Shown here: piece by piece, positions 1-64,000 of the stretch
Numbering within the stretch: the first letter of the stretch is position 1
Layout: every line of letters begins with the position of its first letter
Source: Planctomycetaceae bacterium
Lineage (GTDB): Bacteria; Planctomycetota; Planctomycetia; Planctomycetales; Planctomycetaceae
DNA length: 64,000 nucleotides
Assembly: GCA_020426325.1 (NCBI GenBank)
Contig: JAGQQG010000018.1
Coordinates: forward strand, 1 to 64,000
Reading direction: 5' to 3'
Program-made: the position numbers and the translations under genes
Notes under the pieces: model-generated
What the model saw: only the letters and a program-made list of their open reading frames with translations
What the model was told of the DNA's origin: nothing
Database searches by the model: none

Positions 1-95
1 TTACCCCTCTAGTCGAGAGATCTTGAACAGAGCACGTCGATCGGAAGCTTTCATGATTCAGGAAAGGCTGCTTTGCGAACAGATTCTCCGCTGGT

Positions 96-2560
<2,465 letters not shown>

Positions 2561-2789
2561 GCACTTACGTCGAGTTGACTGCGTCCTTAAGATTCCGCTG
2601 ACGAGCGGATTTGGGTAGACTTTATGGGCATGGCTGGGGAGGGGGTTCATGATTTCCTGCAATTTGATGGCATCTCTCATTGAATCTGCCTAGAATCTCC
2701 GCACCGCAAACGCAGGGCACGGATCGAATCCGAACGACTACGACACGGCTGGGGTCGTGGTGGGTCGACGCCCGCTCGAAGGAGAAAAG

Positions 2790-3872
2790 ATGACTCTGTT
2801 GCGGCCGGAAGGCCTCGCTTTGTCTGACGTCGTGGACGTTGCAGACGATGAAGATCTTTTTGAAATCCTCGACAACGAACGCGTGCTGGCACTGTCTCAC
2901 TTGGGCCCTGGGACAGGCTTTCGCAATGAAGCCGCGATCGTGAAGTCGACGGGAGTCAAGGAACGTCGCATCATGCGGCTGGGCATTTCATCGCTCGATG
3001 TGGCCTTGGCCATTGCGGACCGTCTCCAGTTCGAGATCGGTTTCGACTGGAACGATTGCCCTGCCATCGGCATCTGTCACTCCCATACCGAGCCGCACGC
3101 TTCGCAGGAACTGGTTGATGAGATGTTTGCGGCTTTGGACATCACCAAACCCAAGCCATTCGTGATCAACTTCGGCTGCACTGGCTATCTCAAACTCCTG
3201 AGTTTCGGTGCAGAAGCCTTCAGCCAGATCGAAGGTGATGCACCGATCCCCTTGCTCACGATTGAGACACCCCAGCAATGGCATGACGCGGCCGACCGTG
3301 CTTTCTGCGGAATCATCTCCGCGGGAGCAACCGGAAGCGTTCTCTCCCGCAGCGGCAAGCACGCCCTGAGACAATCAGCCATTCAATCCGTGTCGATTCC
3401 AGAAGAGGATCGAAACTGGGAGACGCTGTTCCACACGGAGACGGGCGACTATCCAGAGTTTGCCGGAGGTTACAGCACTCGGACGGTCATGCGGATGAAC
3501 GGCGAAGCTGTGTTCCGGAATGGTGTCGAACTGATGATCGACGCAGCCCGGAGAGCCATGTCCTGCGTTGATACAACCAACAGACGGGTCCTCGTTGTCC
3601 CGCATCAACCCAGCGGCAAGATGCTCAAGGCGCTGTTCGCAGTGCTGAAAGACGAGTTTCCTGACGCTGTTTATCTGAACAACCTGGAACGGTACGCGAA
3701 CAGCATCTCCTCAACCATCCCGACCGTGCTTGCACATCTGGACGAAGTGCTGGCCGAGCAGGGTCAGCCTCCAGCGCAACAGGGAGACATCATCGTCCTC
3801 CCCGCCGCCGGGATCTGCATGGAGAGTAAGCCAACCAACCTTGCACAGGGTTGGGCCGTTTTGGAGTGGTGA
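2790..3872 (+). CDS. 3-oxoacyl-ACP synthase III (FabH/KAS III)-like thiolase-fold protein
   Basis: ATG at 2790 preceded by RBS GAAGGAGAAAAG; FabH-like blocks (TGVKERRI, INFGCTGYL active-site Cys context, VVPHQPSGKMLKAL, NLERYANSISSTIPTVLA); ORF track start 2757 is GTG. Confidence 0.6.
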   Translation: MTLLRPEGLALSDVVDVADDEDLFEILDNERVLALSHLGPGTGFRNEAAIVKSTGVKERRIMRLGISSLDVALAIADRLQFEIGFDWNDCPAIGICHSHTEPHASQELVDEMFAALDITKPKPFVINFGCTGYLKLLSFGAEAFSQIEGDAPIPLLTIETPQQWHDAADRAFCGIISAGATGSVLSRSGKHALRQSAIQSVSIPEEDRNWETLFHTETGDYPEFAGGYSTRTVMRMNGEAVFRNGVELMIDAARRAMSCVDTTNRRVLVVPHQPSGKMLKALFAVLKDEFPDAVYLNNLERYANSISSTIPTVLAHLDEVLAEQGQPPAQQGDIIVLPAAGICMESKPTNLAQGWAVLEW

Positions 3873-3989
3873 TGTCTCTCCAGCCAATCTCGAGATTGCT
3901 TCGACTGTTGTTCGGAACATCGTGATTTGTCTTTTTGTTGACTCCCGTTCGGTTGTTTTTTAAGCATCCGAAGCGGTATCACGTGTGAG

Positions 3990-5666
3990 ATGTCAGACTC
4001 ATCACCTCATGCGCGACTGCGGGATGATTTCGATCGCGGAAATCCTGTCTGGCAGCGCATCGGGCTGTGGTCGGGACTCGCAGCGTTTGTCTTCGTGATG
4101 GTGCTGCCGGCCCCCGACGGGCTTTCCCCTGCGGCACAGCGACTGGCAGCAGCCACAATGCTGATGGCCATTCTCTGGGTCTCACAGGCAATTCCCATCG
4201 CGGCCACTGCACTCATCCCGCTCGCGATCTATCCGCTCTTGGGGATTCAATCGGCCGGAGATGTTTCGCAGGCCTACGTCAACGCAAACATCTTTCTCTT
4301 TTTCGGCGGGTTCATCTTTGCGCTCGGCATCGAGAAATGGGGACTGCATCGACGAATTGCATTACATGTTGTGTACGTCCTTGGAGGCAGTCCTTCACGG
4401 ATCGTGCTCGGCTTCATGATCGCGACCGCTTTCCTGTCGATGTGGATCAGTAACACAGCCACGACCATGCTTATGCTGCCGATCGCACTCGCATTGCTGC
4501 AGACTCTGGGCGAGGTGTACGCAGCGACCGAAACGTTGGCTTCCGGTCGTCAAGAGATACAGAGGGTACTGTCCCGGCTGGGGACCGGGCTGATGCTGGG
4601 GATCGCCTACTCTGCAAGTTGCGGCGGACTGGCGACTTTGATCGGCACACCGACGAATGTCACATTTCTTGGTCAATGGGGGCAACTTTTCCCCGATGCT
4701 CCGAGCGTGTCGATGGGTGAATGGATGCCCGTGTTTCTGCCGTTGACGTGCATGATGCTGTTCTCGTCTTACCTCGTGCTGACGTGGAAACTCCCGAAGC
4801 ATCTGGGGGAACATAATCCCGGGAGAAGTTTTTTCAGTGCCCGGCTACGAGAGTTGGGGAAACCATCTCACGGAGAAAGGGCGATGCTCATCGTGTTCGT
4901 TGTGACCGCTCTGTTGTGGGTCTTCCGGACGCCTCTCCAGTTTCACGACAGCACCACCGGAGAGAACTGGACACTTCTTCCGGGATGGGGGCCGTGGTAC
5001 GAATCGTTTCTGGTCAACCATTTCCATGCTGACACAGCCATCGCCAAAGGGGCTGTTCATGATGCCACCGTCGCAATGACGATGGCTCTGCTGCTTTTTT
5101 TCCTCTCGGTCAGGACGTCCAAGGGGGGCCGCGAACGACTCATTGACTGGGAGACCGTTGAGCACAAAATGCCATGGGGAATCGTCCTCCTGTTAGGGGG
5201 CGGATTCGCGATCGCAGCTGCATTTAACGAGACAGGCCTGTCCGCATGGCTGGGTGAGTCGCTTGCCCGGTCACTCACGGGAGTCCCGCTGCCGGTGCTT
5301 GTGTGCTGTATCTGCCTGATGATGACGTTTCTAACGGAGTTCACCTCGAACGTTGCGACCGTGAGCACCTTCCTGCCGATTCTTGCAGGCACAGCTGTCA
5401 CGCTGGGGGTCGATCCACGTTTGCTCATGATCCCCGCGACAGTCACGGCCAGTTGTGCGTTCATGCTGCCCATCGCAACTCCTCCCAACGCGATCGTCTT
5501 CGCCAGTGGACAGGTCACGATGGGGCAGATGATGCGGCACGGCCTGATTCTGAATCTACTGGGGGTGAGTTTCGTCACAGCCCTGACATTCTGGGTGCTG
5601 GTTCCCATCATGGGCATCTCACTGGAAAGTCTGCCTGACTGGGCCGTTCTTTCCGTTGATCGATAA
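3990..5666 (+). CDS. DASS/SLC13 family anion:sodium symporter (CitT/sulfate-type permease)
   Basis: 558 aa polytopic membrane protein; DASS-like repeated halves (ILWVSQAIPIAATALIPLAIYPLLGI ... NTATTMLMLPIALAL; C-terminal repeat TSNVATVSTFLPIL...ATPPNAIVF). Confidence 0.8.
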   Translation: MSDSSPHARLRDDFDRGNPVWQRIGLWSGLAAFVFVMVLPAPDGLSPAAQRLAAATMLMAILWVSQAIPIAATALIPLAIYPLLGIQSAGDVSQAYVNANIFLFFGGFIFALGIEKWGLHRRIALHVVYVLGGSPSRIVLGFMIATAFLSMWISNTATTMLMLPIALALLQTLGEVYAATETLASGRQEIQRVLSRLGTGLMLGIAYSASCGGLATLIGTPTNVTFLGQWGQLFPDAPSVSMGEWMPVFLPLTCMMLFSSYLVLTWKLPKHLGEHNPGRSFFSARLRELGKPSHGERAMLIVFVVTALLWVFRTPLQFHDSTTGENWTLLPGWGPWYESFLVNHFHADTAIAKGAVHDATVAMTMALLLFFLSVRTSKGGRERLIDWETVEHKMPWGIVLLLGGGFAIAAAFNETGLSAWLGESLARSLTGVPLPVLVCCICLMMTFLTEFTSNVATVSTFLPILAGTAVTLGVDPRLLMIPATVTASCAFMLPIATPPNAIVFASGQVTMGQMMRHGLILNLLGVSFVTALTFWVLVPIMGISLESLPDWAVLSVDR

Positions 5667-5683
5667 CTGAGGAAGTGAAATCA

Positions 5684-6127
5684 ATGGCCGTTGTGAAGTC
5701 CTGTGGCGTGCTGGTGGTTCGAGGCAACCCGATCAAAGAGTTTCTCCTCATGAAGCACGCAGATCGCTGGGATCTCCCCAAAGGACACATGGACCCGGGC
5801 GAAAGTGAAGTCGAATGTGCGCTGCGGGAACTCGAAGAAGAGACCGGAATTCAGTACGGCGATCTCGAGATGGATGCAAGCTTTCGCTACTGGTCGCGAT
5901 ACACCCTGCCGACGACCGATCGTCGTCATCCGGGACAACGCAAAGACCTGATTATTTTCCTCGCAAGACTGTTGCACGACGTCGAGATTCAAGTCACCGA
6001 ACACCTCGATTACGAGTGGTTTACGTGGCATCCTCCGCATGACATTCAGGAGCAGACCATCAATCCACTCCTCGTTGCGTTGCAGGAACACATCGACAAA
6101 GCCGAAGTTCCTTCAGACGATTCGTGA
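5684..6127 (+). CDS. NUDIX hydrolase
   Basis: Nudix box GHMDPGESEVECALRELEEETGI (Gx5Ex7REUxEExGU); ATG 5684 follows RBS GAGGAAG; ORF track start 5675 is GTG. Confidence 0.85.
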   Translation: MAVVKSCGVLVVRGNPIKEFLLMKHADRWDLPKGHMDPGESEVECALRELEEETGIQYGDLEMDASFRYWSRYTLPTTDRRHPGQRKDLIIFLARLLHDVEIQVTEHLDYEWFTWHPPHDIQEQTINPLLVALQEHIDKAEVPSDDS

Positions 6128-6216
6128 TCCTCGTTGGACCGTGTTCAAGGGGATCGTCACTCACTACGATTCAATCAGCGCCGCATTCAAACTTGTGATT
6201 GTGAAAGGGAGTGAAA

Positions 6217-8037
6217 ATGTCAGCTGATGGTGCAGTTCTCGACCGCATCAAAGTCGCCACAGAGCAGGGTGCACTTTCATCAGGAGCACAGGAAAACCTC
6301 ACACGCTGGCTGACAGAGCCGCAATATTCGGATTATGTCTCCTCCATCGTGAAACTGATTGACGCTGACGAATGGGGCACACTGGATCGACTCTTCTGGG
6401 AAGTCATCCCCTTCGGCACGGGAGGGCGACGCGGGCTCATGGCCGAGTTCGGGTCAGCGACCATCAACCGACGGACCATCGCCGAATCAGCACATGGATT
6501 GGCTGCCTACCTCAAATCACAGGACATCACCGACGGCAACGTCGTCATTGCATACGACACTCGCAATCGCTCACAGGAGTTCGCCCGGCTGACCGCGACC
6601 ACGATTGCCGCTCACGGGTTTCACGTCTTCCTCTTCGGGGAGTACCGGTCGACTCCTGAGCTGTCGTTCGCAGTGCGACATCTCAACTGTCACGCGGGAG
6701 TGATGATCACCGCCTCCCACAACCCGCCCAGCGACAACGGTTTCAAGGCCTACTGGTCGACCGGCGGGCAAGTGCTGCCGCCGCACGATAAGGGCATCAT
6801 CGACTGCGTTTACCAGGCCGGAGAGATTCCGACGATCGACTTCGACGAGGCCGTATCGAGTGGTCGCATCTCTCTCATCGGCGCGGCGGTCGACGATGCC
6901 TATCTCAGCACAGTCGTTGACATGAGTCTGTCCAACATGCGTAACTTACAGGGGCTCTACTCCCCTCTGCACGGTGTCGGAGAGACCGTCTGTTACGAGG
7001 TGTTGCAGCGAGCGGGTTTCGAGGGCATTGCCATTTACGAGCCACATCGACAGCCAAACGGCAACTTCCCGAACGTCGCCGATCACTTTCCCAATCCCGA
7101 ACGGACGGTCATCTTCGAGCCGTTGATCGCTCACGCCAAACAACACGGACAGGACGTGATTCTCGCCTCCGACCCCGATGCGGATCGGCTTGGAGTCTGC
7201 GTGAAGGGGAGCAATGGTGAATATGTCCATCTGACAGGCAATCAGATCGGCAGCCTGATCGCTGACTACATCCTGCGGAAGCGCGATGCGGCCGGGGAAC
7301 TGACGCCAGAGCACTTCGTCGTCGAAACGCTTGTGACCACTCCACTCATCGGAGCAGTCGCCAAATCACATGGGGTCCGTGTCATCGACGATCTGCTCGT
7401 CGGCTTCAAGTACATCGGCCAGACGATGGACGCCGAAGGACCGGACAAGTTTGTCTTCGGAGCGGAAGAGTCGCTCGGCTATCTCGCAGGCACCTATGCC
7501 CGCGACAAGGACGCGGGCATCGCTGCACTCTACCTGTCCGAGTGTGCAGCCGAACTGCGTCAGGGTGGCAAAACGCTGCTTGACCGGCTGGACGAACTCT
7601 ACGTCGAGCACGGCTACTTCTGGGAAGGGCAAACCTCCAAGGTCTGTGAAGGAGCTGAGGGGAGCAAGCAGATCGGACAGATCATCGAGGCCTTCCGCTC
7701 TGGCCCCCCGCAGGAGTTGGCCGGTCTGCCACTGGCATCGGTCCGCGACTTCGGCACCCACGAGGTCCGCTCACTCCCTGCCAACGTCAAGGCCGATGAT
7801 CTGCCCGAGCCGCAGGGCAACCTGTTGTTCTTCGAGACCGCGCCGACCGACGGCATCACCATCCACATCGCCGTCCGCCCCTCAGGCACCGAACCGAAGA
7901 TCAAGTTCTACATGTTCGCCAAGTCAGACGTATCCGGTGCCGAGCAGTTGATGGCTTGCAAGGTGTCGACGTCGACAAAGATGGATCGCGTTCGGGAGTC
8001 GTTGATGGCTTGGATCGACGGGGTACTTTCAAGTTGA
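6217..8037 (+). CDS. alpha-D-phosphohexomutase family (phosphoglucomutase/phosphomannomutase)
   Basis: Active-site phosphoserine loop TASHNPPSDNGFK, Mg-binding loop DPDADRLGV, sugar-binding GEESLG; ATG at 6217 after RBS AAAGGGAG. Confidence 0.85.
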   Translation: MSADGAVLDRIKVATEQGALSSGAQENLTRWLTEPQYSDYVSSIVKLIDADEWGTLDRLFWEVIPFGTGGRRGLMAEFGSATINRRTIAESAHGLAAYLKSQDITDGNVVIAYDTRNRSQEFARLTATTIAAHGFHVFLFGEYRSTPELSFAVRHLNCHAGVMITASHNPPSDNGFKAYWSTGGQVLPPHDKGIIDCVYQAGEIPTIDFDEAVSSGRISLIGAAVDDAYLSTVVDMSLSNMRNLQGLYSPLHGVGETVCYEVLQRAGFEGIAIYEPHRQPNGNFPNVADHFPNPERTVIFEPLIAHAKQHGQDVILASDPDADRLGVCVKGSNGEYVHLTGNQIGSLIADYILRKRDAAGELTPEHFVVETLVTTPLIGAVAKSHGVRVIDDLLVGFKYIGQTMDAEGPDKFVFGAEESLGYLAGTYARDKDAGIAALYLSECAAELRQGGKTLLDRLDELYVEHGYFWEGQTSKVCEGAEGSKQIGQIIEAFRSGPPQELAGLPLASVRDFGTHEVRSLPANVKADDLPEPQGNLLFFETAPTDGITIHIAVRPSGTEPKIKFYMFAKSDVSGAEQLMACKVSTSTKMDRVRESLMAWIDGVLSS

Positions 8038-8105
8038 TCTGAGAATCAGGCGAATACCACAAAATGATCAAGCTCTGCATTCGCTGAATTCGCAAGATTC
8101 GTGGT

Positions 8106-11100
8106 TCATTCCACGGTCGACTCGACATCTTCCTTCTTCTCGGCATCTTCCAGGCGCCGCAGAAGTTTGCCGTAGTCTTTGAGACATTGCTCAATCTGCT
8201 TGCCCAGGTTGTGCAGTTCGGCGCGTTGTTCGTCTGAGCGATCCAGGAGCGGTCGCAGCCAGCCTTCCATGAGTTCAAACTGATGCTCCAACACGTTGAG
8301 AACCGTGCGTGGAATGCGATTGACGACAGTGATTCGTTTCGTCTCAGGATCGCTGCTCATCGGTTCGAGCGGCGTTCGCTGGGCGAAGACGGCCGGATCA
8401 TCAGTAGGAATCATGGGCGACGCTGGCGGCTGAGCGGAACCAGCGAGCGCGGGCAACCCGTCCGGCCACTTCATCTCGATCGGCGGCACCTCCAGCGGCG
8501 GCATGTTGATGGGGCGGTCCGCCAGATGACTAATCTTCTCAACGCCATCGGTGAGCCGATGTGACAACTCCGCAAGATGGGTATTCAACCGCTCGGCCTC
8601 TTCGAGCATCCGCTCTTCACGCGCGCTGGCACCATCCTTCGTGGTGAGTTCGACGACACCGTGAGCCAGCGTCTTGCGGATGGATTCGAGTCCGTCCGCG
8701 AAGGTCGTCAGCGTGGCGATGACCTGTCCCGTCTTGTCATCACTGCCGATGCCCCGCAGTTTCACGTTCTGCTTGTACGTTCGCTTGATGTCATCCCAAC
8801 GCTCTCGATCGCTCTGCGATTGAATGCCCATCAGCTCTTTGAACTTGAGCATGTTCGCTTCGGTACCCGAGGTGAGCGTCTGCGCATCGTTCTGATAGCT
8901 GCTGACGATGAGCGTTTGTAACTCTTCGTCGTTCATCACCGGCAGCACCTTCTCCGCGATGCGATTCATGTTACGGTACGACCCCTGCAACAGAAACGGC
9001 GGCTCGGTCCGGTAGTCATCGTGCTGAGCGGCTGATTCGATGTACGCCCGGTTGACCTTGAGAACGACATCACGCACCCTCATGAGTTTCTGCATAACAG
9101 CGACGAACTCGTTGAGTTCTTCGAGCGCATAGGAGCCTTCAAGATCGATTCCCTCACCGGTCGCCTGTTCTCCCCGCAATGCCCTTTGGGCAATCTTGAT
9201 GACCGCGTAGACGTCTTTTTGCGACCGTGCCGCGAGTTTGGCAAGGATCGGATTCGAGGTGAGCGAGTTTTCGAGGTAACTCATCTCGAACGCGTCGGTG
9301 GAGTCGCCAATGATCTCGCCGAGGTTGTAGATGTCAGCCCGGTTGGCCAGCATGTCGGGGATCTGGAACTTCTCGCCGCTCTCCGTGTACGGGTTACCCG
9401 CCATCACGACGGCTACCTTGCGACCTCGGAAGTCGTATGTCTTCGCCTTCCCCTTGTAGACCCCCTCGACCTTGCGTTGGGCATCACACAGGCTGATGAA
9501 CTTCTGTAACAACTCGGTGTTGCAATGCTGAATGTCGTCGAGATAGATCATCACGTTGTCGCCCATCTCGAAGGCGAGGTTGAGCTTCTCGATCTCCTCA
9601 CGGGCTCCCGCATTAGGGGCAGCAGCCGGGTCGAGCGAAGTCACCTCATGTCCAATGGCCGGCCCGTTGATCTTCATGAAGATGATGCCCAGCCGATTGG
9701 CGATGTACTCCATCAGCGTCGTTTTGCCATAACCGGGCGGCGAGATGAGCAGCAGCAGCCCCTGACGATCGGTCCGCTTGTCGGCGCCGGCTGTGCCGAT
9801 TTGTTTCGCGAGGTTGTCGCCGATCAGTGGCAGATAAACCTGATCGATGAGACGGTTCCGCACGAAGGATGTGAGCACGCGTGGCTGAAACTCCGTCAGC
9901 TTCATCTCCTCGCGAGCCTCGTCGACGACACGGGTCTTGAGCTCGTGATACGAACGATACGCTGGCACTGTCAGCCGCTCAAAGCGTTCCAGCCGCTCCA
10001 TGAAACGGTTGAACTGCAAGTTGTACGTACCGCTATCAATGATCGGATGAGTGCCGACGAGATTCTTCAATGTGCACGACATGTCGGTCCCGATGACGGC
10101 ATCACGGTTGATGTCACCGGAGATCAACAAGGCCGCAACCTCGTCAACATGATCTCGCGCAGGCGAGCGGGGGGTGTTAACCCCCTGTCTGTTGACCTGA
10201 TTGCCTTCGTTCAATCCCGGTTCTTCTGACGTCTGTCCGTCTTCCGCGACAGGGGACTGACGTCCTCCGCTCGCCATGGTGACATACGCGCTCACCCAGT
10301 CACGGGCCAGTTCGAAGGCTGCATCCTGATTTCGCTGCACGGCCTTCAATGATTCTGAGAATCGTTCACTGGCACTGAGAGAACTGAGATGTTGATGAAA
10401 ACCGTCGTGCAGTTGAATAGCCGTCCTGGCAATAACGAAGATGTCTCCCGCAGTGCTCAGTTCATGGAACAAGTACGTCGCCGCCTCGTCGAGCAGAGAC
10501 TCGTCCGCGTCCTCGAAGAGACCGGACGTGGCGATGAACTCGCCCAGCATCTCTCGCAGTTCGCGGGTGTACTCCAACTGCTGAGCTGTACCGGGGAACA
10601 GCGTGGCGATTTGACCGAAGCCCGAAAGCTTGGAAGCCATCAGTTTCTTGTCAGCGACCCGTCCGAAGTGATGCCAGTAGACATTCGCAATCGCCCGGGC
10701 ACGGGACGAGTACCGCAACAATCCGCAAGTCGCATCGATATCAAGCAAAGCCCGCAGGATGATCGCCGCATCGTGATCGTGGACCCCCTTGGTGTAACCC
10801 TCGGAATAGCGAGGCCCCATGAACTTCTGGACAAGTGTCAACAATGGCGAGCGGGGGGTGTCAACCCCCTGGTTCTCGCGGTCGCTGCTTGGTGACGACT
10901 CAAGTCCGTCTCGCGTCAGCGAATCTCCCCCGACAGGGGACTGACGTCCCCCGCTCGCCTTGAGCATCTGATAGGCGAGATATTCGGCCCGATACACCTC
11001 GCGGTTTTCGCTGATGACCTCCATGGACCACACGTCGCGGGTGGCGTTGAGGATCTCGGACTCGATGACTTCGAAGAAATCGGTACCGGTGAGATGCAGG

Positions 11101-13751
11101 TGCAGGCGGTCATTCCGCAGGACGGTCGTCAGGTCGAGCACTTGCGTGTTGACGCTGAAACGGTGATTTCCAAAGCGGATGACCCCTTCGCCGTCCTCGT
11201 AGAGCTCCTGCCGGTCCTTGAGTTGCCGCACGGCGTCCTCACGGATCGTCTTCAGACGTGACTGCACGTCGTCGACTTTGACCGAGTCCCCCAGTTCACC
11301 GAGTTGGGCAATGATGTCGCGGACCTTTTCGATCATCAGGTCCGAGGCGAAATACCCGTGGATGTCGTTGATGTTGTCAAACGACTCGACACGCGTCTTG
11401 ACCCCCTTGAGGATGCGGTCGGCAGCCTGGGCGAGTGCGCTCGCCCGTTTGTTCCGCTTCTCGACAAGTTGCATCCGTCGCGATTCGAAGGCGGAGGCAA
11501 TCTCCTCGCGCTTGTCAGCCAGCTGGACGACAAACTCATCAAACTCTGCAAATTTGCCTTCCAGTTCCTCAACCTGCACCAGCAGTTTGGTGAGATACTC
11601 TTCACATTTCTCCGGCGTGTCGCAAACATCGAGATAGTTGACGACCGACTGATTGAGGAGCTTGAGTTGCGAGGAGAACTCAGCTGCCCCCTCGACGGAG
11701 GCGAGCTCCTGCATCTTCCGTTTCAGGCCCGCCCGGGCCGCGTTCACCTGCGAGAAGATGGCCGAGATGTTGTCGATGATCGTGGTGCGCTGGGTCGCGT
11801 CGTCGATCTTGAGATTGGAGACAATCTCGATCAGCATCTCCAACTCTGCGGCAGATGCGGCGACCTTTTCGTCGACGGCCTTGGCATCAGCGACCTTGCT
11901 CAGATGCTCAATTCCCGCCTGTTCCTGCTGAATGTGCTGTTCATAGGGCGCGAGCGCATCATCACGCAGCAGAAACTCAACGCAACGTTTGGATAACTCC
12001 TCTGTTGCCTGTGTGACTTCCTGTTCAAGTCCCTCGACCAACTCTGCGTCGATATATCGAAGGTCGCGCAGACCAATGATGTCGCCGCGGACTCGGCGCA
12101 GTGATGCGAGAGATTCCACAAACTCGTCGATCGTCTCGAACCGTTTTCGACCGACCGAGTTCAACAGCTCGCGTGTCTGACCGGTGACCCGCTGCGTCTG
12201 CTCGCTCGTGTTCTTGCGGACGCGGACGACTTTCTCGAATTCTTCGACGGCCGATGTGGCGGCGGCCTTGATCTGCGACAGCGGCTCGCCGAGATTGGCC
12301 GCGTCCTGGTGGTTGATCCAGAAGTAGCTGTCGAGAACGTCGGTCGCTTCCTTCACGAGATCGACGTACAGCCCCGCATAGGTGTCTTCCTTCTCGATCA
12401 ACCCCAGAATGAAGTGACACTCGGCCATGCCGCGGACGATGTCGCGGTTGCCGATCTTGTAGAGGTACGAGTCCGTGCTTTGGTGGGGGACGAAGTCTTC
12501 CCCGACGTACGGTGTTTGCCAGACCTGGATCTGGTGATGTTTCTGTGGCTGACTGTGAGCCTTGAACAACAGCATCTCACCCGCGTGAAACATCGTAAAC
12601 CCGCTGCACACAACAGGCGTGTCGACTGTCTGTGCGATGAGGTTGTATCCGAGCAGTACGTACTGTCCGGACTCCGGCTGATAGAACACGTACAACGTGT
12701 CCTCACCGTTGGGGGAGGCGACGCGGCGTTCGAACTTGAGGCCCTGCACATCCGAGTCGAACGTCTTCGCCTCGCCGCTTTGCAGGTAATAGCCGTTGGA
12801 GAAGATGAGCCCGTGGTCGTCCGGCAACAGCACACACGCATGCTCGATCGAGTCGACCCGCATCGCCTGCTGGATCTTCTCGTTGTAGACGATATACCGC
12901 CACTTCGTTTCCTGGTACGGCCGGATCTTGAGCAGGATCAGGTTGCCGACGATGGCGTAGTAGATCTCGGCATCGTCGAGCGTTTGGTCCGGGTCGTCAA
13001 CTTCCTCCGCATACAGCCCGCGACCGGAGTCCGTGTTGTCCTCGATCTTGATCGTGAGATCACCGCCGACTGTTTCGACGAACACACGGTCGTCGATCGA
13101 GATGTGAGGATAGGTGCCGTGACGGTGCATGTCACGTGTGGAGCGGGTCCAGTCGAATTCGTGCTGCGATGGGAAGCGGACCTCATGATCGGAACGGTTG
13201 TCCAAATAGCGCAGCGAGTCGTCCTCGATCAGCCATTTGAAGCTCTTGATGTCGGTCGCTGCTTTGCCGACCTGAAAGACCATGTAGAGGTAGACGCCCC
13301 GCACGAAGAACTTGGCAAACGTCGCCGATTTGTAGTAGCGGTAGATGTCCTGGAAATCTTTCTGAAATTGAGGGTCGCTGATGAGGTCGAGTCCCACGGG
13401 TTGTAACCCGTGGGCTTGTGCGGATTCATCGTTTCGCGCGAACTCGTAGACAGCAAAGACGTCTGCGATGCTGCGTTCAACCTTGAGGCCAAACTGCACG
13501 TTGTAGCCAAACAGGAAGCGGTTCCCGATCGACACCATGTCGCGCGGTACGCAATTGTTCTCAGTCGTAATCCGCTCAGTCGACAGGAGCTTGAGGTCGA
13601 TCGACCCGAACACATCCTTACGTGCTGTGTTGAGCGTCCCCAGCCGCTTTCGCAGCTCGTCCCCATGCCCCTTCAACCGATTGCGCAGAATCTCATACGT
13701 CCCGCTCTCCAACTGCGGCGCGGCTTCGAGTTGTTGGGGAGTTTCTGCCAT
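8106..13751 (-). CDS. Giant (1881 aa) AAA+ ATPase-domain protein, AAA_5/MoxR-dynein-like, with long coiled-coil regions; function unknown
   Basis: Walker A LLLISPPGYGKTTLMEY, Walker B VMIYLDDIQH, sensor region VVMAGNPYTESGEKFQIPDMLANRADIY typical of AAA_5; ~500 aa N-terminal domain, central and C-terminal heptad-rich E/K/Q segments; ATG at 13751; last gene of NfeD-flotillin operon. Confidence 0.8.
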   Translation of the reverse strand: MAETPQQLEAAPQLESGTYEILRNRLKGHGDELRKRLGTLNTARKDVFGSIDLKLLSTERITTENNCVPRDMVSIGNRFLFGYNVQFGLKVERSIADVFAVYEFARNDESAQAHGLQPVGLDLISDPQFQKDFQDIYRYYKSATFAKFFVRGVYLYMVFQVGKAATDIKSFKWLIEDDSLRYLDNRSDHEVRFPSQHEFDWTRSTRDMHRHGTYPHISIDDRVFVETVGGDLTIKIEDNTDSGRGLYAEEVDDPDQTLDDAEIYYAIVGNLILLKIRPYQETKWRYIVYNEKIQQAMRVDSIEHACVLLPDDHGLIFSNGYYLQSGEAKTFDSDVQGLKFERRVASPNGEDTLYVFYQPESGQYVLLGYNLIAQTVDTPVVCSGFTMFHAGEMLLFKAHSQPQKHHQIQVWQTPYVGEDFVPHQSTDSYLYKIGNRDIVRGMAECHFILGLIEKEDTYAGLYVDLVKEATDVLDSYFWINHQDAANLGEPLSQIKAAATSAVEEFEKVVRVRKNTSEQTQRVTGQTRELLNSVGRKRFETIDEFVESLASLRRVRGDIIGLRDLRYIDAELVEGLEQEVTQATEELSKRCVEFLLRDDALAPYEQHIQQEQAGIEHLSKVADAKAVDEKVAASAAELEMLIEIVSNLKIDDATQRTTIIDNISAIFSQVNAARAGLKRKMQELASVEGAAEFSSQLKLLNQSVVNYLDVCDTPEKCEEYLTKLLVQVEELEGKFAEFDEFVVQLADKREEIASAFESRRMQLVEKRNKRASALAQAADRILKGVKTRVESFDNINDIHGYFASDLMIEKVRDIIAQLGELGDSVKVDDVQSRLKTIREDAVRQLKDRQELYEDGEGVIRFGNHRFSVNTQVLDLTTVLRNDRLHLHLTGTDFFEVIESEILNATRDVWSMEVISENREVYRAEYLAYQMLKASGGRQSPVGGDSLTRDGLESSPSSDRENQGVDTPRSPLLTLVQKFMGPRYSEGYTKGVHDHDAAIILRALLDIDATCGLLRYSSRARAIANVYWHHFGRVADKKLMASKLSGFGQIATLFPGTAQQLEYTRELREMLGEFIATSGLFEDADESLLDEAATYLFHELSTAGDIFVIARTAIQLHDGFHQHLSSLSASERFSESLKAVQRNQDAAFELARDWVSAYVTMASGGRQSPVAEDGQTSEEPGLNEGNQVNRQGVNTPRSPARDHVDEVAALLISGDINRDAVIGTDMSCTLKNLVGTHPIIDSGTYNLQFNRFMERLERFERLTVPAYRSYHELKTRVVDEAREEMKLTEFQPRVLTSFVRNRLIDQVYLPLIGDNLAKQIGTAGADKRTDRQGLLLLISPPGYGKTTLMEYIANRLGIIFMKINGPAIGHEVTSLDPAAAPNAGAREEIEKLNLAFEMGDNVMIYLDDIQHCNTELLQKFISLCDAQRKVEGVYKGKAKTYDFRGRKVAVVMAGNPYTESGEKFQIPDMLANRADIYNLGEIIGDSTDAFEMSYLENSLTSNPILAKLAARSQKDVYAVIKIAQRALRGEQATGEGIDLEGSYALEELNEFVAVMQKLMRVRDVVLKVNRAYIESAAQHDDYRTEPPFLLQGSYRNMNRIAEKVLPVMNDEELQTLIVSSYQNDAQTLTSGTEANMLKFKELMGIQSQSDRERWDDIKRTYKQNVKLRGIGSDDKTGQVIATLTTFADGLESIRKTLAHGVVELTTKDGASAREERMLEEAERLNTHLAELSHRLTDGVEKISHLADRPINMPPLEVPPIEMKWPDGLPALAGSAQPPASPMIPTDDPAVFAQRTPLEPMSSDPETKRITVVNRIPRTVLNVLEHQFELMEGWLRPLLDRSDEQRAELHNLGKQIEQCLKDYGKLLRRLEDAEKKEDVESTVE
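10172..10275. repeat. TIR-bounded palindromic element copy 1 (104 bp), inserted in-frame in the giant AAA+ gene
   Basis: Starts GGCGAGCGGGGGGTGTTAACCCCCTG, ends GACAGGGGACTGACGTCCTCCGCTCGCC; the 9-bp termini GGCGAGCGG/CCGCTCGCC are perfect inverted repeats; it is translated on the minus strand as ASGGRQSPV...QGVNTPRSP. Confidence 0.75.
10846..10959. repeat. TIR-bounded palindromic element copy 2 (114 bp), inserted in-frame in the giant AAA+ gene
   Basis: Same 26-bp 5' end (GGCGAGCGGGGGGTGTCAACCCCCTG) and 29-bp 3' end (CGACAGGGGACTGACGTCCCCCGCTCGCC) as copy 1; central part diverged; translated as ASGGRQSPV...QGVDTPRSP; flanking protein sequence is unrelated between the two copies. Confidence 0.75.
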
Positions 13752-13797
13752 TGGTTGGGTTTAGTTCACCACAGAGGCACGGAGAACACTGATGGGA

Positions 13798-14283
13798 TTA
13801 GTCAAGGTTTTTCACTCGATTCCATTCGCGTTTGAGTATTGCCTGTGCTAAGTCAACTATTCTGTTCCCTAGTGAAATCAAGTCATTTTCAGGTTGTTCG
13901 TACTTTGATTCTGGATTCGCCATTGCTGAGCGGCTTGCTCTCTCCAACAACGCTCTAAGTTGTGCATGGTCTTCTTCGGATGGATTCAGCCTGAGAAGTA
14001 TCCTCGACAGGGTAGTTGCCAAGGAACGATGGAGATCGCCTTTGTTTTCCAGGATGACAGTTGAGGGAGTTGCGTTCTCCAGTGAGAGCTCTCCAGACAA
14101 CACGGCGAGGTTACCAAGATATTCCGAAAGGTCATCTCGAAGTGCATCAATCCAATGCTGTCGAAAAGCGGAGGTCGTAGTGGCTTTGATTTGCTTGCTT
14201 GAGACGTAGAGTGGGACGAGAGCTCCCACGACGAATGCGAGCAACATACCTACTGGTTGAATAATCGCGTCGATATCTTGCAT
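13798..14283 (-). CDS. Hypothetical small membrane-anchored protein (N-terminal TM helix)
   Basis: 161 aa; N-terminal hydrophobic helix VGMLLAFVVGALVPLYV; sits between the flotillin gene and the giant ATPase gene on the same strand with 40-46 bp gaps. Confidence 0.5.
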   Translation of the reverse strand: MQDIDAIIQPVGMLLAFVVGALVPLYVSSKQIKATTTSAFRQHWIDALRDDLSEYLGNLAVLSGELSLENATPSTVILENKGDLHRSLATTLSRILLRLNPSEEDHAQLRALLERASRSAMANPESKYEQPENDLISLGNRIVDLAQAILKREWNRVKNLD

Positions 14284-14323
14284 GTAATCCTCCGTGTCTC
14301 CGCGCCTCCGTGGTGAAACAAAC

Positions 14324-16459
14324 CTACGCCTTGTCCTCAGTCGCAGCGGCTAACCCAAGCGCGGCGACTTTCTTGTCGGACAGGCCCATCGATGTGACGG
14401 TTCTCTGCAGTTTCTTCAACCCGGCGGTGATCACGTCGTCGTCCGAGTCCAAAAGCATCTTGCCGAGCAAGGCTGCGACCGACAGGTCCTTGACGTCCTC
14501 GAAGCTCAGGCCGAAGTGATCGGTGAAGTGCTTGAGGTTCGCGCGGAAATCGCCGTTGCCGTTGCCTGCGAAGAACGTCTCCTTGACGTCGGTGAGGACG
14601 TGAGAGTTGTTGACCCAGCGGTCGACGGACTTGCCGGCTTTGATCGAGTCGACGATCTTGTCGAAGAACTCGGTCTCGCCACCAACGATGTCGATACGGG
14701 CCGTTTTGAGGGCCGCTCCGACGATCTCAGACTGCTCGGCAGCGATCTTCGTCTGAGCGTCGATGGCTGCGATCTCGATGTCGCGGTCCTTGTTGAGCTT
14801 GAGTTTGAACTCTTCGTGCTCGCGACCCACGCCATCGAAGATCTTCATCGCTTCGGCCTTCTGCTCGATGCCACGGGCTTCTGCATAGAACTTCTGCTCG
14901 ATGACAGCCGCTTCGGCGAGGCCTTCCTTCTCGATCGCATCGGCCTTGGCTTTGAGACCCTCGGCTTCGGCGACAAGTTTCTTCTGCGTGACGTTGGCCT
15001 GGGCAGTTCCTTCTTTCTCAACTGCATCGGCTCGAGCGATCAACACCTGAGCATCGGCCAGTCCCTTGGCAGCGTGTTCGGCCTGAGCCGCTTCGGCCAG
15101 CATCTTCTTGGCGGCCATCTCCTTCTGAGCAGCTGCCTCCAAGGCCTCGGCTTCGATGACCCGCTGTTTGGCAGCATGTTCGGCTGCCTGTTTCTGAGCC
15201 TCGGCTGCTTTGATCTCAGCAACAAGACGAGACTCGGCTTCCTCTTCGGCCTTGGTCACGGCGACTTGTTTGGACCGATCGGCGGTCGCGAATTCTTCGG
15301 TGTCGAGAATCCGCTGTTGTTCCTCGACGACTGACCGTTCGACGGCGACGCGTTCGCGGATGACATCCTGGATGTTCCGCTTTTCGACTTCGATCGCCTT
15401 TTCCTTGTCGATCGTCGCGAGACCGACAATGCGTTCCCGCTCGGTGACTTCGAGCATGCGGTCCTTCTCGACCCGCTCGCGTTCGACGGCGTCAGTCCGC
15501 TCTTTGTTTCGCTGGGCGACAATGAACTGCCGCAACTTGTTTTCTTCAGCGACGGACAATTCCTCTTCCGTCTTGATGCGTGCGGACTCTGCCTTGAGTC
15601 GTTCTTCCTGACCCACTTTTGCGGCTTCGGCCTGTTCACGGGCTGCGATCTCAGCGATCTCCCGCTTCTGTTTCTCAACCGCCTCGACCCGCTGTTTCTC
15701 AAGTTCCAGGATCGCCTCCTGAGCCTCGACGTCCTGCTTTTTGATGGTCTTCTCTTTTTCCCGCGTGATCTCGTTGGCCTGCACGTGCTCGCGAGCAGTA
15801 AGGTCTGTGATCTTCTTGATACCCTCAGCATCGAGGATATTCATCTGCGAGAGCATCTCGATGGGAGTTTGCTCAAGTAAATCAATTGCACAGTCGTTCA
15901 GGGTATAGCCATCAAGGTCCTTGCCAATCACTTTGAGAATCTCGTCCTTGAACTTGTCTCGCTCTTCATAGAGCTCAACAAAATCGAATCGCTTACCAAC
16001 AGTCTTGAGAGCTTCAGAGAACTTCGCATCGAACAGTTCAACGAGTGCCGCTTTCTCGGAAGCGCGGGCGCATCCGAGTGATTGTGCGACCTGCAGGATA
16101 TCCTCTTTCTTGTTATTCACTCGAACGAAGAACGCAACTTCGATATCGGCCCGGACGTTGTCTTTGCAGATGAGTCCTGAGGAGCCTTGACGTTTGATCT
16201 CGATCCGTTTGACCGAGAGGTCCATCATCTCAGCGCGGTGGAAAATGGGGAGAATCCAGATACCGTCACCACTGGCTGCGTGCAACCCCTTGTAGCCGGA
16301 TCTGACGATGGCTTCTTCAGGGCCAACCTTGCGGTAGAAACGGGAGAACATGACACCCGCAGCCAAAACGAAGGCTCCAAATATCACCAAAACACCCGCA
16401 CCGACCTCGAAGATCTGGGCGAACATCACGAAGCTGGAAAGATCAATGAGCTGAGACAC
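14324..16459 (-). CDS. Flotillin-like SPFH/band-7 protein (YqiK/FloT-like)
   Basis: 711 aa; N-terminal TM, SPFH domain, then long Ala/Glu-rich coiled coil with EA repeats (AEAEALEAAAQKEMAAKK...), C-terminal flotillin tail; start abuts the stop of the upstream NfeD-like gene. Confidence 0.9.
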   Translation of the reverse strand: MSQLIDLSSFVMFAQIFEVGAGVLVIFGAFVLAAGVMFSRFYRKVGPEEAIVRSGYKGLHAASGDGIWILPIFHRAEMMDLSVKRIEIKRQGSSGLICKDNVRADIEVAFFVRVNNKKEDILQVAQSLGCARASEKAALVELFDAKFSEALKTVGKRFDFVELYEERDKFKDEILKVIGKDLDGYTLNDCAIDLLEQTPIEMLSQMNILDAEGIKKITDLTAREHVQANEITREKEKTIKKQDVEAQEAILELEKQRVEAVEKQKREIAEIAAREQAEAAKVGQEERLKAESARIKTEEELSVAEENKLRQFIVAQRNKERTDAVERERVEKDRMLEVTERERIVGLATIDKEKAIEVEKRNIQDVIRERVAVERSVVEEQQRILDTEEFATADRSKQVAVTKAEEEAESRLVAEIKAAEAQKQAAEHAAKQRVIEAEALEAAAQKEMAAKKMLAEAAQAEHAAKGLADAQVLIARADAVEKEGTAQANVTQKKLVAEAEGLKAKADAIEKEGLAEAAVIEQKFYAEARGIEQKAEAMKIFDGVGREHEEFKLKLNKDRDIEIAAIDAQTKIAAEQSEIVGAALKTARIDIVGGETEFFDKIVDSIKAGKSVDRWVNNSHVLTDVKETFFAGNGNGDFRANLKHFTDHFGLSFEDVKDLSVAALLGKMLLDSDDDVITAGLKKLQRTVTSMGLSDKKVAALGLAAATEDKA

Positions 16460-16461
16460 GG

Positions 16462-17145
16462 TCAGGTCTCCTGTGGGACGCGTTGGATGATGAAGGTGTT
16501 TCGTTCGGGTTCGAAGTCGACGATTCGGACTGTCTCGCCCTTATGAGGAATATATTGTTCGTCCTCCGTGCGGACGTTGATGACGAGCGGCGAGGCATCT
16601 GTGGCGTAACTCGCCTGTCCATGTCTGGTGGTGACCTCGGAGGTCGTGACGATGCACGTCTGCCCCAGCAGGTCTTCCGATTTGTTGATTTCCGGCGTGA
16701 CGAAGAATCCTTTGAGTGGTTGTGTCATGAACTTGGCGAGAAACAGCGAGATCCCGCCATTGCGTGCGAGAGCTGTGACTCCTTCCACTGTTTCTACATT
16801 GCTCAAACCCCGGTCAAAGAGCATGGTCAATGCCCAGGTGCAGATGGCAAAAAACGTCAGCCACACCATTAACGGCACCTCACCGAGGTTGAAGAACTTC
16901 AACCCCATCATCCCGACACTCAGCGGCGAATGCTGCCCTCCGTCCAGATGCACGTCGGGACTGTGAACATCCGGTCCGTGAACATCGGGAAGATGCACAT
17001 CCGAGTGCAGATCGAAATGAAAATCAAAAGTATCGAGGTCGACTGCTCCGAGGATGACCATAGCCCAATAGGCCATCACGCAGCAGACCAGGGTCGAAGC
17101 CACGAGTGCGGGACCCTGAAAACAATCTGTGAGGAACTCAACCAT
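16462..17145 (-). CDS. NfeD-like/YqiJ-like inner membrane protein (OB-fold C-terminal domain)
   Basis: 227 aa; N-terminal TM helices, His/Asp-rich periplasmic repeat (DVHLPDVHGPDVHSPDVH), C-terminal beta-rich OB-like domain (GQTCIVTTSEVTT...GETVRIVDFE); immediately upstream of flotillin, as in the yqiJ-yqiK / yuaF-floT arrangement. Confidence 0.65.
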   Translation of the reverse strand: MVEFLTDCFQGPALVASTLVCCVMAYWAMVILGAVDLDTFDFHFDLHSDVHLPDVHGPDVHSPDVHLDGGQHSPLSVGMMGLKFFNLGEVPLMVWLTFFAICTWALTMLFDRGLSNVETVEGVTALARNGGISLFLAKFMTQPLKGFFVTPEINKSEDLLGQTCIVTTSEVTTRHGQASYATDASPLVINVRTEDEQYIPHKGETVRIVDFEPERNTFIIQRVPQET

Positions 17146-17527
17146 AGCTTGCCTCTTGGATCACGTTGCCAATATGCAACACGAATTCTCGTCTGCTCGT
17201 GAGGATAACGGGGGGCGGACCAGAAGGATCACGAAAATCTGGGGTGTGGGGGACAGGATTCCGGATTCTCCGGGTGGGCCTGCTGTGACACATCGGACGA
17301 TCGACGGGTCTGCCCGGATTGTCTCGCGTGTTTGGCGAGAATGCATCCCACGGGTTCGTCCGATGTTACGTAGAGAGGATGTGGTTGATTGAGTTCATGC
17401 TGCCTTGGTTCCCGACACGGAGCGTCGTGGCACACTGGTGGGCCGACTTGCATGCCTGCTTCGCTTCGAGAATGATTGCGTGACTTGGCTCGACTTCTTC
17501 CCCCCCCAGTGGACAGATGCTCCCATC

Positions 17528-19522
17528 GTGAACGCGAGACTCCTGCTTCTGCTCCTGATCGTGTGCTCGGTTGCTCAGTCAGCGACAGCGGGGGGAGTGA
17601 TCGACAAACGGCTGAAGCTGGTGGTCGTCCCGCGATTCGGAGCGATCCGAGGGCAGGCACCGGTGCCGCTGAGGTACTCGCTGAACTGGTCCGAGCCACA
17701 GTTGCTGGAAGGACACCTGCGCCTGAAATGGTTTGTGAACCAGACGCAGCTGGGAACCTACACGGCTCCAGAAGTGGCCTTATCCAGCGGGAGTGTGACG
17801 CGAAACGTGTTACTGCCTCCCGTGATCATGCCTTTCGAGAACGCCTTCTTCACCGTACAGGGGGAGTTCGTCACGGACTCTCAGATTTACGATCTCGACG
17901 TGCACGACGTGTTCATCCCGTTGGACTGGCGGCGAACGTTCGTGGCTGCCATCGGACGTCAGCCGCCTCTGCAAATGGAAGCGACCGAAAGCAGCGACCG
18001 AGATGTTGCTTCTGCCACGTTTACGGAAACACTGCGATTGGAGCGGTTCATTGAAGAGCCGATGACCCACCGCGAGTTGAGCACCATGGTGGTCGAAGTT
18101 GCTCCGCCGGATCTTCCTACGAATCCTCTGGAGTTCATGGGTTTCGATCTGCTGATGATTCCTGCGGAGAACGTCGACATCCTGTCGAACAGATTCTTGA
18201 GCGCAGCGACGATGTGGGTCAGAGCAGGGGGCAGCCTGTGCGTCTTCGTGGATACTCCGGTGAAGCAGGAGGTTGTCGATTTCCTCAATCACTTGACCGG
18301 GAACTCATACGTGAATGGGGCCTACCTGCGGACGGGCGAGGGACGATTGCTGCCTGTGGTCGGGGAAGCGACGGGGATTGACCAGCACCATTGCGAGTTG
18401 GGGCGACTGGTTGTTGCCCGTGGACCGGTCGACTACTCCCGTGAGGCATGGGAGCGGGCCATGTTGTTTCTGTGGAAAGTGAGGCAGCACAGAATTGATG
18501 AATGGGAACAAGGTGAGGAGTGGAAGGTCGCCTTTCCGCCCGATCATTACGATCAGGTCCAGGAATTGACCTTTCAGCCCAACAGGGAACTCGCGAACCC
18601 GTGGATGACCGAGTTGATGCTGCCGCAAACGATCCAGGGGATTCCGCTGGTCACGGTCTGCAGCATTCTGACGCTATTTCTGCTGATCATTGCGCCGGGA
18701 GATTACTTTCTGCTCGGCTGGTTGAGACGACGGCGATGGACCTGGGTGGTCTTTCCTGTCATGTCGCTGTTGTTCACACTACTGATGATCAAGCTCGCAG
18801 AAGCTCGGCTGGGGTCGGCCAATCTGGAGCGTTCGATCACGATCGTTGATCTCTCGTCGCAGGGGCGCCCGCTGCGATCAACAAAGATCGAGCTGCTGTA
18901 CCCGGCCTTCAGTCGTGAGGTGAGCGACGAGCAGGAGTCGGCCTGGATGGTGCCCATCGATCCGGACACGCAGGAATGCAACGCCTTTCGAGGCATGCTG
19001 GAGGACATGCCCAAGTATGAACCTCCGTGGGAATACACGGGTTCGCTTCCCGGCCGACACGTCGTGCAGCGGGACGTGCGTCAGTGGTCTCCGCGGTTGT
19101 CGCGAACCACGACGCTCGGTGAGACATCGCTGGTCGAGACCTCCCCGTTGGTCAACTTCAACTGGAGGAATGTCACGTGGGAGCAGTCGACTGATGAGCA
19201 GAATGTGGATGCACTGCGTCGATCGTTTCAGTCCCTCGATCCTCATGCGGACGTGACGGTCCTGGGAGACAGGCTCAATGCCCGACTGGATCAAAGACTT
19301 TCCATCCAGGAGCGCGTTTTCAACTTTGTGCAGTTCATCACTTACGTCGGCGACTCTCACCTGTTTGATCTGTTGTCACAGGTCTCTCCGACAGCGGCCG
19401 GTCACTGGGATGACCTGGCACTCATGGATTGGGGAGGAAAGCAACGAGTCTTCCTCGCGATCACGGAACCGCGTGAAGGGCATTTTGTCGTGTACCGCAA
19501 ACTCCTGACAAAGGGAGAGTGA
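17528..19522 (+). CDS. Hypothetical secreted/membrane protein co-transcribed with ABC transporter (ORF track start 17405 is TTG; GTG 17528 gives a signal peptide)
   Basis: From GTG 17528 the N-terminus reads (M)NARLLLLLLIVCSVAQSATA, a typical signal peptide; internal TM hairpin LVTVCSILTLFLLIIAPGDYFLLGWLRRRRWTWVVFPVMSLLFTLLMIKLA; stop overlaps the ABC ATPase start. Confidence 0.55.
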   Translation: MNARLLLLLLIVCSVAQSATAGGVIDKRLKLVVVPRFGAIRGQAPVPLRYSLNWSEPQLLEGHLRLKWFVNQTQLGTYTAPEVALSSGSVTRNVLLPPVIMPFENAFFTVQGEFVTDSQIYDLDVHDVFIPLDWRRTFVAAIGRQPPLQMEATESSDRDVASATFTETLRLERFIEEPMTHRELSTMVVEVAPPDLPTNPLEFMGFDLLMIPAENVDILSNRFLSAATMWVRAGGSLCVFVDTPVKQEVVDFLNHLTGNSYVNGAYLRTGEGRLLPVVGEATGIDQHHCELGRLVVARGPVDYSREAWERAMLFLWKVRQHRIDEWEQGEEWKVAFPPDHYDQVQELTFQPNRELANPWMTELMLPQTIQGIPLVTVCSILTLFLLIIAPGDYFLLGWLRRRRWTWVVFPVMSLLFTLLMIKLAEARLGSANLERSITIVDLSSQGRPLRSTKIELLYPAFSREVSDEQESAWMVPIDPDTQECNAFRGMLEDMPKYEPPWEYTGSLPGRHVVQRDVRQWSPRLSRTTTLGETSLVETSPLVNFNWRNVTWEQSTDEQNVDALRRSFQSLDPHADVTVLGDRLNARLDQRLSIQERVFNFVQFITYVGDSHLFDLLSQVSPTAAGHWDDLALMDWGGKQRVFLAITEPREGHFVVYRKLLTKGE

Positions 19523-20454
19523 TGTCGTTCGTACAGATTGAAGGCTTGAGTGTGAGTTACGGCAAAGTGCACGCCGTGCGTGGCATCTCGTTCGAGATTC
19601 CGCAGGGGGAGGTGTTCGGGTTCATCGGTCCGAACGGAGCGGGCAAATCGACAACCATCAAGGTGCTCGCGACGTTGCTCAAACCGGACTCCGGCCATGT
19701 TTCCATCGACGGCATTGATGTCCCGAAATACCCGATGGCTATCCGCCGTCGCATCGGATACATGCCCGACTTCTTCGGCGTCTATGAGGACCTCACGGCA
19801 GCCGAATACCTGCACTTCTATGCAGCGGCGTTTCAAATTCCTCGCAGCCGCCGGGACTCGACCATCGGCGACGTGCTGGCACTGACGGACCTGACCGAGA
19901 AAGCACAGGCACCTGTTGACAGCCTGTCCCGGGGGATGAAGCAACGACTCGCTTTGGCCCGTGTACTCCTTCACGACCCGGACCTGTTGTTGCTCGACGA
20001 GCCTGCATCCGGCCTCGATCCTCGTGCTCGGATCGAAGTCCGCGAACTGCTGAAGGCCCTGCAGGGGATGGGAAAAACCATTCTGATCTCCTCGCACATC
20101 CTGCATGAGCTCGCACAACTCTGCACACGCATCGGCATCATTGAGGCGGGGCAGCTCGTGACCGCGGGGTCACTCGAAGAGATCTACGCAAGCCTCGGCC
20201 TTTTACAGGTCGTGCATACGCAGATCCTGAACCTGTCAGATGAACTCCTTACCAAACTGCGAGCAACGCCCGGCGTCGCCCGAGTCGACACACAGGTCGA
20301 TCGCGTCTCAATCCAGATGCGAGCCGGCGAACTGACCGCAGAAGATTTGCTCGACACGATCCACTCCCACGGTGCCCGCATCCGCATGTTTCAACCGGAA
20401 GCCATGGACATGGAGACGGCGTTTATGAAACTGACGGAAGGGAAGACAGCGTAG
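19522..20454 (+). CDS. ABC transporter ATP-binding protein
   Basis: Walker A GPNGAGKST, signature LSRGMKQRLALARVL, Walker B LLLLDEPASGLD; RBS AAGGGAGAG upstream. Confidence 0.9.
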   Translation: MSFVQIEGLSVSYGKVHAVRGISFEIPQGEVFGFIGPNGAGKSTTIKVLATLLKPDSGHVSIDGIDVPKYPMAIRRRIGYMPDFFGVYEDLTAAEYLHFYAAAFQIPRSRRDSTIGDVLALTDLTEKAQAPVDSLSRGMKQRLALARVLLHDPDLLLLDEPASGLDPRARIEVRELLKALQGMGKTILISSHILHELAQLCTRIGIIEAGQLVTAGSLEEIYASLGLLQVVHTQILNLSDELLTKLRATPGVARVDTQVDRVSIQMRAGELTAEDLLDTIHSHGARIRMFQPEAMDMETAFMKLTEGKTA

Positions 20455-20509
20455 GGGAGGGAAGCGAACAGGGAACAGAAATAATCGGCCCACTGACAAC
20501 TGACCACCT

Positions 20510-22273
20510 TTGACATCATCACACCCCATCACTGAACGCATCCCCTGGTGGCGTCACCTGAGCTTTCCGCTGCTGGTGAAGGAGCTGACGGAGCAGGCAA
20601 ATCGCAGGCGGACGTATGTCGTGCGGTTCCTATATGCAGCAGTGCTGTTCGCACTGGGCGTTCTGGCGATTTCCGGTGATGCCAGTGGGAACGTGCGGCT
20701 CGGTGCGGGGCAGGAGATCTTTCACAATCTCGTGCAACTGCAGTTCTGGTTGATCCTGATCTTCCTCCCGGCGACGGCGAGCGGTGCCCTGACGATCGAG
20801 AAGGAGCGGGACACGCTTTCGCTGCTGCTGATCACCACGATCCCTCCGTGGTCAATCGTACTGCAGAAGTTTCTCAGCCGACTGCTGCCGATGTTGTCGT
20901 TCCTGCTGCTCGGATTTCCACTCCTGGCGGTGGCCTACAGCTACGGAGGAGTGGGGACTACCGAGTTGCTGGCCGCGATCGGCCTGCTGATGCTGTTCGC
21001 TGTGCAGGTCGCAGCCGTTGCGGTTTTCTGTTCGGTTTTCAGCAGAACAACAGGTGAGGCGTTCATCTCGACCTATCTGGTTCTCGCCGGAATGGCAGCG
21101 TTCGACATCTGGCCAATGACCCAATTTGCAACTCTTTCCTCGGGAGCGATCGGCATCGCCCTTGCAAGAGCCAGAATCCGCATCCTGATGACGCTGGGAG
21201 CAAGTGCCATCTGCCTCCTGCTTGGATCTTTGCTGTTGGAGCGTCGGGCCTTCCTCCCTCCTAGAAACCTGCTTCTGCAATTGTTCCGGCGACTCGACCG
21301 GTTTTACGAGGGGATGAATCAGGTCACCGGCGGCATTGTGCTCGTGAACGACGGCAACGAACTTCCGGAAGAGAAGCCGATCGCGTGGCGGGAAACATCC
21401 AAGAAGTCGCTCGGCACGGTCCGTTACCTGTTCCGCGTGCTGACGGTGCTGGAAGTGTCCATTCTGTGCGTGGCTGCATGGGTCAATCTGAATACGGTCA
21501 GTCAGAGGAATGAAATGTCTCAGCTGTTATTTATCCTGTGGGTTGTCAGTGCCACGATGCTGTGCGTGCATGCATCGGGAGTGATCGCATCGGAACGCTC
21601 CCATCAGACGTTGGACCCGCTGCTGACGACCCCATTAACCGGCGCCGATATCCTCCTGCAGAAGCTGGCCGGCGTCCGACGTCTCATCTTCGTGCTGCTC
21701 ATCTCGTTTGCATCGATCTATGGGTTTCAGACCTGGTTTCAGGGTTTCGACTTCGGTTACGCGTTGGTGTCGTTCGCCAGTGCTGTCATCTTTCTCTGGC
21801 TGATTGCCTGGGGGGCCTTGTGGATCGGTCTGCGGCTCAACTCCCCGATGAAGGCCGTGCTGACATCGATGATCGCTGTCGTTCTTGTCTGTGCAGTGCC
21901 GCTCGTACTCGAGTCGCTGCTGGGACGAATTTCTGTGCTGGATGAATTATCGATCCCACAGATCATCAGCAATGTCAGCCCAGTCAGGATCATCCAGGGG
22001 ATCGAAGCCGAGGGTCGATTCCGATTCATCCGGGACAACCGGCTGTTTTTCGTTAACCGAGGCTACATCACGTATCTTGTGCTGTCCGGGCTGCTGCTGA
22101 TCTACGGACTGCTCCTGTGGCTCATTCGCAGCAATTGTCTGAAGAATGCCGACGTGCTGCTGCAACGCATACCCGAAGACTCGAACGCACCGATCAATCC
22201 GATGACGGCTAAGGGAGCAGCCACCTCGGACCACATCTCTGACGCTGAACAGCTTGCTTCTGCGTCGGTGTGA
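20510..22273 (+). CDS. ABC-2 family transporter permease (large, multi-TM)
   Basis: 587 aa with ~10+ hydrophobic helices; N-terminal KELTEQANRRRTYVVRFLYAAVLFALGV typical of ABC-2 permeases; TTG start. Confidence 0.6.
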   Translation: MTSSHPITERIPWWRHLSFPLLVKELTEQANRRRTYVVRFLYAAVLFALGVLAISGDASGNVRLGAGQEIFHNLVQLQFWLILIFLPATASGALTIEKERDTLSLLLITTIPPWSIVLQKFLSRLLPMLSFLLLGFPLLAVAYSYGGVGTTELLAAIGLLMLFAVQVAAVAVFCSVFSRTTGEAFISTYLVLAGMAAFDIWPMTQFATLSSGAIGIALARARIRILMTLGASAICLLLGSLLLERRAFLPPRNLLLQLFRRLDRFYEGMNQVTGGIVLVNDGNELPEEKPIAWRETSKKSLGTVRYLFRVLTVLEVSILCVAAWVNLNTVSQRNEMSQLLFILWVVSATMLCVHASGVIASERSHQTLDPLLTTPLTGADILLQKLAGVRRLIFVLLISFASIYGFQTWFQGFDFGYALVSFASAVIFLWLIAWGALWIGLRLNSPMKAVLTSMIAVVLVCAVPLVLESLLGRISVLDELSIPQIISNVSPVRIIQGIEAEGRFRFIRDNRLFFVNRGYITYLVLSGLLLIYGLLLWLIRSNCLKNADVLLQRIPEDSNAPINPMTAKGAATSDHISDAEQLASASV

Positions 22274-22517
22274 TGACACGAGGTTGGGTCCGTACCTTTA
22301 CGGATGTCGCTGAACTCGCCAGAGTTCAGATCGACAAGGAGATTTCATGTGACTGAATTCTGGCGAATCCAGCGACAGCGAGAGTTGAAGCCCACTTTTG
22401 ACGGCCCCGGAACTCATCAGGACCGTGAATCACAAGCAGTTCGAACGGAGCCGATGATTGTGAGTGTTCTCAAGTTGCGTTGAGTGACCGTTTTCGGGCA
22501 GAATCTGTTGATCTTTG

Positions 22518-23825
22518 ATGCGGAAAGTCCGTTGTCAATCTGACCAAACAGTGTTTTCCCGTCCCTCTGCGACTGAGTCTCCCTCGATGTCGATTCAGGT
22601 CCGTTGTCAGTGCGGTCAACTGCTCGATGCGCCCGCAGAGGCTGCAGGCCACAAGGTCCGATGTCCGGTCTGTCGAGAACCGGTCAGCGTGCCCGAACCG
22701 ACTCGGAGACGCCGCTCAGGTCGGACACCATCCCCTCAGCCCGATGCTGATCTTGATCATTCAACGTCAAAACGTCCTCGACGTACGCCGAAGCAGCGGA
22801 AACGACGTCAGGAGTCCCACACCTCAGACGTACCGAAATCGCTGCCTCCCAAACAGGCCCCAACACGGGGCCCGAATGTCTTTCGCCCGACTGAAGAACG
22901 TGCGATCTCAGTCCCCGAGAAGCGACGCAAGAAGAAACCAATGAAGCCGGCTGCAGACTCGTCTGACTTGGGATTCATCACGAGCCTGATGTTCCCGTTC
23001 CGTACGGAAGCGATGCTGACGATCTGTGTGATGACGTTTCTTTACACGTGCATCATGGTGCCGATGCAGTTCCTGCATCTCCCCATGATGATGATGTCGC
23101 CCCGCATGATTGTGGGCGTGCTGTTCGTGATGATGCTCATTCAGGGATACTTTTGGCACTTTCTGTTCGAGGTACTCCGCATGGCAGCGTACAACGAACA
23201 GGACCTGCCGATGTCTGCCGCCTGGGAGCCGGAGAACATTTTCTATGACCTGGTGATTGCTGCGGGGGCCACGCTGGTGTCCTTCTTCCCTCTGATCGCC
23301 GGGGTATTTCTCTTCTGCTTTCAGTTCATTGCCGATCATCCATTCATTGCGACGCTCCTGATTGGAATTGGTCTCCTCTACCTCCCCATGGCCATGATTC
23401 AGGCGGTCTCGACGGCCTACATCTGGGTGCCGGCGATGGTTGAGAGTGCCACGTCCAGCCCGTTAAGTCTGGTGATTCACTTGATTCTGGCAGCACTCAT
23501 CGCCCTCCCGTGTCTGTATCTGCCGATGGCCCTGATGGCGAGCGTGCTGCATCAGTCGGTCCGTGCTGCTTTCCCGTGGTACGTGATCCCTGCGATGGTC
23601 CGCATGCCCTGGGCTTATCTGGAGACTCTGGTGCTCGTCATCGGGGTGGCCGGACTGACTGTCTTTCTCCAGTTTCTGGCGAATTACATCCCGGTTTTGG
23701 GCGTCTTTCTGGTCTGGTTCCTTGTCTTCACCGGCAATACAGCAATCATGCATCGACTGGGCGCGATGTATTACGAGAACCGTCACGCACTCGGATGGTT
23801 CCCCGACGGGCCTCGTGTTTACTGA
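22518..23825 (+). CDS. Zinc-ribbon domain fused to polytopic membrane domain; hypothetical
   Basis: N-terminal CQCGQ...(17 aa)...CPVC zinc ribbon, Arg/Lys/Pro-rich linker, then ~8 TM helices. Confidence 0.55.
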   Translation: MRKVRCQSDQTVFSRPSATESPSMSIQVRCQCGQLLDAPAEAAGHKVRCPVCREPVSVPEPTRRRRSGRTPSPQPDADLDHSTSKRPRRTPKQRKRRQESHTSDVPKSLPPKQAPTRGPNVFRPTEERAISVPEKRRKKKPMKPAADSSDLGFITSLMFPFRTEAMLTICVMTFLYTCIMVPMQFLHLPMMMMSPRMIVGVLFVMMLIQGYFWHFLFEVLRMAAYNEQDLPMSAAWEPENIFYDLVIAAGATLVSFFPLIAGVFLFCFQFIADHPFIATLLIGIGLLYLPMAMIQAVSTAYIWVPAMVESATSSPLSLVIHLILAALIALPCLYLPMALMASVLHQSVRAAFPWYVIPAMVRMPWAYLETLVLVIGVAGLTVFLQFLANYIPVLGVFLVWFLVFTGNTAIMHRLGAMYYENRHALGWFPDGPRVY

Positions 23826-23911
23826 AGGAGACCGAACGAACGTCAGTTGTCAGCCCCACGGGACTTCACTATCGTGGCTCGTCCCGCTGAACTCGCGGGA
23901 AACCTTAATTG

Positions 23912-24994
23912 ATGTTCTGCAACCCCAGACGGAGTCGTACTGTGGCGGAAAAGGTAGTCATTATTGGATCAGGACCGGCTGGGTGGGCTGCGGCGATCTA
24001 CACGTCCCGCGCGAATCTCGAACCGCTGCTCTTCGAAGGGGCCGCGACTCAGGAGAACTACAACATCGGTCGCCCCCCGCTCGGGCAGTTGGCGATCACC
24101 ACCGAAGTTGAGAACTACCCCGGTTTCCCCGCTGGCCCGCTCCAGCAATACCTCACGGGAAGTATTGACAAGAAGCTGCAATACCTCATGAATGAGGACG
24201 CAGGTCACGGGATCAGTGGTCCGAACCTGATGCTGCTCATGAAGCAGCAGGCAATCAACTTTGGGACACGAACACGAACGGAAGACATCACCACGGTTGA
24301 TTTCTCGTCCCGTCCGTTCAAGCTCACCACGGAAGGGGGCGAGGTCATCGAAGCACATGCGGTGATCGTCGCCACCGGAGCACGGGCCAATTACCTCGGG
24401 CTCGAATCGGAGAATCGTTTCAAGAACAAGGGGGTCTCCGCCTGTGCGGTCTGCGATGGGGCATTGCCTCGCTTTCGCGAACAGCCCTTGGTCGTCGTCG
24501 GTGGAGGCGACAGTGCGATGGAAGAGAGCGATTATCTCTCCAAATTCGCGAGCAAGGTGTACGTCGTGCATCGTCGAGACGAGTTCCGTGCCAGCAAGAT
24601 CATGGCCGACCGTGTGCTTGATAACCCCAAGATCGACGTGAAGTGGAGCACGGTCGTTGACGAGATTCTGGGAGACGATGAGCAGGGAGTGACAGCTGTC
24701 CGCCTGAGGAGCACCAAGGACGAATCGCAAACCGAAGAACTGAAAGTCTCCGGTTACTTCGCTGCCATCGGTCACACACCCAATACGAACTTCCTCGACG
24801 GCCAACTGGAAATGAACGAGAAGGGTTACGTAACTTGGACCGTTCCCTTCCGCACAAACACCAGCGTCGAAGGGGTCTTCGCTGCGGGGGACGTGGCCGA
24901 TGACAACTATCGCCAGGCGATCACAGCTGCCGGCAGCGGCTGCATGGCGGCCCTCGATGCCGAACGCTGGCTCGCAGCCCAGGGACACCATTGA
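23912..24994 (+). CDS. trxB: Thioredoxin-disulfide reductase
   Basis: FAD motif [16 protein letters not shown], redox CAVCDG, NADPH motif [17 protein letters not shown]; ~25-aa insertion relative to canonical TrxB. Confidence 0.9.
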
Positions 24995-25064
24995 CATCCT
25001 TTGGAGTTCGAGGTTCCAAAGAAGCCACGTTCTCCAGTGAGACTCCTCCATCTAGATTACACCA

Positions 25065-25643
25065 GTGTCAGAAGAACAACGACCTGTTGATACCGACCGT
25101 ATCGAACGAGCGGTGCGAGAGATCCTCGAAGCGATCGGCGAAGATCCGGACCGTTCGAGTTTGCGGGAGACACCCGCTCGTGTGGCGCGGATGTATGCGG
25201 AGTTATTCTCCGGATTACACAGCGACCCGGCCCGGCATCTGCACCGCGTGTTCGAGGAGACGTACGATGAACTCGTGCTCGTGCGGGACATCAGTTTCAA
25301 CAGCATGTGTGAGCACCATTTGCTCCCATTCATGGGGGTCGCACACGTTGGCTATCTGCCACGCGGCAAAGTGGTCGGACTGAGCAAACTGGCCCGCATC
25401 GTCGATGAGATCTCCCGGCGTCCGCAGGTGCAGGAACGGATGACTCATCAGATTGCTGACCTCATGAACGCGGAACTGGATGCCAAGGGAGTCGTCGTCG
25501 TCATCGAAGCGGAGCACACCTGCATGACGATCCGTGGCGTGCGGAAGCCCGGAAGCCTGACGGTCACGAGTGCGGTCCGGGGCCTGTTCAAGACAAATCA
25601 ATCGAGCCGCGCCGAAGTCTTCTCGCTCATCAACCGCTCATGA
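25065..25643 (+). CDS. folE: GTP cyclohydrolase I
   Basis: GTG start at 25065; diagnostic blocks [47 protein letters not shown]. Confidence 0.92.
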
Positions 25644-26410
25644 TTTCGCTGTTCTGCTGCCGATTGATCTGCGGTGCGGCCATGTGCTGGGCCTTGATGC
25701 CTCGACAACTGGTAACCGCTGGGTTCTTCCGAATTCAGCATCTCGTTGTGCTTGGCCTGAGCGTTCTGGCTACCATGACGCTTTCGGCTGGGTACGGTCC
25801 AGAAGCTGAGACGTTGATTCCCAGCGGCGTGACTCGGGGTGTCCTCATTACGATCGCGGTCGTCGCTTACGTGGGGTCCGTCATCTGGACCCTCGGGCGA
25901 AGACGACTTGGACTCGGTTCGATCTTGCTGATTCTGGGACTTTCCTGCCTGGCCGTTCTGGGAAGTCAGCCATTATTCACAACTTCAGCAGAGCTCACAC
26001 GAACTCTGGTTGTGGTCAGTGAATTCACCTCAGCATGGCTGATCGGAACTGCAGTCACCGGGATGTTGCTTGGACACTGGTACCTCACCGCAACATCCAT
26101 GTCGCTGACGCCTTTGATTCGACTGAACCAGTTTTTTCTCTCGGCTTCAGTCTTGCGAGCCGTTGTGGTGGGTGTGGGGCTTGCGACCTGTCCGTCATCA
26201 TTGTCGGACACCACTCATCTGATCTGGCTATTGTTGAGATGGCTGAGCGGCATCCTTGGTCCGTTCGTCATGTCGCTGCTGATCTGGAGGATTCTCAAGT
26301 ACCGCAACACGCAATCTGCAACAGGCGTCTGGTTTGCGGGTGTCATCCTGGTATTCATGGGTGAGATGGCAGCCACGCTGCTCTCGAACGAAGTGGGCTA
26401 TCCACTTTGA
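25640..26410 (+). CDS. Hypothetical polytopic membrane protein
   Basis: 256 aa, 7-8 hydrophobic helices; ATGA overlap with folE stop. Confidence 0.5.
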
Positions 26411-26419
26411 TTGGGATTG

Positions 26420-27856
26420 TCACATGATGGGAGCGAAGAGCCGACAGACGTTCTCCGCCAGGACGTGACGTGCGGGTCTTCGCCGCCAAATGTCTTCACG
26501 GATCATCCGTGCGTGCTGAAGGTCTTTCTCGTAGTGCTCCTCCAGTTGCCGGGCGAGTTCCTGATCATAGATCGCGACCCCGACTTCAAAGTTCAGCAGC
26601 AAACTCCTCGCATCGAAATTCGGAGAGCCGATCAGCGACCAGTTACCGTCAATCGTCAGTGTCTTCGAGTGCAGGATGCCCCGTTTGTATTCATGAATGG
26701 TCACACCGGAACTCAGCAGCGACTCGTAGTACGACCGCCCCGCGAGGACGACAGCACGATGAGCAGACCTGCCAGCAAGCAGTAGCCTCACCTCGACTCC
26801 GCGACGAGCGGCCGTCTCGAGCGCCATCACCAGTGGCTCGGTCGGTACGAAGTAGGATGTCGCCAGGGTCACTCGATGCCGCGCTTCATTGATCGCGGTG
26901 AACATCAATGCATGAAAAGTCCGAATGTTGCCGATGGGGCCGCCACTCACCACCTGAGCGATCACATCCCCCTCGATCGCAGGCTGCGGGAATTTCTCGG
27001 GTGAAGTCAGTTCCTCGCCAGTGGCATAGTACCAGTCCTCGGCGAACACCTGCTGAAGCTGCAGGACCGTCGGCCCCTGTAATTGCAGATGGGTGTCGCG
27101 CCAGTAGCCCAATGCCTTGTTTCGGCCGAGGTACTCATCGCCAATGTTCATCCCTCCTGTGAAACCGACTTTGCCATCCACGATGACGATTTTACGATGG
27201 CTACGCAGGTTGATGGACCACTTGGCCCGCAGCGAATGACCGGAGTGAAAGGGGGCAACGGTAATGCCCGCATCCAGCATCGGCCGCAAGAATCCGCGGC
27301 TGAGGAACAACGAGCCAATGCCGTCGTAGAGGAACCTCACCTTCACACCCGAGTTCGCCTTCTCGATCAGCAGATCACGAAGACGAGTCCCCGACTTGTC
27401 CGCCCGCCAGATGTAGTACTCCAGGTGCAGCGACTCCTCCGCTGCCATTACGGCTTCTTCAATGCGACGAAACGTCACGTTGGTGTCGATGAGGAGACGG
27501 ATCTGATTCCCGTCCGTCGGGATGGTGTGACATCCTTCGGAAGCGAGCTTCATCAACCGGATCTGTTGATCGTTGAGCTTCTTCTCCGTTTCGAGTCGAT
27601 AGCGATCAAGCTCGGGCAGATGCTCGTGGATATCCCGTGAGGCGGCTTCAATCTTCCGTGCGCGTCGATCGACACGATTGATTCCGAAGACGAGATATAA
27701 CACGCCCCCCACGTAGGGGAGCATGACGATCGCCAGAATCCAGGCGATGGTTGCAGCGGGCTGCCGCCTTCGACTGAGAATCACCCAGCGAATCAAAAGC
27801 AACGTCACGAGATAGCCAACGACGAGACTGATCGCCGTACGGAAATCCATCGTCAC
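26420..27856 (-). CDS. cls: Cardiolipin synthase (PLD superfamily)
   Basis: Two HKD motifs (HRKIVIVDGKVGFTGGMNIGDEY; HSKTLTIDGNWSLIGSPNFDARS) and N-terminal TM helices. Confidence 0.88.
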   Translation of the reverse strand: MTMDFRTAISLVVGYLVTLLLIRWVILSRRRQPAATIAWILAIVMLPYVGGVLYLVFGINRVDRRARKIEAASRDIHEHLPELDRYRLETEKKLNDQQIRLMKLASEGCHTIPTDGNQIRLLIDTNVTFRRIEEAVMAAEESLHLEYYIWRADKSGTRLRDLLIEKANSGVKVRFLYDGIGSLFLSRGFLRPMLDAGITVAPFHSGHSLRAKWSINLRSHRKIVIVDGKVGFTGGMNIGDEYLGRNKALGYWRDTHLQLQGPTVLQLQQVFAEDWYYATGEELTSPEKFPQPAIEGDVIAQVVSGGPIGNIRTFHALMFTAINEARHRVTLATSYFVPTEPLVMALETAARRGVEVRLLLAGRSAHRAVVLAGRSYYESLLSSGVTIHEYKRGILHSKTLTIDGNWSLIGSPNFDARSLLLNFEVGVAIYDQELARQLEEHYEKDLQHARMIREDIWRRRPARHVLAENVCRLFAPIM

Positions 27857-27969
27857 GCCTCAATTGGCCGAAAGGCTGGTTGTGAACGAACTCTTGGGAG
27901 TCACAGGATCATCATGCAGAGGATTCTGTGACTTTTCCATTGCAACCACCTCAGTTCGCTTCACGAAGA

Positions 27970-28995
27970 TCACTTGAGGAATTCGCGAGCCTCGTCCATG
28001 AACTCCGGATACAACGTGCGCATCTGGCCAACTGCTTCCGCCAATGGGACAGCAACAATCTGCAATCCGCGAAGGGCGACCATCTTGCCGAAGTTCCCGG
28101 CGATCGCTTCGCGAGCAGCGTGAATGCCCAGACGAGTACCGAGCACCCGGTCATAAGCGCTGGGGGAGCCACCTCGCTGAAGATGGCCCAGTGTGACCTC
28201 ACGGGTCTCAATTCCCGTCGCCTTGCCAATCATTTCGGCCACTCGTTTGCCGATGCCCCCCAGTTGCTCGTGGCCAAACTCGTCGGTCTTCCCCCCTTGA
28301 GTCACGGTCTGGCCTTTGAGCTTGGCACCTTCGCTGACCATGACGATCCCATAGTTCTTGCCATCCGCCTTACGACGAGACAAGCGAGTGCACAATTCGT
28401 CCATGTCGCACTCCTCTTCGGGCACGAGGATCGCATCTGCTGCGACTGCGATCCCGGCAAAGCATGTGATCCAGCCGGCATGCCGTCCCATGCATTCGAC
28501 GACCATGATGCGACGGTGTGACTCCGCCGTCGTGCGGAGTTTGTCGACAGCGTCCATGACCGTGTTCAGGCACGTATCGAAACCGAAGGTGAAGTCGGTG
28601 CTGCTGAGGTCGTTATCGATCGTCTTGGGACAGCCAATCGTGGGCAACTGGTGATCGTGATACAGCTTGCTGGCCACGCCCAGCGTATCATCGCCGCCGA
28701 TTGCGATCAGGGCATCCAGCTCCAGTTTGTGGAATGTCTCGATGACCTGAGCAACGGTGTCCGTCGACTTATAGGGATTGGTTCTCGACGATCCGAGAAT
28801 CGTTCCGCCTTTGGGGAGAATCTCGTCTGTTTCTTGAGGATTGAGTTCGATGATGTTCCCCTCAATCGCACCGCGCCAGCCCTCGAGCATGCCGACGGTT
28901 GTTCCTCCTGCGTTGTGAATCGTTCGTACCACGGCTCGAATCACGGCATTCAGGCCCGGGCAGTCTCCTCCGCCAGTCAGTACGGCAGCTTTCAT
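27970..28995 (-). CDS. pfk: 6-phosphofructokinase, probably PPi-dependent
   Basis: PFK blocks [39 protein letters not shown]; GGDD and PKTIDND variants match PPi-PFK signatures. Confidence 0.88.
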
Positions 28996-29153
28996 GTGTC
29001 TCGCTCCTATTCTGTTCTAATCTGTTCCAAAAAGGTAGGTCTATACGTGGAGTGACCGCGTTCGGGTGAGGTCAACTCCCAGCCACTGGTCGTGGCTTTG
29101 TTTGATGATTTGTGATTGACCGATGCTCGTTGAAGGATCTGCCTGTCGTTTCA

Positions 29154-30491
29154 CTACCAGGTTCGTTCGACAAACTTTGTATCCCCTTTTCCATCGATGA
29201 ACGTGGTGTGATCCAGGATCTTCATGGCCAATGGAATGGTCGACTTGACCCCTTCAATCACAAACTCGGCGAGCGCCCTTCGCGCACAGGCGATTGCTTC
29301 CAGACGAGTTGGTCGGTGTACGATCAACTTGCCAATCATCGAATCATAGTACGGGCTGATTCGATACCCCTCGTAGACGTGCGAGTCGAACCTCACTCCG
29401 GGTCCACCAGGGATACGTAATTTTGTAATCGTTCCCGGACTTCCCCGAAAGTCATTCTCCGGGTCTTCCGCGTTGATTCTGACTTCGAGAGCTGCCCCAT
29501 GACAGGGAATGTCCGCCTGCTGGAAGGCCAGATTTTCTCCGGCAGCGACTCGGATCTGCTGCTGGATAAGGTCAATTCCAGTCACCATCTCCGTGACCGG
29601 ATGTTCGACCTGAATACGAGCGTTCACTTCAATGAAGTAGAAGTTGTTATCGGGATCAACGATGAACTCAACTGTGCCGGCGTTGGTATATCCCGCTTCC
29701 GCGGTTAGCCTGACTGCAGACTCACAGATCTCGTCCCGGATCGACTGCGGCAGGTTGGTCGCCGGACTCTCCTCGATCAGCTTCTGATGACGCCGCTGCA
29801 TTGTGCAATCGCGTTCCCAGAGATGCACGATGTGCCCGTGTTGATCTGCAAGAACCTGCACCTCAACATGCCGCGGCTTCTCGATCAGCTTCTCGATGTA
29901 GACTCCCGCATTCTTGAAGGCTTTCTCGGCTTCAGCAGCGGCGGCTTTGAGTTCGGACCTCAGCGTGATGTCATTTCGTGCGGGCCGGATCCCCTTTCCT
30001 CCTCCGCCTGCTGTGGCCTTGATCAACACCGGATAACCGATCTGCTCAGCGACCTTGAGTGCCTCCGCCTCGCTGGTGATGAGTCCCTCGCTACCGGGGA
30101 CACAGGGGACATTGGCAGCAGCAGCAATCCGACGTGCCTCGACTTTGTCTCCCAACTTGGCCATCGCCTCGTGCGGCGGACCGATGAACTCGATCTGGGA
30201 ATCGCGACACACTTCAGCAAAATGGGCATTCTCTGCAAGGAAGCCGTAACCGGGATGAATCGCCTGCACGTTCCCGACTTCCGCAGCACTGATGACGCGG
30301 TCGATCTTCAGATAGCTTTCGCTGGCCTGGGCCGGACCAATACAGAAGGCTTCATCAGCCAGATCCAGGTAGTGAGCCCCTCTGTCGGCCTCACTGAACA
30401 CGGCGACAGTTTCCACGCCCAGTTCCCTGCAGGCACGGATGACTCGCAGCGCAATCTCACCACGGTTCGCAATTAAAATCCGTTGAAACAT
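29154..30491 (-). CDS. accC: Acetyl-CoA carboxylase biotin carboxylase subunit
   Basis: [26 protein letters not shown]-terminus, ATP-grasp motifs, 445 aa; directly downstream of accB. Confidence 0.95.
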
Positions 30492-30595
30492 GTCGCCTTC
30501 TCAGCTGTCGTTTCCCGACTGCAGCTCGTCTGACTGAAATGGGAATTGCGTGGATATTGAATCTCATCCGCGTATCACGTCATGGTCGTTCGGTC

Positions 30596-31108
30596 TCAAT
30601 CCGGCTTGACGCGGAACAATGCCTGACCAAACTCGACAGCGTCGCCATCCTGAATCAGGATCTGGCGGACCGTTCCGCTGACCTCCGCCGGGATTTGATT
30701 GAAAACTTTCATGGCTTCAACAATACAGACAACCTTCTCGGGTGTGACACGATCGCCGACGCTGACAAACGGCGGATCTCCCGGCTGTGGTGCCCCATAA
30801 AACGTCCCGACGGTCGGGCTGGTAATCTCAATGAGACCCGCATCTGTAGTTCCGGCAGCTGGTTCAGCAGGACCAGTACTCACCGGGGCGGAAGACGGCA
30901 CAGCCGACATAGGAGCGTGAACCATTGGCGGTAACCCTAAAGGCATGGCCCCTCCAGCGGCAAACTGCGGACCGCGTCTCAGAACCCACTTCTGGTCGCC
31001 CCCTTTGAGTTTCACCTCCGTCAGGTCGTGCTTCTCCATGAGGCGAATCAGCTGTTTCAGCTGTTCGAGGTCAAAAGAATCCTCAGCCGGTTGCCCCTTA
31101 TCTGCCAT
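30596..31108 (-). CDS. accB: Biotin carboxyl carrier protein
   Basis: C-terminal biotinyl domain with EAMKV (EAMKM-type) lysine motif and Pro/Ala-rich linker. Confidence 0.88.
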   Translation of the reverse strand: MADKGQPAEDSFDLEQLKQLIRLMEKHDLTEVKLKGGDQKWVLRRGPQFAAGGAMPLGLPPMVHAPMSAVPSSAPVSTGPAEPAAGTTDAGLIEITSPTVGTFYGAPQPGDPPFVSVGDRVTPEKVVCIVEAMKVFNQIPAEVSGTVRQILIQDGDAVEFGQALFRVKPD

Positions 31109-31329
31109 CTGTGTTTTACCTTCCCGGTCTCAGTCGACTTGTGACTGCCCATTCCTCATGGACGACCACTGTGCGGCATCCGATTATTTTCTGTCGATCC
31201 AGTTGTTTGGAGCCTGCGCCGATCACGACTGTCGATGACCTTTGCAGGAGATGAGCAATGTCCATCAGCCCGGTTATATCTCCAGGGCCGATTGGCTCAT
31301 CGTGAGGAGGCTAACGCACGTTTGGCCCA

Positions 31330-32451
31330 TCAGTCAACCAGCATTGATTCCATGTCCTTCGGCAAACTCTGTGAAAGAACCTCCGCCCCGTCACGAGTGA
31401 CGAGAATATCGTCCTCGATTCTAACTCCTCCCCAGCGTGGAAGATAGATCCCCGGCTCGACCGTGACGACCATCCCCGGCTGTAAGACGGTCTGTGAATT
31501 CGGCGCAAGTCGGGGCATTTCATGAATGTCGAGCCCGATGCCATGTCCCAGGCCGTGCCCGAATCGTCGACCGTATCCCTGCTGCCGAATGTATTCCCGA
31601 GCAACCTTATCAACCTCTTCGCACTTGATTCCGGGTCGTATCGACCGAATGGCCCGTTGTTGTGCTTCGAGGACCGTTTGGTAGACCTTTGCCAGCTTTT
31701 GGGTGACCTTTCCGAACAGCAAGACTCGCGTCAGGTCTGATTTGTAATTGCCTGTCAGATTGGCCCCCCAATCAATCAGCAACATCGAGCAGTCCCCAAT
31801 CGGTTCGCGACCGGGACGGTAATGGGCGAGAGCTGCCCTGTCATTCGCTGCGACAATGGTCTCAAAGCTTGTTCCCGCGGCACCAAATCGACGCATGGTC
31901 TGTTCAAGCTCGTGGGCAACGCTCACCTCGGTCATTTCGGAGGTCAGCATTGCTCGAATCACCTGGAATCCTCGAATGGCGATGTCCACGGCGGTTCGAA
32001 TCTTTGCGATTTCTTCCGCGTCTTTGACAGCCCGCAGTTCTTCAACCTTTCCAGCGACCGGTTTGAATTCGACGTTTGGGAGGACTGACTGTAAATCCCC
32101 GGCCATCGCCCACGTCAGCAGGTGTGACTCAAACCCCAGACATCCGATCCCTGCGGACTGAACCACCTTGGCAATTGCCTCATGCAACTTGGTTTCCGGC
32201 TTACGAATCACCACATCTAAACCGGGACATTCCTCCGAGATCTGAGTCTCGTAACGACCATCACTGACGAGCACGCAGACTTTCGGTCCCAACAAAAGCC
32301 ATGTGCTGTCTCCGGAGAAGCCTGTCAGCCAGGACACGTTTGTCTCACCCGAGACCAGCAGGGCATTCACGCCTGCCTGTTTGATCACACGTAAAAGCTT
32401 CTCACGTCGGCTGACAAATCGATCGGACATCGGCTTCTTTCTGGAATGCAT
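31330..32451 (-). CDS. M24 family metallopeptidase (Xaa-Pro aminopeptidase/dipeptidase type)
   Basis: Creatinase-like N-domain and pita-bread metal ligand blocks (HGLGHGIGLDIHE; GMVVTVEPGIY; RIEDDILV). Confidence 0.85.
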   Translation of the reverse strand: MHSRKKPMSDRFVSRREKLLRVIKQAGVNALLVSGETNVSWLTGFSGDSTWLLLGPKVCVLVSDGRYETQISEECPGLDVVIRKPETKLHEAIAKVVQSAGIGCLGFESHLLTWAMAGDLQSVLPNVEFKPVAGKVEELRAVKDAEEIAKIRTAVDIAIRGFQVIRAMLTSEMTEVSVAHELEQTMRRFGAAGTSFETIVAANDRAALAHYRPGREPIGDCSMLLIDWGANLTGNYKSDLTRVLLFGKVTQKLAKVYQTVLEAQQRAIRSIRPGIKCEEVDKVAREYIRQQGYGRRFGHGLGHGIGLDIHEMPRLAPNSQTVLQPGMVVTVEPGIYLPRWGGVRIEDDILVTRDGAEVLSQSLPKDMESMLVD

Positions 32452-32508
32452 TTGGATCGCTGGATCTTAATGATCAAGAACATCGATAGCGAAGTGTCCA
32501 CGACTCAA

Positions 32509-33576
32509 TCAGAAGAGTCGTAACTGTCCAGTCTTCGGAAGCGGACGGACAAACTGAGCTGTATCGAGAGACGGAAGACATCCCTCCAGTCCGTTTTTTC
32601 GCGAGAAGATTTGAAAGACACTTCGGATCTGCTCAGCGATTGGCCCTGAGCCGCGCTGCCGCTGCCCCCATTCTGAATCGTACATCTGTCCGTCGCGTGT
32701 TTGACGGATGAGAGCGAGAACCTTTTCTGCCGTTGACGGCTGTGTGCGCTGCAGCCACTCCTGAAAAACGGGTTCGACGGTCAGCGGAAGTCGCAACAGC
32801 ACCCACGAGGCCGATTGGGCCCCTGCCTGCTTCGCTGCTTCGAGAATGCGGGGAATCTCTACGTCGTTGAGGCCGGGGATGACCGGTGCCACCATCACGC
32901 CGACGGGAACTCCGGCGTTTGAAAGTGTTTCGACGGCTCTCAACCTGGCTGCGGGTGTACTTGTCCGTGGCTCCATCTCGCGTGCCAGCTTGTCGTCCAG
33001 CGATGTGATCGAAATGAAAGCGTTGACGAGTCGGCGTTTGGCCAAACTCGAAAGCAAGTCAAGATCACGGAGAATCAATGCGTTTTTCGTGATGATCCCG
33101 ACGGGCTGACCACATTCGACCGCAACCTCCAGGCAGCTCCGCATCAATTGAAATCGGCGTTCAGCAGGCTGATAACAATCCGTGACGCCGGAGAACATGA
33201 TCGGCTCGGGACTCCAGTTGTCGCGAGACAGCCATTCTCTGAGCAACTGTGGTGCTTCATGCTTGACCAGAATGCGTGTTTCAAAGTCGAGGCCTGCATT
33301 CAATCCCAGATACTCGTGAGTGTTCCTGGCATAGCAGTAAGAGCATCCATGAGCACATCCCCGATAGAGATTGACGCTGTAACGAAATGGAATATCCGGG
33401 GAATCATTTGTCGCGACGATGCTGCGGGTTTGATCCGGCAGATATTCAATCTGTCGTCGATACAACTGACTCAGGTACTCCTCGTCATCCTGCACATGAT
33501 CGAAGTCCGGCTCGCATCGATTGACTTCAAACCGATTCGGCGGATCCATCATCGAACCATGTCGCATTACGACCAT
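32509..33576 (-). CDS. Radical SAM protein, SplB/DNA-photolyase-like family (COG1533-type)
   Basis: CxxxCxxC-type cluster YRGCAHGCSYCYAR near N-terminus, 355 aa. Confidence 0.8.
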   Translation of the reverse strand: MVVMRHGSMMDPPNRFEVNRCEPDFDHVQDDEEYLSQLYRRQIEYLPDQTRSIVATNDSPDIPFRYSVNLYRGCAHGCSYCYARNTHEYLGLNAGLDFETRILVKHEAPQLLREWLSRDNWSPEPIMFSGVTDCYQPAERRFQLMRSCLEVAVECGQPVGIITKNALILRDLDLLSSLAKRRLVNAFISITSLDDKLAREMEPRTSTPAARLRAVETLSNAGVPVGVMVAPVIPGLNDVEIPRILEAAKQAGAQSASWVLLRLPLTVEPVFQEWLQRTQPSTAEKVLALIRQTRDGQMYDSEWGQRQRGSGPIAEQIRSVFQIFSRKNGLEGCLPSLDTAQFVRPLPKTGQLRLF

Positions 33577-33772
33577 TCCCTACGTCTTGAACGACTCGAC
33601 AATCCGTGCTGCCTCAGCTTTCGACGGTGATCATGCGTCCAGTTGTAGCGTCGTGCAGAATGAAAGTTCAATACCAAGTGTCTTCGAGCTACATGAATCC
33701 GCACCGGTGAAGCAGCATACGAACGGTTCGACTTCCATTCTCAGTCTCCTCGCAAACAATAAAGACAGCTCC

Positions 33773-34327
33773 ATGGAAGATCGACTTCTGTCCAATGCAC
33801 GCCGACTTGCGGATGTTCTGCAGCAGGCGGATCTGCGCATCGTGTTTGCGGAAAGCTGTACCGCAGGTCTCGTCGCGGCCACGATGGCCAGAGTCCCGGG
33901 AATTTCCTCGCATTTGTGTGGATCAGCAGTCGTCTATCGAAACGAAACGAAGACGGCTTGGCTTCACGTTTCAGCCGATGATCTGGCCAATGAATCGATC
34001 GGACCTGTCAGCGAGGAAGTGGCGTTTGCGATGGCGACGGGCGTGCTCAAGATGACCCCGGAGGCAGACATCGCTGCCTCGATCACGGGTCATCTGGGGC
34101 CTGACGCCCCTGCTGACCTTGACGGACTCATTGTGGTCAGCATCGCACATCGCAATGCTCACACTCCTGAGATTCACGTCCACCACACATTTCGTCACCA
34201 ACTGACAGCCTTGGAAGCTGACGTTGTTGTCGGACAATCGTTACGAGACTTACGACAGCACGAGGCAACCCAGTTTGTCCTGCAGGCAGTCACCGATTCG
34301 ATCAACGAAACGGACTCACCCGGTTGA
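33773..34327 (+). CDS. CinA C-terminal domain protein (PncC-like NMN amidohydrolase)
   Basis: ADVLQQADLRIVFAESCTAGLVAATMARVPGISSHLCGSAVVY and ITGHLGPD blocks typical of CinA C-terminal domain; track ORF start 33521 overlaps the convergent radical SAM gene, so ATG 33773 is preferred. Confidence 0.7.
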   Translation: MEDRLLSNARRLADVLQQADLRIVFAESCTAGLVAATMARVPGISSHLCGSAVVYRNETKTAWLHVSADDLANESIGPVSEEVAFAMATGVLKMTPEADIAASITGHLGPDAPADLDGLIVVSIAHRNAHTPEIHVHHTFRHQLTALEADVVVGQSLRDLRQHEATQFVLQAVTDSINETDSPG

Positions 34328-34543
34328 TGCGGATGGCCGGCCCACTTCGCCAGATCAGACGGATCGCGAGGACTCGGACGTCTGCTCTGACCATTTCTTC
34401 ATCCAGAGAACGAATGGCAAGCAGCAGAAGAGTGAAGAAATTCTCGGCAGAATATGCAGGAATGGTCGAAGCATCAATGTCGAGTCTTGTTGAGAAACGG
34501 TGCGTCGCGTTTCTCTCCTCTCACACAGCTTCAGGACCCCGCC

Positions 34544-34747
34544 ATGCGTAAATTGTTGATTGTTGCAGCCGCTCTCGCCATTGCCTTCGTCAGTTTTTCA
34601 CCTGTGGAAGCGGCTAACCGCAGCGGATTATTTTCCTCCGGTTCCCAAACACGCTCATATCGAGTGTGGCGAGGCGGTGTCTTCGACCGATTACTGGAAT
34701 TGGAGCGGCGAAAAAACGAAATCATCTTCGGCGGCTTCAGGCGGTAG
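34544..34747 (+). CDS. Small secreted protein (67 aa), hypothetical
   Basis: MRKLLIVAAALAIAFVSFSPVEA signal peptide; followed 47 bp downstream by a strong intrinsic terminator. Confidence 0.3.
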   Translation: MRKLLIVAAALAIAFVSFSPVEAANRSGLFSSGSQTRSYRVWRGGVFDRLLELERRKNEIIFGGFRR

Positions 34748-34793
34748 TCGGATCTCAACATCCAACTGCACGGCCGCGACCGCTGATGTTAAA

Positions 34794-34829
34794 GCAGCCA
34801 CCGACGCAATTCGGTGGCTGCTTTTTTTG
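34794..34829 (+). terminator. Rho-independent terminator hairpin
   Basis: GCAGCCACCG-acgcaattc-CGGTGGCTGC (perfect 10-bp stem) followed by TTTTTTT. Confidence 0.7.
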
Positions 34830-34892
34830 GATGCAGAAGGACGTTCGTGGACCGTCACCGGGTCAAAGTCATGACCGGCTCTGTCACACGCA

Positions 34893-35462
34893 TCAGTGTG
34901 TCTCTCGCAGCATGCGGATGAACTCTCGCAAGAGTTCGGTATTGTCCTGATATCCACGGCCGGTCACGAGTTGTCCATCGAGGACGATCGGTTCATTGAC
35001 ATAAGTCGCCCCTCCCTGCTCAGCATCCAGGGCACACTTCGGGACGGTCGTGACCCGCTTCCCTTGTATGCAGTCGGCCGCAGTCAGGATCTCGATGCCG
35101 TGACACAAACAGGCGATCGGCTTGCCTGCCTCTGCGATCTCGCGTGTCACTCGCAAGAGATTCTGGTCATAGCGGAGGTATTCCGGTGCCCGCCCACCGG
35201 AGATAAACATCCCCACAAAATCCTCGGCTCGCAGATCAGCAAAGGCGACCTCTGCCTGCAGATGATATCCGGGACGTTCCTGAGTGATGTCCCAGGGAAC
35301 GTCGGGGTTTGGCGGGATCTCATGCAGGACCATGTGATACAGCCTCGCCTCGGGTCCAGCCACAACGACCTCCAGCCCCTCTTCGGGCAGCCGATAGTAG
35401 GCGTACATCGTGTCCAGCGTCTCGGTGGCATCACCGATGGGCATGAGAATCTTACCCTGCAT
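34893..35462 (-). CDS. DJ-1/PfpI family protein (class I glutamine amidotransferase-like)
   Basis: 189 aa; nucleophile elbow IACLCHGIEIL with Cys, PfpI-like flavodoxin fold blocks. Confidence 0.85.
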   Translation of the reverse strand: MQGKILMPIGDATETLDTMYAYYRLPEEGLEVVVAGPEARLYHMVLHEIPPNPDVPWDITQERPGYHLQAEVAFADLRAEDFVGMFISGGRAPEYLRYDQNLLRVTREIAEAGKPIACLCHGIEILTAADCIQGKRVTTVPKCALDAEQGGATYVNEPIVLDGQLVTGRGYQDNTELLREFIRMLRETH

Positions 35463-36282
35463 ACATCAAACCTACCAGAAACTGGGCGGTTGCAGCAGCT
35501 GTTTGCTCAGGTGGCTCCGAGGGAATGCCCGACTGATGGGCAGTCACGGGGCCGTCGTAGCCCATGGATCGTAACCCCTGAAACACCTGAGGAAAATCAA
35601 TGCCCCCCGGCTCGTGGATCGGAACCAAATCAAACGACACGGGGCCGAGACACCACGTGTTGAGCGTCACATCGCCGTCCGGCTTGAGGATTTGATTCTG
35701 GAGGTAGACATTCACGATCCATGGTGCGAGACGTTCGAGCGTTTCGAGACCGTAATCCTGACCACAAATCTCAAGGTTGGCCGGCTCGTAAATCAGCCCG
35801 AAGTTGGGCCGATCGATCTTCGTCAGCGTCTGTTCGATCCCCTCGACCGTTTCGAACAAACTCAGCGTGTGACACTGGTGTACCAACTGGATGCCGACGT
35901 CCGCTGCCTGATCGGCTGCCTGCTGTGCGAAGGGAATGTCATCTTCGGTCTTGAGGGCGACCCGGATGAGCGGTGCCTCCAGTGTGCGGGCCAGATCCAG
36001 GAAGGGGCCGATGTTTCGCAGGCACGCAGGCCCGTTGTCATTGTTGTAGACGACATCAAAATCCCCCGTGACCATCGTGACCGAGAGTCCCTGCTCACGA
36101 ATGATCCGCGCCGCTTCACGCTGAGCCTCGGGAGTTGACTGCACGCCCACCTGCGAGGCTCGCAGACAGAGTGCGTCGTAGCCCGCCTGTTTCGCGAGGA
36201 CAGCCAACTCGTCAAGCGGGATTCGAGCGTGCTCCTTCGACAGGAACTCTTCAGCGATCCGAACAGAGAGCGAAAGTTTCAT
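35452..36282 (-). CDS. Sugar phosphate isomerase/epimerase (xylose isomerase-like TIM barrel)
   Basis: AP-endonuclease-2/xylose-isomerase-like TIM blocks (GYDALCL, LIRV, GIQLVHQCH, YEPANLE); ATG giving MKLSLSV preferred over upstream GTG/ATG. Confidence 0.75.
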   Translation of the reverse strand: MKLSLSVRIAEEFLSKEHARIPLDELAVLAKQAGYDALCLRASQVGVQSTPEAQREAARIIREQGLSVTMVTGDFDVVYNNDNGPACLRNIGPFLDLARTLEAPLIRVALKTEDDIPFAQQAADQAADVGIQLVHQCHTLSLFETVEGIEQTLTKIDRPNFGLIYEPANLEICGQDYGLETLERLAPWIVNVYLQNQILKPDGDVTLNTWCLGPVSFDLVPIHEPGGIDFPQVFQGLRSMGYDGPVTAHQSGIPSEPPEQTAAATAQFLVGLMYAG

Positions 36283-36529
36283 CAGAATTCCAAGGTGTGA
36301 AGAAATCCAGTTGATTGCGAGACAGGGAAGACCCCATTTCGACAAAGCAACATCACGGTGTCAACCTTGCTGATCGCAATCATCGTTGGACTCTGCGAAT
36401 TGTGATCAGACTATGGCCCCGCGTGAGTGCCGTGGTACAATTCAGGGACGTAGCTGCCGCAACACTGGAACGTCAACACGGGCATCTCACGCCAAGGCTC
36501 GCGGTGGATGAGACAAGGGAGGCGACTCG

Positions 36530-39500
36530 ATGGCGGAGTATCGGCTGGCAAGGCGTGTCAGTGAGGTCGCAGACCGGCTGGACCGGTTTCAGTCGCTGAA
36601 CAGCCGCTCGGTCCTGTGGCTCCTCGGGGCAACGCTCGCTCTAATCCTGCACGTGGCCAATCACTGGTCGCTCTTTCCGCCGATTCCCGTGTTCATCACC
36701 GCAGGAATCGCCCTGCTGCTGGTCCTTGCAGGCTGGCAAGTATCGCGTCGACCGGAACGCAGTCTGCATGATGCGGCGATCGCGATCGAACAGCGATGGC
36801 CCGAACTGGACTCGCGACTGGTGACAGCCATCGACCAACGCCCCGAACAAGGTGCGGGAGGTTTCAGCTTCCTGCAGCACGAAGTCATCACGGAAACACT
36901 CCTCCACAGCCATCGCAACGACTGGATGACCGTGATCTCACCCGCGAGGATGGCCCGAGCAAGGTTCAGGCATGTTGTGTGCCAGATATTGTGCATCGCC
37001 GCCTTTGCTGCCGCGATCCACGCCGGTCTGACCAGGGACAACGGAACTTCAAATCTGGTGGATTCGGACACCGTCGCAGCCGGCACTCCCTTTGACGTGA
37101 CGATCGATCCGGGGAACGTTGAGATCGAACGGGGGACCGGTCTAATCGTGACAGCCCGGTTTGAAGAGAGACTTCCGGGAGATGTCTCTCTTCAAACCGT
37201 CGATGCCTGGGGGCAGGAGACAGCTCAGCCACTGTCGAAGAGTCTCGACGACCCCTTGTTTGGATGTCACCTCGCACCGATCGACACGGATCTCTCGTAC
37301 CATGTCACCTATGATGGACAAGACTCTGACACCTACCAGATCACTGTCTTCGAATTCCCGGAACTGGAACGGGCCGATGCAACGGTCTCGCCACCGGAGT
37401 ACGCTGGTCTTGAGGAGAAAACCATCGAAGACGTCCGCCGTCTGAGCATGCTGGAAGGTTCACGACTCACTCTCACATGTCGTCTGAACAAGCCTGTCCA
37501 CCAGGCGGTCCTCCGCGGCGACGAGCAGTTGATCGAACTGTCGCCCGGCGATGGTGAACAGAATGCACTCCTCTGGTCGACAACACTCATCCCGCAGAAA
37601 AAAATGACACTCCGGCTCGAACTCCTGGACCGTGAAGGGCGAGCGAATCAGGAACCACCGGAGTTCGTCATCGATCTCATTCCCAATCTTCCGCCAGATC
37701 TGGCGATTGAATTTCCCGGCAAAGACATTCGCATCTCGCCGTTGCAGGAGATGTCCATCGAAGCGAACGCAACGGACGATTTCGGCCTGCAGGAGGTGGG
37801 ACTCATCTACCAGTTGCCGGGAGCCGAAGAACAGACGCTCAAACTGGGCGACGGTAACCAGAGTGATGCGGCCGTCAAGGTCGCTCATGAATTGGCAATG
37901 GAAGACATTGCCGCTCAGCCGAATGAGCTGGTCGCCTATTACCTCTATGCAGACGACGTCGGACCTGACGGACAGACTCGCAGAACGTTCAGCGATCTGT
38001 ACTTTGCTGAGGTACGTCACTTCGATGAGGAATATCGAGAGGCGCAGTCTCCGCAAGGGCAAGGGGCTCAACAGGGAGGAACTCCGGCTGACAAACTGCT
38101 CGAACTCCAACGGGATATCGTCAATGCCATCTGGAAGCTCATTCGACGCGAGACCGCAGACGAGCCGACCGCTGATTTCCCTGCTGATTCTCAAACCATC
38201 ACCGATTCCCAGTCTCAAGCACTCGATCTGGCACACGAAATGACAGCGTCGTTGGAGGACGCCCTCTCACGTCAGCACGGAGCGGATGCCGTTGAACAGA
38301 TGACCTCGGCACTCGAATCGCTTCAAGTGGCGGCTGACTCATTGACGGCGGAACCGTTACCGAAGGCACGCACATTCGCCTACAACGCCTATCAGGCACT
38401 GCTGAAACTTCAGGCACGGGAACATTTCGTCTCGCAATCCCAGTCGAACAGCTCTTCGCAATCGCAGTCGAGTCGACAGGACCTTGATCAGCAACTCCAG
38501 AATCTGGAACTCAAAAACGATCGGAACCGTTACGAGAACGAGCAGCAGGAACAGCCGTCCGCCGATCGTGAACAGCTCCAGGTGCTCAACCGCCTTCGTG
38601 AGTTGGCCCGTCGTCAGAGTGGACTCAACGAGAAGATTCAGGAACTCGAAAATGCTCTCCGCGCAGCCGAGACCGAAGAAGAGCGGAGTGAGATCGAACG
38701 TCAGCTCAGGCGATTGCAGGAAGAGCAACAGGAGTTGTTGCGAGACCTCGACGAACTGCAGGAACGGATGAACAGCGAGCAGAACCGCCGACAAATGGCC
38801 GATGCCCGTGAACAGGCGCAAAACGTCCGGGAGAACCTGCGTCGAACGTCCGAAGCACTGAAAGAGGGGCAGATGTCACGGGCGCTCGCATCAGGCACCC
38901 GGGCGGAACGAGAACTCGAGCGAATGAAGGATGAACTGCGTGAGCAGACCGCAGGCCAGTTCACAGATGCCATGCGCGAGCTCCGTGAACAGACTCGCGA
39001 GCTTGCTCAGCAACAACAGCAACTGGGAGACGCTCTGTCGGAGCAGCCTCAACCCGAACCAGCCGGACCTCCCCAACTGAAAGACACCTCGGACAACGAT
39101 TTGGAGGAACAGCTGACCGATCAACGCGAAGCACTCAGTCAGCTGATGAACGAACTCAAGAAGATCGTCGAGCAATCCGAACTCAACGAGCCGCTGCTGT
39201 CGAAAACGTTGTATGAAGCCATTCGCAAGACGCGTGCAGATCAGCCTGAGGAGTCACTGGAAATGACCCGCCGGTTTCTCCGGTACAGCATGACCCGCGA
39301 AGCCCGACATGCGGAAGAACAGGCGCGGCAGGGGATCGAAAATCTGCGTGACGGGGTCGAGAAGGCTGCCGAAAGCGTTCTCGGCAACGAGGTCGACTCG
39401 CTCCGACGGGCACAAGCCGAATTGGACAAGCTGACTCAAGCTATCGGGGAAGAACTCGCTCAATCGAAAGTCGAAACCGAGGTTAACCAACAGGCAGCGT

Positions 39501-40084
39501 CATCGGGTGAAACCTCACCTTCAGAAAGCGAGGCATCCTCCAATCCGCTTGACTCTTCTCAGTCGACCGAACGACATGCAGGTGGTGAGGAACCAACACT
39601 CACACAACAGGCAACTGCTTCATTAGCGACAACGCCTTCAAATCAGTCGCCAGCAGGTGAATCTCGCTCGAATCCTCTTTCCAGTTTTCTTACTGAACCC
39701 AACGAAGATCAACAGGGCGGAGCGACTGGTGCGGTTGGACCGCATCGACCGTTGACCGGAGCGGACTTCGTTCAATGGTCGGACGGCATGCGTGACGTCG
39801 AGGAGATGGTGAGTGATCCGGATTTGAGATCGCAGATTGCACAGATTCGTGATCGGGCCAGGCAGATGCGCATCGATGTCAAACGCCACTCTCAGTCGCC
39901 CAATTGGGACCTGGTCAACACGAACATCTATGGCCCCATGCTGGAGTTGCGAACGCTGCTCGCTGAGGAGATTGCCCGCCGAGATTCGTCCGACGGCATC
40001 GTACCAATTGATCGTGACCCGGTCCCTGAACGCTATTCCGAATTAGTAGAGCGGTACTACGAACGGCTGGGGAGTGGTCGGTGA
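36530..40084 (+). CDS. Large (1184 aa) membrane-anchored coiled-coil protein, DUF4175-like; hypothetical
   Basis: Two N-terminal TM helices, beta-rich middle region, >500 aa of Q/E/R-rich coiled coil with Ser-rich low-complexity segments; stop overlaps start of next gene. Confidence 0.6.
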   Translation: MAEYRLARRVSEVADRLDRFQSLNSRSVLWLLGATLALILHVANHWSLFPPIPVFITAGIALLLVLAGWQVSRRPERSLHDAAIAIEQRWPELDSRLVTAIDQRPEQGAGGFSFLQHEVITETLLHSHRNDWMTVISPARMARARFRHVVCQILCIAAFAAAIHAGLTRDNGTSNLVDSDTVAAGTPFDVTIDPGNVEIERGTGLIVTARFEERLPGDVSLQTVDAWGQETAQPLSKSLDDPLFGCHLAPIDTDLSYHVTYDGQDSDTYQITVFEFPELERADATVSPPEYAGLEEKTIEDVRRLSMLEGSRLTLTCRLNKPVHQAVLRGDEQLIELSPGDGEQNALLWSTTLIPQKKMTLRLELLDREGRANQEPPEFVIDLIPNLPPDLAIEFPGKDIRISPLQEMSIEANATDDFGLQEVGLIYQLPGAEEQTLKLGDGNQSDAAVKVAHELAMEDIAAQPNELVAYYLYADDVGPDGQTRRTFSDLYFAEVRHFDEEYREAQSPQGQGAQQGGTPADKLLELQRDIVNAIWKLIRRETADEPTADFPADSQTITDSQSQALDLAHEMTASLEDALSRQHGADAVEQMTSALESLQVAADSLTAEPLPKARTFAYNAYQALLKLQAREHFVSQSQSNSSSQSQSSRQDLDQQLQNLELKNDRNRYENEQQEQPSADREQLQVLNRLRELARRQSGLNEKIQELENALRAAETEEERSEIERQLRRLQEEQQELLRDLDELQERMNSEQNRRQMADAREQAQNVRENLRRTSEALKEGQMSRALASGTRAERELERMKDELREQTAGQFTDAMRELREQTRELAQQQQQLGDALSEQPQPEPAGPPQLKDTSDNDLEEQLTDQREALSQLMNELKKIVEQSELNEPLLSKTLYEAIRKTRADQPEESLEMTRRFLRYSMTREARHAEEQARQGIENLRDGVEKAAESVLGNEVDSLRRAQAELDKLTQAIGEELAQSKVETEVNQQAASSGETSPSESEASSNPLDSSQSTERHAGGEEPTLTQQATASLATTPSNQSPAGESRSNPLSSFLTEPNEDQQGGATGAVGPHRPLTGADFVQWSDGMRDVEEMVSDPDLRSQIAQIRDRARQMRIDVKRHSQSPNWDLVNTNIYGPMLELRTLLAEEIARRDSSDGIVPIDRDPVPERYSELVERYYERLGSGR

Positions 40085-42420
40085 TCGTGCTCCCGGTTGC
40101 AACGCTCGTCATCGGGGACCGCAGTTGGTTTGCGCCGGCGGTGTTGACGTTGATCGTCGCCACGCTGTTGCTCGTGATTGCCTATGCACAGACTCGTGCT
40201 GCACGTCGGACTCGTATCTGGGCATTGCTTCCAAAGCTCCTTGCGTTCGTCCTGCTCTCCGCCTGCCTGATCGACCCGCTCTGGACGAGCACTCGTGCCA
40301 AGCCCGGCGAGAACCAGTTTGTGATCCTGGCAGACAACAGCGCCAGTCTCACAATTCAATCCGGCCCGGAGAGCACTCGCGGTCAGATCCTGTCCGCGGT
40401 CCTGACAGATTCGGAATCTGCCTGGCAGACCAGACTCTCGCAGGACTTCGACGTACGCCGTTACACATTCGACACCCGACTGACAAATGTTCCGGACTTC
40501 AACGATCTGAACTTCACAGGAACATCAAGTTCGATCGAATCGGCCTTGTCCACGATCGCTGATCGTTACCAAGGAAGGCCGCTCGCCGGTGTCCTGCTGT
40601 TCACGGATGGGAACTCGACAGATGCTATTGATCAGCTTCAAGATGTGCAGACGCTGCCGCCGGTGTATCCCGTGCTGCCTCCTGCAGGCCAGACGCCTCC
40701 CGATTTGTCCGTGACACAAATCTCAGTCAGCGAGACCGTGTTTGAGGACTCACCGATCACGGTGCAGGCCCAATTGACTGCACATGGACTCGATGGACAG
40801 AACGTCGTTGTGGAACTTCTGGATGAAACCGGAACGGTAGTTGATGAGTCACGACTCACCCTGTCAGGTTCAGAACCGGTTTCGGTCCGGTTTGAGACAC
40901 GTCCCAGCAAGCCGGGGCTGACGTTCTACTCGGTGCAAGTGACACCGGCTGAGGACGGAGTGACGACAGAGGCGACGCTGGAGAACAACAGCCGGACAGT
41001 CGCGGTGAACCGGGAAGGGCGGCCGTATCGTGTGCTCTATGTGGCAGGCCGTCCCAACTGGGAGTATCGCTACCTGCATCGGGCCTTGGATGCCGATCCA
41101 CAGGTCGAACTGGTCAGCCTGATTCGCATCGCCCGCAAGGAAGCCAAATTTGACTTTCGCGGCCGAGACGACGAGTCGAGCAATCCTCTGTTTCGCGGGT
41201 TTGTCAAAGAAGGCGATGAAGAGACGGAGTCGTACGATGAAGCGGTGCTCATCCGCTTGGGGACGAAGGATGAAGCCGAACTTCGTGATGGCTTTCCGAA
41301 AGAGAAGGCACAGCTCTACCAGTATGATGCCCTCCTGCTCGATGATGTTGAGGCAGAGTTCTTCACGCATGACCAGCTGGCCCTGATGGGACAGTTCGTG
41401 TCCGAACGAGGGGGCGGACTGCTGATGCTCGGCGGTGTCGATACGTTTCAGCAGGGTGATTACGCCCACACTCCGGTGGCGGACCTGCTGCCCGTCTACC
41501 TCGATCGCGGTGACGAGATGGGTCCGTCGGTCGGATACCGCCTCTCGCTGAGTCGTGACGGATGGCTGCAACCGTGGATGCGACTCCGACGCAATGAGAC
41601 CGACGAACAGAAACGACTGGCGGACATGCCCGCATTCGGGACCGTCAACCGGATTGAATCAGTGAAGCCCGGAGCACGTGTGATGGCTGTGCTCGAAGGC
41701 CCCAGAGGCGAGTCATATCCTGCGATCGTCGCCCAACGGTACGGGGCAGGGCGTTCACTGGCGGTACTCGTGGGAGATCTGTGGCGATGGAGCCTTCACC
41801 GGGAATCAGGAGCGGAGGATGACCTGGGTAGGACGTGGCGTCAAAGTGTGCGTTGGCTTGTTTCCGATGTCCCCCAGCGATTAACGGCAGAGGTGGTCAC
41901 ACCCCAACAGTCACACGAAGAGGGAGTCAAACTGACAATGCGGGTCCGCGATGCTGAGTTTCAGTCGCAGGAGAATGCGGATCTTCGAATCAATGTGACG
42001 CAGCCGGATGGAAGTTCGATCCAACTGGAATCCACCCCTTCGTTGAATGAGACCGGGTTGTTTGAATCAACATTCGTCCCACAACAGCCGGGAAGTCATC
42101 GGGCCACGGTGACGCTGAGTGACGCCGAAGAAGTAACTCCGCTGACCACGACCGTCGGCTGGACCAGCGATCCGGCAGCGGACGAGTTTCGAGAGATCGA
42201 CATCGACCGCGAGAGGATGGAGGAACTCGCCAAACGAACGGGGGGCGAGGTCGTTGCGGCTGAAGAGTTGGACTCCTTCGTCAACACGCTCCCTACGAGA
42301 CATGCGATCGTCACTGAGACGTTGTCGTCTCCACTGTGGCATCGTTCGTGGATGTTCGGACTCGTGCTCCTCTGCCTCATCGGAGAATGGGGCATCCGAC
42401 GACTGCGGGGTTTGCCATGA
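40081..42420 (+). CDS. BatA-like protein: N-terminal double-transmembrane domain + VWA domain + C-terminal class-I amidotransferase-like domain
   Basis: Two N-terminal TM helices; MIDAS motif ILADNSASL (DxSxS); C-terminal VLYVAGRPNWEY...LLLDDVEAEFF...GGGLLMLGG resembles ThuA/DJ-1-like fold; C-terminal TM anchor. Confidence 0.65.
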   Translation: MIVLPVATLVIGDRSWFAPAVLTLIVATLLLVIAYAQTRAARRTRIWALLPKLLAFVLLSACLIDPLWTSTRAKPGENQFVILADNSASLTIQSGPESTRGQILSAVLTDSESAWQTRLSQDFDVRRYTFDTRLTNVPDFNDLNFTGTSSSIESALSTIADRYQGRPLAGVLLFTDGNSTDAIDQLQDVQTLPPVYPVLPPAGQTPPDLSVTQISVSETVFEDSPITVQAQLTAHGLDGQNVVVELLDETGTVVDESRLTLSGSEPVSVRFETRPSKPGLTFYSVQVTPAEDGVTTEATLENNSRTVAVNREGRPYRVLYVAGRPNWEYRYLHRALDADPQVELVSLIRIARKEAKFDFRGRDDESSNPLFRGFVKEGDEETESYDEAVLIRLGTKDEAELRDGFPKEKAQLYQYDALLLDDVEAEFFTHDQLALMGQFVSERGGGLLMLGGVDTFQQGDYAHTPVADLLPVYLDRGDEMGPSVGYRLSLSRDGWLQPWMRLRRNETDEQKRLADMPAFGTVNRIESVKPGARVMAVLEGPRGESYPAIVAQRYGAGRSLAVLVGDLWRWSLHRESGAEDDLGRTWRQSVRWLVSDVPQRLTAEVVTPQQSHEEGVKLTMRVRDAEFQSQENADLRINVTQPDGSSIQLESTPSLNETGLFESTFVPQQPGSHRATVTLSDAEEVTPLTTTVGWTSDPAADEFREIDIDRERMEELAKRTGGEVVAAEELDSFVNTLPTRHAIVTETLSSPLWHRSWMFGLVLLCLIGEWGIRRLRGLP

Positions 42421-43484
42421 GGTTCCGTGACAGAATCCGTGTTGCCGCAATGAGCCTGTTGCTGTTGGCGATCGGGCAGGCCTCCGCCTCGGACACTCCG
42501 GAGACCGCTTCGCGGGCCACGTTGATTCTCGTTCAGGGAGCACCGGGAACCGATCAGTATGCCCGCATGTTTGACGAGTGGTCACAGCAATGGAAAGCCG
42601 CAGCCGAACTGGGAGACGTCACGGTTCATGACATCGGCAGCGACGTGGAACCTTCACCCAAAGACGTCCTGCAGCAGGTCATCGTTGAGGCATCTCAAGA
42701 GCACGAGCGTCCGCTGTGGATTGTCCTCATCGGACATGGCACCTTTGATGGGAGAGCTGCCAAGTTCAATCTGACGGGTCCGGACGTCTCTGCTAAGGAA
42801 CTTGCTGAGTGGCTGGAACAGACCCGGCGACCGCTGGCGATTGTCAATTGTGCCTCAGCCAGTTCCCCCTTTGTCGACCAACTCTCGCTAACAGGACGAG
42901 TGGTCATCACGGCAACGCGAAGTGGCAGCGAAGTCAACTTCACTCGTTTCGGAGGCTTCATTGCGAACGCAATTGGCGATATCTCGTCTGATCTCGACAA
43001 GGACGGACAGGTGTCGCTGCTGGAAGCGTTTCTGACTGCGTCGCGACAGACGACCGCAGACTACGAAGGGCTTGGACAACTGGTCACCGAGCACGCCCTG
43101 CTCGACGACACTGGCGATGCCCGTGGCACGACGGCCGACTTCTTCGAGGGAATCAGGCCGGTGAAGATTCCGGAACGGGGCGAGACACTCGACGGGCATG
43201 TGGCTCATCAATGGCATCTGATCCCCAGCGACGAGGAACGCCGTTTCCCTGACGAGTTACGCCCGCGCCGTGATGAACTGGAACTGGAGATCGCACTGCT
43301 GCGCGATCGGAAGTCAGAGATGGAAGAAGACGCGTATTACTCTTCGCTGGAGTTGCTCCTCGTTGAACTTGCCAGACTGTACGAACAGGCTGACGGTGCC
43401 TCTCAGAATAATCCATCTACGCTTGATGATCTTCCTCCCGGTGAGGCGGAAAGCGAAACGCGGGAGGAGAATCCCGCTCGTTGA
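42417..43484 (+). CDS. Secreted protein, possible clan CD (legumain/caspase-like) peptidase fold
   Basis: ATG 42417 overlaps upstream stop (ATGA); signal peptide MRFRDRIRVAAMSLLLLAIGQASA; hydrophobic strand + HG (WIVLIGHG) and hydrophobic strand + Cys (LAIVNCASAS) spaced 39 aa apart, as in His/Cys dyads of clan CD peptidases. Confidence 0.45.
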   Translation: MRFRDRIRVAAMSLLLLAIGQASASDTPETASRATLILVQGAPGTDQYARMFDEWSQQWKAAAELGDVTVHDIGSDVEPSPKDVLQQVIVEASQEHERPLWIVLIGHGTFDGRAAKFNLTGPDVSAKELAEWLEQTRRPLAIVNCASASSPFVDQLSLTGRVVITATRSGSEVNFTRFGGFIANAIGDISSDLDKDGQVSLLEAFLTASRQTTADYEGLGQLVTEHALLDDTGDARGTTADFFEGIRPVKIPERGETLDGHVAHQWHLIPSDEERRFPDELRPRRDELELEIALLRDRKSEMEEDAYYSSLELLLVELARLYEQADGASQNNPSTLDDLPPGEAESETREENPAR

Positions 43485-43496
43485 CTGCCCGCTCTT

Positions 43497-45164
43497 CTAT
43501 GGTGCTGCCATCAGTTGACGAATCTGGTCGGCATTCTTTGCGACTTGTTCGATGCGAAGGTCGCAGAGTTGGCCGTAGAAGTGATCTGTCGTCCCGAATC
43601 CGATCCGAAGCGGTTGTGAGTTGGTGAGATTGAAATCGTCCGGAGCGAAAGTGGTCGATGTCGAAACGAAGTCGCCGTCGATGTAGAGCTTAAGTCGATC
43701 TTTCTCCCGGACGGCTGCGATGTGATGCCAGCCAGATGGCAGTGCACGGTCACAGGTTACGTTGCGACCGACTTCGACCGAGTGCACATGCCCGGAAGGG
43801 AGCACTCCCGCAAACAGCCGCCCCTGAAAGACTGACATCGTCCACACACGTCGATATTGCACGTCGGGAGTCCAATCGAGGCGAGCAACTTTTGTCCACG
43901 ATGGTGGAGTCTGTCCGCCTGTCGCCTCATCAAAGCGGTAGACCTCCGCCGTAGGTAACGTACCTCCGTACATCTTGCCGTTGTAGACAACCAGGGGCAT
44001 CGTCTCTTTTTCGTCGCCGAGTTGACCAACGTCGTTCCAGACCGTGTCGCCGCCAGATCGAAAGACTTTGGCATTCGGCCACTCGCTCACGTAAAGATCG
44101 TCACGATAAGTCGCGAAGCCGTAGGTTTGTGACGCCCCTTCGATGACTCCCAGATGCTCCCAGAATTCGCCGTCGTAACGATAGACGGCCCCCTGATCAT
44201 AACCCGATGCGTAGATGTGTCCGTTATAGACCGTGAGGGATTCGACCCGCTTGCCATCGGGAACCCCGCAGGATGTCCACTCGGTGCCTCTCTCGTAACG
44301 GAAGAATCCGGCGGGGGCATACAGCGAACCAGCGTACAGCTTGCCGTTGTACACCACCATCCCATTGATGCCCTCGGTCTCAGGGAGTTGACCACAGCTG
44401 GTCCATTGATGGTCGCCGTCGTATCGATAGACGGTCCCCCCAAGATGTGGGTTCTCGGACTCCGCGAGTGCAGAACCTCGCAGCCTGTATTTGCTGACAC
44501 CCACGTAGAGATGACCGTCATACACCACGAGTGACGAAACCGAGTTGCAGCGGTCCGGGGCACCACAATCGGTCCACTCGTCGCCGTCAAAGCGGAAGAC
44601 GCGGCCGGCCTCGTTCTCACCTGCTTCACAAGTTCCAGCGAACAGCTGCCCGTCGAAGACCGCCATCCCGAAAATCAGAATGGCGTTCCCCAGGCGCCCG
44701 TGATCGGTCCAATCGCCGGGCGTGCTCCCGTTGTCGATGCCGAAGTGAACATTCCGCCAATTCGCCTGACTGGACGTCACCCCCGGTCGGCTGTCAATCC
44801 CCAGACGGAAGCCTGTCCGGGTCGACGCGTCATACTGGCTGAGAATTTCTCCCGGCAGGTCGCCCGTGGCATCGTCCACGTTCACCCAGACTGCGATCGT
44901 GAAGTCATCCGTTCCAAGAGCTGGAGAGACGCCGGACGGAATCTCGATCTGGGACGTGACGCCATTGAACTTTGCAACGTGAGAAGTCGTACCGTGCGGA
45001 CCATTCTCACCGAGATCGACATCATGTGAATACGAACGGAGTTGTTCGTCGAAGAGACTGCCTCCGATTTCGACCGAATCGATCAGGAACTCGCCAGCGA
45101 CAGCGCCTGACACCATTCCCAGGATGAGCAACATCAAGCACAAGGCGGAGCAGAGAGTTTTCAT
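43497..45164 (-). CDS. Secreted LamG/concanavalin-like domain protein with inserted beta-propeller repeats
   Basis: Signal peptide MKTLCSALCLMLLILGMVSGAVAG; N-terminal LamG half (KFNGVTSQIEIPSG...DFTIAVWVN) and C-terminal LamG half (WHHIAAVREKDRLKLYIDGDF...LRIGFG) separated by ~6 repeats of the VYRYDGD.W..CG type. Confidence 0.55.
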   Translation of the reverse strand: MKTLCSALCLMLLILGMVSGAVAGEFLIDSVEIGGSLFDEQLRSYSHDVDLGENGPHGTTSHVAKFNGVTSQIEIPSGVSPALGTDDFTIAVWVNVDDATGDLPGEILSQYDASTRTGFRLGIDSRPGVTSSQANWRNVHFGIDNGSTPGDWTDHGRLGNAILIFGMAVFDGQLFAGTCEAGENEAGRVFRFDGDEWTDCGAPDRCNSVSSLVVYDGHLYVGVSKYRLRGSALAESENPHLGGTVYRYDGDHQWTSCGQLPETEGINGMVVYNGKLYAGSLYAPAGFFRYERGTEWTSCGVPDGKRVESLTVYNGHIYASGYDQGAVYRYDGEFWEHLGVIEGASQTYGFATYRDDLYVSEWPNAKVFRSGGDTVWNDVGQLGDEKETMPLVVYNGKMYGGTLPTAEVYRFDEATGGQTPPSWTKVARLDWTPDVQYRRVWTMSVFQGRLFAGVLPSGHVHSVEVGRNVTCDRALPSGWHHIAAVREKDRLKLYIDGDFVSTSTTFAPDDFNLTNSQPLRIGFGTTDHFYGQLCDLRIEQVAKNADQIRQLMAAP

Positions 45165-45389
45165 CACTCGTGAGTTGTCCGTGTTCGAGGCGGAAGAAGA
45201 GAAGTGCAACGCGGTTCAGATCAGACCCCGATCCTGATCTGAACCGTCGTCAGGATCAAGGCTGACGCCCAAACTCATCTCGGGAAATGACGCTGACACA
45301 GGAGTTGCGGTTTTCATTCGTGGATGAATCGTTCATACTGTGTCAACGACACCATCAAGCAGAACTGCTGATCGCTGGGAGGTGATTCG

Positions 45390-46712
45390 ATGCTGACTCT
45401 GTGGGGCGACCGGCAAGGTCGACTATGCGACGGGACATCACGACGCAGCTTCCTCCGCACGGGAGCACTCGGACTCGGGGGGCTCTCGCTCGCTGACCTC
45501 CTGCGACTGAAAGCTCAGGCAGACACATCAGCTTCAACCTCCGGGACCTCGGTGATCTTTATCGAACTGGCTGGAGGTCCATCCCAATTCGAGACGTACG
45601 ATCCCAAGCCACGTGCTCCGGTCGAATACCGCGGCCCCATGTCTGCAATCGCAACGAGTCTGCCGGGAGAGCAATTCTGTGAAACCCTGCCACGACAGGC
45701 GGTCATGCTCGATAAGCTGACGGTCATTCGATCGATTCGGCACAGCAAGAGTTCACATGACCCATCCAGTCATCTGACCCAGACTGGCTACTACAAGACT
45801 GGGCAGAAGGGGGGACCGAGCCAGATGCCCTGCTTCGGTTCGGTGATCGGTAAGACTCGGGGCCCGAATGCTCCTTCCATGCCGCCATACGTCGCGGTGC
45901 CGACGATCATGCGGAACGGAGGGGCCGCCCATCTGGGACGGGGCTATGAACCGTTTCAGACAGCTGGAGATCCGAATGATCCGAAGTTTCAGGTCAAGAA
46001 CCTTTCTCTCTCTGAAAGCGTGACATTCGATCGGCTTGACGACCGCCGCTCGCTCCAAACTGCACTCGATCGACAGCGTCAGCTTGTCGACCTGGACGGG
46101 TCGGCCGTGGCCCTTGATGAATTCAAACGACAGGCCTTTGATCTCGTCACCAGCCCACAGGCCCGCAATGCCTTTGACATCTCGCAGGAGAGTGACCAAT
46201 GCCGAGATCGCTACGGTCGCAGTACTGTTGGACAAAGTATGCTGTTGGCCCGGCGACTGGTTGAGAGTGGTGTCACGTGTGTGACGGTACGAGTGACCGG
46301 GTGGGATGACCACACCAGCCTCGTCAAAAGACTCCGACCGCGGGCCGCTCAATATGATCAGGGACTTGCCGCTCTGGTCGAGGACCTGCATGAACGCAGC
46401 ATGCAGGACGACGTGCTGATCATCGCGATGGGCGAGTTCGGCCGGACTCCTCGATTCAACAAGAACAAAGGTCGCGACCATTGGGGCTCTCTGATGAGCG
46501 TCCTGCTGTCCGGCGGCGGACTGAAGCCCGGCATCTTCGGAGCATCCAACTCCAAGGGGGAAGTCCCCGTCGAGATGGAGTATCGACCAGAGAACGTCCT
46601 GGCCATGTTGTACCGCCATCTGGGCATTGATCCATCAATGTCATTTCCCGACTTCTCCGGGCGTCCCCGTTACCTGCTCGAGGAACGGGAACTGATCCAC
46701 GAGATCATCTGA
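45390..46712 (+). CDS. DUF1501 domain protein (sulfatase-like fold) with twin-arginine signal
   Basis: Tat motif SRRSFLRTGALGLGG; DUF1501 family features along its length; RBS GGGAGGTGA. Confidence 0.8.
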   Translation: MLTLWGDRQGRLCDGTSRRSFLRTGALGLGGLSLADLLRLKAQADTSASTSGTSVIFIELAGGPSQFETYDPKPRAPVEYRGPMSAIATSLPGEQFCETLPRQAVMLDKLTVIRSIRHSKSSHDPSSHLTQTGYYKTGQKGGPSQMPCFGSVIGKTRGPNAPSMPPYVAVPTIMRNGGAAHLGRGYEPFQTAGDPNDPKFQVKNLSLSESVTFDRLDDRRSLQTALDRQRQLVDLDGSAVALDEFKRQAFDLVTSPQARNAFDISQESDQCRDRYGRSTVGQSMLLARRLVESGVTCVTVRVTGWDDHTSLVKRLRPRAAQYDQGLAALVEDLHERSMQDDVLIIAMGEFGRTPRFNKNKGRDHWGSLMSVLLSGGGLKPGIFGASNSKGEVPVEMEYRPENVLAMLYRHLGIDPSMSFPDFSGRPRYLLEERELIHEII

Positions 46713-46906
46713 GGTCTCGTCGTGCACCTGGCGATCTACGAACGCTCGCTAAACGTGGGGTATATCTGCGATTAGCCGACGATTCCAGATCGGTGTCTTG
46801 CCATGCCTCGGCACGATTGCTGCCATCCACTGGCCTTTGGGTAGTTCTTATGGGGATGCAGCGATATCCTCGTCTTGAATTGCATCCCCTGTTGGAGTCA
46901 TCGCTG

Positions 46907-48415
46907 ATGCGCATCGGTCTGCTCTTGCTTGCTCTACTTCCGTTCACCTCGACTGCTGAACTCTCTGCAAATGAACCGATCGACATCGGCTCACGTCGGG
47001 AGTTGTTTGTTGATTCCGCATTGATCGACCAGATGAATGGGCAGGCCGAACTCAGGCTGCATCATCCCACACCGCGAGAGATCGCGATTCAGTTTGATCA
47101 GCCCTGGGAAGGAAATGCGAGCGGCTATCCCACGGTCATTCAGGATGGCGACCTTTACCGGATGTACTACCGTGGGCATGCCTACATCATTGACGACCCG
47201 CCATTGAAGCAGGCGCAGTCGGAGGTTGTCTGCTATGCCGAAAGCAGCGATGGTATTCACTGGACGAAGCCCAATCTGGGTCTGTTCGATTGGCCCGGGT
47301 CACCCGAGAACAACATCATCTGGCGCGGAGGCCCAGAGACACACAACTTCGCTCCTTTCATCGACACCAACCCCGGCTGCCCTCCCGCGCAGCGATTCAA
47401 AGCCATCGGAGGTACTATTACGAGTAAGGGATTGCTGACGTTTCAATCGGCGGACGGCATCCACTGGAAACCTCTGAGTGATGGACCGGTCGTGACCAAG
47501 GGGGCCTTCGATTCTCACAATACGGCCTTCTGGGACCCTGATCATCACCGCTACTCGATGTACGTGCGGTACTTCAGTGAAGACCAGTTCAAAGGGTTGC
47601 GATCGATTGGGATGTGTCACTCGGATGACTTTGAACACTGGTCCGAGCCGGTCGGATTGGAGTATCCGGATTCGCCACCTCAGCAGATGTATACGAATCA
47701 GATCGCTCCATACTATCGCGCCCCGCATGTACTGTTCGGATTCCCAACCCGGTATGTTGCAAAGCCACTCACTGACTTCGTGCAGACGCTTCCGCCGGTT
47801 GAACTTCGTACGACCCTCATCGCCGCTGACGAGCGCGTGGGGACGGACCTGACCGACGGCTTGTTCATGTCGAGTCGTGACGGACTGACGTTCCACCGCT
47901 GGGACGAAGCGTTTCTTCGCCCTGGGCCGGAAGCCGAGGGTCGCTGGATTTATGGGGACAACTATCAAAGCTATGGACTCTTCGAGACGCAGGCCGATCA
48001 GCCGGGGCTCCCCAATGAGATCTCTCTGCACTTTGACGAGGGAGCCTGGCGTGATTCGAGACGCGTCCGTCGCTACTCCATCCGGCTGGATGGGTTCGTC
48101 TCGCTGCATGCTCCGTACGCGGGGGGTGAGGTGACGACGAAACTGCTGACATTCAACGGGAATCAGTTGTCGCTGAACTACACGACATCCGCCGCCGGCA
48201 GTCTGCGTATCGAGATTCAGGACGCGGAGGGTCAGCCGATCGAAGGCTTCACCCTTAACGATTCGGCCGAGATGTTCGGCGACTCGACCCAGCAGATCGC
48301 ACAATGGTCCAGCGGGAGTAACCTCAGCGGTCTCTCAGGACAACCGGTGCGTCTGCGGTTTGTCCTCAAGGACGGAGACCTTTACTCATATCGTTTTGAA
48401 ACTCACGACAGGTAG
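46907..48415 (+). CDS. Secreted Asp-box (BNR) beta-propeller glycosidase-like protein
   Basis: Signal peptide MRIGLLLLALLPFTSTAELSA; Asp-box motifs SSDGIHWTKP and SADGIHWKPL; YRMYYRG block. Confidence 0.55.
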   Translation: MRIGLLLLALLPFTSTAELSANEPIDIGSRRELFVDSALIDQMNGQAELRLHHPTPREIAIQFDQPWEGNASGYPTVIQDGDLYRMYYRGHAYIIDDPPLKQAQSEVVCYAESSDGIHWTKPNLGLFDWPGSPENNIIWRGGPETHNFAPFIDTNPGCPPAQRFKAIGGTITSKGLLTFQSADGIHWKPLSDGPVVTKGAFDSHNTAFWDPDHHRYSMYVRYFSEDQFKGLRSIGMCHSDDFEHWSEPVGLEYPDSPPQQMYTNQIAPYYRAPHVLFGFPTRYVAKPLTDFVQTLPPVELRTTLIAADERVGTDLTDGLFMSSRDGLTFHRWDEAFLRPGPEAEGRWIYGDNYQSYGLFETQADQPGLPNEISLHFDEGAWRDSRRVRRYSIRLDGFVSLHAPYAGGEVTTKLLTFNGNQLSLNYTTSAAGSLRIEIQDAEGQPIEGFTLNDSAEMFGDSTQQIAQWSSGSNLSGLSGQPVRLRFVLKDGDLYSYRFETHDR

Positions 48416-48492
48416 TACCCTCTGTACGACTTCCCCGAGCCGACATCTCGAATGTCGGTCATTTCGAGATTCTCCCAACGATCGACCGTTCC

Positions 48493-49527
48493 ATGTTGCT
48501 CCATCGCCCACTTCGACTGAAACTCATTGTCGCTGCTCTTTGTCTGAACTTTGTGCACGGTCAAGCACTGTTGGCTGAGAAACCAACGCCCGATTGGGTG
48601 CGGGTCACGGACGAGGCAGAATGGCAGCCGCGTGATTCACAGGGGGAACTGGTCTACGACGGAAAGCTTTGGATCTTCGGCGGGTGGTTCGACTCCTACG
48701 AAGCACCGCCGCGCGACGTCTGGAGTTCTGCGGATGGCAAGTCCTGGCAGCTGGTCGAGAAATCCGCTCCCTGGAAGCACAGCGATCTGTCGATGTCGGT
48801 GACGTTCCATGATCGCATGTGGTTCATGGGTGGCTGGTACAACGGTCGGCTGCCCGGTCATTCCGCGAGTAACATGGTCTGGTCTTCAAACGATGGAGTG
48901 AAGTGGGATCAGGAGACGGATAACGCAGGCTGGTCTCCGCGACTCGCGTCTGCCCTTGTCGTCCATGAAGACAAGATGTGGATTCTTGGCGGCACTGAGA
49001 ACTACTACTTCGGAGATGACAGCAGTCTCAGGAATGATGTCTGGTCTTCAACCAATGGCAAAGAGTGGACGCTTGTGACCGACTCTGCTGCGTGGGCGCC
49101 TCGGGCCTATCATCAGGCAGCGGTACTCAATGGTCGAATCTATGTGTTCGGCGGAGGCAATTACGTGCCCGAGTATCAGGCTTTGAATGACGTCTGGAGC
49201 TCGGCCGATGGTGTGACCTGGCGACTCGAAACCGAAGCGGCTCCGTGGAGTCCACGCCTGTGGTTCTCTTCAGCCGTCTATCGGGACCATATCTGGGTCA
49301 TCGGCGGCTGGTCGAACAATCCCTCCACCAACCTGGGGGACGTGTGGTACTCCAAAGACGGCAAGTCCTGGAAGCAGTTCGAATCGAAGGTTCAATGGAA
49401 AGAACGGCACGAACATTCGGTGTTCGTGTTTCAGGACAAACTCTGGGTCGTCGGGGGCCACGCTCGTCCGCTGGACAATGATGTCTGGTCAATCCAGATC
49501 GACAAGGACTGGTTCGGGGAGGATTGA
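48493..49527 (+). CDS. Secreted six-bladed beta-propeller repeat protein (Kelch-like tandem repeats)
   Basis: Signal peptide; six tandem ~48-aa repeats each with DVWSS.DG..W......APW..R......V.......W##GG. Confidence 0.7.
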   Translation: MLLHRPLRLKLIVAALCLNFVHGQALLAEKPTPDWVRVTDEAEWQPRDSQGELVYDGKLWIFGGWFDSYEAPPRDVWSSADGKSWQLVEKSAPWKHSDLSMSVTFHDRMWFMGGWYNGRLPGHSASNMVWSSNDGVKWDQETDNAGWSPRLASALVVHEDKMWILGGTENYYFGDDSSLRNDVWSSTNGKEWTLVTDSAAWAPRAYHQAAVLNGRIYVFGGGNYVPEYQALNDVWSSADGVTWRLETEAAPWSPRLWFSSAVYRDHIWVIGGWSNNPSTNLGDVWYSKDGKSWKQFESKVQWKERHEHSVFVFQDKLWVVGGHARPLDNDVWSIQIDKDWFGED

Positions 49528-49711
49528 ATCAATCACGTAATGATGATTCTTCATCACTTCGTGCTGGTTTGTCCTGTCCACGTCTGGTAGCATCTGAGCT
49601 TCAGGTTCATGACGGGCACGCGTCGATCGTGAGCGCCTCCCCGCAGTAGGTCGGATAGATCTCGTCGAAGACCTAGTTCGTCCCCCCGTTCCTATTTCGA
49701 GGAGGAAAACG

Positions 49712-50347
49712 ATGAGACTTGGAATTTCTATGGCCCTTCTGGCCGGAGTCTTTGGGCTGTCTGCTGCAGACGTTCGGGCAGACAATCCTTACGGAACCCC
49801 GCGGCAGTATTACTCAGACTATACCTACGTCCCGAGTCACGGGTATGGCTATCGAACGTATTACTTCAAGCCCACGGAGTCGTACGCAGGGTACAAGCAT
49901 CACTATGTGATCTATCCGCAAAACGACCAGCAGCACGGCTACTACTACAATCCGGAGACGCAGACGTACTGGGGTCGGTGCCCGTCACAGTGCCACGGCG
50001 AGCCGCTGTATTCGCTGCTTCGTCCAGTACACCGTCAGGGAGTGTTGAGTCAGATCCCGCAGAATCAATTCCCGGCTCCAGGGGCTCTGCCGACGATCCC
50101 GGGTGCCACAGATAACACGACGCTGGATCTCGCACCGGACAATACTCCGGTAGTTCCACCCGCGGCTGCAGGTGCTCCGGGAACTCCGCCGGAGACTCCC
50201 CCCGCGGTCGTGAATCCACCCGCATCGGGTGTTGGACAGGGCCCGGGTGACCCGCCGCCGCCGGGCATCCCGACAACGACCGCTCCGCCTCCGGATGCTC
50301 CCCCGGCAGAAGCAGCCGCAGTTCCGATCGCTGCTGCCGGTCAATAA
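49712..50347 (+). CDS. Secreted Tyr-rich/Pro-rich low-complexity protein
   Basis: RBS GAGGAGG; signal peptide MRLGISMALLAGVFGLSAADVRA; Y-rich N-terminal half, PPxxP-rich C-terminal half. Confidence 0.5.
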   Translation: MRLGISMALLAGVFGLSAADVRADNPYGTPRQYYSDYTYVPSHGYGYRTYYFKPTESYAGYKHHYVIYPQNDQQHGYYYNPETQTYWGRCPSQCHGEPLYSLLRPVHRQGVLSQIPQNQFPAPGALPTIPGATDNTTLDLAPDNTPVVPPAAAGAPGTPPETPPAVVNPPASGVGQGPGDPPPPGIPTTTAPPPDAPPAEAAAVPIAAAGQ

Positions 50348-50378
50348 TGGCATCATCGGAGATCGATGAGTACGATCT

Positions 50379-52277
50379 TCACCAGACGGAGTCGACCGTC
50401 AGCACGCGAATTTCAACAATGCGTGCATGGTCGACTCCGTTTGTTTTTGTGACTTGAACTCGCAGACCATCGATCGGATTGTCCAGTTCGAGAGTATGCC
50501 TTCGGAGGCGCTGATAGTTGCTCGTGACTTCGATCGCCGTGGTCCATTCACCGTCAATCCGAACGTCCAGTGTGTAGTCGCTGACGGTTTCTGGCTGAGG
50601 CTGCCCCCATTGCATGCGGCTGGTATATCCATCGTGGTGGCTGAGTGTGAGATGTCGGTGGAGTCCCGTATCGAACACGAGTTGAACTTCATGCACAGCG
50701 ATCGGCTGTGGCCACTCCAGTTTGATCCAGGCAGGCAGTCCCTGTGCAGGATCTGACATCCAGCGGTGCAGACCCGGAGTTCTTCTGGTGACAGGCACAC
50801 CATGCGGTCCGTGAACGCTCCGCGTGATGCCCGTGATCACGTGGGCAGGTTCACCTCCGGGAAGATGACTGAAGGCCGTGATGCGGGCTGTCCTTGCTGC
50901 ATCATTCTGACCCTCGGAGAGTCGGCCAATCAGGAAGGCATCATCGCGCAGCAGGCGCTGCTGTATTGCGTTGATCGCGGCTGAAATGTGTGTGAGTTCA
51001 TCCACTGGCACACCATGAGCAACTGCATACGCTGCTGCCGTGCCTATACCCTGACCAACGACAGCACAGGTTGCCATCACCCGAGTTGATGAGAACGCAA
51101 CATGCGTCGCAGAGATGTTGCGGCCTGCAAACATCAAATTGGAGACGTCCCCGGAAACACAGCAACGCAGGGGAATGTCATACAGAAAGGGGACCGATGT
51201 CTGCACACACGGTTCCTCATCTGCGAGATCAACCCCCTCGGGCGGATGCAGATCGAGCGACCAGCCTCCATACGCAATCGCATCATCGAACTTACGTGAC
51301 GTCATGATGTCCTGCTCTGTGAGGACATGCTGTCCGACAAATCGTCGGCTCTCCCGTTTGCCAGGGAGAAACCCAATCCAGTCCAGAGCCCAATGCGAAG
51401 CATCAAAGGGATCGATTGTGGAGCATCCCTCAGGCGGACCGTTCTTGACGTGATCCCAGATGCCAAGGGCAATCGACAGCAACTCATCCCGGATCGTTTC
51501 GTTGTCCTTGATCGTATCGAGTGTCCCGCCCCATTCGGCCCACCAGTAGCCGTACTCATGAGTCGGTTCCTCTTCACCGGGCGTTGCATACAGACGAAGT
51601 TTGAGGCCATCCTGCGAGAATTGTCTTGCCCAATGCGGAGCGACGAATGGCATCGGCTGAGCGTGCTTGCGGGCCTGGAGGAGAATCGTCGAACCCAGAC
51701 GCTTCCGATCAGCGATCTTAACAGCCAGGGATTCCTGAAATTGCTCACGGGACTCCCGGCCTTCCATGAACGAGGCTCCTGCCTCTGCCCCCAAGCGTCC
51801 ATCTCCCGTGCAGTCAATGAACACCTTGGCCTGAATCTCGAACCGGTCTTCCGTACTCTGCCGTGCTGCGATGGCGGAAACGATCCTTCGTTCCGATACG
51901 CTGGCACCTGTGACGGTCGTGTTGAGGAGCAGTGTGAGATTCGGTTCACGGCGACAGAGGTCATACAGGATCAGGTCAAACATTGATGCAGACCGTTGCG
52001 GATTCCGGACCGCGTTCTCCAGTCGGATTTCTTCAATAATGCCTCCCTCGCGAGCCTCGGTCTCCAACTCTCTTCCGCGGTCGAATCGCCCCGTGCCATT
52101 CGCACCGACAATGTGCATGCGGACCTCACTGGAGGCATTGCCACCAAGCACGGAGCGGTCCTGACACAGAATCACTTTGGCACCGCATCGGGCAGCGGCG
52201 AGCGCACAGGGAACACCCGCAGCGCCCCCACCGGCGACCAGGACATCGCATTGAAGGGAGTGTGTCAGAAGTGGCAT
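50379..52277 (-). CDS. FAD-dependent oxidoreductase
   Basis: Rossmann dinucleotide motif DVLVAGGGAAGVPCALAAARCGAKVIL at N-terminus; 632 aa. Confidence 0.8.
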   Translation of the reverse strand: MPLLTHSLQCDVLVAGGGAAGVPCALAAARCGAKVILCQDRSVLGGNASSEVRMHIVGANGTGRFDRGRELETEAREGGIIEEIRLENAVRNPQRSASMFDLILYDLCRREPNLTLLLNTTVTGASVSERRIVSAIAARQSTEDRFEIQAKVFIDCTGDGRLGAEAGASFMEGRESREQFQESLAVKIADRKRLGSTILLQARKHAQPMPFVAPHWARQFSQDGLKLRLYATPGEEEPTHEYGYWWAEWGGTLDTIKDNETIRDELLSIALGIWDHVKNGPPEGCSTIDPFDASHWALDWIGFLPGKRESRRFVGQHVLTEQDIMTSRKFDDAIAYGGWSLDLHPPEGVDLADEEPCVQTSVPFLYDIPLRCCVSGDVSNLMFAGRNISATHVAFSSTRVMATCAVVGQGIGTAAAYAVAHGVPVDELTHISAAINAIQQRLLRDDAFLIGRLSEGQNDAARTARITAFSHLPGGEPAHVITGITRSVHGPHGVPVTRRTPGLHRWMSDPAQGLPAWIKLEWPQPIAVHEVQLVFDTGLHRHLTLSHHDGYTSRMQWGQPQPETVSDYTLDVRIDGEWTTAIEVTSNYQRLRRHTLELDNPIDGLRVQVTKTNGVDHARIVEIRVLTVDSVW

Positions 52278-52397
52278 CGTAACCTCATCTCATTCGTCGA
52301 GCGTTCTCTTGCACTGTATCATGTCCGACTCGGTGTCGTCCCTGTGGACGAAGTTCACCGAGAGCTGATCGAATCCAAATCAAGTCCCGAGAAACAG

Positions 52398-53333
52398 ATG
52401 TCTGCTTCATCCGATAAATCACATCCGCCCTCGCACTTTCGAGGCATGATGCCCATCTTGCCGACCGCTATTAAGCCATCGGGAGCGATCGACGAAACAA
52501 GCCAACGTCGACTTGTGCGATACTGCCTCGATCATGGAGCTGTGGCGATCGGTCACTTCGGAATCGCATCCGAGTTTCACAAGATCTGTGATTCCGATCG
52601 AAAGAACTTGACTGAAATCATCGTCGATGAAGTGGCCGGTCGCGTACCTGTGTTCATCGGTGTGACGGCGCTCGGAGTCCGGACGGCGGTCGGGTACGCT
52701 CAACTGGCTGAAGAGCAGGGGGCTGACCTGATCATGGCGGCACTCCCCTATGTCGATATGCCCAATGCCGCGGGGGCTGAGGCGTATTATCGCAGCCTGT
52801 CGGATTCAACATCACTGCCGATCATCATCCAGGACACACCTGCCAGTTCTGGTGTGCTGACTGCCGAGTTACTGACACGCCTGTGGGAGACGATTGATGG
52901 GGTTCAACACGTCAAAGGTGAGGGGAAGGGTTTCCTCGAAAAGACTGCGGAACTTTTGAAACAAAGCGATGGTCACATGTCCGTGATCGGAGGAGCCGGC
53001 GGACGGCATCTCATTCACATGCTGCGGCTGGGTGTGACCTCATTCATGACGGGGACGGAAGCACTCGATCTGCACGGCAGCACTGTTCATGCCTACCTTG
53101 ACGGCGATGAGGAACGGGCTGCCGACATTTATTTCGACAAGATTCTCCCCTATTTGGGATTCTATCTCGACTATTCCGAAGAGCTATTGAAGTCCATGCT
53201 CCATCGTCGCGGCATCATCGATCATCCGGATGTGATCGCCCCGCGAGCGTGTGCACCCATGAGCCAGATCGAACGCCGCGAGTTCGATTGGGTGCTCGAA
53301 CGAATTGGATTAGGGCATGGCTCAAGCAAGTGA
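52398..53333 (+). CDS. Dihydrodipicolinate synthase/N-acetylneuraminate lyase (DapA/NanA) family protein
   Basis: 311 aa from ATG 52398; class I aldolase DapA-family blocks; longer track ORF overlaps the convergent oxidoreductase and is rejected. Confidence 0.7.
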   Translation: MSASSDKSHPPSHFRGMMPILPTAIKPSGAIDETSQRRLVRYCLDHGAVAIGHFGIASEFHKICDSDRKNLTEIIVDEVAGRVPVFIGVTALGVRTAVGYAQLAEEQGADLIMAALPYVDMPNAAGAEAYYRSLSDSTSLPIIIQDTPASSGVLTAELLTRLWETIDGVQHVKGEGKGFLEKTAELLKQSDGHMSVIGGAGGRHLIHMLRLGVTSFMTGTEALDLHGSTVHAYLDGDEERAADIYFDKILPYLGFYLDYSEELLKSMLHRRGIIDHPDVIAPRACAPMSQIERREFDWVLERIGLGHGSSK

Positions 53334-53460
53334 AGTCGTTCGGCCTACAGTTCGATGAAAAGATACAAAGAACTCGGTGATTTCGTTTCATCGTTCACTT
53401 CGGTACACTGCAAGTCTCCATTCATCAACCCGCCCAAAGCCCCTCCAAGAAAGGTTTCTG

Positions 53461-54555
53461 ATGCGTGTTTGTTCACTGTCACTGATTTTGTTTTTGCTCT
53501 TATCAGTCATTGCACAAGCCCAGGAAGAGGCCATCCATCACACGGTCGTGTATCAGCAGGAAGGAGAATTCGCAGGGTGGCCTGCCAACTATGGAATCTG
53601 GAATTGGGGCGATGAGATCGTGGTGGGCTTTGTCGTCGGTTATCACAAGACAAATCCCAAAGGGGGACATGACATTGATCGTGACAAGCCATCGGTCCCC
53701 CGACAGGCACGAAGCCTGGACGGAGGCGAGACGTGGACTGTCGAGATCCCCGATTATCTCGATGAGGACGGAAATGAGGCTGAGCCAACCGAATTGCAGC
53801 AAGCTGTCGACTTTAGCGATCCGAACCTGGCGTTGAGGTTCAAGGGGGGCCACTGGCATTACTCGCTTGATCGTTGTCATACGTGGGAAGGTCCATTTGA
53901 GTTGCCGACATTCGATCGTCCCAACCTGCAAGCGAGGACCGACTATCTTGTCGAAGGTCCGAGTCGCGTGACGGCATTCATCGCGGCCTCAAAAACAGAG
54001 ACTCCGCAAGAAGGCCAGCCGCTCTGCATCCGCACGACGGATGGCGGCCTGACGTGGGATCTTGTTGGTTGGATTGGGCCCGAGCCTCCAAAGGACTATG
54101 GATACGCCATCATGCCTGCGACTGTGCGTGTGGGTGAGGCCGGCTACCTGAGTATGATCCGTCGCGGCGGCGTGTTTGACGGTCAAAGGCGGTGGTGGGT
54201 AGAACCTTATCTGTCGCCGGATGATGGCAAGTCATGGTATCTGCTGGATGAACCCGTCATCGAGAACTCCGGAAATCCCGCAACGCTCACGCGACTTGAG
54301 AACGGTTCCCTCGCGTTGGCCTATGGGATGCGTCGCTCGCCGTACGGGATCCGTGTGCAACTCTCTGATAACGACGGCCAATCCTGGAGCCGTGTGACAA
54401 GCATCCGCAGTGATGGCTCCAGTTGGGACATCGGCTACCCCCGCACCGTACAACGCGCGGACGGCAAGTGTGTGACAGTGTACTACTATCACAACTCCGA
54501 AGTTCCCCAGAGGTACATCGCCTGCACCATCTGGGACCCGGAGAAGATGGAGTAA
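53461..54555 (+). CDS. Secreted BNR/Asp-box repeat protein (exo-alpha-sialidase-like)
   Basis: Signal peptide MRVCSLSLILFLLLSVIAQAQE; four Asp-boxes (SLDGGETWT, TTDGGLTWD, SPDDGKSWY, SDNDGQSWS). Confidence 0.7.
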   Translation: MRVCSLSLILFLLLSVIAQAQEEAIHHTVVYQQEGEFAGWPANYGIWNWGDEIVVGFVVGYHKTNPKGGHDIDRDKPSVPRQARSLDGGETWTVEIPDYLDEDGNEAEPTELQQAVDFSDPNLALRFKGGHWHYSLDRCHTWEGPFELPTFDRPNLQARTDYLVEGPSRVTAFIAASKTETPQEGQPLCIRTTDGGLTWDLVGWIGPEPPKDYGYAIMPATVRVGEAGYLSMIRRGGVFDGQRRWWVEPYLSPDDGKSWYLLDEPVIENSGNPATLTRLENGSLALAYGMRRSPYGIRVQLSDNDGQSWSRVTSIRSDGSSWDIGYPRTVQRADGKCVTVYYYHNSEVPQRYIACTIWDPEKME

Positions 54556-54621
54556 TCCGTTCTTCTACGGTGCCGGTTCGCGTTCAGACTTTCACCACTT
54601 CGTCTCCGCTGGCAGGAATCG

Positions 54622-55671
54622 ATGAAACCACTCCTCCGAGTCACTGCGGCTCTTGCTCTGACGGTTTCCTGGGCCACGGCTGCAGAGTTGCCAAGGGTTG
54701 AAGTGAGTAACATTCGACGTGTGTTCCATAACGGCGAACACAATGCGTTCACGGATCTCACTCGATTTCACGATCGCTACTATCTGACGTTTCGGAGTTG
54801 TCCGGACGGTCACATGGTTCATCCGACGGCGTCCATCATCATTCTGGTGAGCGACGACCTGAAAGACTGGAGGCAGGTGCATCGCTTCAGCGTCAAGCAC
54901 CGGGACACACGCGATCCACACTTTCTCGTCTTTCAGGACAAACTGTTCGTCTACACTGGGACGTGGTACAGCGGCGAAACAACACTGCCTCGCGATGAGT
55001 ATGACCTCAATCTGCACCTCGGATATGCGGCCTGGTCTGATGACGGGGTGACGTGGCACAGCCCGATCATGCTCGAAGGTACCTTCGGGCACTATATCTG
55101 GCGAGCCAATTCCTATGACGGCAAGGCTTACCTGTGCGGGCGGCGAAAGCACGAGTTCGATGTGCGACCGCGCGGCGAAGGGCCGGAAGTCGAGTCGGCT
55201 CTTCTGGAGAGCGATGACGGCTTGATCTGGAAGACTCGCGGACTGTTTCAGGAAGTCAAAGGCGACGAGACGGCCTTTCAGTTTGAGGATGACGGGAGCA
55301 TTCTGGCGATCGGCCGGCGGGGCGGAGACCCGGCACAGATCCTTCGCTCTAAGCCTCCCTACACGAAGTGGAACCGAGCTGATCTCTACCGCTACATTGG
55401 CGGGCCGCTACTGGTCCGTTGGGGGAACCGGTGGGTTGTCGGTGGACGAAGCACATTGAGTGGAAGCGCCCGGACTTCCATGTGCTGGCTCGTCGACGAC
55501 GAACTGCACGAGTTCGCGGAGCTCCCCAGCGCGGGCGACAATTCTTACCCCGGCTTCATCCAGCTCAGCCCGACGGATGCTGTCATGTCATGGTATTCGA
55601 CACACGAAAAGGACGATCAGGGGCAACCGATCACAGCCATCTACTTGGCAGACTTGAAGATCATTGACTGA
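54622..55671 (+). CDS. Secreted BNR/Asp-box repeat protein (sialidase-like)
   Basis: Signal peptide MKPLLRVTAALALTVSWATA; Asp-boxes SDDGVTWHS, SDDGLIWKT. Confidence 0.6.
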   Translation: MKPLLRVTAALALTVSWATAAELPRVEVSNIRRVFHNGEHNAFTDLTRFHDRYYLTFRSCPDGHMVHPTASIIILVSDDLKDWRQVHRFSVKHRDTRDPHFLVFQDKLFVYTGTWYSGETTLPRDEYDLNLHLGYAAWSDDGVTWHSPIMLEGTFGHYIWRANSYDGKAYLCGRRKHEFDVRPRGEGPEVESALLESDDGLIWKTRGLFQEVKGDETAFQFEDDGSILAIGRRGGDPAQILRSKPPYTKWNRADLYRYIGGPLLVRWGNRWVVGGRSTLSGSARTSMCWLVDDELHEFAELPSAGDNSYPGFIQLSPTDAVMSWYSTHEKDDQGQPITAIYLADLKIID

Positions 55672-55754
55672 TCGATCGAGAATCCTCGAACTCAGGCGAC
55701 TTTTGGAATTCAACTTCTGAACGAACCACATCAGACATCTCAGCGAGGTCCAAT

Positions 55755-56723
55755 ATGTCACTCCGACCGGTACCAGTCACCTCCCTCACGCTCGCATTAG
55801 CCGTGCTGGCTGTTTCAACCACGAGTCATGCAGACGAGGGAGTGAATAAGTTCGCGAGGTTTCAGTCGGGAGACACCGTCAGCTATGGCATCGTTGAAGG
55901 GGATCGCGTTCGACTGATCAAGGGAGATCTGTTTGGAGACTGGTCGAAGACCGACAAGACTTTCGCCCTTGATGACGTCACGCTGCTGGTTCCGACGACG
56001 CCAACTCAAGTCATCGCCCTGGCAGGCAACTACCACAGTCATATTGCGACCGGCGAAAAAACCGTGACCACGATCGTCACCACCACGACCACGACTTCGA
56101 CCGATCTGGTCACCGGCAAAACAACTTCCAACACGACATCCCAGACTGAACAACGATCGAGCGATGAAGTGCCGGAGAAGTTCCGGATGCCACAGCCGTT
56201 CTTCAAAAGCCCTTCATGTCTGACGCCTCAAGATTCCAATATTGTGATCCCTAAGGAGGCCGACACGGTGCACTTCGAGGCGGAGTTGGTGCTTGTCATT
56301 GGTCGTGAGGCGAAGAACGTTTCCCTGGCCGATGCGATGGACTACGTGTTCGGAGTGACTTGTGGGAACGATGTAAGTGCCCGTGTCTGGCAGCGGAATG
56401 ACGTCCAATGGTGGCGGGCGAAAGGAGCTGACACGTTCGGCCCGTGCGGTCCCTACATCGCGACGGGCCTCAACTACGACAACCTGCTCACCAAACTCAA
56501 GCTTAACGGCAAGGTGATGCAGGAGGAGAGTACGAGTCATATGATCAATGATGTCGCCCACACCGTCAGCTTTATCTCTCAGCACGTCACACTGCACCCG
56601 GGCGATCTGATCTTCACCGGCACCTCCGGCAAGACAGCAGCCATCCAACCGGGGGATGTCGTCGAGGTCGAAATTGAAGGAGTCGGTGTCCTTCGCAATC
56701 ACGTTGTCGCTCAACAGGACTGA
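55755..56723 (+). CDS. Fumarylacetoacetate hydrolase (FAH) family protein with N-terminal signal peptide and Thr-rich insertion
   Basis: FAH blocks (LLVPTTPTQVIALAGNYHSH; FFKSPSCL; EAELVLVIG; DYVFGVTCGNDVSAR; GKGADTFGPCGPY; GDLIFTGT); 45-aa low-complexity TTIVTTTTTTSTDLVTGKTTSNTTSQ insert after NYHSH. Confidence 0.8.
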   Translation: MSLRPVPVTSLTLALAVLAVSTTSHADEGVNKFARFQSGDTVSYGIVEGDRVRLIKGDLFGDWSKTDKTFALDDVTLLVPTTPTQVIALAGNYHSHIATGEKTVTTIVTTTTTTSTDLVTGKTTSNTTSQTEQRSSDEVPEKFRMPQPFFKSPSCLTPQDSNIVIPKEADTVHFEAELVLVIGREAKNVSLADAMDYVFGVTCGNDVSARVWQRNDVQWWRAKGADTFGPCGPYIATGLNYDNLLTKLKLNGKVMQEESTSHMINDVAHTVSFISQHVTLHPGDLIFTGTSGKTAAIQPGDVVEVEIEGVGVLRNHVVAQQD

Positions 56724-56728
56724 TCCCG

Positions 56729-58645
56729 ATGTACCATTTATGCACGAAGTGTCTCATCGTTTTCGCATTGCTGTCAGCCGGGATCGCGCGGGCAGCCGAT
56801 GATTCATCGGTCCTTGCTCTCGATGAGCCGACGACGGCAGCTTGTCTTGATGTCCTGCGACAGGGATTGCGAGGCGACGACTTCTGGCCGTCCATCCATG
56901 CTGCGGAAGGGCTCACGCTTGGCGGTCATGGTGATGAGGTCATCGAGTTCTTGACGCCTCTTCTCCCAAAGGAAACGGACGATCAGCACCGCTGCGGGAT
57001 CGCTCGTGAGTTGGTCCGGGCCGGGAATCACGAATTCGTGCAGGTGATGCTGGGAATCTTGAAAGGAGACGCCCCATTCGGTCATGTTCATGCGGCTGAG
57101 AGTTTGTACAAGGTGTCTGAAATCGGCGATGGCGTCGCAATGCGAAAGGCATTTACTCAGCCCGAGAACGTGAGACTCAAGCTGATGTCGGCTGGTGCAC
57201 TGGGACGTTGCGGGAACCCGGATGCCTTGAACTATCTCCGCGAGATGCTGACTCGTGAAATCTCGACAGATGATGAGGCAGAGCACTTTCGCATCACGGC
57301 ATGGGTGCTCGGTCGCATCGGTGATGACAGCGATATCGCGCGCCTCAAACAGGAACTTCCCAAATGTCAGAATGATCTCACCCGCGTGTATTTTGAGAAC
57401 GCCCTCGCTGCTCTGGGTGATCCAGAAGGCCTCGCATCGCTGGCAAAAAATCTCACGAGTGAAGATCCGGTCGTCCGTACATTTGCGGCGACGTTTTCCG
57501 GTGATGCCCGCGCCCTGGGTGTTGCAGATCGACTCAAGGAGATGCTGCAGGACTCTCACCCGGATGCTCAGATCCGTGCTGCACAATCGCTACTGGCGAT
57601 GAGTCGTCCTGCACCTCCCAACCGGAACGCAGACATCTCGCAGATCGTCTTCTCTCCGACTGCTCAGAATCCCCGCTACACGGAAGGTTCAATCCTCGAA
57701 CTCAAGGATGGGTCGCTGTTGTTCGCGGTGACGGAATTTCAGGAAAGTGACAGCGACTTCGCCCAGGCACAAGTCATTGCACGTTCATCGACAGATGGTG
57801 GAGTCACCTGGGGAGACTCACGGGTTCTGCAGAAGAACACAGGCGGCCTCAATGTGATGAGCGTCACCCTTCGCCGTCTGACTCCGGATCGCATCGCCTT
57901 GTTCTACCTGCAAAAGAACAGCTTCAACGACCTTGACCTGTTCGTGCGATTCTCCGATGACGAAACAGAGACATTTGGTCCGCCAGTCCTGGTGACGAGC
58001 GATGACGGATATCATGTCGTCAATAACGACCGCATCACACAACTCTCCACGGGTCGCCTGCTCGCTCCGGCCGCTTCGACACCGGACGTCAACACAGACA
58101 ATCACTTCACCTCTCGCTGTTACCTGTCTGACGACAGCGGAGCGTCATGGCGTCCCGGGATCGGACATGTTGATGCCGACAAACGGGGAGCGATGGAACC
58201 CGAAGTGATCGAATTGAATGACGGTCGGGTCATGATGATCGTTCGCACACAGCTCGGCATCATAGGAAAAAGTTTCTCCGAGGACGGCGGAGACACCTGG
58301 AGCAAGATGGAATCACTCGGCGTGACGGCTCCCGAGGCCCCCGCGACGCTGAGGCGTGTTCCCGCAACGGGCGATCTGTTGCTTGTCTGGAATAACACCT
58401 ACGATGCAGGGACCGGTCACGGCGGACGTCGGACCCCATTGACCGCAGCACTCTCTCAAGATGAAGGACAGACCTGGAATCACATCCGCAATCTGGAGAC
58501 GAATCCGGATCAGACCTTCTCCTACACCAGTCTGACCTTCGTGCAGGGCCGGGTGGTCATGAGCTACTGGGTCACGACAGAAGCGGGAAGATACGCCTCT
58601 CGCTTTCGATCTCTGCCCGTCAGTTGGTTCTATAACGAAGACTAA
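56729..58645 (+). CDS. Secreted HEAT-repeat + BNR/Asp-box (sialidase-like) fusion protein
   Basis: Signal peptide; N-terminal ~300 aa of HEAT/PBS-like helical repeats; C-terminal Asp-boxes SSTDGGVTWGDS, SDDSGASWRPG, SEDGGDTWSKM, SQDEGQTWNHI. Confidence 0.7.
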   Translation: MYHLCTKCLIVFALLSAGIARAADDSSVLALDEPTTAACLDVLRQGLRGDDFWPSIHAAEGLTLGGHGDEVIEFLTPLLPKETDDQHRCGIARELVRAGNHEFVQVMLGILKGDAPFGHVHAAESLYKVSEIGDGVAMRKAFTQPENVRLKLMSAGALGRCGNPDALNYLREMLTREISTDDEAEHFRITAWVLGRIGDDSDIARLKQELPKCQNDLTRVYFENALAALGDPEGLASLAKNLTSEDPVVRTFAATFSGDARALGVADRLKEMLQDSHPDAQIRAAQSLLAMSRPAPPNRNADISQIVFSPTAQNPRYTEGSILELKDGSLLFAVTEFQESDSDFAQAQVIARSSTDGGVTWGDSRVLQKNTGGLNVMSVTLRRLTPDRIALFYLQKNSFNDLDLFVRFSDDETETFGPPVLVTSDDGYHVVNNDRITQLSTGRLLAPAASTPDVNTDNHFTSRCYLSDDSGASWRPGIGHVDADKRGAMEPEVIELNDGRVMMIVRTQLGIIGKSFSEDGGDTWSKMESLGVTAPEAPATLRRVPATGDLLLVWNNTYDAGTGHGGRRTPLTAALSQDEGQTWNHIRNLETNPDQTFSYTSLTFVQGRVVMSYWVTTEAGRYASRFRSLPVSWFYNED

Positions 58646-58697
58646 CACCAAAGTGTCAGTCAGGACACTTCCCCCAGTCGTTTCGGTCGGTCGTCCG

Positions 58698-60197
58698 TTA
58701 CGGTAACTGCGTCACGCCCATCAGGTAGCGGTCGCATTCTCTTGCGGCTTCGCGGCCTTCGTTGATGGCCCAGACGACGAGGGACTGGCCGCGTCGGCAG
58801 TCTCCCGCGACGAAGACCCCTTCGACGTTGGTCGTGTATTTGCCGTATTCGCCTGTGTACCAACTCATGCCACCCCGGCCTTCGCGAATGTCGACCCCCA
58901 GTTGCTCGGCAGCAGGAGATTCCGGCCCCAGAAAGCCCAAGGCAAGAAACACGAGATCACAGGGCCAATGCTTCTCCGAGCCCTCAACTCGGCAGAATGG
59001 AGGGCCGTTTTCGACAGGCTTCGACCAGTCGACCTGCACTGTGGTGAGTCCGGTCACGTTTCCATCAGTGTCCCCGGTGAACTCGACCGTTTCGATTGAG
59101 AACTCTCGTGGGTCTTCGCCAAACACGGCCTTCCGTTCGGCATGTCCATAGTCAGTGCGGAAGATGCGGGGCCATTGGGGCCAAGGGTTGTTCTCTGCAC
59201 GCTCCGCAGGCGGTTGCGGGACGATCTCGAAGTTGACGAGGCTCTTGCAGCCGTGCCGCATGCTGGTTCCCAGGCAGTCGGTCCCCGTATCCCCTCCACC
59301 GATAACGATCACGTCCTTGCCGGCAGCATTGATGTAGTTGCCATCTTCGTGACGCGAGTCGAGCAGGCTCTTGGTGTTGGCCGTGAGAAACTCCATGGCA
59401 AAGTGAATGCCCTTGAATTCACGGCCGGGGATGGTCAGATCCCGAGGCCGGGTGGAGCCGGTCGCGAGAATGACCGCATCGAACTCATCCTTCAGCTCAT
59501 CCGCCGGCTTGTCCTTGCCGATCTCACAATTCGTGACGAACCTGATGCCTTCCTCTTTCATGAGATTGACACGGCGTTCGACGACGCGCTCTTTCTCCAG
59601 CTTCATGTTGGGGATGCCGTACATCAACAGTCCGCCGATCCGATCGGCACGCTCGAAGACAGTCACTTCGTGCCCTGCGGAGTTGAGCTGCGCGGCAGCA
59701 GCGAGTCCGGCCGGCCCGCTGCCGACGATGGCAACCTTTTTCCCGGTACGCTCATTCGGTGGTTCCGCAACAACCCAGCCTTCCTCGAAGCCGCGATCGA
59801 TGATGTTCCGTTCGATCGTCTTGATGGCAACCGGCGGATCATTGATCCCCAGCGTACACGAGCCTTCACACGGAGCAGGACAGACACGACCGGTGAACTC
59901 CGGAAAATTGTTCGTCTTGTGTAATCGATCGAGGGCTTCGCGCCAGTCGTCGTGATAGACGAGATCATTCCACTCGGGAATCAGGTTATGCACCGGACAG
60001 CCGGCTGCCGCCCCAGCAAGAATGTCCCCCGTGTGACAGAAGGGAATCCCGCAGTCCATACAACGCGCCCCTTGATGCTGGAGCACCTCCAGTTCAATTG
60101 GCTGAATGAACTCATCCCAGTCCTTGATGCGCTCGACCGGATCACGATCAACGGCTGTCTGACGAGGGAACTCTTTGAATCCTGTTGGCTTACCCAT
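58698..60197 (-). CDS. gltD: Glutamate synthase small (beta) subunit
   Basis: [13 protein letters not shown]-terminus, Fe-S Cys clusters ([10 protein letters not shown]; CPAPCEGSC), FAD/NADPH Rossmann motifs ([14 protein letters not shown]; [12 protein letters not shown]). Confidence 0.93.
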
Positions 60198-60237
60198 AAG
60201 TGTTGTCTGTTTCTAGTTTTTCGTAATTCGCCGAGCT

Positions 60238-60828
60238 TCAGCCTGGGTGAGGAACTTGTGCAACTTCTACTGTAAAGCGATTCATGAATCTTAGCGAATC
60301 TTCTTCGTCAAACAGCCAGCCAAGCCCGGCTACGGTGATCTCTTGATCACACTTGGTGTGCAAAGTGAAATTCGTTCTGCTTAACTCGTTTATCGTACTA
60401 GCCGCCCCACTGTGTTGGGCAACGGCCGTAATCGTTGGAAGTGCCCTTTGAACGCGACTTACAGGTGTGCCAACGTACCAGTAATCAATCTCCTCGAATC
60501 GAAGTGCACGGAACCCATAGCGAATTCCTTTCTCGTACACATCAAGTTCAGATGGTAACTTGCGTCGGAGAATCCATCGGTATCCTTGGATAATTGCGAT
60601 CAGTGATGGGATGTAAACCAGCCAAAATTGATAGTTTCGCCAGCCACCCCGAATGTCCAAAAACAAGATCACAACACCACTTATCATGAGTGCGAAAAAC
60701 AGAACTGGAATTGCGTTTGGAAGAATGAACGTAAGTAGCCTCTTTAGTCCTCGCTTCTTCTCACAACGAAATTCAAGTTCTCCCAAATACTCTTCAAACT
60801 CATGTGGATGACGACACCAACGAGACAT
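60238..60828 (-). CDS. Hypothetical membrane protein encoded in low-GC insertion
   Basis: ATG at 60828 (track start 60837 is GTG); two TM helices; local GC clearly lower than flanks. Confidence 0.45.
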   Translation of the reverse strand: MSRWCRHPHEFEEYLGELEFRCEKKRGLKRLLTFILPNAIPVLFFALMISGVVILFLDIRGGWRNYQFWLVYIPSLIAIIQGYRWILRRKLPSELDVYEKGIRYGFRALRFEEIDYWYVGTPVSRVQRALPTITAVAQHSGAASTINELSRTNFTLHTKCDQEITVAGLGWLFDEEDSLRFMNRFTVEVAQVPHPG

Positions 60829-60837
60829 GTCTAGCAC

Positions 60838-61004
60838 TGCTCCATCGTCGCCGGTCTGAGTAATCGTACGAAGCGGTAGGTGTGTTGTGACGATAGTATA
60901 TCAGACGGCTGGATGAACTCGTCCCAATCGCCGATTCGCTTGTGCGCATCACGCATGATCGCCGTCTGCCGGGGGAACTCTTTGAATCCTGTTGGTTTAC
61001 CCAT
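60838..61004 (-). pseudogene. Diverged duplicate fragment of the gltD 5' end (first ~33 codons)
   Basis: Minus-strand translation from ATG 61004: [34 protein letters not shown] vs authentic Glt[35 protein letters not shown]; DNA 60905-61006 aligns to 60100-60197; frame ends at TAG after 55 codons. Confidence 0.65.
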
Positions 61005-61015
61005 GTTAGTTTTTT

Positions 61016-61053
61016 ACAACCGCGAATACCGCGAATGGTGCGAATGGATTAGG
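61016..61053. repeat. Left inverted repeat flanking GxxExxY gene (three GCGAATNNN units)
   Basis: ACAACC-GCGAATACC-GCGAATGGT-GCGAATGGA-TTAGG; reverse complement of right repeat. Confidence 0.7.
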
Positions 61054-61069
61054 TGGATACGCCACCACT

Positions 61070-61492
61070 TCATTCGCAATTCACGCGCTGTTCACGGTTC
61101 CTCTCTACAGTTCTTGCAATTCGTTCATACTCAAGTTTCGGATGCCCTGAAAAGTTCACGAGCAGGCCGAGTTGGATTCCGGTCGCTTTGAGATAGTTGT
61201 GAAGTTGTGCCCGGTGTCGATCGTGAAACTCGTTGACGGCTTTAATCTCGACGATGATTCTCTCAAAACAGACAAAGTCCGGCTTGTAGGTTTGTTCGAG
61301 TCGATGGCTTTTGTATTCGATGACGAGTTCCTGTTGAGAGACGAATCGGATACCGCGCAATCGAAACTCAATCTCCAAGGCTTCCTGATAGACCGGTTCA
61401 ACAAATCCTGATCCAAGTTGATTATGAACCTCGAAACATGCTCCCATAATTGCATAGCTCTCATCGGGGAATAGAATCTCGGTCATCGTCAC
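61070..61492 (-). CDS. GxxExxY family protein (PD-(D/E)xK nuclease-like fold)
   Basis: 140 aa; motif GSGFVEPVYQEAL (GxxExxY) and overall match to the family pattern (ESYAIMGACFEVHNQLG...IEYKSHRLEQTYKPDFVCFERIIVEIKAV...QLHNYLKATGIQLGLLVNF). Confidence 0.85.
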   Translation of the reverse strand: MTMTEILFPDESYAIMGACFEVHNQLGSGFVEPVYQEALEIEFRLRGIRFVSQQELVIEYKSHRLEQTYKPDFVCFERIIVEIKAVNEFHDRHRAQLHNYLKATGIQLGLLVNFSGHPKLEYERIARTVERNREQRVNCE

Positions 61493-61556
61493 AACTCAGA
61501 TTCTCATGAACCGCGAGTTTCACGAATGAGGCGAATTGAAAGATTTGGCGCCACAA

Positions 61557-61589
61557 CCTATTCGCACCATTCGCACCATTCGCGGTTGT
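61557..61589. repeat. Right inverted repeat flanking GxxExxY gene
   Basis: CCTATTCGC-ACCATTCGC-ACCATTCGC-GGTTGT = reverse complement of ACAACC-GCGAATGGT-GCGAATGGT-GCGAATAGG; pairs with 61016-61053. Confidence 0.7.
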
Positions 61590-61600
61590 CAATCATTTTC

Positions 61601-64000
61601 TCACCGGCTCTCCGCCATTTCTGGTGACTCCTCGCCAGCGGCCTCGGCCATCGCTGCGGCTTTGAGTTCGTCCAGCGACTTCTTGTATTCGCGGGGCATA
61701 ACCTGGACGAACTTGGCCGACTCGACATCCCAGTCTTCGATGATGGATTTGGCAATCGCAGAGCCGGTATAGATGTGATGCTTCTCGACCAGTTCCTTCA
61801 ATTCTGCGACGTAGTCCGGATCATCGACTTTGGCGAGCGGGATGAGGTCAACAAGTTCAAGATTACAGTTCACACGAAGCTGATCGAGACTGTCGGTGTA
61901 GACGTAGGCGACTCCGCCAGACATACCTGCCGCAAAGTTTCGGCCTGTCGGGCCAAGAATCACGACCCGACCACCGGTCATGTACTCGCAGCCGTGATCG
62001 CCGACCCCTTCCACGACTGCCTTGGCACCGCTGTTCCGCACGCAGAACCGCTCTGCGGCCCGACCACGGAAGTATGCTTCCCCGGATGTGGCACCATACA
62101 GGGCCACGTTGCCAATCAGGATGTTCTCACGAGGAACAAACGTGCTTGACTCGTGCGGATGGACGATCAGTTTGCCCCCCGACAGACCTTTCCCCGCGTA
62201 GTCATTGGCGTCGCCGATGACTTCGATCGTTACGCCATTAACTGCCCATGCCGCGACCGACTGTCCGGCGGAACCACGGGTGACGATGCGGATCGTGTCC
62301 TCCGGGAGGCCTTGCGGACCCCACTTCTTGCTGACTTCGTGAGACAGAGTCGTCCCGAAGGCGCGGTCGATGTTCTGGATGTCGATTTCCAGTTTGATTT
62401 TCTCCCCCTTCTCGATCGCCTCACGGGCTTGCGGGATGAGAAATGTCTGATCGAGCGTCTGATCGAGACCATGATTCTGAGCCTGCTGACAGTAAGTGCC
62501 AGCATCGGTGTAACTGCTGATCGCACGCGTCAGGACGAGCGACAGGTCGAGGTGTCGGGCCTTCCAGTGATCGATCGAGGAGTTCCACTCCAGCAGGTCA
62601 GCACGCCCGACCATTTCGTTGATCTTGCGGAAGCCGAGCTGAGCCATGATCGTGCGCAAGTCCTCTGCAACCATGAAGAGGTAGTTGATGACATGCTCCG
62701 GTTGCCCCTTGAACTTCGCGCGAAGTTCGGGATCCTGCGTGGCGACTCCCACAGGGCAGGTGTTGAGATGGCATTTCCGCATCATGATACAACCGAGCGT
62801 GATCAGAGGTGCGGTTGCTAAGCCGAACTCCTCAGCTCCGAGCAGACACGCAATCGCCACGTCACGACCGGTGCGAATCTGACCATCGGTTTCCAGTTTT
62901 ACGCGGCTTCGAAGATCGTTCTTGACGAGCGTCTGATGCGTCTCCGCAATGCCCAGTTCCCACGGGAGGCCGGCATGCTTGATGGACGTCAGCGGGGAAG
63001 CGCCGGTTCCGCCGCCATCACCCGAGATCAGGATCTTGTCTGCGTGTCCTTTGGCAACTCCGGCTGCGATCGTGCCGACTCCGACTTCCGACACAAGCTT
63101 GACGCTGATGCCTGCTGACGGATTGGCATTCTTGAGGTCGAAGATCAGCTGTGCCAGGTCTTCGATGGAGTAGATGTCGTGATGCGGCGGTGGGCTGATG
63201 AGTCCGACGCCGGGAGTCGAGTTGCGAGTCGCGGCGATGATCTTGTCGACCTTGTGACCGGGCAATTCCCCCCCCTCGCCGGGCTTCGCTCCCTGGGCGA
63301 TCTTGATCTGCAACTCATCCGCATTCGTGAGATACCACGAGGAGACGCCGAACCGACCGCTGGCGACCTGCTTGATCGCAGAGCGGCGATTGTCCGCGAA
63401 GCGTTCGTAATTCTCGCCCCCCTCTCCCGTGTTGGACTTGCCGCCGATCTGATTCATCGCGACAGCCAGCGACTCGTGAGCTTCGGCCGAGATGGAGCCG
63501 TAACTCATGGCACCGGTGCAGAACCGCTTGACGATCTTCTCCGCCGTCTCAACTTCATCGAGCGGGACCGGTGTTGTTCCCGTCTTGAACTGCATCAAGC
63601 CGCGGAGCGTACCTTGTCGGTGATCGCTCTCATTCATCAGCTTGGCAAAGCGATCATAGGCAGACTTATCGCCCGCGCGAGCTGCCTGCTGAATCTCGGC
63701 AATCGTGAACGGGTTCCAGCCGTGTTTCTCACCGCCGTGTCGCCAGTGAACAATCCCGTCATTTTGCAGGACGGGCAAACGATGGCTTTCGTGGCGAGCG
63801 GGGAAACCCTGCTCGTGACGACGGAGATGTTCCTCAGCGAGGATCTCGAAATCGATGCCTTTAATTCGACTTGCGGTGCCAGTGAAACACTTGTCGATGA
63901 TGTCACTGGAGAGACCGAGTGCCTCAAAAATCTGCGCGCCCTTATACGAGGCGAGTGTCGAGATCCCCATCTTGCCCATGACCTTGAGCATGCCTTTACG
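61601..64000 (-). CDS. gltB: Glutamate synthase large (alpha) subunit, C-terminal ~800 aa; gene continues past window end
   Basis: FMN-binding/TIM-barrel domain and C-terminal GXGXG beta-helix domain motifs of GltB; open frame runs to the window edge. Confidence 0.92.

Follow-up and report, generated by a model that had tools for sequence, protein, structure and literature searches.

The stretch of planctomycete DNA analysed here (64,000 nt in full, hereafter the window) holds two short palindromic elements, E1 and E2, both inside one long gene for a DUF3686/AAA+ ATPase. Each element consists of two inverted 26-nt modules flanking a centre whose sequence and length vary freely, and each module comprises an unpaired foot (GGCGAG), followed by a G+C-rich stem no longer than 8 bp, in which a G.T pair is conserved, and a GTNA tetraloop.

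8106-13751, minus strand: host gene, 'DNA repair ATPase', 1881 aa, with DUF3686 (PF12458), AAA (PF00004) and DUF7902 (PF25472), from the translation of the ORF and the Pfam domains of its orthologs.
10162-10275, minus strand: element E1 (site B), 114 bp, encoding ASGGRQSPVAEDGQTSEEPGLNEGNQVNRQGVNTPRSP, residues 1160-1197 of the host protein.
10250-10275, minus strand: E1 module at the gene-strand 5' end, GGCGAGCGGAGGACGTCAGTCCCCTG; foot, GGAC/GTCC stem and GTCA loop; 0 mismatches; 35.2 bits with the covariance model.
10162-10187, read on the plus strand: E1 module at the gene-strand 3' end, GGCGAGCGGGGGGTGTTAACCCCCTG; GGGGT/ACCCC stem and GTTA loop; 45.5 bits with the covariance model.
10846-10959, minus strand: element E2 (site A), 114 bp, encoding ASGGRQSPVGGDSLTRDGLESSPSSDRENQGVDTPRSP, residues 932-969 of the host protein.
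10934-10959, minus strand: E2 module at the gene-strand 5' end, GGCGAGCGGGGGACGTCAGTCCCCTG; 46.2 bits with the covariance model.
10846-10871, read on the plus strand: E2 module at the gene-strand 3' end, GGCGAGCGGGGGGTGTCAACCCCCTG; 49.8 bits with the covariance model.

These are the only two elements in the 64 kb, and their starts lie 684 bp, or 228 codons, apart. The first-pass annotation had proposed two in-frame copies of about 105-115 bp; both copies stand, each at exactly 114 bp, and the second occupies precisely the interval 10846-10959 assigned to it. The start proposed for the first, 10172, falls 10 nt too far in, E1 beginning at 10162. Its account of near-identical ends holds at 25/26 for the left ends (GGCGAGCGGGGGGTGTTAACCCCCTG versus GGCGAGCGGGGGGTGTCAACCCCCTG) and 25/26 for the right ends (CAGGGGACTGACGTCCTCCGCTCGCC versus CAGGGGACTGACGTCCCCCGCTCGCC), and the 9-nt terminal inverted repeat, GGCGAGCGG...CCGCTCGCC, is indeed perfect in E1 and in E2. 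All four termini match the degenerate 26-mer GGCGAGCGGRGGRYGTYARYCCCCTG with 0 mismatches, and in 100 shuffled versions of the window this 26-mer had no match at all, even with three mismatches allowed. Over the 64 kb, a covariance model built on the terminus placed only the four E1 and E2 sites at 35-50 bits, the next match scoring 21 bits. Other GGCGAGCGG 9-mers in the window (at 20776, 40579, 61832 and 63793) were set aside: their contexts are ordinary coding sequence, with a weak model score for 63793 only.

As the earlier annotation had also observed, the centres of the two copies differ, their weak likeness being limited to about 30 nt beside one terminus; a repeat of 59 nt, terminus included, is 78% identical between E1 and E2, and global alignment of element centres found significant similarity in no pair. 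Gene conversion between the two copies is not claimed, the shared ungapped stretch beside one terminus amounting to just 13/22, too weak a basis for it. Folding can involve each end alone or the complete element as a single long hairpin; in agreement with the palindromic character ascribed to them, both E1 and E2 form such a hairpin on either strand (z = -5.6 to -6.0 versus shuffles). The host ORF reads through both in the same element frame, which in E1 is the single open frame of six; in E2 two of the six are open. The shared frame within the 1881-aa ORF is therefore as claimed, the added segment measures 38 residues in each copy rather than 35-38, and the protein sequences flanking the two copies are unrelated, as reported.

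Within the host protein, sites A and B are the two most length-variable linkers of the helical region. Each copy adds a hydrophilic loop of 38 residues that is predicted to be disordered: in an AlphaFold2 model, the E1 and E2 segments are coil with pLDDT below 50-65 (below 50 for E2) between helices with pLDDT >90. The peptide signature is present in 6 of the 120 best orthologs, and besides the window protein (Q) only P0001-3, P0005 and P0010 carry the segments; P0058, one of the six signature matches, was dismissed as a chance match at a different site. Both segments are absent from most orthologs, and the linkers of relatives that have them hold the same DNA element, not a conserved domain, which bears out the view that the segments are no ancient domain repeat.

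DNA alignments separate the two copies in age. At site B, the boundaries GGCGAGCGG...CCGCTCGCC are sharp in four species, and the element lies at identical boundaries in P0001, P0002 and P0003, in relatives down to ~84% amino-acid identity; E1 is the older copy. E2 is a recent copy, found only in the source species: the window and the 99%-identical P0005 have it, and P0001 (~90% identical) lacks it. At site A, it stands in place of the P0001/P0003 linker, having replaced ~51 nt of ancestral sequence rather than being a plain addition. Relative to Q, the site-B termini of orthologs are 48/52, 43/52 and 37/52 identical (71-92%) versus 15-17/44, near random, for the interiors and 0.56, 0.51 and 0.53 for four-fold degenerate sites of the host gene. 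The site-B termini are thus kept well above four-fold degenerate sites, and the constraint acts on the ends only. The genome encoding P0003 also carries an intergenic copy of the same subfamily (locus L013), 3 nt after a stop codon. No further copies were found near the host gene in ~65 kb of flanks in relatives; given this and the two copies per 64 kb, copy number and activity in the source lineage may be low.

Beyond this locus, a species-level genome scan with the exact degenerate 26-mer found the module in at least 119 genomic stretches, all listed matches being labelled Planctomycetota, and in 16 viral-contig stretches, so that the termini are not unique to the two sites of the window, as expected of the repeat proposed at first pass. 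Carriers include Gemmataceae, Isosphaeraceae, Pirellulales and Planctomycetaceae, and among isolates SH248, Bythopirellula polymerisocia and Alienimonas chondri. Of the MAGs, several account for 5-8 separate stretches each among the matches listed, peptide lists reveal subfamilies with common centres within one genome, and three phage contigs carry the module directly downstream of a prohead-protease gene. The stretches listed contain 211 termini at up to three mismatches. Adjacent termini are convergent in 64 pairs versus 17 in other orientations, and 61 of the 64 convergent pairs form elements of 62-132 bp, with terminal inverted repeats of 26-31 nt; solo termini also occur, as does a four-copy tandem array (L062).

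The foot, GGCGAG(CGG), is invariant in the logo, and a perfect 5-bp stem follows 181 of 267 exact feet. Stems occur in at least nine variants and loops as GTCA, GTTA, GTAA or GTGA, and imperfect stems are mostly G.T-type; past the stem, the consensus reads TGATTT/TGTTTC. Non-majority stems pair in 72 of 154 cases, where 11 would be expected and 1000 shuffles never exceeded 22: the stem variants covary, and the structure is under selection. A search of the element region against Rfam returned no family (best E 0.4-0.7, far under gathering thresholds), and exact matching against JGI metagenome contigs returned 0 hits for the E2 interior and 0 for a window-specific extension of the terminus. A peptide-profile search of a collection of 5.8 billion proteins yielded no large host protein, just 15 tiny ORFs (43-73 aa), and for this reason we draw no census from it. 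In the literature searched we found no published description of the element, the only matches to motif or peptides being Egr-1 oligonucleotides.

Residence within genes is common. About a third of the paired elements (23/61) lie within ORFs of 300 aa or more, and Pfam confirms at least 15 unrelated host genes (among them two Ser/Thr kinases, a squalene-hopene cyclase, a PSCyt/PSD1 protein, DUF7133/FG-GAP proteins, an aldehyde:ferredoxin oxidoreductase, UvrA, two PKS/PfaA-type synthases, a GH94 glucan synthase, PurL, a 2-oxoacid dehydrogenase E2 and a DUF7948 protein). The claim that the element enters ORFs without breaking them, in the manner of the Rickettsia palindromic elements (RPEs), is thereby sustained. 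Genic copies most often use the ASGGRQ frame; other genes read the same DNA in other frames (RRAGGVSPL...RGLTPPARQ), and copies also lie between genes and on both strands. Terminus-to-terminus lengths in confirmed genes (85, 67, 88, 73, 94, 76, 110 and 86 bp) are not all multiples of three, and E2 replaced ancestral sequence; because of both, arrival was not a clean cut-and-paste of the unit as delimited here. A design of the elements for open reading frames was rejected, since a mean of 2.4 of six frames is open versus 3.4 in shuffles.

RPEs, of which RPE-1 to RPE-8 were reportedly treated by Ogata et al. in 2000, are palindromic repeats of ~100-150 bp that reside in frame in many unrelated, often housekeeping genes, where they add 30-50 hydrophilic residues at tolerant positions; one gene may hold more than one copy, and each family is conserved over its full length and confined to one genus. 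The planctomycete elements likewise are palindromes of ~100-150 bp at many loci, lie in frame in unrelated genes, add hydrophilic residues in lineage-specific tolerant loops and can occur more than once per gene. They differ from RPEs in belonging to another phylum, in having a terminal motif of their own and in conserving only the 26-nt modules, across several orders, around a free centre. As the host belongs to Planctomycetota, we claim no membership of RPE-1 to RPE-8, and the likeness is one of functional class. Correia and ERIC elements are also small, TIR-bounded, hairpin-forming repeats, some of them within coding sequences. Unlike the planctomycete elements, they appear to be genus- or species-specific and conserved over their full length, and the TA duplication of Correia elements has no counterpart here. 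The same contrast applies to the MITEs of Coxiella burnetii, which, according to PMC5896051, are small TIR-bounded, hairpin-forming repeats that enter ORFs.

In anatomy, the closest known system is the REP doublet (REPIN) rather than the MITE. REP units are short imperfect palindromes (20-40 nt) that bear an unpaired tag at the 5' end, have G.T pairs in the stem and cause no target duplication; they are found as singletons, in clusters and as inverted doublets whose two units, with the spacer, form a larger hairpin (PMC3733652, which also discusses RPEs, and PMC3116915). Intragenic REP dimers occur in Opitutus terrae and R. conorii; those described in a PVC bacterium encode 20-30 aa and frequently lie in DNA-repair genes, uvrA among them (PMC3733652, PMC3116915). 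REPs reach tens to hundreds of copies in a genome, and their cognate RAYT transposase (HuH Y1) is a single-copy gene that the repeats flank. The planctomycete module shares the general plan of the REP unit, being a tagged imperfect palindrome of 26 nt with G.T pairs that forms convergent doublets with a larger hairpin, singletons and clusters, without target duplication. By contrast, its tag is GGCGAG, not the GTAG or CGTC of the REP superfamilies in PMC3733652; no RAYT was found near the elements by regular expression in ~0.86 Mb (window plus loci); long ORFs harbour about a third of the sampled paired elements, as against the mainly extragenic REPs; and conservation of the module extends through the phylum, that of REPs usually being confined to a species or genus. 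The REPs of R. baltica (GTAG-20/21, PMC3733652) encode different peptides and are not the same family.

Searches around the elements for a mobilising enzyme were negative within their scope. A regular expression for HuH/Y1 motifs had 0 hits in ~0.86 Mb (window plus L001-L119), a design that rarely samples a single-copy gene, and no class 3 TnpA(Y1)-type gene showed up beside an element there. All-against-all clustering of 4971 ORFs near elements found no recurring family beyond the abundant planctomycete ones (kinases, DUF1501, histidine kinases, ECF sigma factors, PQQ propellers and GFO/IDH/MocA oxidoreductases). The only inverted (+...-) pair of feet wide enough for a gene is in L014; its tyrosine integrase was rejected as a mobiliser, being a tRNA-island integrase that adjoins a tRNA gene, with an upstream 'terminus' that is a chance foot with 1 mismatch. 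The class 3 TnpA(Y1) HuH proteins of Planctomycetes and Acidobacteria have genes flanked by atypical hairpins, and these hairpins can reach high copy number (PMC6006769); as planctomycete-associated single-strand transposases with flanking hairpins, they are a candidate partner, and a lead only. Their hairpins differ in having a CnGA foot (PMC6006769), and GGCGAGCGG is absent from all hairpin structures listed in the supplement of that paper.

What kind of repeat this is can be weighed against several alternatives. Chance similarity or an assembly artefact would be an extraordinarily improbable source of the pattern, given the absence of matches from the shuffled windows and the presence of the same elements in independently assembled relatives (P0005, L120-L123) and in isolate genomes. 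Scarcely more credible is a protein-level origin, with ASGGRQSP...PRSP as a duplicated module or a linear motif such as Ser-Pro phosphosites for planctomycete kinases: the common frame of both copies, the RQSP and PRSP at the peptide ends and the prevalence of the ASGGRQ frame would suit it, but conservation operates at the nucleotide level, third codon positions included, stem changes are compensatory in the DNA, other genes use other frames, copies lie between genes and on both strands, the flanking protein is unrelated and most orthologs lack the segments. As a primary cause it is already contradicted, in line with the first-pass verdict that this is not an ordinary protein-domain duplication. 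The same annotation had called the element MITE-like as well as RPE-like. The small size, many copies and terminal inverted repeats of 26-31 nt would fit classical MITEs, which derive by deletion from an insertion sequence of DDE type, move by cut-and-paste and leave target-site duplications. Yet direct repeats in the flanks of 77 elements equal the permutation null for k = 1-6, and ~1 Mb contains neither a full-length element with these ends nor a transposase-bearing unit bounded by the termini. The centre moreover varies freely in length and sequence and is therefore not that of a conserved deletion derivative, each terminus has its own covarying hairpin, and solo termini and tandem terminus arrays recall REP/BIME. 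We consider a classical MITE improbable: with no target-site duplication and no related transposase, the term is not shown to apply in its DDE sense, but the RPE/MITE-like reading as such is supported.

A more substantial alternative is a host function for the structured module, which a conserved planctomycete or phage factor would use as RNA or DNA (for instance in termination or attenuation, to stabilise mRNA, or as a site for protein binding), the genic copies being by-products or regulators of the host mRNA. An exactly conserved foot with a covarying stem across several orders would be expected of such a motif; the conserved G.T pair and G.T-type imperfect stems fit RNA or a one-strand structure, TGATTT/TGTTTC after the stem is weakly terminator-like, and copies lie right after a stop codon (L013) and after the prohead-protease gene of the three phage contigs. 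The conservation of termini at the orthologous genic site, well above four-fold degenerate sites, points the same way. Against this, a terminator or processing site would harm long essential ORFs (UvrA, PurL, PKS), the genic copies of the window have no T-rich tail after the stem, no Rfam family matches, and subfamilies with shared centres per genome, together with presence and absence among close relatives, are the product of copying elements. We regard it as possible but unlikely. It overlaps with the reading as a repeat family, the point of difference being the cause of end conservation, and exact terminus conservation across several orders is explained by a host function no less well than by pure selfishness.

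Our results make it highly probable that E1 and E2 belong to a Planctomycetota-wide family of small, non-autonomous palindromic repeat elements. The elements would be transcribed and translated with the host gene, as predicted from its stop-free frame. Their spread in trans would proceed without target duplication, the moving form probably being single-stranded hairpins recognised via foot and stem-loop, by analogy with REP/REPIN and the ends of IS200/IS605. Selection would then retain a copy only if it is in frame, free of stops and situated in a tolerant loop, and the termini would be under nucleotide-level constraint or repeatedly re-homogenised, with interiors drifting freely. More speculatively, and with rather low confidence, a conserved enzyme acting in trans, whether inherited vertically or phage-borne, may recognise the module, in a REPIN-RAYT-like partnership as old as the phylum; phages (Mu-like and others) would ferry the elements, repeatedly writing disordered Ser-Pro loops into housekeeping proteins, and termini would be actively maintained at old genic sites as interiors turn over. 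The enzyme in such a partnership may be a domesticated HuH/Y1-type single-strand nuclease or an RNA-binding factor.

Rickettsia is the best-known host of in-frame palindromic repeats. The same kind of behaviour is now seen in a free-living, large-genome phylum, phylum-wide and with a sharply defined, structured terminal module. This raises the question of what enzyme mobilises REP-like hairpins in bacteria other than Proteobacteria, and that of whether new protein linkers regularly originate from such elements; the system is tractable because cultured strains carry the element. The module is a simple diagnostic for DNA of Planctomycetota and their phages, the element explains recurrent odd peptides (ASGGRQPP..., ...GADAPRSP, RAGGVSPL... 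and ...GLTPPARQ) and tiny spurious annotated ORFs, and its positions mark permissive loop sites in many enzymes.

E1 and E2, the two palindromic elements of the giant ATPase gene, share one element frame within a single ORF (8106-13751, minus strand, 1881 aa), and their starts are 684 bp apart:

E1: 10162-10275, read in the minus-strand gene, exactly 114 bp
E2: 10846-10959, read in the minus-strand gene, exactly 114 bp

Each copy is bounded by GGCGAGCGG...CCGCTCGCC, and the degenerate 26-mer GGCGAGCGGRGGRYGTYARYCCCCTG fits all four termini with 0 mismatches. The near-identical inverted ends and the shared frame described in the first-pass annotation are real; its coordinates hold for E2, whereas E1 starts at 10162 rather than at 10172. 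The 26-mer had no match at ≤3 mismatches in 100 dinucleotide-preserving shuffles of the window, and a covariance model of the terminus scores 35-50 bits at these four sites alone within 64 kb, the next match reaching 21 bits. That weak match (63793-63815, plus strand, GGCGAGCGGGGAAACCCTGCTCG; E ~0.008), a foot with a very short hairpin in apparently coding surroundings, could represent a solo terminus that has decayed, or could have arisen by chance. Folding, proposed earlier as a check, yields long hairpins for both elements on either strand (z-scores -5.6 to -6.0). The encoded peptides are ASGGRQSPVAEDGQTSEEPGLNEGNQVNRQGVNTPRSP (E1) and ASGGRQSPVGGDSLTRDGLESSPSSDRENQGVDTPRSP (E2); one of six frames is open in E1 and two of six in E2, and the host gene reads an open one in each.

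The same annotation proposed to count copies of the ends elsewhere. A genome scan for the 26-mer, with one genome per species, returned at least 119 stretches, and all those listed come from records labelled Planctomycetota. The matches listed span Gemmataceae, Fimbriiglobus, Zavarzinella, Isosphaeraceae, Pirellulales, Planctomycetaceae and Fuerstiella, and include the isolates SH248, Bythopirellula polymerisocia Pla144 and Alienimonas chondri LzC2; the stretches listed hold at least 211 termini at ≤3 mismatches. Convergent pairs are the dominant arrangement (64 adjacent pairs versus 17 in other orientations among the matches listed), 61 of the 64 forming elements of 62-132 bp, and solo termini and a few tandem arrays are also present in this set. 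Centres are common to copies of one genome or of related genomes, as in the 85-bp copies encoding ...SPLIRH..SD.M.NQGADAPRSP, and are unrelated between subfamilies. JGI metagenome scans for window-specific sequence (the E2 interior and a terminus extension) both gave 0 matches, and a peptide-profile search of the protein collection returned only P0121-P0135, unnamed 43-73-aa ORFs from short contigs, which are probably intergenic elements miscalled as genes. Some module loci belong to MAGs labelled 'Candidatus Kuenenia' (L004, L012, L016, L023, L027, L028, L038, L055, L073, L074, L083, L086, L112 and L114); because their G+C content of 52-59% is well above the ~41% of K. stuttgartiensis, this label is doubtful and was not relied on.

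The terminus logo consists of an invariant GGCGAGCGG, a stem, a GTNA loop, CCCCTG and then one or two T-rich positions. In an unbiased stem test that took only exact 9-nt feet as starting points, a perfect 5-bp stem followed 181 of 267 feet among the matches listed, and at least nine stem variants occur (GGGGC, GGGAC, GGGAT, GGGGT, CGGGC, TGGGT, GGGCC, GAGGC and CCCGC). Non-majority stems in this set pair in 72 of 154 cases, where 11 would be expected and none of 1000 shuffles exceeded 22; the hairpin itself is thus maintained, beyond mere sequence. Imperfect stems are mostly of the G.T type, and a G.T pair is conserved in the extended stem.

The host protein is a 'DNA repair ATPase' of Planctomycetaceae with DUF3686, AAA and DUF7902 domains, whose closest relatives are P0005 (99% identity, partial), P0001 (90%), and P0002 and P0003 (83% each). 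In an alignment of 60 orthologs, the sites of E1 (site B) and E2 (site A) are the two linkers of greatest length variation. The ortholog comparison suggested earlier confirms that the segments are lineage-specific: at site A the full element occurs only in the window and P0005, P0001 and P0003 have an unrelated 18-residue linker there, and at the DNA level E2 replaces ~51 nt of that linker. In P0001 (102 bp), P0002 (96 bp) and P0003 (114 bp), site B is likewise filled by an element, with the same GGCGAGCGG...CCGCTCGCC boundaries; in the more distant P0010 (72% identity), site A holds a 69-bp element and site B a solo terminus. The peptide signature is found in 6 of the best 120 orthologs (P0001-3, P0005, P0010 and P0058, the last with one match at an unrelated position). 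In an AlphaFold2 model of host residues 860-1330 (mean pLDDT 82), E2 (fragment residues 73-110) and E1 (301-338) appear as low-confidence coil between helices of pLDDT >90. At the E1 terminus 10162-10187 the window reads RQGVNTPRSP and P0005 RQGGITPRSP, a strain-level change within the hairpin. Upstream of the ATPase lies a conserved neighbourhood (window 13798-16459, minus strand; also L120, L122, L123 and L140) of ~219-aa and ~711-aa proteins without a Pfam match and then a small gene, PDDEXK_3 in the P0001 and P0002 loci and DUF433 in the P0010 locus; it looks like an operon around the 'DNA repair ATPase'.

Site B termini of the window are identical to those of P0001, P0002 and P0003 at 48/52, 43/52 and 37/52 positions, as against 15-17/44 in the 22 nt inward of each terminus and 56%, 51% and 53% at four-fold degenerate third positions of the same gene; in P0003 a G-C to A-T change in both hairpins preserves pairing. 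The interiors have thus drifted to saturation, and the termini have been held or re-homogenised at the nucleotide level. Their upkeep may reflect purifying selection on structure, an enzyme that repeatedly recognises and repairs them, or conversion from other copies.

Beyond the window, 23 of 61 paired elements among the matches listed lie in ORFs of ≥300 aa, most of which show the G+C distribution over codon positions that marks real genes, and the hosts of at least 15 elements are Pfam-confirmed, in line with the RPE-like in-frame insertion originally claimed.

Pfam-confirmed hosts of genic elements
Two tandem Ser/Thr kinases (L010 1766-4726 and 4730-7288, plus strand), kinase domain split by the element
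Squalene-hopene cyclase
PSCyt/PSD1 protein
DUF7133/FG-GAP proteins
Aldehyde:ferredoxin oxidoreductase
UvrA
Two PKS/PfaA-type synthases
GH94 glucan synthase
PurL
2-oxoacid dehydrogenase E2, element in an inter-domain linker
DUF7948 protein

Depending on frame, the element DNA encodes ASGGRQ(S/P)P...QG(A/V)(D/N)(A/T)PRSP or (R/W)RAGGVSPL...RGLTPPARQ. In both tandem kinases a 66-bp element interrupts the kinase domain at the same point, and the two centres resemble each other (DNSPNQ and VDSPNP); the insertion is probably older than the gene duplication. A PSCyt1/PSCyt2/PSD1 gene (L030 1607-4570, minus strand) with five GGCGAGCGG feet (2264, 2322, 3386, 3800 and 4515) has, like the window's ATPase, gathered several modules. 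Copies also lie between genes: in the genome encoding P0003, one with the window's terminus type begins 3 nt past the stop codon of a long ORF. Elements have 2.4 of 6 frames open versus 3.4 in shuffles, so open in-frame genic copies are survivors of selection, not a design feature. Some terminus-to-terminus lengths in confirmed genes are not multiples of three; together with the replacement at site A, this means that the unit as delimited here does not arrive by clean insertion.

The 26-mer is also present in 16 stretches of IMG/VR contigs. IMGVR_UViG_3300026516_000172 (36.9 kb; L125, L131 and L132), which encodes a Mu-type transposase, Mu portal, terminase and tail protein, has ~20 termini within the ~30 kb examined, far denser than bacterial loci, and the related contigs L127 and L137 have termini at matching positions. 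In three other viral contigs an element lies directly 3' of the prohead serine protease gene (Peptidase_S78) or overlaps its end, which points to a conserved place within the head-gene module:

L130: 2502-2593, element by the prohead protease gene
L135: 7823-7885, element by the prohead protease gene
L136: 1302-1331, element by the prohead protease gene

Phages are therefore a plausible vehicle of spread across the phylum.

The terminal module is structured and covarying, the elements are inverted pairs with no target-site duplication in the flanks of 77 elements, their presence differs between close lineages, and they are read through in tolerant loops. Such elements would be mobilised in trans as a single-stranded hairpin, as with REP/REPIN and IS200/IS605 ends. 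The main rival, which partly overlaps this mobile-element reading, is that the module acts as a functional RNA or DNA hairpin for the host or the phage. No mobilising enzyme was found in genes near elements, nor by an HuH/Y1 motif search of the window and loci L001-L119. A 602-aa tyrosine integrase adjoining a tRNA gene (L014 1631-3439, plus strand, and 3395-3470, minus strand), with a solo module ~150 bp beyond, was rejected as an element-encoded recombinase; the locus is a genomic-island junction. An HuH protein class enriched in Planctomycetes, with different hairpin feet (PMC6006769), is a lead only as enzyme partner for mobilisation in trans.

The elements behave like Rickettsia RPEs, and their anatomy most resembles that of REP doublets (REPINs). 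Intragenic REP dimers that encode 20-30 residues and often lie in repair genes were described from Opitutus terrae and R. conorii by Di Nocera et al. (PMC3733652); the REPs of that study are defined by a GTAG/CGTC tag that the planctomycete module lacks, and the R. baltica REPs it lists are distinct. Neither the motif nor its peptides had a match in the literature searched. REPs are usually confined to a species or genus, whereas these termini are conserved across orders, and it is this phylum-wide conservation, along with the way termini are kept up at old genic sites, that would be unexpected to a specialist.

Follow-up and report, generated by a model that had tools for sequence, protein, structure and literature searches.

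The mechanistic job of bacterial flotillins is still unsettled. HflK/HflC-FtsH, in which an SPFH cage encloses an AAA+ protease, is a case of functional coupling between a scaffold of this family and an AAA+ machine at the inner membrane. YqiJ-YqiK of E. coli, YuaF-FloT of B. subtilis, and QmcA-YbbJ carry an NfeD-family gene immediately upstream of the SPFH/flotillin gene, and to our knowledge none of these pairs is adjoined by a giant ATPase. Characterised MoxR ATPases are normally paired with VWA-domain partners. The closest described arrangement is an operon reported by Ravi et al. 2024 (mSystems, PMC11237479), which encodes CesT/Tir, PspA, a YqiJ/YuaF protein, a Band-7/flotillin protein, and an ATPase combining a beta-propeller, a coiled coil, and an AAA+ domain, together with "abbreviated" forms of it; Dokdonia donghaensis ANH61663.1 is given as an example. 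That description is computational only and proposes that the operon functions in sub-membrane assembly and in the dynamics of the membrane. Our literature search found no experiment on any member of the module, and this was the only relevant paper.

Here, we analysed a stretch of 64,000 nt from a Planctomycetaceae bacterium (GCA_020426325.1, contig JAGQQG010000018.1, positions 1-64,000, forward strand), hereafter the window. Four consecutive ORFs are located on the minus strand and are separated by spacers of 2, 40, and 46 bp. The tight spacing claimed in the initial annotation was verified, coordinates and gaps alike, as follows:

16462..17145, minus strand: gene 1, 227 aa, assigned as a YqiJ/YuaF-type short NfeD membrane protein
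14324..16459, minus strand: gene 2, 711 aa, GTG start, assigned as a long flotillin-type SPFH protein
13798..14283, minus strand: gene 3, 161 aa, orphan with a single TM segment, sitting in a variable slot
8106..13751, minus strand: gene 4, 1881 aa, soluble ATPase with predicted beta-propeller, coiled-coil stalk, and AAA+ module
17146..17404, no strand: divergent intergenic region of 259 bp, 5' of gene 1, presumed operon promoter region

The presumption about the last region comes from the ORF layout and the sequence. A consensus scan, which has planctomycete promoters outside its coverage, gave no sigma-70 match in 17146..17404 and no sigma-70-like promoter in the three minus-strand gaps. No intrinsic-terminator-like site was found by consensus scan on the minus strand in the three intergenic gaps, and Rfam gave zero matches across the operon region. 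In the two gaps flanking gene 3, where a promoter or terminator would break up the proposed operon, the consensus scan thus detected neither signal.

The three core genes of the window (genes 1, 2, and 4) share the domain architectures and the gene order of the operon described in PMC11237479. To quantify the linkage, synteny was counted in the 62 loci, out of 80 related ones, that have at least 3.5 kb of upstream sequence. A flotillin homologue lies directly upstream of the ATPase gene on the same strand in 58 of the 62 (94%), with a median gap of 128 bp between the two genes, and a gene 1 homologue is located 5' of the flotillin gene, also on the same strand, in 55. The arrangement occurs in Planctomycetota, Bacteroidota, Verrucomicrobiota, Kiritimatiellota, Desulfobacterota, Clostridia, and Omnitrophota, and at least 567 GTDB species carry it. 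Chance would not come close to accounting for the adjacency of genes 1, 2, and 4. Thus, the linkage of a flotillin to a giant ATPase, first noticed at this one locus, proved to be conserved among relatives in these seven phyla, and the accompanying statement that it is not a standard arrangement had to be abandoned in view of the number of species and of the published description. Since the linkage had already been published, the window adds a confirmed case from the planctomycetes, synteny counts, and models of the individual domains.

The flotillin gene is absent nearby in four of the 62 loci (L019, L030, L038, and L074), and no alternative conserved partner for the ATPase was found in them. 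Neither conserved genes downstream of the ATPase nor any further conserved neighbour family were detected. In 18-20 Bacteroidota loci, genes for PspA_IM30, CesT_Tir_1, and an XRE-type HTH regulator precede the module, and precisely these additions (PspA, CesT/Tir, and the HTH regulator) were reported for the published operon. The Bacteroidota PspA, CesT, and HTH proteins gave no tblastn match in the 64-kb window. The window therefore represents an abbreviated form, differing from the full operon in the missing PspA/CesT dyad and in the orphan TM gene that separates gene 2 from gene 4.

The gene 1 protein contains N-terminal TM segments as judged by hydropathy, an Asp/His-rich loop at residues 35-75, and a C-terminal OB-like NfeD domain. 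Its own match to Pfam YqiJ_N is weak (E=0.0055, under cutoff), and its orthologues match YqiJ_N in 12 of 25 cases and NfeD in 4 of 25. The family profile matches YuaF (2k14) in the PDB with E=0.12. Taken together, these matches uphold the initial NfeD/YqiJ-like assignment, and we class gene 1 as a YqiJ/YuaF-type short NfeD membrane protein, encoded immediately upstream of its flotillin partner as in YqiJ-YqiK, YuaF-FloT, and QmcA-YbbJ.

The gene 2 protein is predicted to consist of a TM anchor (residues 19-37), an SPFH domain (44-187), a coiled coil (~231-545), and a C-terminal globular region. No Pfam match was obtained with the full-length protein. When residues 1-240 were scanned alone, Band_7 was recognised at residues 44-187 (E=5.3e-13, 49.8 bits). 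Full-length Pfam and NCBIfam scans miss the flotillin because of the biased composition of the coiled coil, of which 39% of the 315 residues are Glu or Ala, so that a flotillin gene had been overlooked by full-length Pfam scanning; the N-terminal scan resolves this. Band_7 is matched by 4 of 28 orthologues in Pfam, and the family profile finds the SPFH protein QmcA (8z5g) in the PDB with E=9.5e-5. The Band_7 match followed by the Glu/Ala-rich coiled coil supports the original flotillin call, and on sequence grounds gene 2 is assigned as a flotillin-type SPFH protein. We also considered whether it is a FloT equivalog. This was rejected, as the NCBIfam model NF058507 gave 19.2 bits where 700 are required and matched only the coiled coil. 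Compared with YqiK, FloT, and QmcA, the protein is also longer (711 aa), and we place it in an SPFH subfamily distinct from FloT. Its lone TM segment is followed by the basic stretch SRFYRK; because of these basic residues, the SPFH and coiled-coil parts are predicted to be cytoplasmic, whereas HflK/C face the periplasm.

Gene 3 behaves differently from its neighbours. Its GC content is 47.5% (GC3 46.9%), compared with 55-58% (GC3 66-74%) in the neighbouring genes. None of the 80 related loci contains a homologue, and a comparison of the protein with 5.8 billion proteins returned 2 matches only. In the closest relative, whose ATPase is 83% identical, a PDDEXK_3 gene occupies the position of gene 3. 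The GC contrast, the absence from 80 loci, the near-absence of homologues, and the PDDEXK_3 replacement are all evidence that gene 3 is an insert, and it is probably a recent one. Because no homologue exists in the 80 loci and essentially none among the 5.8 billion proteins, gene 3 was rejected as a component of the system. It lies outside the conserved module, and the conserved unit consists of three genes, not four as in the operon initially proposed, whose 161-aa member is an insert specific to its lineage. A GGAGGA Shine-Dalgarno motif is located 4 nt 5' of its ATG. Gene 3 would be an orphan of foreign origin, inserted at a permissive intergenic site and co-transcribed by position only. 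A conserved but diverged fourth gene was considered as well and was rejected, as the slot genes of other loci form no cluster.

The contents of the slot bear on whether the locus is an anti-phage or conflict-defence module, with the giant ATPase as sensor or effector and the membrane proteins executing abortive infection, a possibility raised in the initial annotation. Elsewhere, the slot is often occupied by toxin-like or selfish genes (ParE, AbiEii, DUF559, PDDEXK_3, and IS200-like Y1_Tnp), a PLD-family gene is found nearby in 5 loci, and the ATPase is large and carries protein-interaction domains, all of which would suit a defence function. However, the slot genes are mutually unrelated, and the slot is empty in most loci. 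The module is surrounded by housekeeping genes (ABC transporter, phosphoglucomutase, NUDIX) that vary from genome to genome. PADLOC yielded no real match for any of the four proteins, the only signal being a weak LmuB match in the coiled-coil region (E=2.7e-4). Moreover, relatives of gene 4 retain 46-59% identity over ~1700 aa across phyla, and 248 positions are nearly invariant, an extreme conservation at odds with the rapid evolution of defence genes. With neither PADLOC nor the gene context in its favour, we consider a defence function very unlikely.

Gene 4 has at least 6698 homologues. Its product contains zero TM segments by hydropathy and matches DUF3686 (E=3.7e-197), DUF7902 (E=1.1e-27), AAA, and AAA_5 in Pfam. 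Three regions were delimited:

12516..13592, minus strand: beta-propeller (DUF3686 core), residues ~54-412, preceded by a helix at 16-48
11196..12467, minus strand: helical coiled-coil stalk, residues ~429-852 (~420 residues), with DUF7902 at 598-682
9162..9884, minus strand: AAA+ module, residues ~1290-1530

The propeller, which the earlier domain reading had overlooked, was recognised through AF2 and Foldseek. It is modelled with pLDDT mostly 80-95 and, according to DSSP, has about seven 4-stranded blades; Foldseek aligned it with WD40 and other propellers in the PDB (DCAF1, CyRPA, and the clathrin terminal domain) with probability ~1.0. The domain occurs only N-terminally, in proteins of ~1600-1900 aa. 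In the stalk, helices of up to 58 residues are modelled with pLDDT ~80-90. The helical middle domain (~921-1160) and the C-terminal extension gave no informative structural neighbour. Within the AAA+ module, we located Walker A (G1340-T1345), Walker B (D1405-D1406, D-D rather than D-E), sensor-1 (N1453), and the Arg finger (R1471). Conservation of these catalytic motifs is 97% or higher, and column identity in the AAA block reaches 80-88% across phyla. The AAA_5-type assignment of the initial annotation stood, with 26.5-30.1 bits against a cutoff of 22, and MoxR ATPases (NorQ and CbbQ) are the closest folds in structure comparison of the AF2 model. From the N-terminus onwards, the gene 4 protein comprises the propeller, the stalk, a middle domain that is helical, and one MoxR/AAA_5-like AAA+ module, whose catalytic motifs are all intact.

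NCBI and Pfam name this protein "DNA repair ATPase" or "ATPase involved in DNA repair", which would make the adjacent flotillin functionally irrelevant. Apart from the names, only a weak RuvB_N/RuvB P-loop similarity speaks for such a role, and it is limited to ~50 residues around Walker A. Sequence profiles of the ATPase gave nothing beyond Walker-A-level matches in the PDB. No DNA-binding or nuclease domain was detected in gene 4 with Pfam, a literature search for DUF3686 found no paper, the best fold matches are chaperone-type ATPases of the MoxR group, and the gene is linked to two membrane proteins in 94% of loci. We regard a role in DNA repair as extremely improbable and the name as unsupported.

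Alternatively, the ATPase might be a MoxR-like chaperone whose task is the maturation or insertion of a membrane client inside the flotillin cage, leaving the scaffold itself unremodelled. NorQ and CbbQ are MoxR maturation factors, and NPYTESGEKFQIPDMLANRA in the gene 4 protein is a segment that resembles the MoxR sensor-1/Arg-finger block. A client-folding role would also fit S. aureus FloA-NfeD, which is reported, in work cited in PMC13086221, to stabilise unfolded proteins. On the other hand, the neighbourhoods contain no conserved client gene, and no VWA/MIDAS partner was found among the conserved neighbour families or, in three loci, among the neighbours annotated with Pfam. Neither a propeller nor a long stalk is known from MoxR chaperones. 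The best structural matches to the AAA+ core are MoxR-family ATPases (NorQ, CbbQ, and RavA). We consider this explanation rather unlikely.

We lean, without great confidence, towards the reading that the locus is a PspA-less, abbreviated form of a conserved membrane module whose ATPase acts on the flotillin scaffold. Most likely, we infer, the module uses ATP to remodel assemblies of flotillin or of PspA at the inner membrane. By analogy with the solved SPFH complexes QmcA-YbbJ, HflK/C, and flotillin-1/2, the flotillin and NfeD proteins would assemble into a large oligomeric cage, or a ring, on the cytoplasmic side of this membrane. The ATPase would oligomerise via its AAA+ module, dock on this scaffold through the propeller and the stalk, and use ATP hydrolysis to assemble or disassemble the scaffold or to extract its clients. 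Where PspA is co-encoded, as in the Bacteroidota versions, it may act on PspA/ESCRT-III-type polymers. Vps4-ESCRT-III and the PspF-type and other AAA+ partners of PspA offer a conceptual analogy, an AAA+ ATPase remodelling membrane-bound polymers. The module could thus operate within an envelope-stress or membrane-maintenance response, comparable to FtsH inside HflK/C or Vps4 on ESCRT-III. As in HflK/HflC-FtsH, an SPFH-family scaffold is combined with an AAA+ machine, here presumably coupled. FtsH, however, is a membrane-anchored protein of the classical AAA clade with a protease domain, whereas gene 4 encodes a soluble, MoxR-like protein without one.

Several observations count against the remodelling model, namely the lack of a VWA partner, the D-D Walker B, and the four of 62 loci without a flotillin gene. 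The absence of a Bacteroidota-type PspA from the 64-kb window is a further one.

It is also possible, though doubtful, that the NfeD-flotillin-ATPase trio is a self-contained, PspA-independent membrane-remodelling machine and that the slot is perhaps not a random landing pad. A MoxR-like AAA+ ring carrying a propeller on a long coiled-coil stalk would then mechanically assemble, disassemble, or move flotillin cages, and the small membrane proteins and lipoproteins, which are encoded by about half of the slot genes, could be lineage-specific cage clients or adaptors. If true, this would make it the first ATP-driven motor dedicated to an SPFH scaffold. A dedicated and very highly conserved ATPase partner would allow the assembly, turnover, or use of SPFH scaffolds to be approached directly by experiment. 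Cultured carriers include Symmachiella dynata (CP036276.1), Hymenobacter, Leeuwenhoekiella, and a Flavobacterium.

Gene 4 also contains two copies of an in-frame palindromic repeat:

10846..10962, minus strand: repeat copy 1, in frame, encoding residues ~931-969 in a disordered loop
10162..10278, minus strand: repeat copy 2, in frame, encoding residues ~1159-1197 in a disordered loop

Copy 1 is modelled with pLDDT <50, has a predicted RNA fold of -71 kcal/mol (z=-6.3), and is unique to this protein among its close homologues. Copy 2 also occurs in homologues P0001-P0003, which are 83-90% identical, and has decayed in P0004.

Four minus-strand ORFs, separated by 2, 40, and 46 bp in order from gene 1 to gene 4, were reproduced at the coordinates reported in the initial annotation:

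16462-17145, minus strand, gene 1, short NfeD of the YqiJ/YuaF type, 227 aa
14324-16459, minus strand, gene 2, flotillin-type SPFH protein, 711 aa, GTG start
13798-14283, minus strand, gene 3, 161-aa protein
8106-13751, minus strand, gene 4, giant ATPase, 1881 aa

The gene calls in the MAG GCA_041398945.1 (contig JAWKTU010000028.1, an exact sequence match) are the same, except that the flotillin has 710 instead of 711 aa. A consensus scan of the minus strand, which does not cover planctomycete promoters, revealed no sigma-70-like promoter or terminator-like hairpin in the three intergenic gaps, and Rfam gave no match across 7800-17600.

Relatives were sought in one genome per GTDB species; at least 567 species encode one, and the best 80 loci were kept. 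As named in their records, these belong to Bacteroidota (36), Planctomycetota (18), Verrucomicrobiota (14), Clostridia (5), Desulfobacterota (4), Kiritimatiellota (1), and Omnitrophota (1), with 1 unclassified. Synteny was counted in those 62 loci whose upstream sequence extends for at least 3.5 kb. A flotillin homologue (36-67% identical to that of the window) lies immediately upstream of the ATPase gene on the same strand in 58 of them, and an NfeD-like gene is present as well in 55. The composition and synteny of this trio are thus conserved, as is the proposed flotillin-ATPase linkage. No conserved gene was found downstream of the ATPase in related loci. A PLD-family gene is close by in 5 loci.

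The arrangement had been considered non-standard. This statement is wrong, since precisely this neighbourhood, including the YqiJ/YuaF-type 3TM protein, was reported by Ravi et al. 2024 (mSystems, PMC11237479). They link the trio to a CesT/Tir-PspA dyad, as in Dokdonia, and report a wider distribution of abbreviated operons lacking the dyad. Consistently, PspA_IM30, CesT_Tir_1, and an XRE-type HTH protein precede the trio in 18-20 of our Bacteroidota loci, the one phylum with the PspA association. No PspA or CesT of this type is encoded within the 64-kb window, so that the window operon, in contrast to the full form, is the abbreviated one. DUF3686, a domain of the ATPase, was not mentioned in the literature searched. 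The locus is a new planctomycete member of a module known computationally and uncharacterised experimentally.

Gene 1 is assigned as a short NfeD of the YqiJ/YuaF type, as initially annotated. The window protein matches Pfam YqiJ_N only at E = 0.0055; among orthologues from related loci, 12 of 25 match YqiJ_N and 4 of 25 the NfeD C-terminal domain, and the family profile reaches Bacillus subtilis YuaF (PDB 2k14, E = 0.12). The N-terminus contains hydrophobic segments and an Asp/His-rich loop, 'PDVHGPDVHSPDVH'. This loop (residues 35-75, window 16921-17043) follows the first TM segment and includes repeats (DLDTFDFHFDLHSDVHLPDVHGPDVHSPDVHLDGGQH). In the family consensus, too, an acidic D-x-D-x run occupies this place, and the loop may bind metals or other cations.

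The flotillin assignment of gene 2 is likewise supported by profile matches. The full-length protein has no Pfam match, whereas residues 1-240 scanned separately match Band_7 (E = 5.3e-13, 49.8 bits, residues 44-187), indicating that the miss is an artefact of coiled-coil composition; Glu and Ala make up 39% of residues 231-545. The family profile matches the SPFH protein QmcA. A FloT equivalog was rejected (19 bits against a cutoff of 700). The single TM segment (19-37) is followed by 'SRFYRK', which by the positive-inside rule would place the SPFH domain in the cytoplasm. The flotillin gene also lacks a Pfam match in the precomputed annotation of three genomes (related loci L081, L085, and L206). 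The long E/A-rich coiled coil evidently sets off the HMMER bias filter, and this SPFH subfamily is therefore probably under-annotated.

Gene 4 matches DUF3686 (E = 3.7e-197, residues 32-477), DUF7902 (598-682), and AAA and AAA_5 (1333-1458). In the AlphaFold2 model of residues 1-860 (pLDDT 82.5), a helix (16-48) precedes an all-beta domain (54-412) of about seven four-stranded blades, for which Foldseek retrieved WD40-type and other propellers, and long helices extend up to 852. The model of residues 861-1881 (pLDDT 75.5) runs from a small beta unit through a helical middle domain to the AAA+ alpha/beta core and its lid, which are followed by a helical extension, a disordered Pro-rich linker (1746-1812), and a C-terminal helix. 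These features agree with the earlier reading as a coiled-coil AAA_5-type ATPase. The whole protein has no TM segment; a soluble ATPase is thus encoded beside two membrane proteins. Profile searches against solved structures found no sequence relative past the Walker A region, and the database name 'DNA repair ATPase' is based on a stretch of about 50 residues in which the P-loop resembles that of RuvB.

The ATPase motifs are intact. Among 75 full-length ATPases, identity is 97% or more at 248 positions, which include Walker A (G1340-T1345), Walker B (D1405, D1406), N1453, and R1471, and column identity rises to 80-88% within the AAA block. Searched exhaustively, the propeller domain yielded only 770 clusters at 50% identity; every full-length member measures about 1600-1900 aa and carries the domain at its N-terminus. 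The family is thus compact and slowly evolving, with one architecture. The tail past about residue 1720 (window 8106-8592), a Pro-rich disordered linker plus a helix of about 65 residues, occurs in the longest homologues only, chiefly Planctomycetota and some Desulfobacterota, whereas the versions of Bacteroidota, Verrucomicrobiota, and Clostridia (about 1650-1700 aa) lack it. In the comparison with related loci L001-L080, the window ATPase is about equally similar to those of Bacteroidota (~54%) and of Pirellulaceae of its own phylum (~47-53%), suggesting either very slow evolution or cross-phylum transfer along with the flotillin gene.

Analogous SPFH structures, among them QmcA-YbbJ (cited in PMC13086221), suggest that flotillin and NfeD may form a cytoplasm-facing cage. 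The ATPase may oligomerise, dock via its propeller and stalk, and remodel the scaffold or PspA polymers during envelope stress. Almost as likely, the ATPase may serve as a MoxR-style chaperone for a membrane client that the cage holds. Defence is not supported as a role: PADLOC gave no convincing match, the flanks are housekeeping genes that differ between genomes, and the ATPases are extremely conserved. The initial observation is confirmed, and its interpretation is partly supported.

Of the proposed four-gene operon, three genes are conserved together and gene 3 is not. None of the 80 loci encodes a homologue of the 161-aa protein, which among 5.8 billion proteins matched only itself and one other at 33% identity. 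Its gene has a GC content of 47.5% and GC3 of 46.9%, compared with 55-58% and 66-74% for its neighbours. The closest relative (ATPase 83% identical) has a PDDEXK_3 gene at this position, and Symmachiella dynata has none. Genes between flotillin and ATPase elsewhere are mutually unrelated (DUF559, PDDEXK_3, IS200-like Y1_Tnp, ParE, AbiEii, lipoproteins, and small TM proteins), and in 29 of 69 loci more than 300 bp separate the two genes. Gene 3 is therefore assigned, from sequence comparison, as a lineage-specific insert in a permissive slot and was rejected as a system component. It has a good Shine-Dalgarno motif and is probably expressed. The slot, which spans 13752-14323 in the window, is a recurrent landing site, filled for example in related loci L010, L021, L025, L029, L033, L037, L040, L053, L064, L065, and L085. 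In about half of the loci where it is filled, membrane or secreted proteins are encoded.

The ATPase gene also contains two in-frame copies of an element of about 117 nt (window 10846-10962 and 10162-10278), whose ends are terminal inverted repeats (GGCGAGCGGGGGACGTCAGTCCCCTG ... CAGGGGGTTGACACCCCCCGCTCGCC). Both encode 'ASGGRQSPV...QGV(D/N)TPRSP' in loops with pLDDT below 50. The copy at 10162-10278 is common to homologues of 83-90% identity; that at 10846-10962 (RNA fold -71 kcal/mol, z = -6.3) occurs, among close homologues, in the window protein only. At least 120 metagenome contigs contain exact copies of the 26-nt arm, many of them arranged in tight hairpin pairs right after stop codons. 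The element looks like a REP/MITE-like palindromic element able to insert in frame, which we take to be reminiscent of Rickettsia palindromic elements.

Follow-up and report, generated by a model that had tools for sequence, protein, structure and literature searches.

A GxxExxY nuclease gene between inverted repeats, a gltD-start relic and a cargo gene in the gltB-gltD spacer of a planctomycete

Contents of the gltB-gltD spacer

We analysed a 64,000-nucleotide stretch of a contig from a Planctomycetaceae bacterium (GenBank assembly GCA_020426325.1, contig JAGQQG010000018.1), referred to here as the window. The stop codon of gltB and the start of gltD (60197) lie 1403 nt apart, and the space between them holds a nuclease gene enclosed in inverted repeats, a relic of the gltD start and an open reading frame for 199 amino acids, ORF199 (Table 1). 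An earlier note, made from the letters alone, had described a membrane protein gene, a GxxExxY gene and a copy of the gltD 5' end in an AT-richer segment between the two genes. The elements that it named at gltB-gltD are all found where it placed them, on the minus strand, and the GC profile agrees with it as well (300-nt windows: 0.44-0.52 over 60100-61600, 0.55-0.63 in both flanks). GC at third codon positions (GC3) is 0.43 in ORF199, 0.50 in the GxxExxY gene and 0.70 in gltB and gltD, and a compositionally foreign insert is supported. The flanking genes are readily recognized: gltB matches the Pfam domains Glu_synthase (9e-152) and GXGXG (4e-81), and the gltD product can be aligned with its relatives across residues 1-499. 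No known RNA family (Rfam included) and no promoter or terminator consensus was found in the insert.

Table 1. Features of the gltB-gltD region, in window coordinates
Feature	Positions	Strand	Remarks
gltB, 3' part	61601-63991	-	stop codon 61601-61603; gene exceeds the window
Nuclease cassette	61013-61592		580 nt; GxxExxY gene between 38-nt inverted repeats of 9-nt units
Outer arm, gltB side	61555-61592		starts 8 nt past gltB stop
Inner arm	61509-61536		pairs with 61560-61587 (28 nt, 75%)
GxxExxY/PDDEXK_3 gene	61070-61492	-	140 aa from GTG 61492; NCBI: 138 aa from ATG 61486
Outer arm, gltD side	61013-61050		period 9; ends 8 nt before relic ATG
gltD-start relic	60831-61004	-	57-codon ORF; codons 1-34 (60905-61004) gltD-like, then 23 unrelated codons
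ORF199	60238-60837	-	199 aa from GTG; 196 aa from ATG 60828
ORF199-gltD spacer	60198-60237	-	40 nt; carries GGCGAATTACGAAAAAC at 60216-60232, sense strand
gltD, intact	58698-60197	-	499 aa; TIGR01317, 771 bits

ORF199 is the hypothetical membrane protein of the earlier note, and its product is predicted to have two membrane helices and a C-terminal domain (the AF2 model has a pLDDT of 50). Its GC by codon position is 0.56/0.40/0.43. A search of 5.8e9 proteins returned only the protein itself, and a search for distant homologs in 1.8e9 representatives returned two with the same layout (E 2.5e-6 and 6.5e-4). There is no match in Pfam, NCBIfam or PADLOC, and the gene is absent from every relative examined; judging from these searches, the family appears to be rare. 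A distant homolog, P0242, lies on an 828-nt contig that offers no gene context.

The product of the second gene is a GxxExxY protein, as the earlier note had it, with scores above the curated cut-offs for both PF13366 (E=1.6e-41, 141.7 bits versus 22) and TIGR04256 (E=1.1e-41, 141.8 bits versus 35). The name-giving motif reads GFVEPVY and the catalytic stretch KPDF...VEIK. D70, E80, K82 and Q94xxxY98 are invariant in 39 sequences, and the PD-(D/E)XK residues are intact. The PD-(D/E)XK core fold was also matched structurally, most closely by Cas4, lambda exonuclease and Dna2, which are end-processing enzymes and not sequence-specific cutters. Weak Pfam and PDB sequence matches to a T7 endonuclease I-like resolvase were unsupported by the fold searches. 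More than 5000 relatives of the window protein are found at E<=1e-10, and a GxxExxY protein of the cultured Fuerstiella marisgermanici (P0217) is 66% identical to it; one survey lists the function of the family as unknown (PMC3424549).

The copy of the gltD 5' end is significant at the DNA level: 60100-60197 and 60907-61004 form a direct repeat of 98 nt with 79% identity (blastn E=1e-20). The copy thus stands, but not the length of 55 codons once given for its reading frame, which has 57, the gltD-like part reaching to about codon 33-34. The relic has no Pfam match and comprises residues 1-34 only, where a GltD should be complete and carry its Fe-S and FAD/NAD domains. Its residues M17, A20, H21 and K22 are derived, differing from the consensus of all relatives. 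The two copies have no similarity upstream of the ATG. Over nt 36-99 the relic is 69% identical to its own gltD and about equally far from all clade members, while all six clade sequences agree at 33-34 of the initial 35 nt of gltD. Gene conversion was considered for this near-identical start (Fisher p=6e-4) and rejected, clade-wide conservation being the explanation.

The cassette and its family

The nuclease cassette fills the whole spacer from gltB to the relic ATG (the original gltD ATG, as argued below), leaving 8 nt at either end. The earlier note did not mention the inverted repeats around the nuclease gene. On the sense strand the gltB-side arm reads TTGACAACC-GCGAATGGT-GCGAATGGT-GCGAAT, i.e., 2.7 tandem units with a period of 9. 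The two outer arms are 84% complementary over 38 nt, with a perfect stretch of 20 nt. The inner arm and part of the gltB-side outer arm can fold locally into a hairpin (loop of 23 nt) that immediately precedes the nuclease gene and is also present in two relatives (L168 and L169); on the gltD side the inner partner (61071-61099) overlaps the final nuclease codons. Within the 64-kb window the repeat motif is confined to the cassette (7 hits, a number reached in 0 of 100 shuffles), and no solo hairpins occur elsewhere in it. The GGCGAATTACGAAAAAC stretch in front of the intact gltD is made of two hexamers similar to the cassette repeat units.

Is this architecture a peculiarity of the window? 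In about 90 loci compared, the nuclease gene nearly always lies between inverted repeats of this kind. Flanking repeats with a score of >=15 are present at 75 loci; 55 loci have a 9-nt unit period and 17 a 10-nt one. In about 80% of cases the neighbouring genes share the strand of the cassette gene, and the repeat arm lies a median of 8 nt past the upstream stop codon. The closest protein relatives share a repeat-unit type even in differing contexts (L009/L099, L069/L165, the window clade/L170), and we infer that gene and repeats form one travelling unit, on whose repeats the nuclease may act. Gene-less solo hairpins of the cassette unit type also exist (L074, L095, L108); the 1.33 Mb of DNA compared, which includes no complete genome, holds 10 periodic hairpins away from the gene and 14 beside it. 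The repeat-flanked nuclease gene is a widespread and apparently undescribed unit; in a limited selection of the literature on the GxxExxY family we found no description of the cassette architecture.

The gltB-gltD spacer is a frequent address. Five of five GxxExxY genes in the 877 kb surrounding 80 gltD loci lie in this spacer. Those found there belong to at least five unrelated protein groups, and the spacer was colonized on at least five separate occasions. No target-site duplication beyond chance was detected at the cassettes (longest flank match 5.5 nt on average, 5.0 nt in controls); L088, with a 10-nt junction repeat, is an outlier. A DDE-type insertion sequence or MITE was rejected: inverted repeats are present, but there is neither a target-site duplication nor a DDE transposase.

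The arms might instead act in RNA, where a duplex would loop out the nuclease ORF for cutting by RNase III and so insulate the operon. The predicted minimum free energy structure of the 621-nt sense RNA joins 61013-61050 to 61555-61592 in a duplex longer than 30 bp (z = -4.6 versus shuffles), and cassettes run in the direction of the genes around them and sit in intercistronic spacers. However, G-U pairs are not in excess among the arm mismatches as read on the sense strand (80 G-U versus 98 A-C), there is no Rfam match, and the difference in complementarity between the conserved 6-7-nt core (93%) and the spacer positions (77%) resembles repeated binding sites more than a stem. On balance a role in RNA is a tentative suggestion that we do not favour.

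History of the spacer

The closest relatives fall into three groups. L169 and L171, with nucleases 77% and 73% identical to that of the window, have gltB, the cassette and an intact gltD, without a relic. L168 (nuclease 87% identical) has cassette, relic, cargo and intact gltD, and is thus a second example of the arrangement, known from a single 2-kb contig. L085 and L086 (gltD 86% and 80% identical) lack the cassette; the L085 spacer holds two small ORFs in its place. The C-terminus of gltB is common to the window, L168 and L171. Since its nearest relatives carry the cassette in the same spacer, the GxxExxY cassette was inherited within the clade. The GxxExxY part of what the earlier note took for horizontally acquired cargo, present also in L168, L169 and L171, is thus no recent arrival; nor is the spacer the product of a single insertion of about 1.4 kb, as it consists of two layers with different histories.

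In L169 and L171 the gltD ATG lies 10-15 nt past the terminal ...ATTCGCGGTTG arm, and the relics of the window and L168 occupy the same slot. Because the relic begins where, measured from the cassette, the intact gltD of L169 and L171 begins, the relic is the original gltD start, and both the cargo and the gltD 5' end now in use therefore lie downstream of it. That something was inserted and that the gltD start was duplicated was rightly seen in the earlier note; the "duplicated fragment", however, has not strayed but sits in the original place. Two attempts to read the polarity of the duplication in other ways were rejected. GC3 (relic 0.68, working 5' end 0.53, rest of the gene 0.70) is noise at 34 codons, and gltD 5' ends are generally lower in GC3 among relatives. 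In outgroup parsimony, done by eye with L085 and L086, the outgroups conflict, each tracking its own GC.

The L168 relic has 45 codons and, over 107 nt, matches the gltD of its own contig at 89% identity. Its cargo consists of an RHH antitoxin gene, which overlaps the relic stop as TGATG, and a PIN toxin gene, followed by gltD. The cargo segments show no similarity to any of the compared loci or to the rest of the window. The relics of the window and L168 each agree with their own gltD in codons 31-37 (IQP and AE.LPL, respectively), and the breakpoints differ (nt 99-104 of gltD, approximately, in the window; approximately nt 111 in L168). Because of these lineage-specific codons and breakpoints, the two duplications look independent, although both could also go back to one ancestral event that was blurred by gene conversion and cargo swapping.

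We propose, with a probability of roughly 60%, that the spacer was filled in two steps. In the first, the nuclease-repeat cassette of about 580 nt would have filled the spacer; this step would be the older one, shared with the sister lineages, and an instance of a unit that seems to land repeatedly just past stop codons in strings of co-directional genes. In the second, specific to the lineage, recombination would have joined an allele of the cassette type to an allele carrying one or more foreign genes and gltD, by one homologous crossover within gltD and one illegitimate crossover at about nt 100 of gltD. The product would be the order seen today, i.e., cassette, stranded first 34 codons of gltD, ORF199 and intact gltD. 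Recombination that is homologous on one side and illegitimate on the other is known to leave orphaned gene pieces (PMC5361080). Cargo without a cassette does occur in the gltB-gltD spacer of other genomes (the two small ORFs of L085, Uma2 in L004 and L073, ParE/Phd in L068; an ORF of L027 taken for Uma2 was not confirmed by Pfam). The orders gltB-ORF199-gltD and gltB-vapBC-gltD without a cassette were not found in any genome examined, and the parental cargo allele is therefore hypothetical.

Because the relic keeps its start codon and its stop codon (TAG, 60833-60831) ends 2 nt before the ORF199 ATG, its reading frame probably now serves as a leader that hands ribosomes to the cargo. The abutment of stop and start in two cases is suggestive but was noticed post hoc.

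Could the nuclease itself have made the scar? It would have cut gltD about 100-110 nt in, after which repair by copying from a diverged allele and end joining would have captured the cargo and duplicated the gltD start. Two lineages have the scar, almost equally far from the same cassette, and these are the only two of the roughly 90 loci with a gltD-type 5' duplication of the downstream gene; the catalytic residues, moreover, are intact. Free-standing endonucleases can cut away from their own gene (PMC2988022) and can drive local segmental duplication (PMC13096335). On the other side, the fold is nearest to those of the end-processing enzymes Cas4, lambda exonuclease and Dna2, and five other cassette lineages sit in the same spacer without a gltD scar, which makes this explanation unlikely. 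With the window and L168 as its only cases, 5' duplication of the downstream gene was also rejected as a general by-product of cassettes.

Two further explanations are both quite improbable in our judgement. According to the first, the initial 100 nt or so of gltD were duplicated in tandem in situ, e.g., by replication slippage beside the palindromic end of the cassette, and an unrelated foreign gene was inserted between the copies afterwards. Palindromes are fragile sites, and each relic does share the lineage-specific codons of its own gltD. However, two rare events would be needed at one place, and twice, in the window and in L168. In L168, moreover, it is the relic that resembles the relatives more closely (54 matches in 64 nt against L171, where the working copy has 49; 51 versus 46 against L169), and a copy decaying in situ should show the reverse. 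According to the second, a non-replicating circle with cargo and a gltD 5' segment, released by recombination between the two repeats of a donor, integrated at the gltD start by a single RecA-dependent crossover and so regenerated the duplication. A 5' fragment integrating in the Campbell manner would yield the order truncated copy, cargo, intact copy; the initial 35 nt of gltD, near-identical throughout the clade, could be the crossover substrate; and differing cargo is found in one slot. Yet homologies of 35-100 nt at 80-90% identity are poor substrates for RecA, related circles would share breakpoints where we see about nt 100 and about nt 111, the absence of similarity between the copies upstream of the ATG speaks against it, and no circle junction was seen. 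Finally, an assembly or binning artefact, i.e., a chimeric contig of unrelated pieces, is conceivable for a metagenome-assembled genome but effectively refuted by four contigs from four public sample or run accessions (three ENA, one Logan) that are 99.96-100% identical over the junctions and by the same cassette in the same spacer of relatives.

A broader conjecture, which we hold only tentatively, goes beyond the two-step filling: GxxExxY cassettes would be unrecognized autonomous mini elements, in which a Cas4/RecB-like nuclease of about 125 amino acids recognizes its own arrays of 9-nt repeats and the unit inserts past stop codons in operons. In the window's clade, a break made by the nuclease in gltD, about 100 nt from the start of the gene, would have given rise to the cargo slot, and the cargo would be translated from the stranded start. 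The GxxExxY/PDDEXK_3 family is very large and its members are nearly always found as discrete repeat-flanked units, so that the repeats offer a concrete candidate substrate and the family a candidate life style, that of selfish DNA riding in operon spacers. With its two cargos, the gltD scar would illustrate how a housekeeping operon gains genes with its function kept, the displaced start codon apparently being reused. An origin like that of the relic may also account for low-GC spacers within conserved operons and for a class of short ORFs that look like "N-terminal fragments".

Likeness to known systems

The cassettes invite comparison with REPtrons, in which tnpA-REP (RAYT) genes lie between inverted REP palindromes (PMC8266576, PMC3733652). 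In both, a small nuclease gene lies between two inverted, short, palindrome-forming repeats, the repeats sit just past stop codons, gene-less solo hairpins occur, if few in the case of the cassettes, and target-site duplications are missing. However, the cassette enzyme belongs to the PD-(D/E)XK and not the HUH/Y1 type, and its arms are tandem arrays of 9-nt units instead of a single GTAG/CGTC-tagged hairpin. The cassette gene is multi-copy and polyphyletic over its sites where the REPtron gene is single-copy, and the 64-kb window gives no sign of a genome-wide swarm of solo repeats.

A second parallel is found in the homing endonuclease genes seg and mob of T4-like phages and their "intronless homing" (PMC2988022). 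The cassette, too, is a stand-alone nuclease gene wedged between conserved genes, polymorphic among close relatives and of atypical composition, and the neighbouring gltD bears a recombination scar. It differs in residing in cellular genomes, in its nuclease family and in its flanking inverted repeats, which homing genes do not have.

For the second step of the two-step filling, the closest precedent is the homology-facilitated illegitimate recombination at T6SS effector-immunity arrays of V. cholerae and at Rhs loci (PMC5361080). There, as proposed here, a conserved anchor on one side is combined with a non-homologous joint on the other (PMC5361080). A resident orphan is kept beside the incoming module, and events are repeated with differing cargo. 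In the window, however, what has been orphaned is neither a toxin tip nor an immunity gene but a housekeeping gene's 5' end, and this remnant stays translatable and abuts the start of the cargo.

The ORF-bearing intervening sequences of 23S rRNA are excised at a stem made by their ends. The cassette likewise has an ORF within complementary ends in a host transcript, for which a long duplex is predicted. It differs in lying in an mRNA operon, in its protein family and in an apparent lack of wobble-tolerant covariation.

In the minimal mobile elements of Neisseria, a given pair of conserved genes encloses cargo that varies. The gltB-gltD pair similarly holds GxxExxY, Uma2, ParE/Phd or VapBC-like genes or ORFans in differing genomes. 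Unlike the Neisseria elements, which are found in strains of one naturally transformable species, the gltB-gltD pattern spans several phyla, and one of its cargo types has repeat bounds of its own.

The gltB-gltD locus and its inverted repeats

The earlier note had described an AT-richer segment that holds gltB and gltD apart, and this is borne out: the two genes are separated by 1403 nt, and the GC profile that it proposed, computed here in 300-nt windows, gives 0.44-0.52 inside the segment and 0.55-0.63 on both flanks. The copy of the gltD 5' end that it reported is a direct repeat of 98 nt with 79% identity (blastn E=1e-20), and the GxxExxY gene that it named matches two family models (see table). 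The sole correction to the observation concerns the short open reading frame beginning with this copy (the relic), which counts 57 codons rather than 55. The arrangement is matched at 99.96-100% by four contigs from four different public sample or run accessions (three ENA, one Logan), which rules out an assembly artefact. The finding is real, and the locus is more structured than had been proposed; the inverted repeats around the nuclease gene were absent from that account.

Features of the gltB-gltD locus in the window
Feature	Coordinates	Strand	Remarks
gltB, 3' part	stop 61601-61603	minus	
Outer inverted repeat	61013-61050 / 61555-61592		38-nt arms
Inner arms	61509-61536 and 61071-61099		
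GxxExxY/PDDEXK_3 gene	61492-61070	minus	PF13366 E=1.6e-41; TIGR04256 E=1.1e-41
Relic ORF, 57 codons	61004-60831	minus	codons 1-34 copy gltD start
Relic stop (TAG)	60833-60831		2 nt ahead of ORF199 ATG
ORF199, 196/199 codons	60828/60837-60238	minus	
gltD, complete	60197-58698	minus	499 aa; TIGR01317 771 bits

The outer inverted repeat encloses the nuclease gene. Its arms are 84% complementary, with a perfect core of 20 nt, and consist of tandem 9-nt units that read AACC-GCGAATGGT-GCGAATGGT-GCGAAT on the sense strand; a local hairpin is possible on each side with the inner arms. The outer ends lie 8 nt past the gltB stop and 8 nt short of the relic ATG, so that gene and repeats together (a cassette of 580 nt) make up the whole original spacer. 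The repeat motif occurs nowhere else in the 64-kb window. Ahead of the working gltD ATG, at a distance of 19 nt, lies GGCGAATTACGAAAAAC (60216-60232, sense strand); its two hexamers look like cassette repeat units, and it may be what is left of a further arm.

The cargo gene between relic and gltD, ORF199, matches only itself among 5.8e9 proteins. Two distant homologs (E 2.5e-6 and 6.5e-4) emerge when 1.8e9 representatives are scanned in full with HMMER; both keep the same layout, namely an N-terminal ELExxLGxLxYRCE, two hydrophobic helices and FRF(D/E)EID, so ORF199 belongs to a genuine, rare protein family. It has no family, defence-system or usable structural match. Its GC content by codon position is 0.56/0.40/0.43; GC3 is 0.70 in gltB and gltD.

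The cassette across the GxxExxY family

Are such repeats a general property of GxxExxY genes? When metagenomes were scanned with five aligned GxxExxY proteins, 80 loci emerged, and an inverted repeat brackets the gene well above shuffled controls in 56 of the 76 with enough flanking sequence; under a more lenient score, and with the other cassette loci counted as well, the number is 75. The arms contain two to four tandem units with a period of 9 nt (55 loci) or 10 nt (17 loci), and unit cores include CACGAAA, CGCGAAT, CACGGAA, CACAGAT and CGCCAAA. The neighbouring genes share the strand of the cassette about 80% of the time, the repeat begins a median of 8 nt past the upstream stop codon, and no target-site duplication is detectable around the cassettes. 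Nearest-relative proteins share the unit type despite differing contexts (L009 and L099, L069 and L165, and the window's clade and L170, where L-numbers denote comparison loci from other genomes or metagenomes), which indicates that gene and repeats move together.

Only one of the 80 metagenome loci has the cassette next to gltD; the gltB-gltD spacer is therefore one favoured site among many. It has been colonised repeatedly, since the resident proteins form at least five unrelated groups. Cassettes also recur elsewhere, between nuoK and nuoL and ahead of a permease gene. For the former, the cassette directly follows a gene ending in ...DI(K/S)SLKF*, read as nuoK by eye, and precedes the next operon gene in L093 (1052-1429), L094 (4001-4378), L119 (4001-4375) and L121 (2073-2438); the unit types differ among these loci (CGCGAAT, CGCCAAAT, CGCGAAA), and L121 contains another copy (1311-1676). 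At the latter, also a recurrent landing site, the gene that comes right after the cassette begins with the permease-like N-terminus MNF(I/V)LKMAWRD... (L097, L106, L110, L118).

Several variants were seen. Gene-less hairpins of cassette unit type are few (L074, gltB-gltD spacer, GCGGATT; L095, 6329-6415, CGCGAAG; L108, 1433-1489, CGCGAAT) and may be solo derivatives or target sites. Tandem hairpin-repeat arrays of up to several copies lie beside GxxExxY genes in L126 (1319-1850), L140 (2769-4581), L141 (4387-4857) and L143 (4369-4670). In L009 (4985-5349) the spacer GxxExxY gene is split over two frames by a frameshift or as a pseudogene, with repeats intact (41 nt, 85%). L011 has a truncated extra cassette 5' part with the ORF start (92-320) just upstream of the full cassette, 77% identical to 377-616.

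The sequence comparisons lead us to favour the repeats as candidate arrays of protein-binding sites in DNA. The alternative is that they act in RNA: in the predicted sense transcript the outer arms pair as a long duplex enclosing the nuclease ORF (z = -4.6). However, arm mismatches on the sense strand lack a G-U excess (80 G-U versus 98 A-C), complementarity is higher in the unit cores (93%) than in the intervening spacers (77%), and no Rfam family matches the insert.

The layout is closest to that of REPtrons, in which a nuclease gene also lies between inverted palindromic repeats without target duplication (PMC8266576), but the cassette fails membership: the REPtron enzyme is HUH/Y1 and that of the cassette PD-(D/E)XK, the cassette repeats are unit arrays, and no swarm of solo repeats was seen in the window. 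The cassette is also similar to a free-standing homing endonuclease gene, apart from its repeats and the lack of a known site of cleavage. In that one conserved gene pair holds variable content, the locus is reminiscent of the minimal mobile elements of Neisseria. In the literature searched, whose coverage was incomplete, no account of the repeat architecture around GxxExxY genes turned up. The repeat-bounded cassette is a more novel element than the gltD scar, and through it a very large, uncharacterised protein family has a substrate that can be tested.

Relatives and the original gltD start

We surveyed 80 gltD loci from GTDB species genomes, the best 80 among the matches listed (top match 74% identical). 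Their gltB-gltD gap is mostly 50-300 nt. All five GxxExxY genes detectable in the 877 kb around these loci lie inside the gap on the operon strand, two in Planctomycetota and three in Verrucomicrobiota genomes. Other long gaps hold Uma2 (L004, L073), a ParE/Phd pair (L068) or unannotated ORFs. Among gltD matches from a large protein collection, L085 (gltD 86% identical to that of the window) has two small spacer ORFs and no cassette, and L086 (80%) an empty spacer of 227 nt. In L085 (1-539 and 5251-5889) a Uma2 gene lies upstream of gltB, the spacer ORFs have no Pfam match, and the ATG of the first overlaps the gltB stop as ATGA.

By sequence comparison, the closest GxxExxY proteins appear to settle the history of the locus. 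L169 (77%) and L171 (73%) have gltB, the same GCGAAT-unit cassette and then intact gltD directly. In L168 (87%) the order is gltB, the cassette, a gltD relic of 45 codons, an RHH antitoxin gene, a PIN toxin gene and intact gltD; the relic matches the gltD of that locus over 107 nt (89% identical), and its stop and the antitoxin ATG overlap in TGATG. A cassette of this kind is also found in L170 (75%), where the genomic surroundings are unrelated. In the alignment of clade gltD starts, both relic ATGs lie 10-15 nt after a terminal ...ATTCGCGGTTG arm. The working starts of L169 and L171 hold the same place, so the relic is the original gltD start; upstream of the working starts in the window and in L168 the sequence is unrelated. 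The cargo and the present gltD 5' end thus sit downstream of the original start. In L169 (1225-5910) gltB is called in seven pieces on a long-read contig of 1.92x coverage, probably reflecting sequencing frameshifts, not biology.

Origin of the gltD relic

The window copies show mosaic identity. All six clade sequences agree at 33-34/35 positions over the first 35 nt of gltD (60163-60197 in the window), synonymous sites included, and are only 72-80% identical over the following 64 nt; the mosaic thus reflects clade-wide conservation and not gene conversion. The window relic departs from consensus at M17, A20, H21 and K22, where all relatives agree with the working copy, and is therefore now unconstrained as GltD.

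The comparison favours two independent events in the window and L168, because the relic and the gltD of each locus have lineage-specific codons in common (window: ATY-CAG-CCR, IQP; L168: GCW-GAG-YCR-CTA-CC) and homology ends differ (about nt 99-104 and about nt 111). One old event, followed by conversion and an exchange of cargo, may also account for the scars. A simple in-situ gltD duplicate that decayed afterwards fits poorly: over 64 nt the L168 relic is nearer than its working copy to L171 (54 versus 49) and L169 (51 versus 46).

The cassette settled in the spacer of the clade ancestor, as its sharing with relatives shows, and it would have entered as a selfish, operon-riding unit of gene plus repeats. 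Recombination, separately in the window and L168 lineages, would then have joined the cassette allele to one with other small genes ahead of gltD, with a homologous crossover within gltD on one side and an illegitimate joint, about 100-110 nt into the gene, on the other. Homology-facilitated illegitimate recombination leaving orphaned pieces is a documented route (PMC5361080). In both genomes the stranded start region persists as a short ORF, its stop adjoining the first cargo gene, and it probably lends the gltD translation start to the cargo. Possibly the cassette nuclease or its palindromes cause the break in gltD, as the scar recurs at nearly equal distance from the same cassette in two lineages. 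Free-standing homing endonucleases are an analogy: their cuts fall away from the gene that encodes them (PMC2988022), and they can drive local duplication (PMC13096335). The scar itself is an ordinary type of recombination relic, notable for its recurrence with different cargo and for its apparent reuse as a leader.

Among 74 loci, L088 (around 240-720) is an outlier in that its cassette stands between two copies of a 10-nt direct repeat, GGTGCGATGA. The repeat doubles the ATGA in which the stop and start of the two flanking genes overlap, and it resembles a miniature gltD start duplication.

Follow-up and report, generated by a model that had tools for sequence, protein, structure and literature searches.

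GxxExxY-family genes bracketed by inverted arrays of 9-bp units: an apparently undescribed nuclease-plus-hairpin element

Organization of the gltB-gltD locus

The window analyzed here, a stretch of 64,000 nucleotides (64 kb) from a Planctomycetaceae MAG, contains a small gene of the GxxExxY family that is enclosed by inverted repeats (hereinafter arms) and lies between the genes for the two subunits of glutamate synthase. The order on the minus strand is gltB, arm, decayed arm, GxxExxY ORF, decayed arm, arm, gltD stub, ORFan and gltD. The features discussed below, including a distant gene-less hairpin, are as follows.

61601..63991, minus strand: 3' part of gltB (glutamate synthase large subunit), context gene
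61555..61592, no strand: outer arm adjoining the gltB stop codon (5' arm in gene orientation), reverse complement of ACAACC plus three GCGAAT+NNN units
61509..61536, no strand: degenerate inner arm AACCGCGAGTTTCACGAATGAGGCGAAT, forming the upstream hairpin 61509-61587 by pairing with the adjacent outer arm
61070..61486, minus strand: GxxExxY protein gene, predicted minimal PD-(D/E)xK nuclease, 138 aa from the ATG at 61486
61071..61099, no strand: degenerate inner arm of the downstream hairpin (72%), overlapping the 3' end of the ORF
61013..61050, no strand: outer arm adjoining the gltD stub (3' arm in gene orientation), ACAACC plus three units
60906..61004, minus strand: stub copy of the gltD 5' end, 33 codons, 81% nucleotide identity to 60099-60197
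60837-60238, minus strand: ORFan of 199 aa between the gltD stub and gltD
58698..60197, minus strand: intact gltD (glutamate synthase small subunit), context gene
8040..8106, no strand: gene-less, half-decayed hairpin of the CGAAT type with the right arm ATTCGCTGAATTCGCAAGATTCGTGGTT, between convergent ORFs

The gltB stop codon is located 8 nt from the 38-nt arm and 11 nt from its ACAACC terminus, and the gltD stub directly follows the cassette. The GxxExxY ORF has an alternative GTG start at 61492 (140-aa ORF); in this longer version, the family domain extends to residue 125 (residue 123 of the 138-aa product), and the last ~15 codons reach into the downstream hairpin. In the window region, no promoter-like or terminator-like site was found beside the gene, no T-run follows the arm stems, and the ORFs scanned near the cassette showed no match to an integron integrase or recombinase family.

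The outer arms (61013-61050 and 61555-61592) are 38 nt long, 504 nt apart and 84% complementary, with a perfect core of 20 nt (61028-61047/61567-61586). The left arm reads ACAACC GCGAATACC GCGAATGGT GCGAATGGA and the right arm is the reverse complement of ACAACC GCGAATGGT GCGAATGGT GCGAATAGG, that is, ACAACC is followed in each by three units of GCGAAT plus 3 nt with a period of 9 bases. An earlier note on this DNA had described 33-bp inverted repeats made of triplicated units, with only a GxxExxY ORF between them. The triplicated repeats are present and their GCGAAT cores are exact in 6 of 6 units, but the two arms mismatch in two of the 3-nt spacers; the ORF is indeed the only family-matching one between the arms, with full-length matches to PF13366 (E=1.6e-41; 141.7 bits against a cut-off of 22) and TIGR04256 (E=1.1e-41; 141.8 bits against a cut-off of 35). 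When as many as 3 mismatches are allowed, the pattern GCGAATGGTGCGAATGG has 5 matches in the window compared to 0.21 expected from shuffles, and 4 of the 5 are at this cassette. A 6-mer that recurs three times at a period of 8-10 nt is found at both outer arms and nowhere else in the 64-kb window.

Each outer arm is accompanied by a degenerate inverted partner (61071-61099, 72%; 61509-61536, 75%), so that the gene is flanked by two hairpins of ~80 nt in the same orientation. The inner arm at 61509-61536 is in addition 77% similar to the left outer arm. Folded as DNA, both hairpins are more stable than shuffled sequences (z = -2.4 to -5.3), with z = -3.5 on the plus strand and -2.4 on the minus strand for the upstream hairpin 61509-61587, and -4.1 and -5.3, respectively, for the downstream hairpin. 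The inner arms of both hairpins are decaying. Hence the single inverted-repeat pair proposed earlier as the flank exists, but the flanks comprise two hairpins here, and hairpins without a gene far outnumber those with one (see below). The structure is identical in two independent assemblies of the same organism (L001 and L002), which excludes an assembly artefact.

The GxxExxY protein

The product of the window gene is an exact match to P0001, and more than 6,400 relatives are detected at E <= 1e-10. Across 30 of these, G27-F-V-E30-P-V-Y33, P69-D70, E80-I-K82 and Q94...Y98 are invariant. Nucleases of the RecB/Cas4/lambda-exonuclease branch typically show the QxxxY motif. Given the invariance of the catalytic residues and of this motif, the GxxExxY protein is likely to be an active DNA nuclease. 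The AlphaFold2 model (pLDDT 87) has its nearest solved folds, as found by Foldseek, in lambda exonuclease, Cas4 (SSO0001), RecE, the tRNA-splicing endonuclease and Hjc, all at a generic PD-(D/E)xK level; the structure and fold searches for a specific functional relative yielded nothing beyond such generic matches. Sequence searches gave weak matches to T7 endonuclease I and Cas4, and PADLOC and PHROGs gave only weak matches to Cas4 and endonucleases. No match to a Y1 transposase was found in the cassette ORF, and DDE, Y1/HUH, serine and tyrosine transposases are absent from the cassette.

With the Cas4/RecB/lambda-exonuclease clade the protein shares the core fold and the D...ExK and QxxxY motifs; unlike members of that clade, it is half the size, lacks the Fe-S cluster cysteines and possesses its own N-terminal GxxExxY helix pair, and no CRISPR or recombination partners are encoded near the gene. 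The 2012 survey of the PD-(D/E)xK superfamily listed the function of the PF13366/TIGR04256 family as 'Unknown' (PMC3424549). In full-text searches of the literature by family names and arm sequences, no account of the flanks of GxxExxY genes was found, and the arm sequences retrieved unrelated matches, mostly papers on small RNAs.

The bracket is a hallmark of the GxxExxY family

The surroundings of other family members were explored in a scan of metagenomic contigs with an alignment of relatives, which yielded 80 loci with 83 GxxExxY genes, 74 of the loci with sufficient flanking sequence. A bracket was defined as an ungapped inverted repeat that joins both flanks with a score of at least 14. 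The earlier note named a lack of similar flanks on other copies as a refutation; on the contrary, a bracket is present in 66 of the 74 loci compared to 0 of 74 shuffles, among which the maximum score was 12. The bracket is, in other words, a family-wide hallmark of GxxExxY genes.

The upstream arm typically starts with (A/C)CC(A/G)CG and continues with three units of 8-10 nt, and the reverse complement of this arrangement is found downstream; distances of 10-80 nt separate the plus arm from the start codon that follows it and the minus arm from the stop codon that precedes it. The arm ends are ACAACC... and ...GGTTGT(C/A)AA, and the bases outside the AACC/GGTT termini vary (158 arms). The core of the units differs by lineage (CGAAT, CGAAA, CGGAA, CGGAT or GCTAAA) and is uniform within a locus. 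The association of core type with protein cluster is significant but weak (64% vs 60% identity) and is not decisive for recognition. Among the Bacteroidota, the copies at L060 and L035 are bracketed; the inverted repeats around a 50%-identical copy on a Treponema plasmid are degenerate and form a looser bracket.

Arm-gene-arm is the most frequent layout; L131 and L186 resemble the window in having complete hairpins on both sides, and L184, L189 and L134 show an arm-gene-arm-loop-arm layout. Within core operons, the cassettes separate genes for successive subunits (gltB|gltD, nuoK|nuoL, or an ABC ATPase and an FtsX-type permease), and those between co-directional neighbours are co-oriented with them in 29 cases compared to 3. 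Target-site duplications were not found outside the arms in the window or elsewhere (flanks of ~80 brackets).

The gltB|gltD site with and without the cassette

Five relatives with gltD 75-86% identical to that of the window (L206-L210) were compared at the gltB|gltD site. The GxxExxY gene is present in 0 of the 5, and so are the arms; both are present in the window, in L003, in L004 and in L146. The spacer is empty in L208 (53 nt), consists of 226-297 nt of non-coding DNA in L207 and L210, encodes two unknown small ORFs in L206 and a toxin-antitoxin pair (DUF433 and a PIN-like protein) in L209, and is again empty (55 nt) in a more distant Kiritimatiellae genome. Given that the arms are absent where the gene is absent, they travel with the gene, and a gltB terminator, which would have counted against the earlier note, is excluded. 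The broader alternative, that the arms are a chance repeat or a terminator or attenuator of gltB unrelated to the gene, has a negligible probability: although the gltB-gltD spacer would be a possible place for a terminator or attenuator, an inverted repeat with 20 perfect and 38 imperfect positions is far beyond chance, the stems have neither a T-run nor a terminator-like site, and the same arms flank genes of this family at other loci.

At the same site, L146 (gltD 83.5% identical) carries a GxxExxY pseudogene that is ~60% identical to the window gene and has arms of the CGGAA type, in the order gltB stop, immediately adjoining CGGAA-type arm, 290 nt, inverted arm, GxxExxY pseudogene, arm, gltD. 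Gene type and arm type were thus exchanged together. Taken with the armless relatives, L146 provides the best evidence here of gain, loss or replacement of the unit.

The nearest relatives of the window protein, P0002 (87%) and P0003 (77%), are both encoded between gltB and gltD. Their loci (L003 and L004) have clean hairpins on both sides of the gene, with arms of 28-30 nt and loops of 10-29 nt, and the inner arms orthologous to the decayed ones of the window are intact in both. The three orthologous genes show dS of 1.2-2.4 and dN/dS of 0.05-0.07, and in the three-way alignment the constraint on the GxxExxY coding part equals that on the start of gltD. Because dS is saturated and dN/dS is low, the cassette is old, vertically inherited at gltB|gltD and functional; it is an old resident of this site under strong purifying selection. 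In the intact arms of the three loci, the CGAAT and AACCGCG cores are all invariant, while the spacers of 3-4 nt and the loops are randomised; the exception to core invariance is the inner arms, in which cores are starting to go in one lineage or another. The combination of invariant cores and free spacers implies selection on the arm sequence and not merely on pairing.

Since the other GxxExxY genes are bracketed as well and the arms are not a terminator, gene and arms form one unit, and this unit is found at many unrelated sites in several phyla. To this extent the compact cassette suggested in the earlier note is supported. Movement itself was not observed: there are no target-site duplications, the 64-kb window contains no second copy of the cassette, and the copy at gltB|gltD is the long-term resident described above.

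Constraint on DNA or on RNA

The arms might act in RNA, pairing in the operon transcript as a long stem that encloses the ORF and serves as an RNase III processing site, or as an insulator by which the host operon tolerates the insert, similar to the intervening sequences of 23S rRNA. In line with this possibility, the outer arms pair in the minimum free energy (MFE) fold of the 611-nt RNA (z = -4.3), neither a promoter-like nor a terminator-like site accompanies the gene, cassettes are predominantly co-oriented with their neighbours (the 29 to 3 ratio given above), and spacers are more alike between the two arms of one locus than between different loci (0.70 vs 0.49). Other observations argue against an RNA helix. 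At the freest two spacer positions, the arms of a locus agree in only ~50-60% of cases. Under selection for an RNA helix, an excess of G.U pairs and covariation are expected. The 136 mismatched positions in 58 brackets, half of which are transversions, show no such excess on the sense strand (30 G.U compared to 38 A.C), and no compensatory changes were found in the arms across the window, L003 and L004 orthologues, where the cores remain unchanged over saturated divergence and the spacers change freely. Furthermore, the core sequence is fixed within each genome, although pairing alone would not require this, and gene-less hairpins occur in all intergenic orientations, including convergent and divergent ones. 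Searches against Rfam, of the cassette region at an E-value threshold and of eight hairpin loci at the gathering threshold, gave no family match other than a tRNA overall. The absence of a G.U excess and of covariation places the constraint on the DNA sequence, in a strand-symmetric manner, rather than on an RNA helix, and we regard an RNA role as quite improbable.

These patterns in the alignments indicate that the arms probably carry the signature of a DNA-binding factor that would read three phased sites per arm. Such a factor need not be involved in movement: the arms could be operators, with the GxxExxY protein or a host regulator bound to both three-site arrays so as to loop the DNA and repress the gene. 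Sequence-specific, strand-symmetric and periodic sites on both sides of a gene under strong purifying selection would fit an operator pair. There is, however, no promoter in or between the arms to regulate, and neither the hundreds of gene-less hairpins nor the joint arrival of gene and arms at unrelated operon-internal sites would be explained, so that the operator reading has only a slim chance of being correct.

Gene-less hairpins

A search of species-representative genomes with a strict variant of the arm, AACCGCGAAT-N4-CGAAT-N4-CGAAT, retrieved at least 120 stretches from about ten phyla. Among the matches listed, the main phyla and groups are Planctomycetota, Verrucomicrobiota, Kiritimatiellia, Lentisphaerae, Bacteroidota, Armatimonadota, Chloroflexota and Acidobacteriota; a few matches lie in other phyla. 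Short arm-loop-arm hairpins, with 1-150 nt in the loop, make up the majority. A relaxed arm pattern has at least 120 matches in viral contigs, where, by a rough estimate, some tens are expected by chance, so that this count carries no weight.

The complete genome of Planctomicrobium sp. SH661 contains at least 15 hairpin loci, which have arms in common but not loops, so that recent copying of a single master element can be discounted. A Marinilabiliaceae genome carries the hairpin within a repeat of ~250 nt that is present in at least 10 copies. The gene-less hairpins have no shared neighbour gene family (the clusters obtained are the translated repeats themselves) and, as assessed with a crude ORF caller, show no preference for 3' ends or convergent genes beyond background.

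The core type of gene-less arms matches that of the gene in the same genome. The gene-less arm at 8079 in the window is of the CGAAT type, as are the arms of the window gene; a CGGAG-type arm is also present, at 14283-14312. On contigs with a GxxExxY gene, 12 of 13 gene-less arms located more than 400 nt away are of the core type of the gene, compared to a mean of 5.4 in permutations, of which 5 in 2000 reached 12.

The abundance of gene-less hairpins raises the possibility that the hairpins came first, as an independent repeat family with a host function or mobilised by another enzyme, and that the gene is a homing-type invader that was copied into the loop by repair after the nuclease cut the hairpin or cruciform, which would account for a gene within a hairpin. 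Several observations agree with this order of events: hairpins without the gene far outnumber those with it and are spread over more lineages; the gene occupies precisely the position of the loop in most loci, with the arms very near both its start and its stop codon; target-site duplications are lacking; the protein is weakly similar to the junction-resolving T7 endonuclease I; and A-gene-A-loop-A' arrangements exist (L184, L189 and L134). Against it, a hairpin is present at gltB|gltD in 0 of the 5 gene-less relatives, the arm type changed along with the gene type in L146, and arms of ~28 nt with mismatched spacers would offer poor homology for repair. On balance, this scenario appears unlikely.

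Comparison with known systems

The closest parallel is found in the REPIN-RAYT systems, in which REP doublets form hairpins and are accompanied by a REP-associated tyrosine transposase (Bertels and Rainey, 2011, PMC3116915; PMC5581495; bioRxiv 10.1101/2021.07.10.451892). In both cases, a nuclease-type gene that is long vertically inherited under purifying selection is flanked by inverted short palindromic repeats or hairpins, gene-less hairpins are scattered intergenically, and the repeat type is genome-specific. The differences are nevertheless substantial. The cassette enzyme is a 125-aa PD-(D/E)xK nuclease rather than an HUH/Y1 transposase; its arms consist of three 9-bp units, whereas REPs are GTAG- or CGTC-tagged; GxxExxY genes can be present in several copies per contig, each with arms (L139 and L035), in contrast to the typically single-copy RAYT; and the GxxExxY units center on Planctomycetota, Verrucomicrobiota, Bacteroidota and Acidobacteriota, not on Proteobacteria.

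The cassette also resembles insertion sequences with terminal inverted repeats (TIRs) and MITEs, having one gene between inverted ends with repeated sites as well as short gene-less versions with two ends, some of them multi-copy. Unlike TIR insertion sequences, it lacks target-site duplications and a DDE, serine or tyrosine transposase, no near-identical second copy was found in the 64-kb window, and the window copy is ancient and fixed in place. IS200/IS605 elements likewise are very small, cause no target duplication and carry like-oriented hairpins at both ends (as in the window, L003, L004, L131 and L186), but the cassette has neither TnpA(Y1) nor TnpB, most members have one arm per side, and the arms are mutually inverted.

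Integron cassettes, too, are small, promoterless, co-oriented genes separated by imperfect palindromes, and they share toxin-antitoxin neighbours with the present loci (L003 and L035). In contrast to attC sites, the arms contain no R''(RYYYAAC)/R'(GTTRRRY) core sites and are conserved in sequence across phyla, whereas attC is conserved in structure; no integrase gene is located nearby, and GxxExxY cassettes are single and lie inside housekeeping operons. An integron gene cassette was rejected for the window locus as well, where there are no attC core sites, integrase or cassette array and the neighbours are gltB, the gltD stub, the ORFan and gltD. Phage genes for free-standing homing endonucleases (seg and mob) are similar in being small nuclease genes that are inserted between adjacent conserved genes, share the transcript of these neighbours and vary in presence from relative to relative; they differ in that they encode GIY-YIG or HNH enzymes with targets in the neighbouring gene, and in that they lack an inverted repeat-array frame and a gene-less hairpin population.

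As a defining feature of each of these groups was tested for and is missing here, the cassette is not a member of the TIR transposons, IS200/IS605, REPIN-RAYT or integron systems. The nuclease-plus-hairpin element is apparently undescribed.

A model of the nuclease-plus-hairpin element

The observations on which a model can be built are the association of gene and arms and its breadth, the armless empty sites, the co-gain and co-loss of gene and arms, the selection that acts on gene and cores alike, and the agreement in core type between genes and gene-less arms of one genome. The reading that we favour, with a rough probability of 0.45, is that of a selfish nuclease cassette, the ends of which are arrays of putative nuclease-binding sites and which has the gene-less hairpins as its partners, in a manner analogous to REPINs and RAYTs; a cassette that has been domesticated by now is included in this estimate. 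The unit would consist of a gene for a ~125-aa Cas4/RecB-like PD-(D/E)xK nuclease between two inverted arms, each with three putative 9-bp sites that start (A/C)CC(A/G)CG and have the core (R)CGAAT here and CGAAA or CGGAA elsewhere. The nuclease would recognise DNA by the repeated cores, of which each arm has three, and the paired arms would define the ends of the unit. The gene-less arm-loop-arm hairpins would depend on the nuclease in trans, like REPINs on a RAYT or MITEs on a parent element, and the promoterless gene would be read within the host operon, here gltB-gltD. We infer that the GxxExxY protein binds the cores and cuts there, and that it thereby moves or maintains the unit.

Several findings count against a selfish cassette. 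No excision junction was seen in the loci examined, and members of the family are rarely encountered on plasmids (8 of 72,556 records) or in viral contigs (1 close relative). Among the matches listed for the strict arm variant, a GxxExxY gene is found at the arm in 2 of the 120 loci, and the loops of the gene-less hairpins contain no gene remnants. To our knowledge, no strand-transfer activity has been reported for a nuclease of 125 aa. Finally, a long stay at one site under purifying selection agrees equally well with a gene that is domesticated or useful to the host and with a selfish one.

A more far-reaching version of the selfish-cassette model is advanced only tentatively, and we consider it doubtful though worth stating. 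GxxExxY nucleases and the three-unit 9-bp arrays might together be phylum-spanning nuclease-plus-hairpin replicators, an independent PD-(D/E)xK counterpart of REPIN-RAYT with a periodic core code (CGAAT, CGAAA or CGGAA) that differs by genome. The nuclease would then maintain or spread both its own cassette and the gene-less hairpins in core operons of Planctomycetota, Verrucomicrobiota, Bacteroidota, Acidobacteriota and others.

Implications

For genome annotation, the arms offer a simple marker of the cassette, by which inserts in operons such as gltBD and nuo can be flagged. The presence of the bracket on nearly every member gives the PF13366/TIGR04256 family a concrete candidate substrate, the CGAAT-type 9-bp array, and the protein may offer a compact sequence-reading nuclease. 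In view of the gene-less arms in many phyla, a selfish or domesticated nuclease with hairpin partners is a plausible biology for the family. If this is true, REPIN/RAYT-type long-lived intragenomic replicators would have a second enzyme class, and a class of conserved intergenic palindromes of PVC-group and Bacteroidota genomes would be explained.

The gltB/gltD spacer

In Planctomycetaceae, the spacer between gltB and gltD is a hot spot of small inserts. In the five relatives that lack both the GxxExxY gene and its arms at this site (L206-L210; gltD 75-86% identical), the spacer contents are as follows:

L209: a DUF433 + DUF5615/PIN-like pair
L206: two small ORFs of unknown nature
L207 and L210: non-coding DNA, 226-297 nt
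L208: empty, 53 nt

In L146, a relative with a different gene and arm type at the same position, the GxxExxY gene (1393-1758) is a pseudogene interrupted by an in-frame stop codon, and its arms are intact.

In the window, two features lie between the cassette, which consists of the GxxExxY nuclease gene and its inverted arms, and the intact gltD:

Within 60238-61004, on the minus strand and immediately following the cassette: partial gltD duplicate covering 33 codons of its 5' end, with 81% nucleotide identity to the real start at 60099-60197
Within 60238-61004, minus strand, after the gltD stub and before the intact gltD: 199-aa ORFan with two TM segments

The search for relatives of this ORFan retrieved none other than the ORFan itself. 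A gltD stub of the same kind is present in L003, the relative with the orthologous cassette, where the inserted genes are an RHH + PIN toxin-antitoxin pair with no similarity to the insert in the window. The combination of stub and insert looks like the result of insertion of foreign DNA that was anchored through one-sided homology to gltD.

Gene-less arms, longer repeats and tandem arrays

Arms without a gene are found elsewhere in the window:

8040-8106, between convergent ORFs: half-decayed CGAAT-type hairpin (arm-loop-arm)
14283-14312, just upstream of an ORF start: arm of the CGGAG type (CTCCG x3) that ends in GTGGTG

In Marinilabiliaceae bacterium JC017, the hairpin sits within a longer repeat of ~250 nt that is present in at least 10 copies (loci L009, L024, L027, L029, L048, L051, L059 and L079) and is conserved over ~55 nt to one side and ~80 nt to the other. 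Separately, the arm-motif locus L034 carries at least eight tandem ACCGCGAAT 9-mers in one run (about 2800-2900), and the GxxExxY locus L132 (670-1240) contains a tandem partial duplication, with an arm and the first 44 GxxExxY codons followed by an arm and the complete gene.

Sequence preferences and other modules

Base composition was analyzed for 158 arms from the loci found through the arm motif (L005-L124), at positions -8 to -2 beyond the AACC terminus. C is depleted just outside this terminus (4-8% vs a background of 28%), T is enriched immediately outside the arms, and each CGAAT core is preceded by G or A in ~85-98% of the arms. Given these preferences beside the cores and arm ends, the recognised unit may be slightly longer than the core.

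At two of these loci, arms accompany other genes. In L102 (5143-7312), they bracket a pair of genes for a C5 DNA methyltransferase and an HNH endonuclease, and in L035 (1700-4260), the order is hairpin, GxxExxY gene, arm, UPF0175/DUF3368 toxin-antitoxin pair, hairpin and second GxxExxY gene. Given these layouts, the same arms may be used by selfish modules other than GxxExxY.
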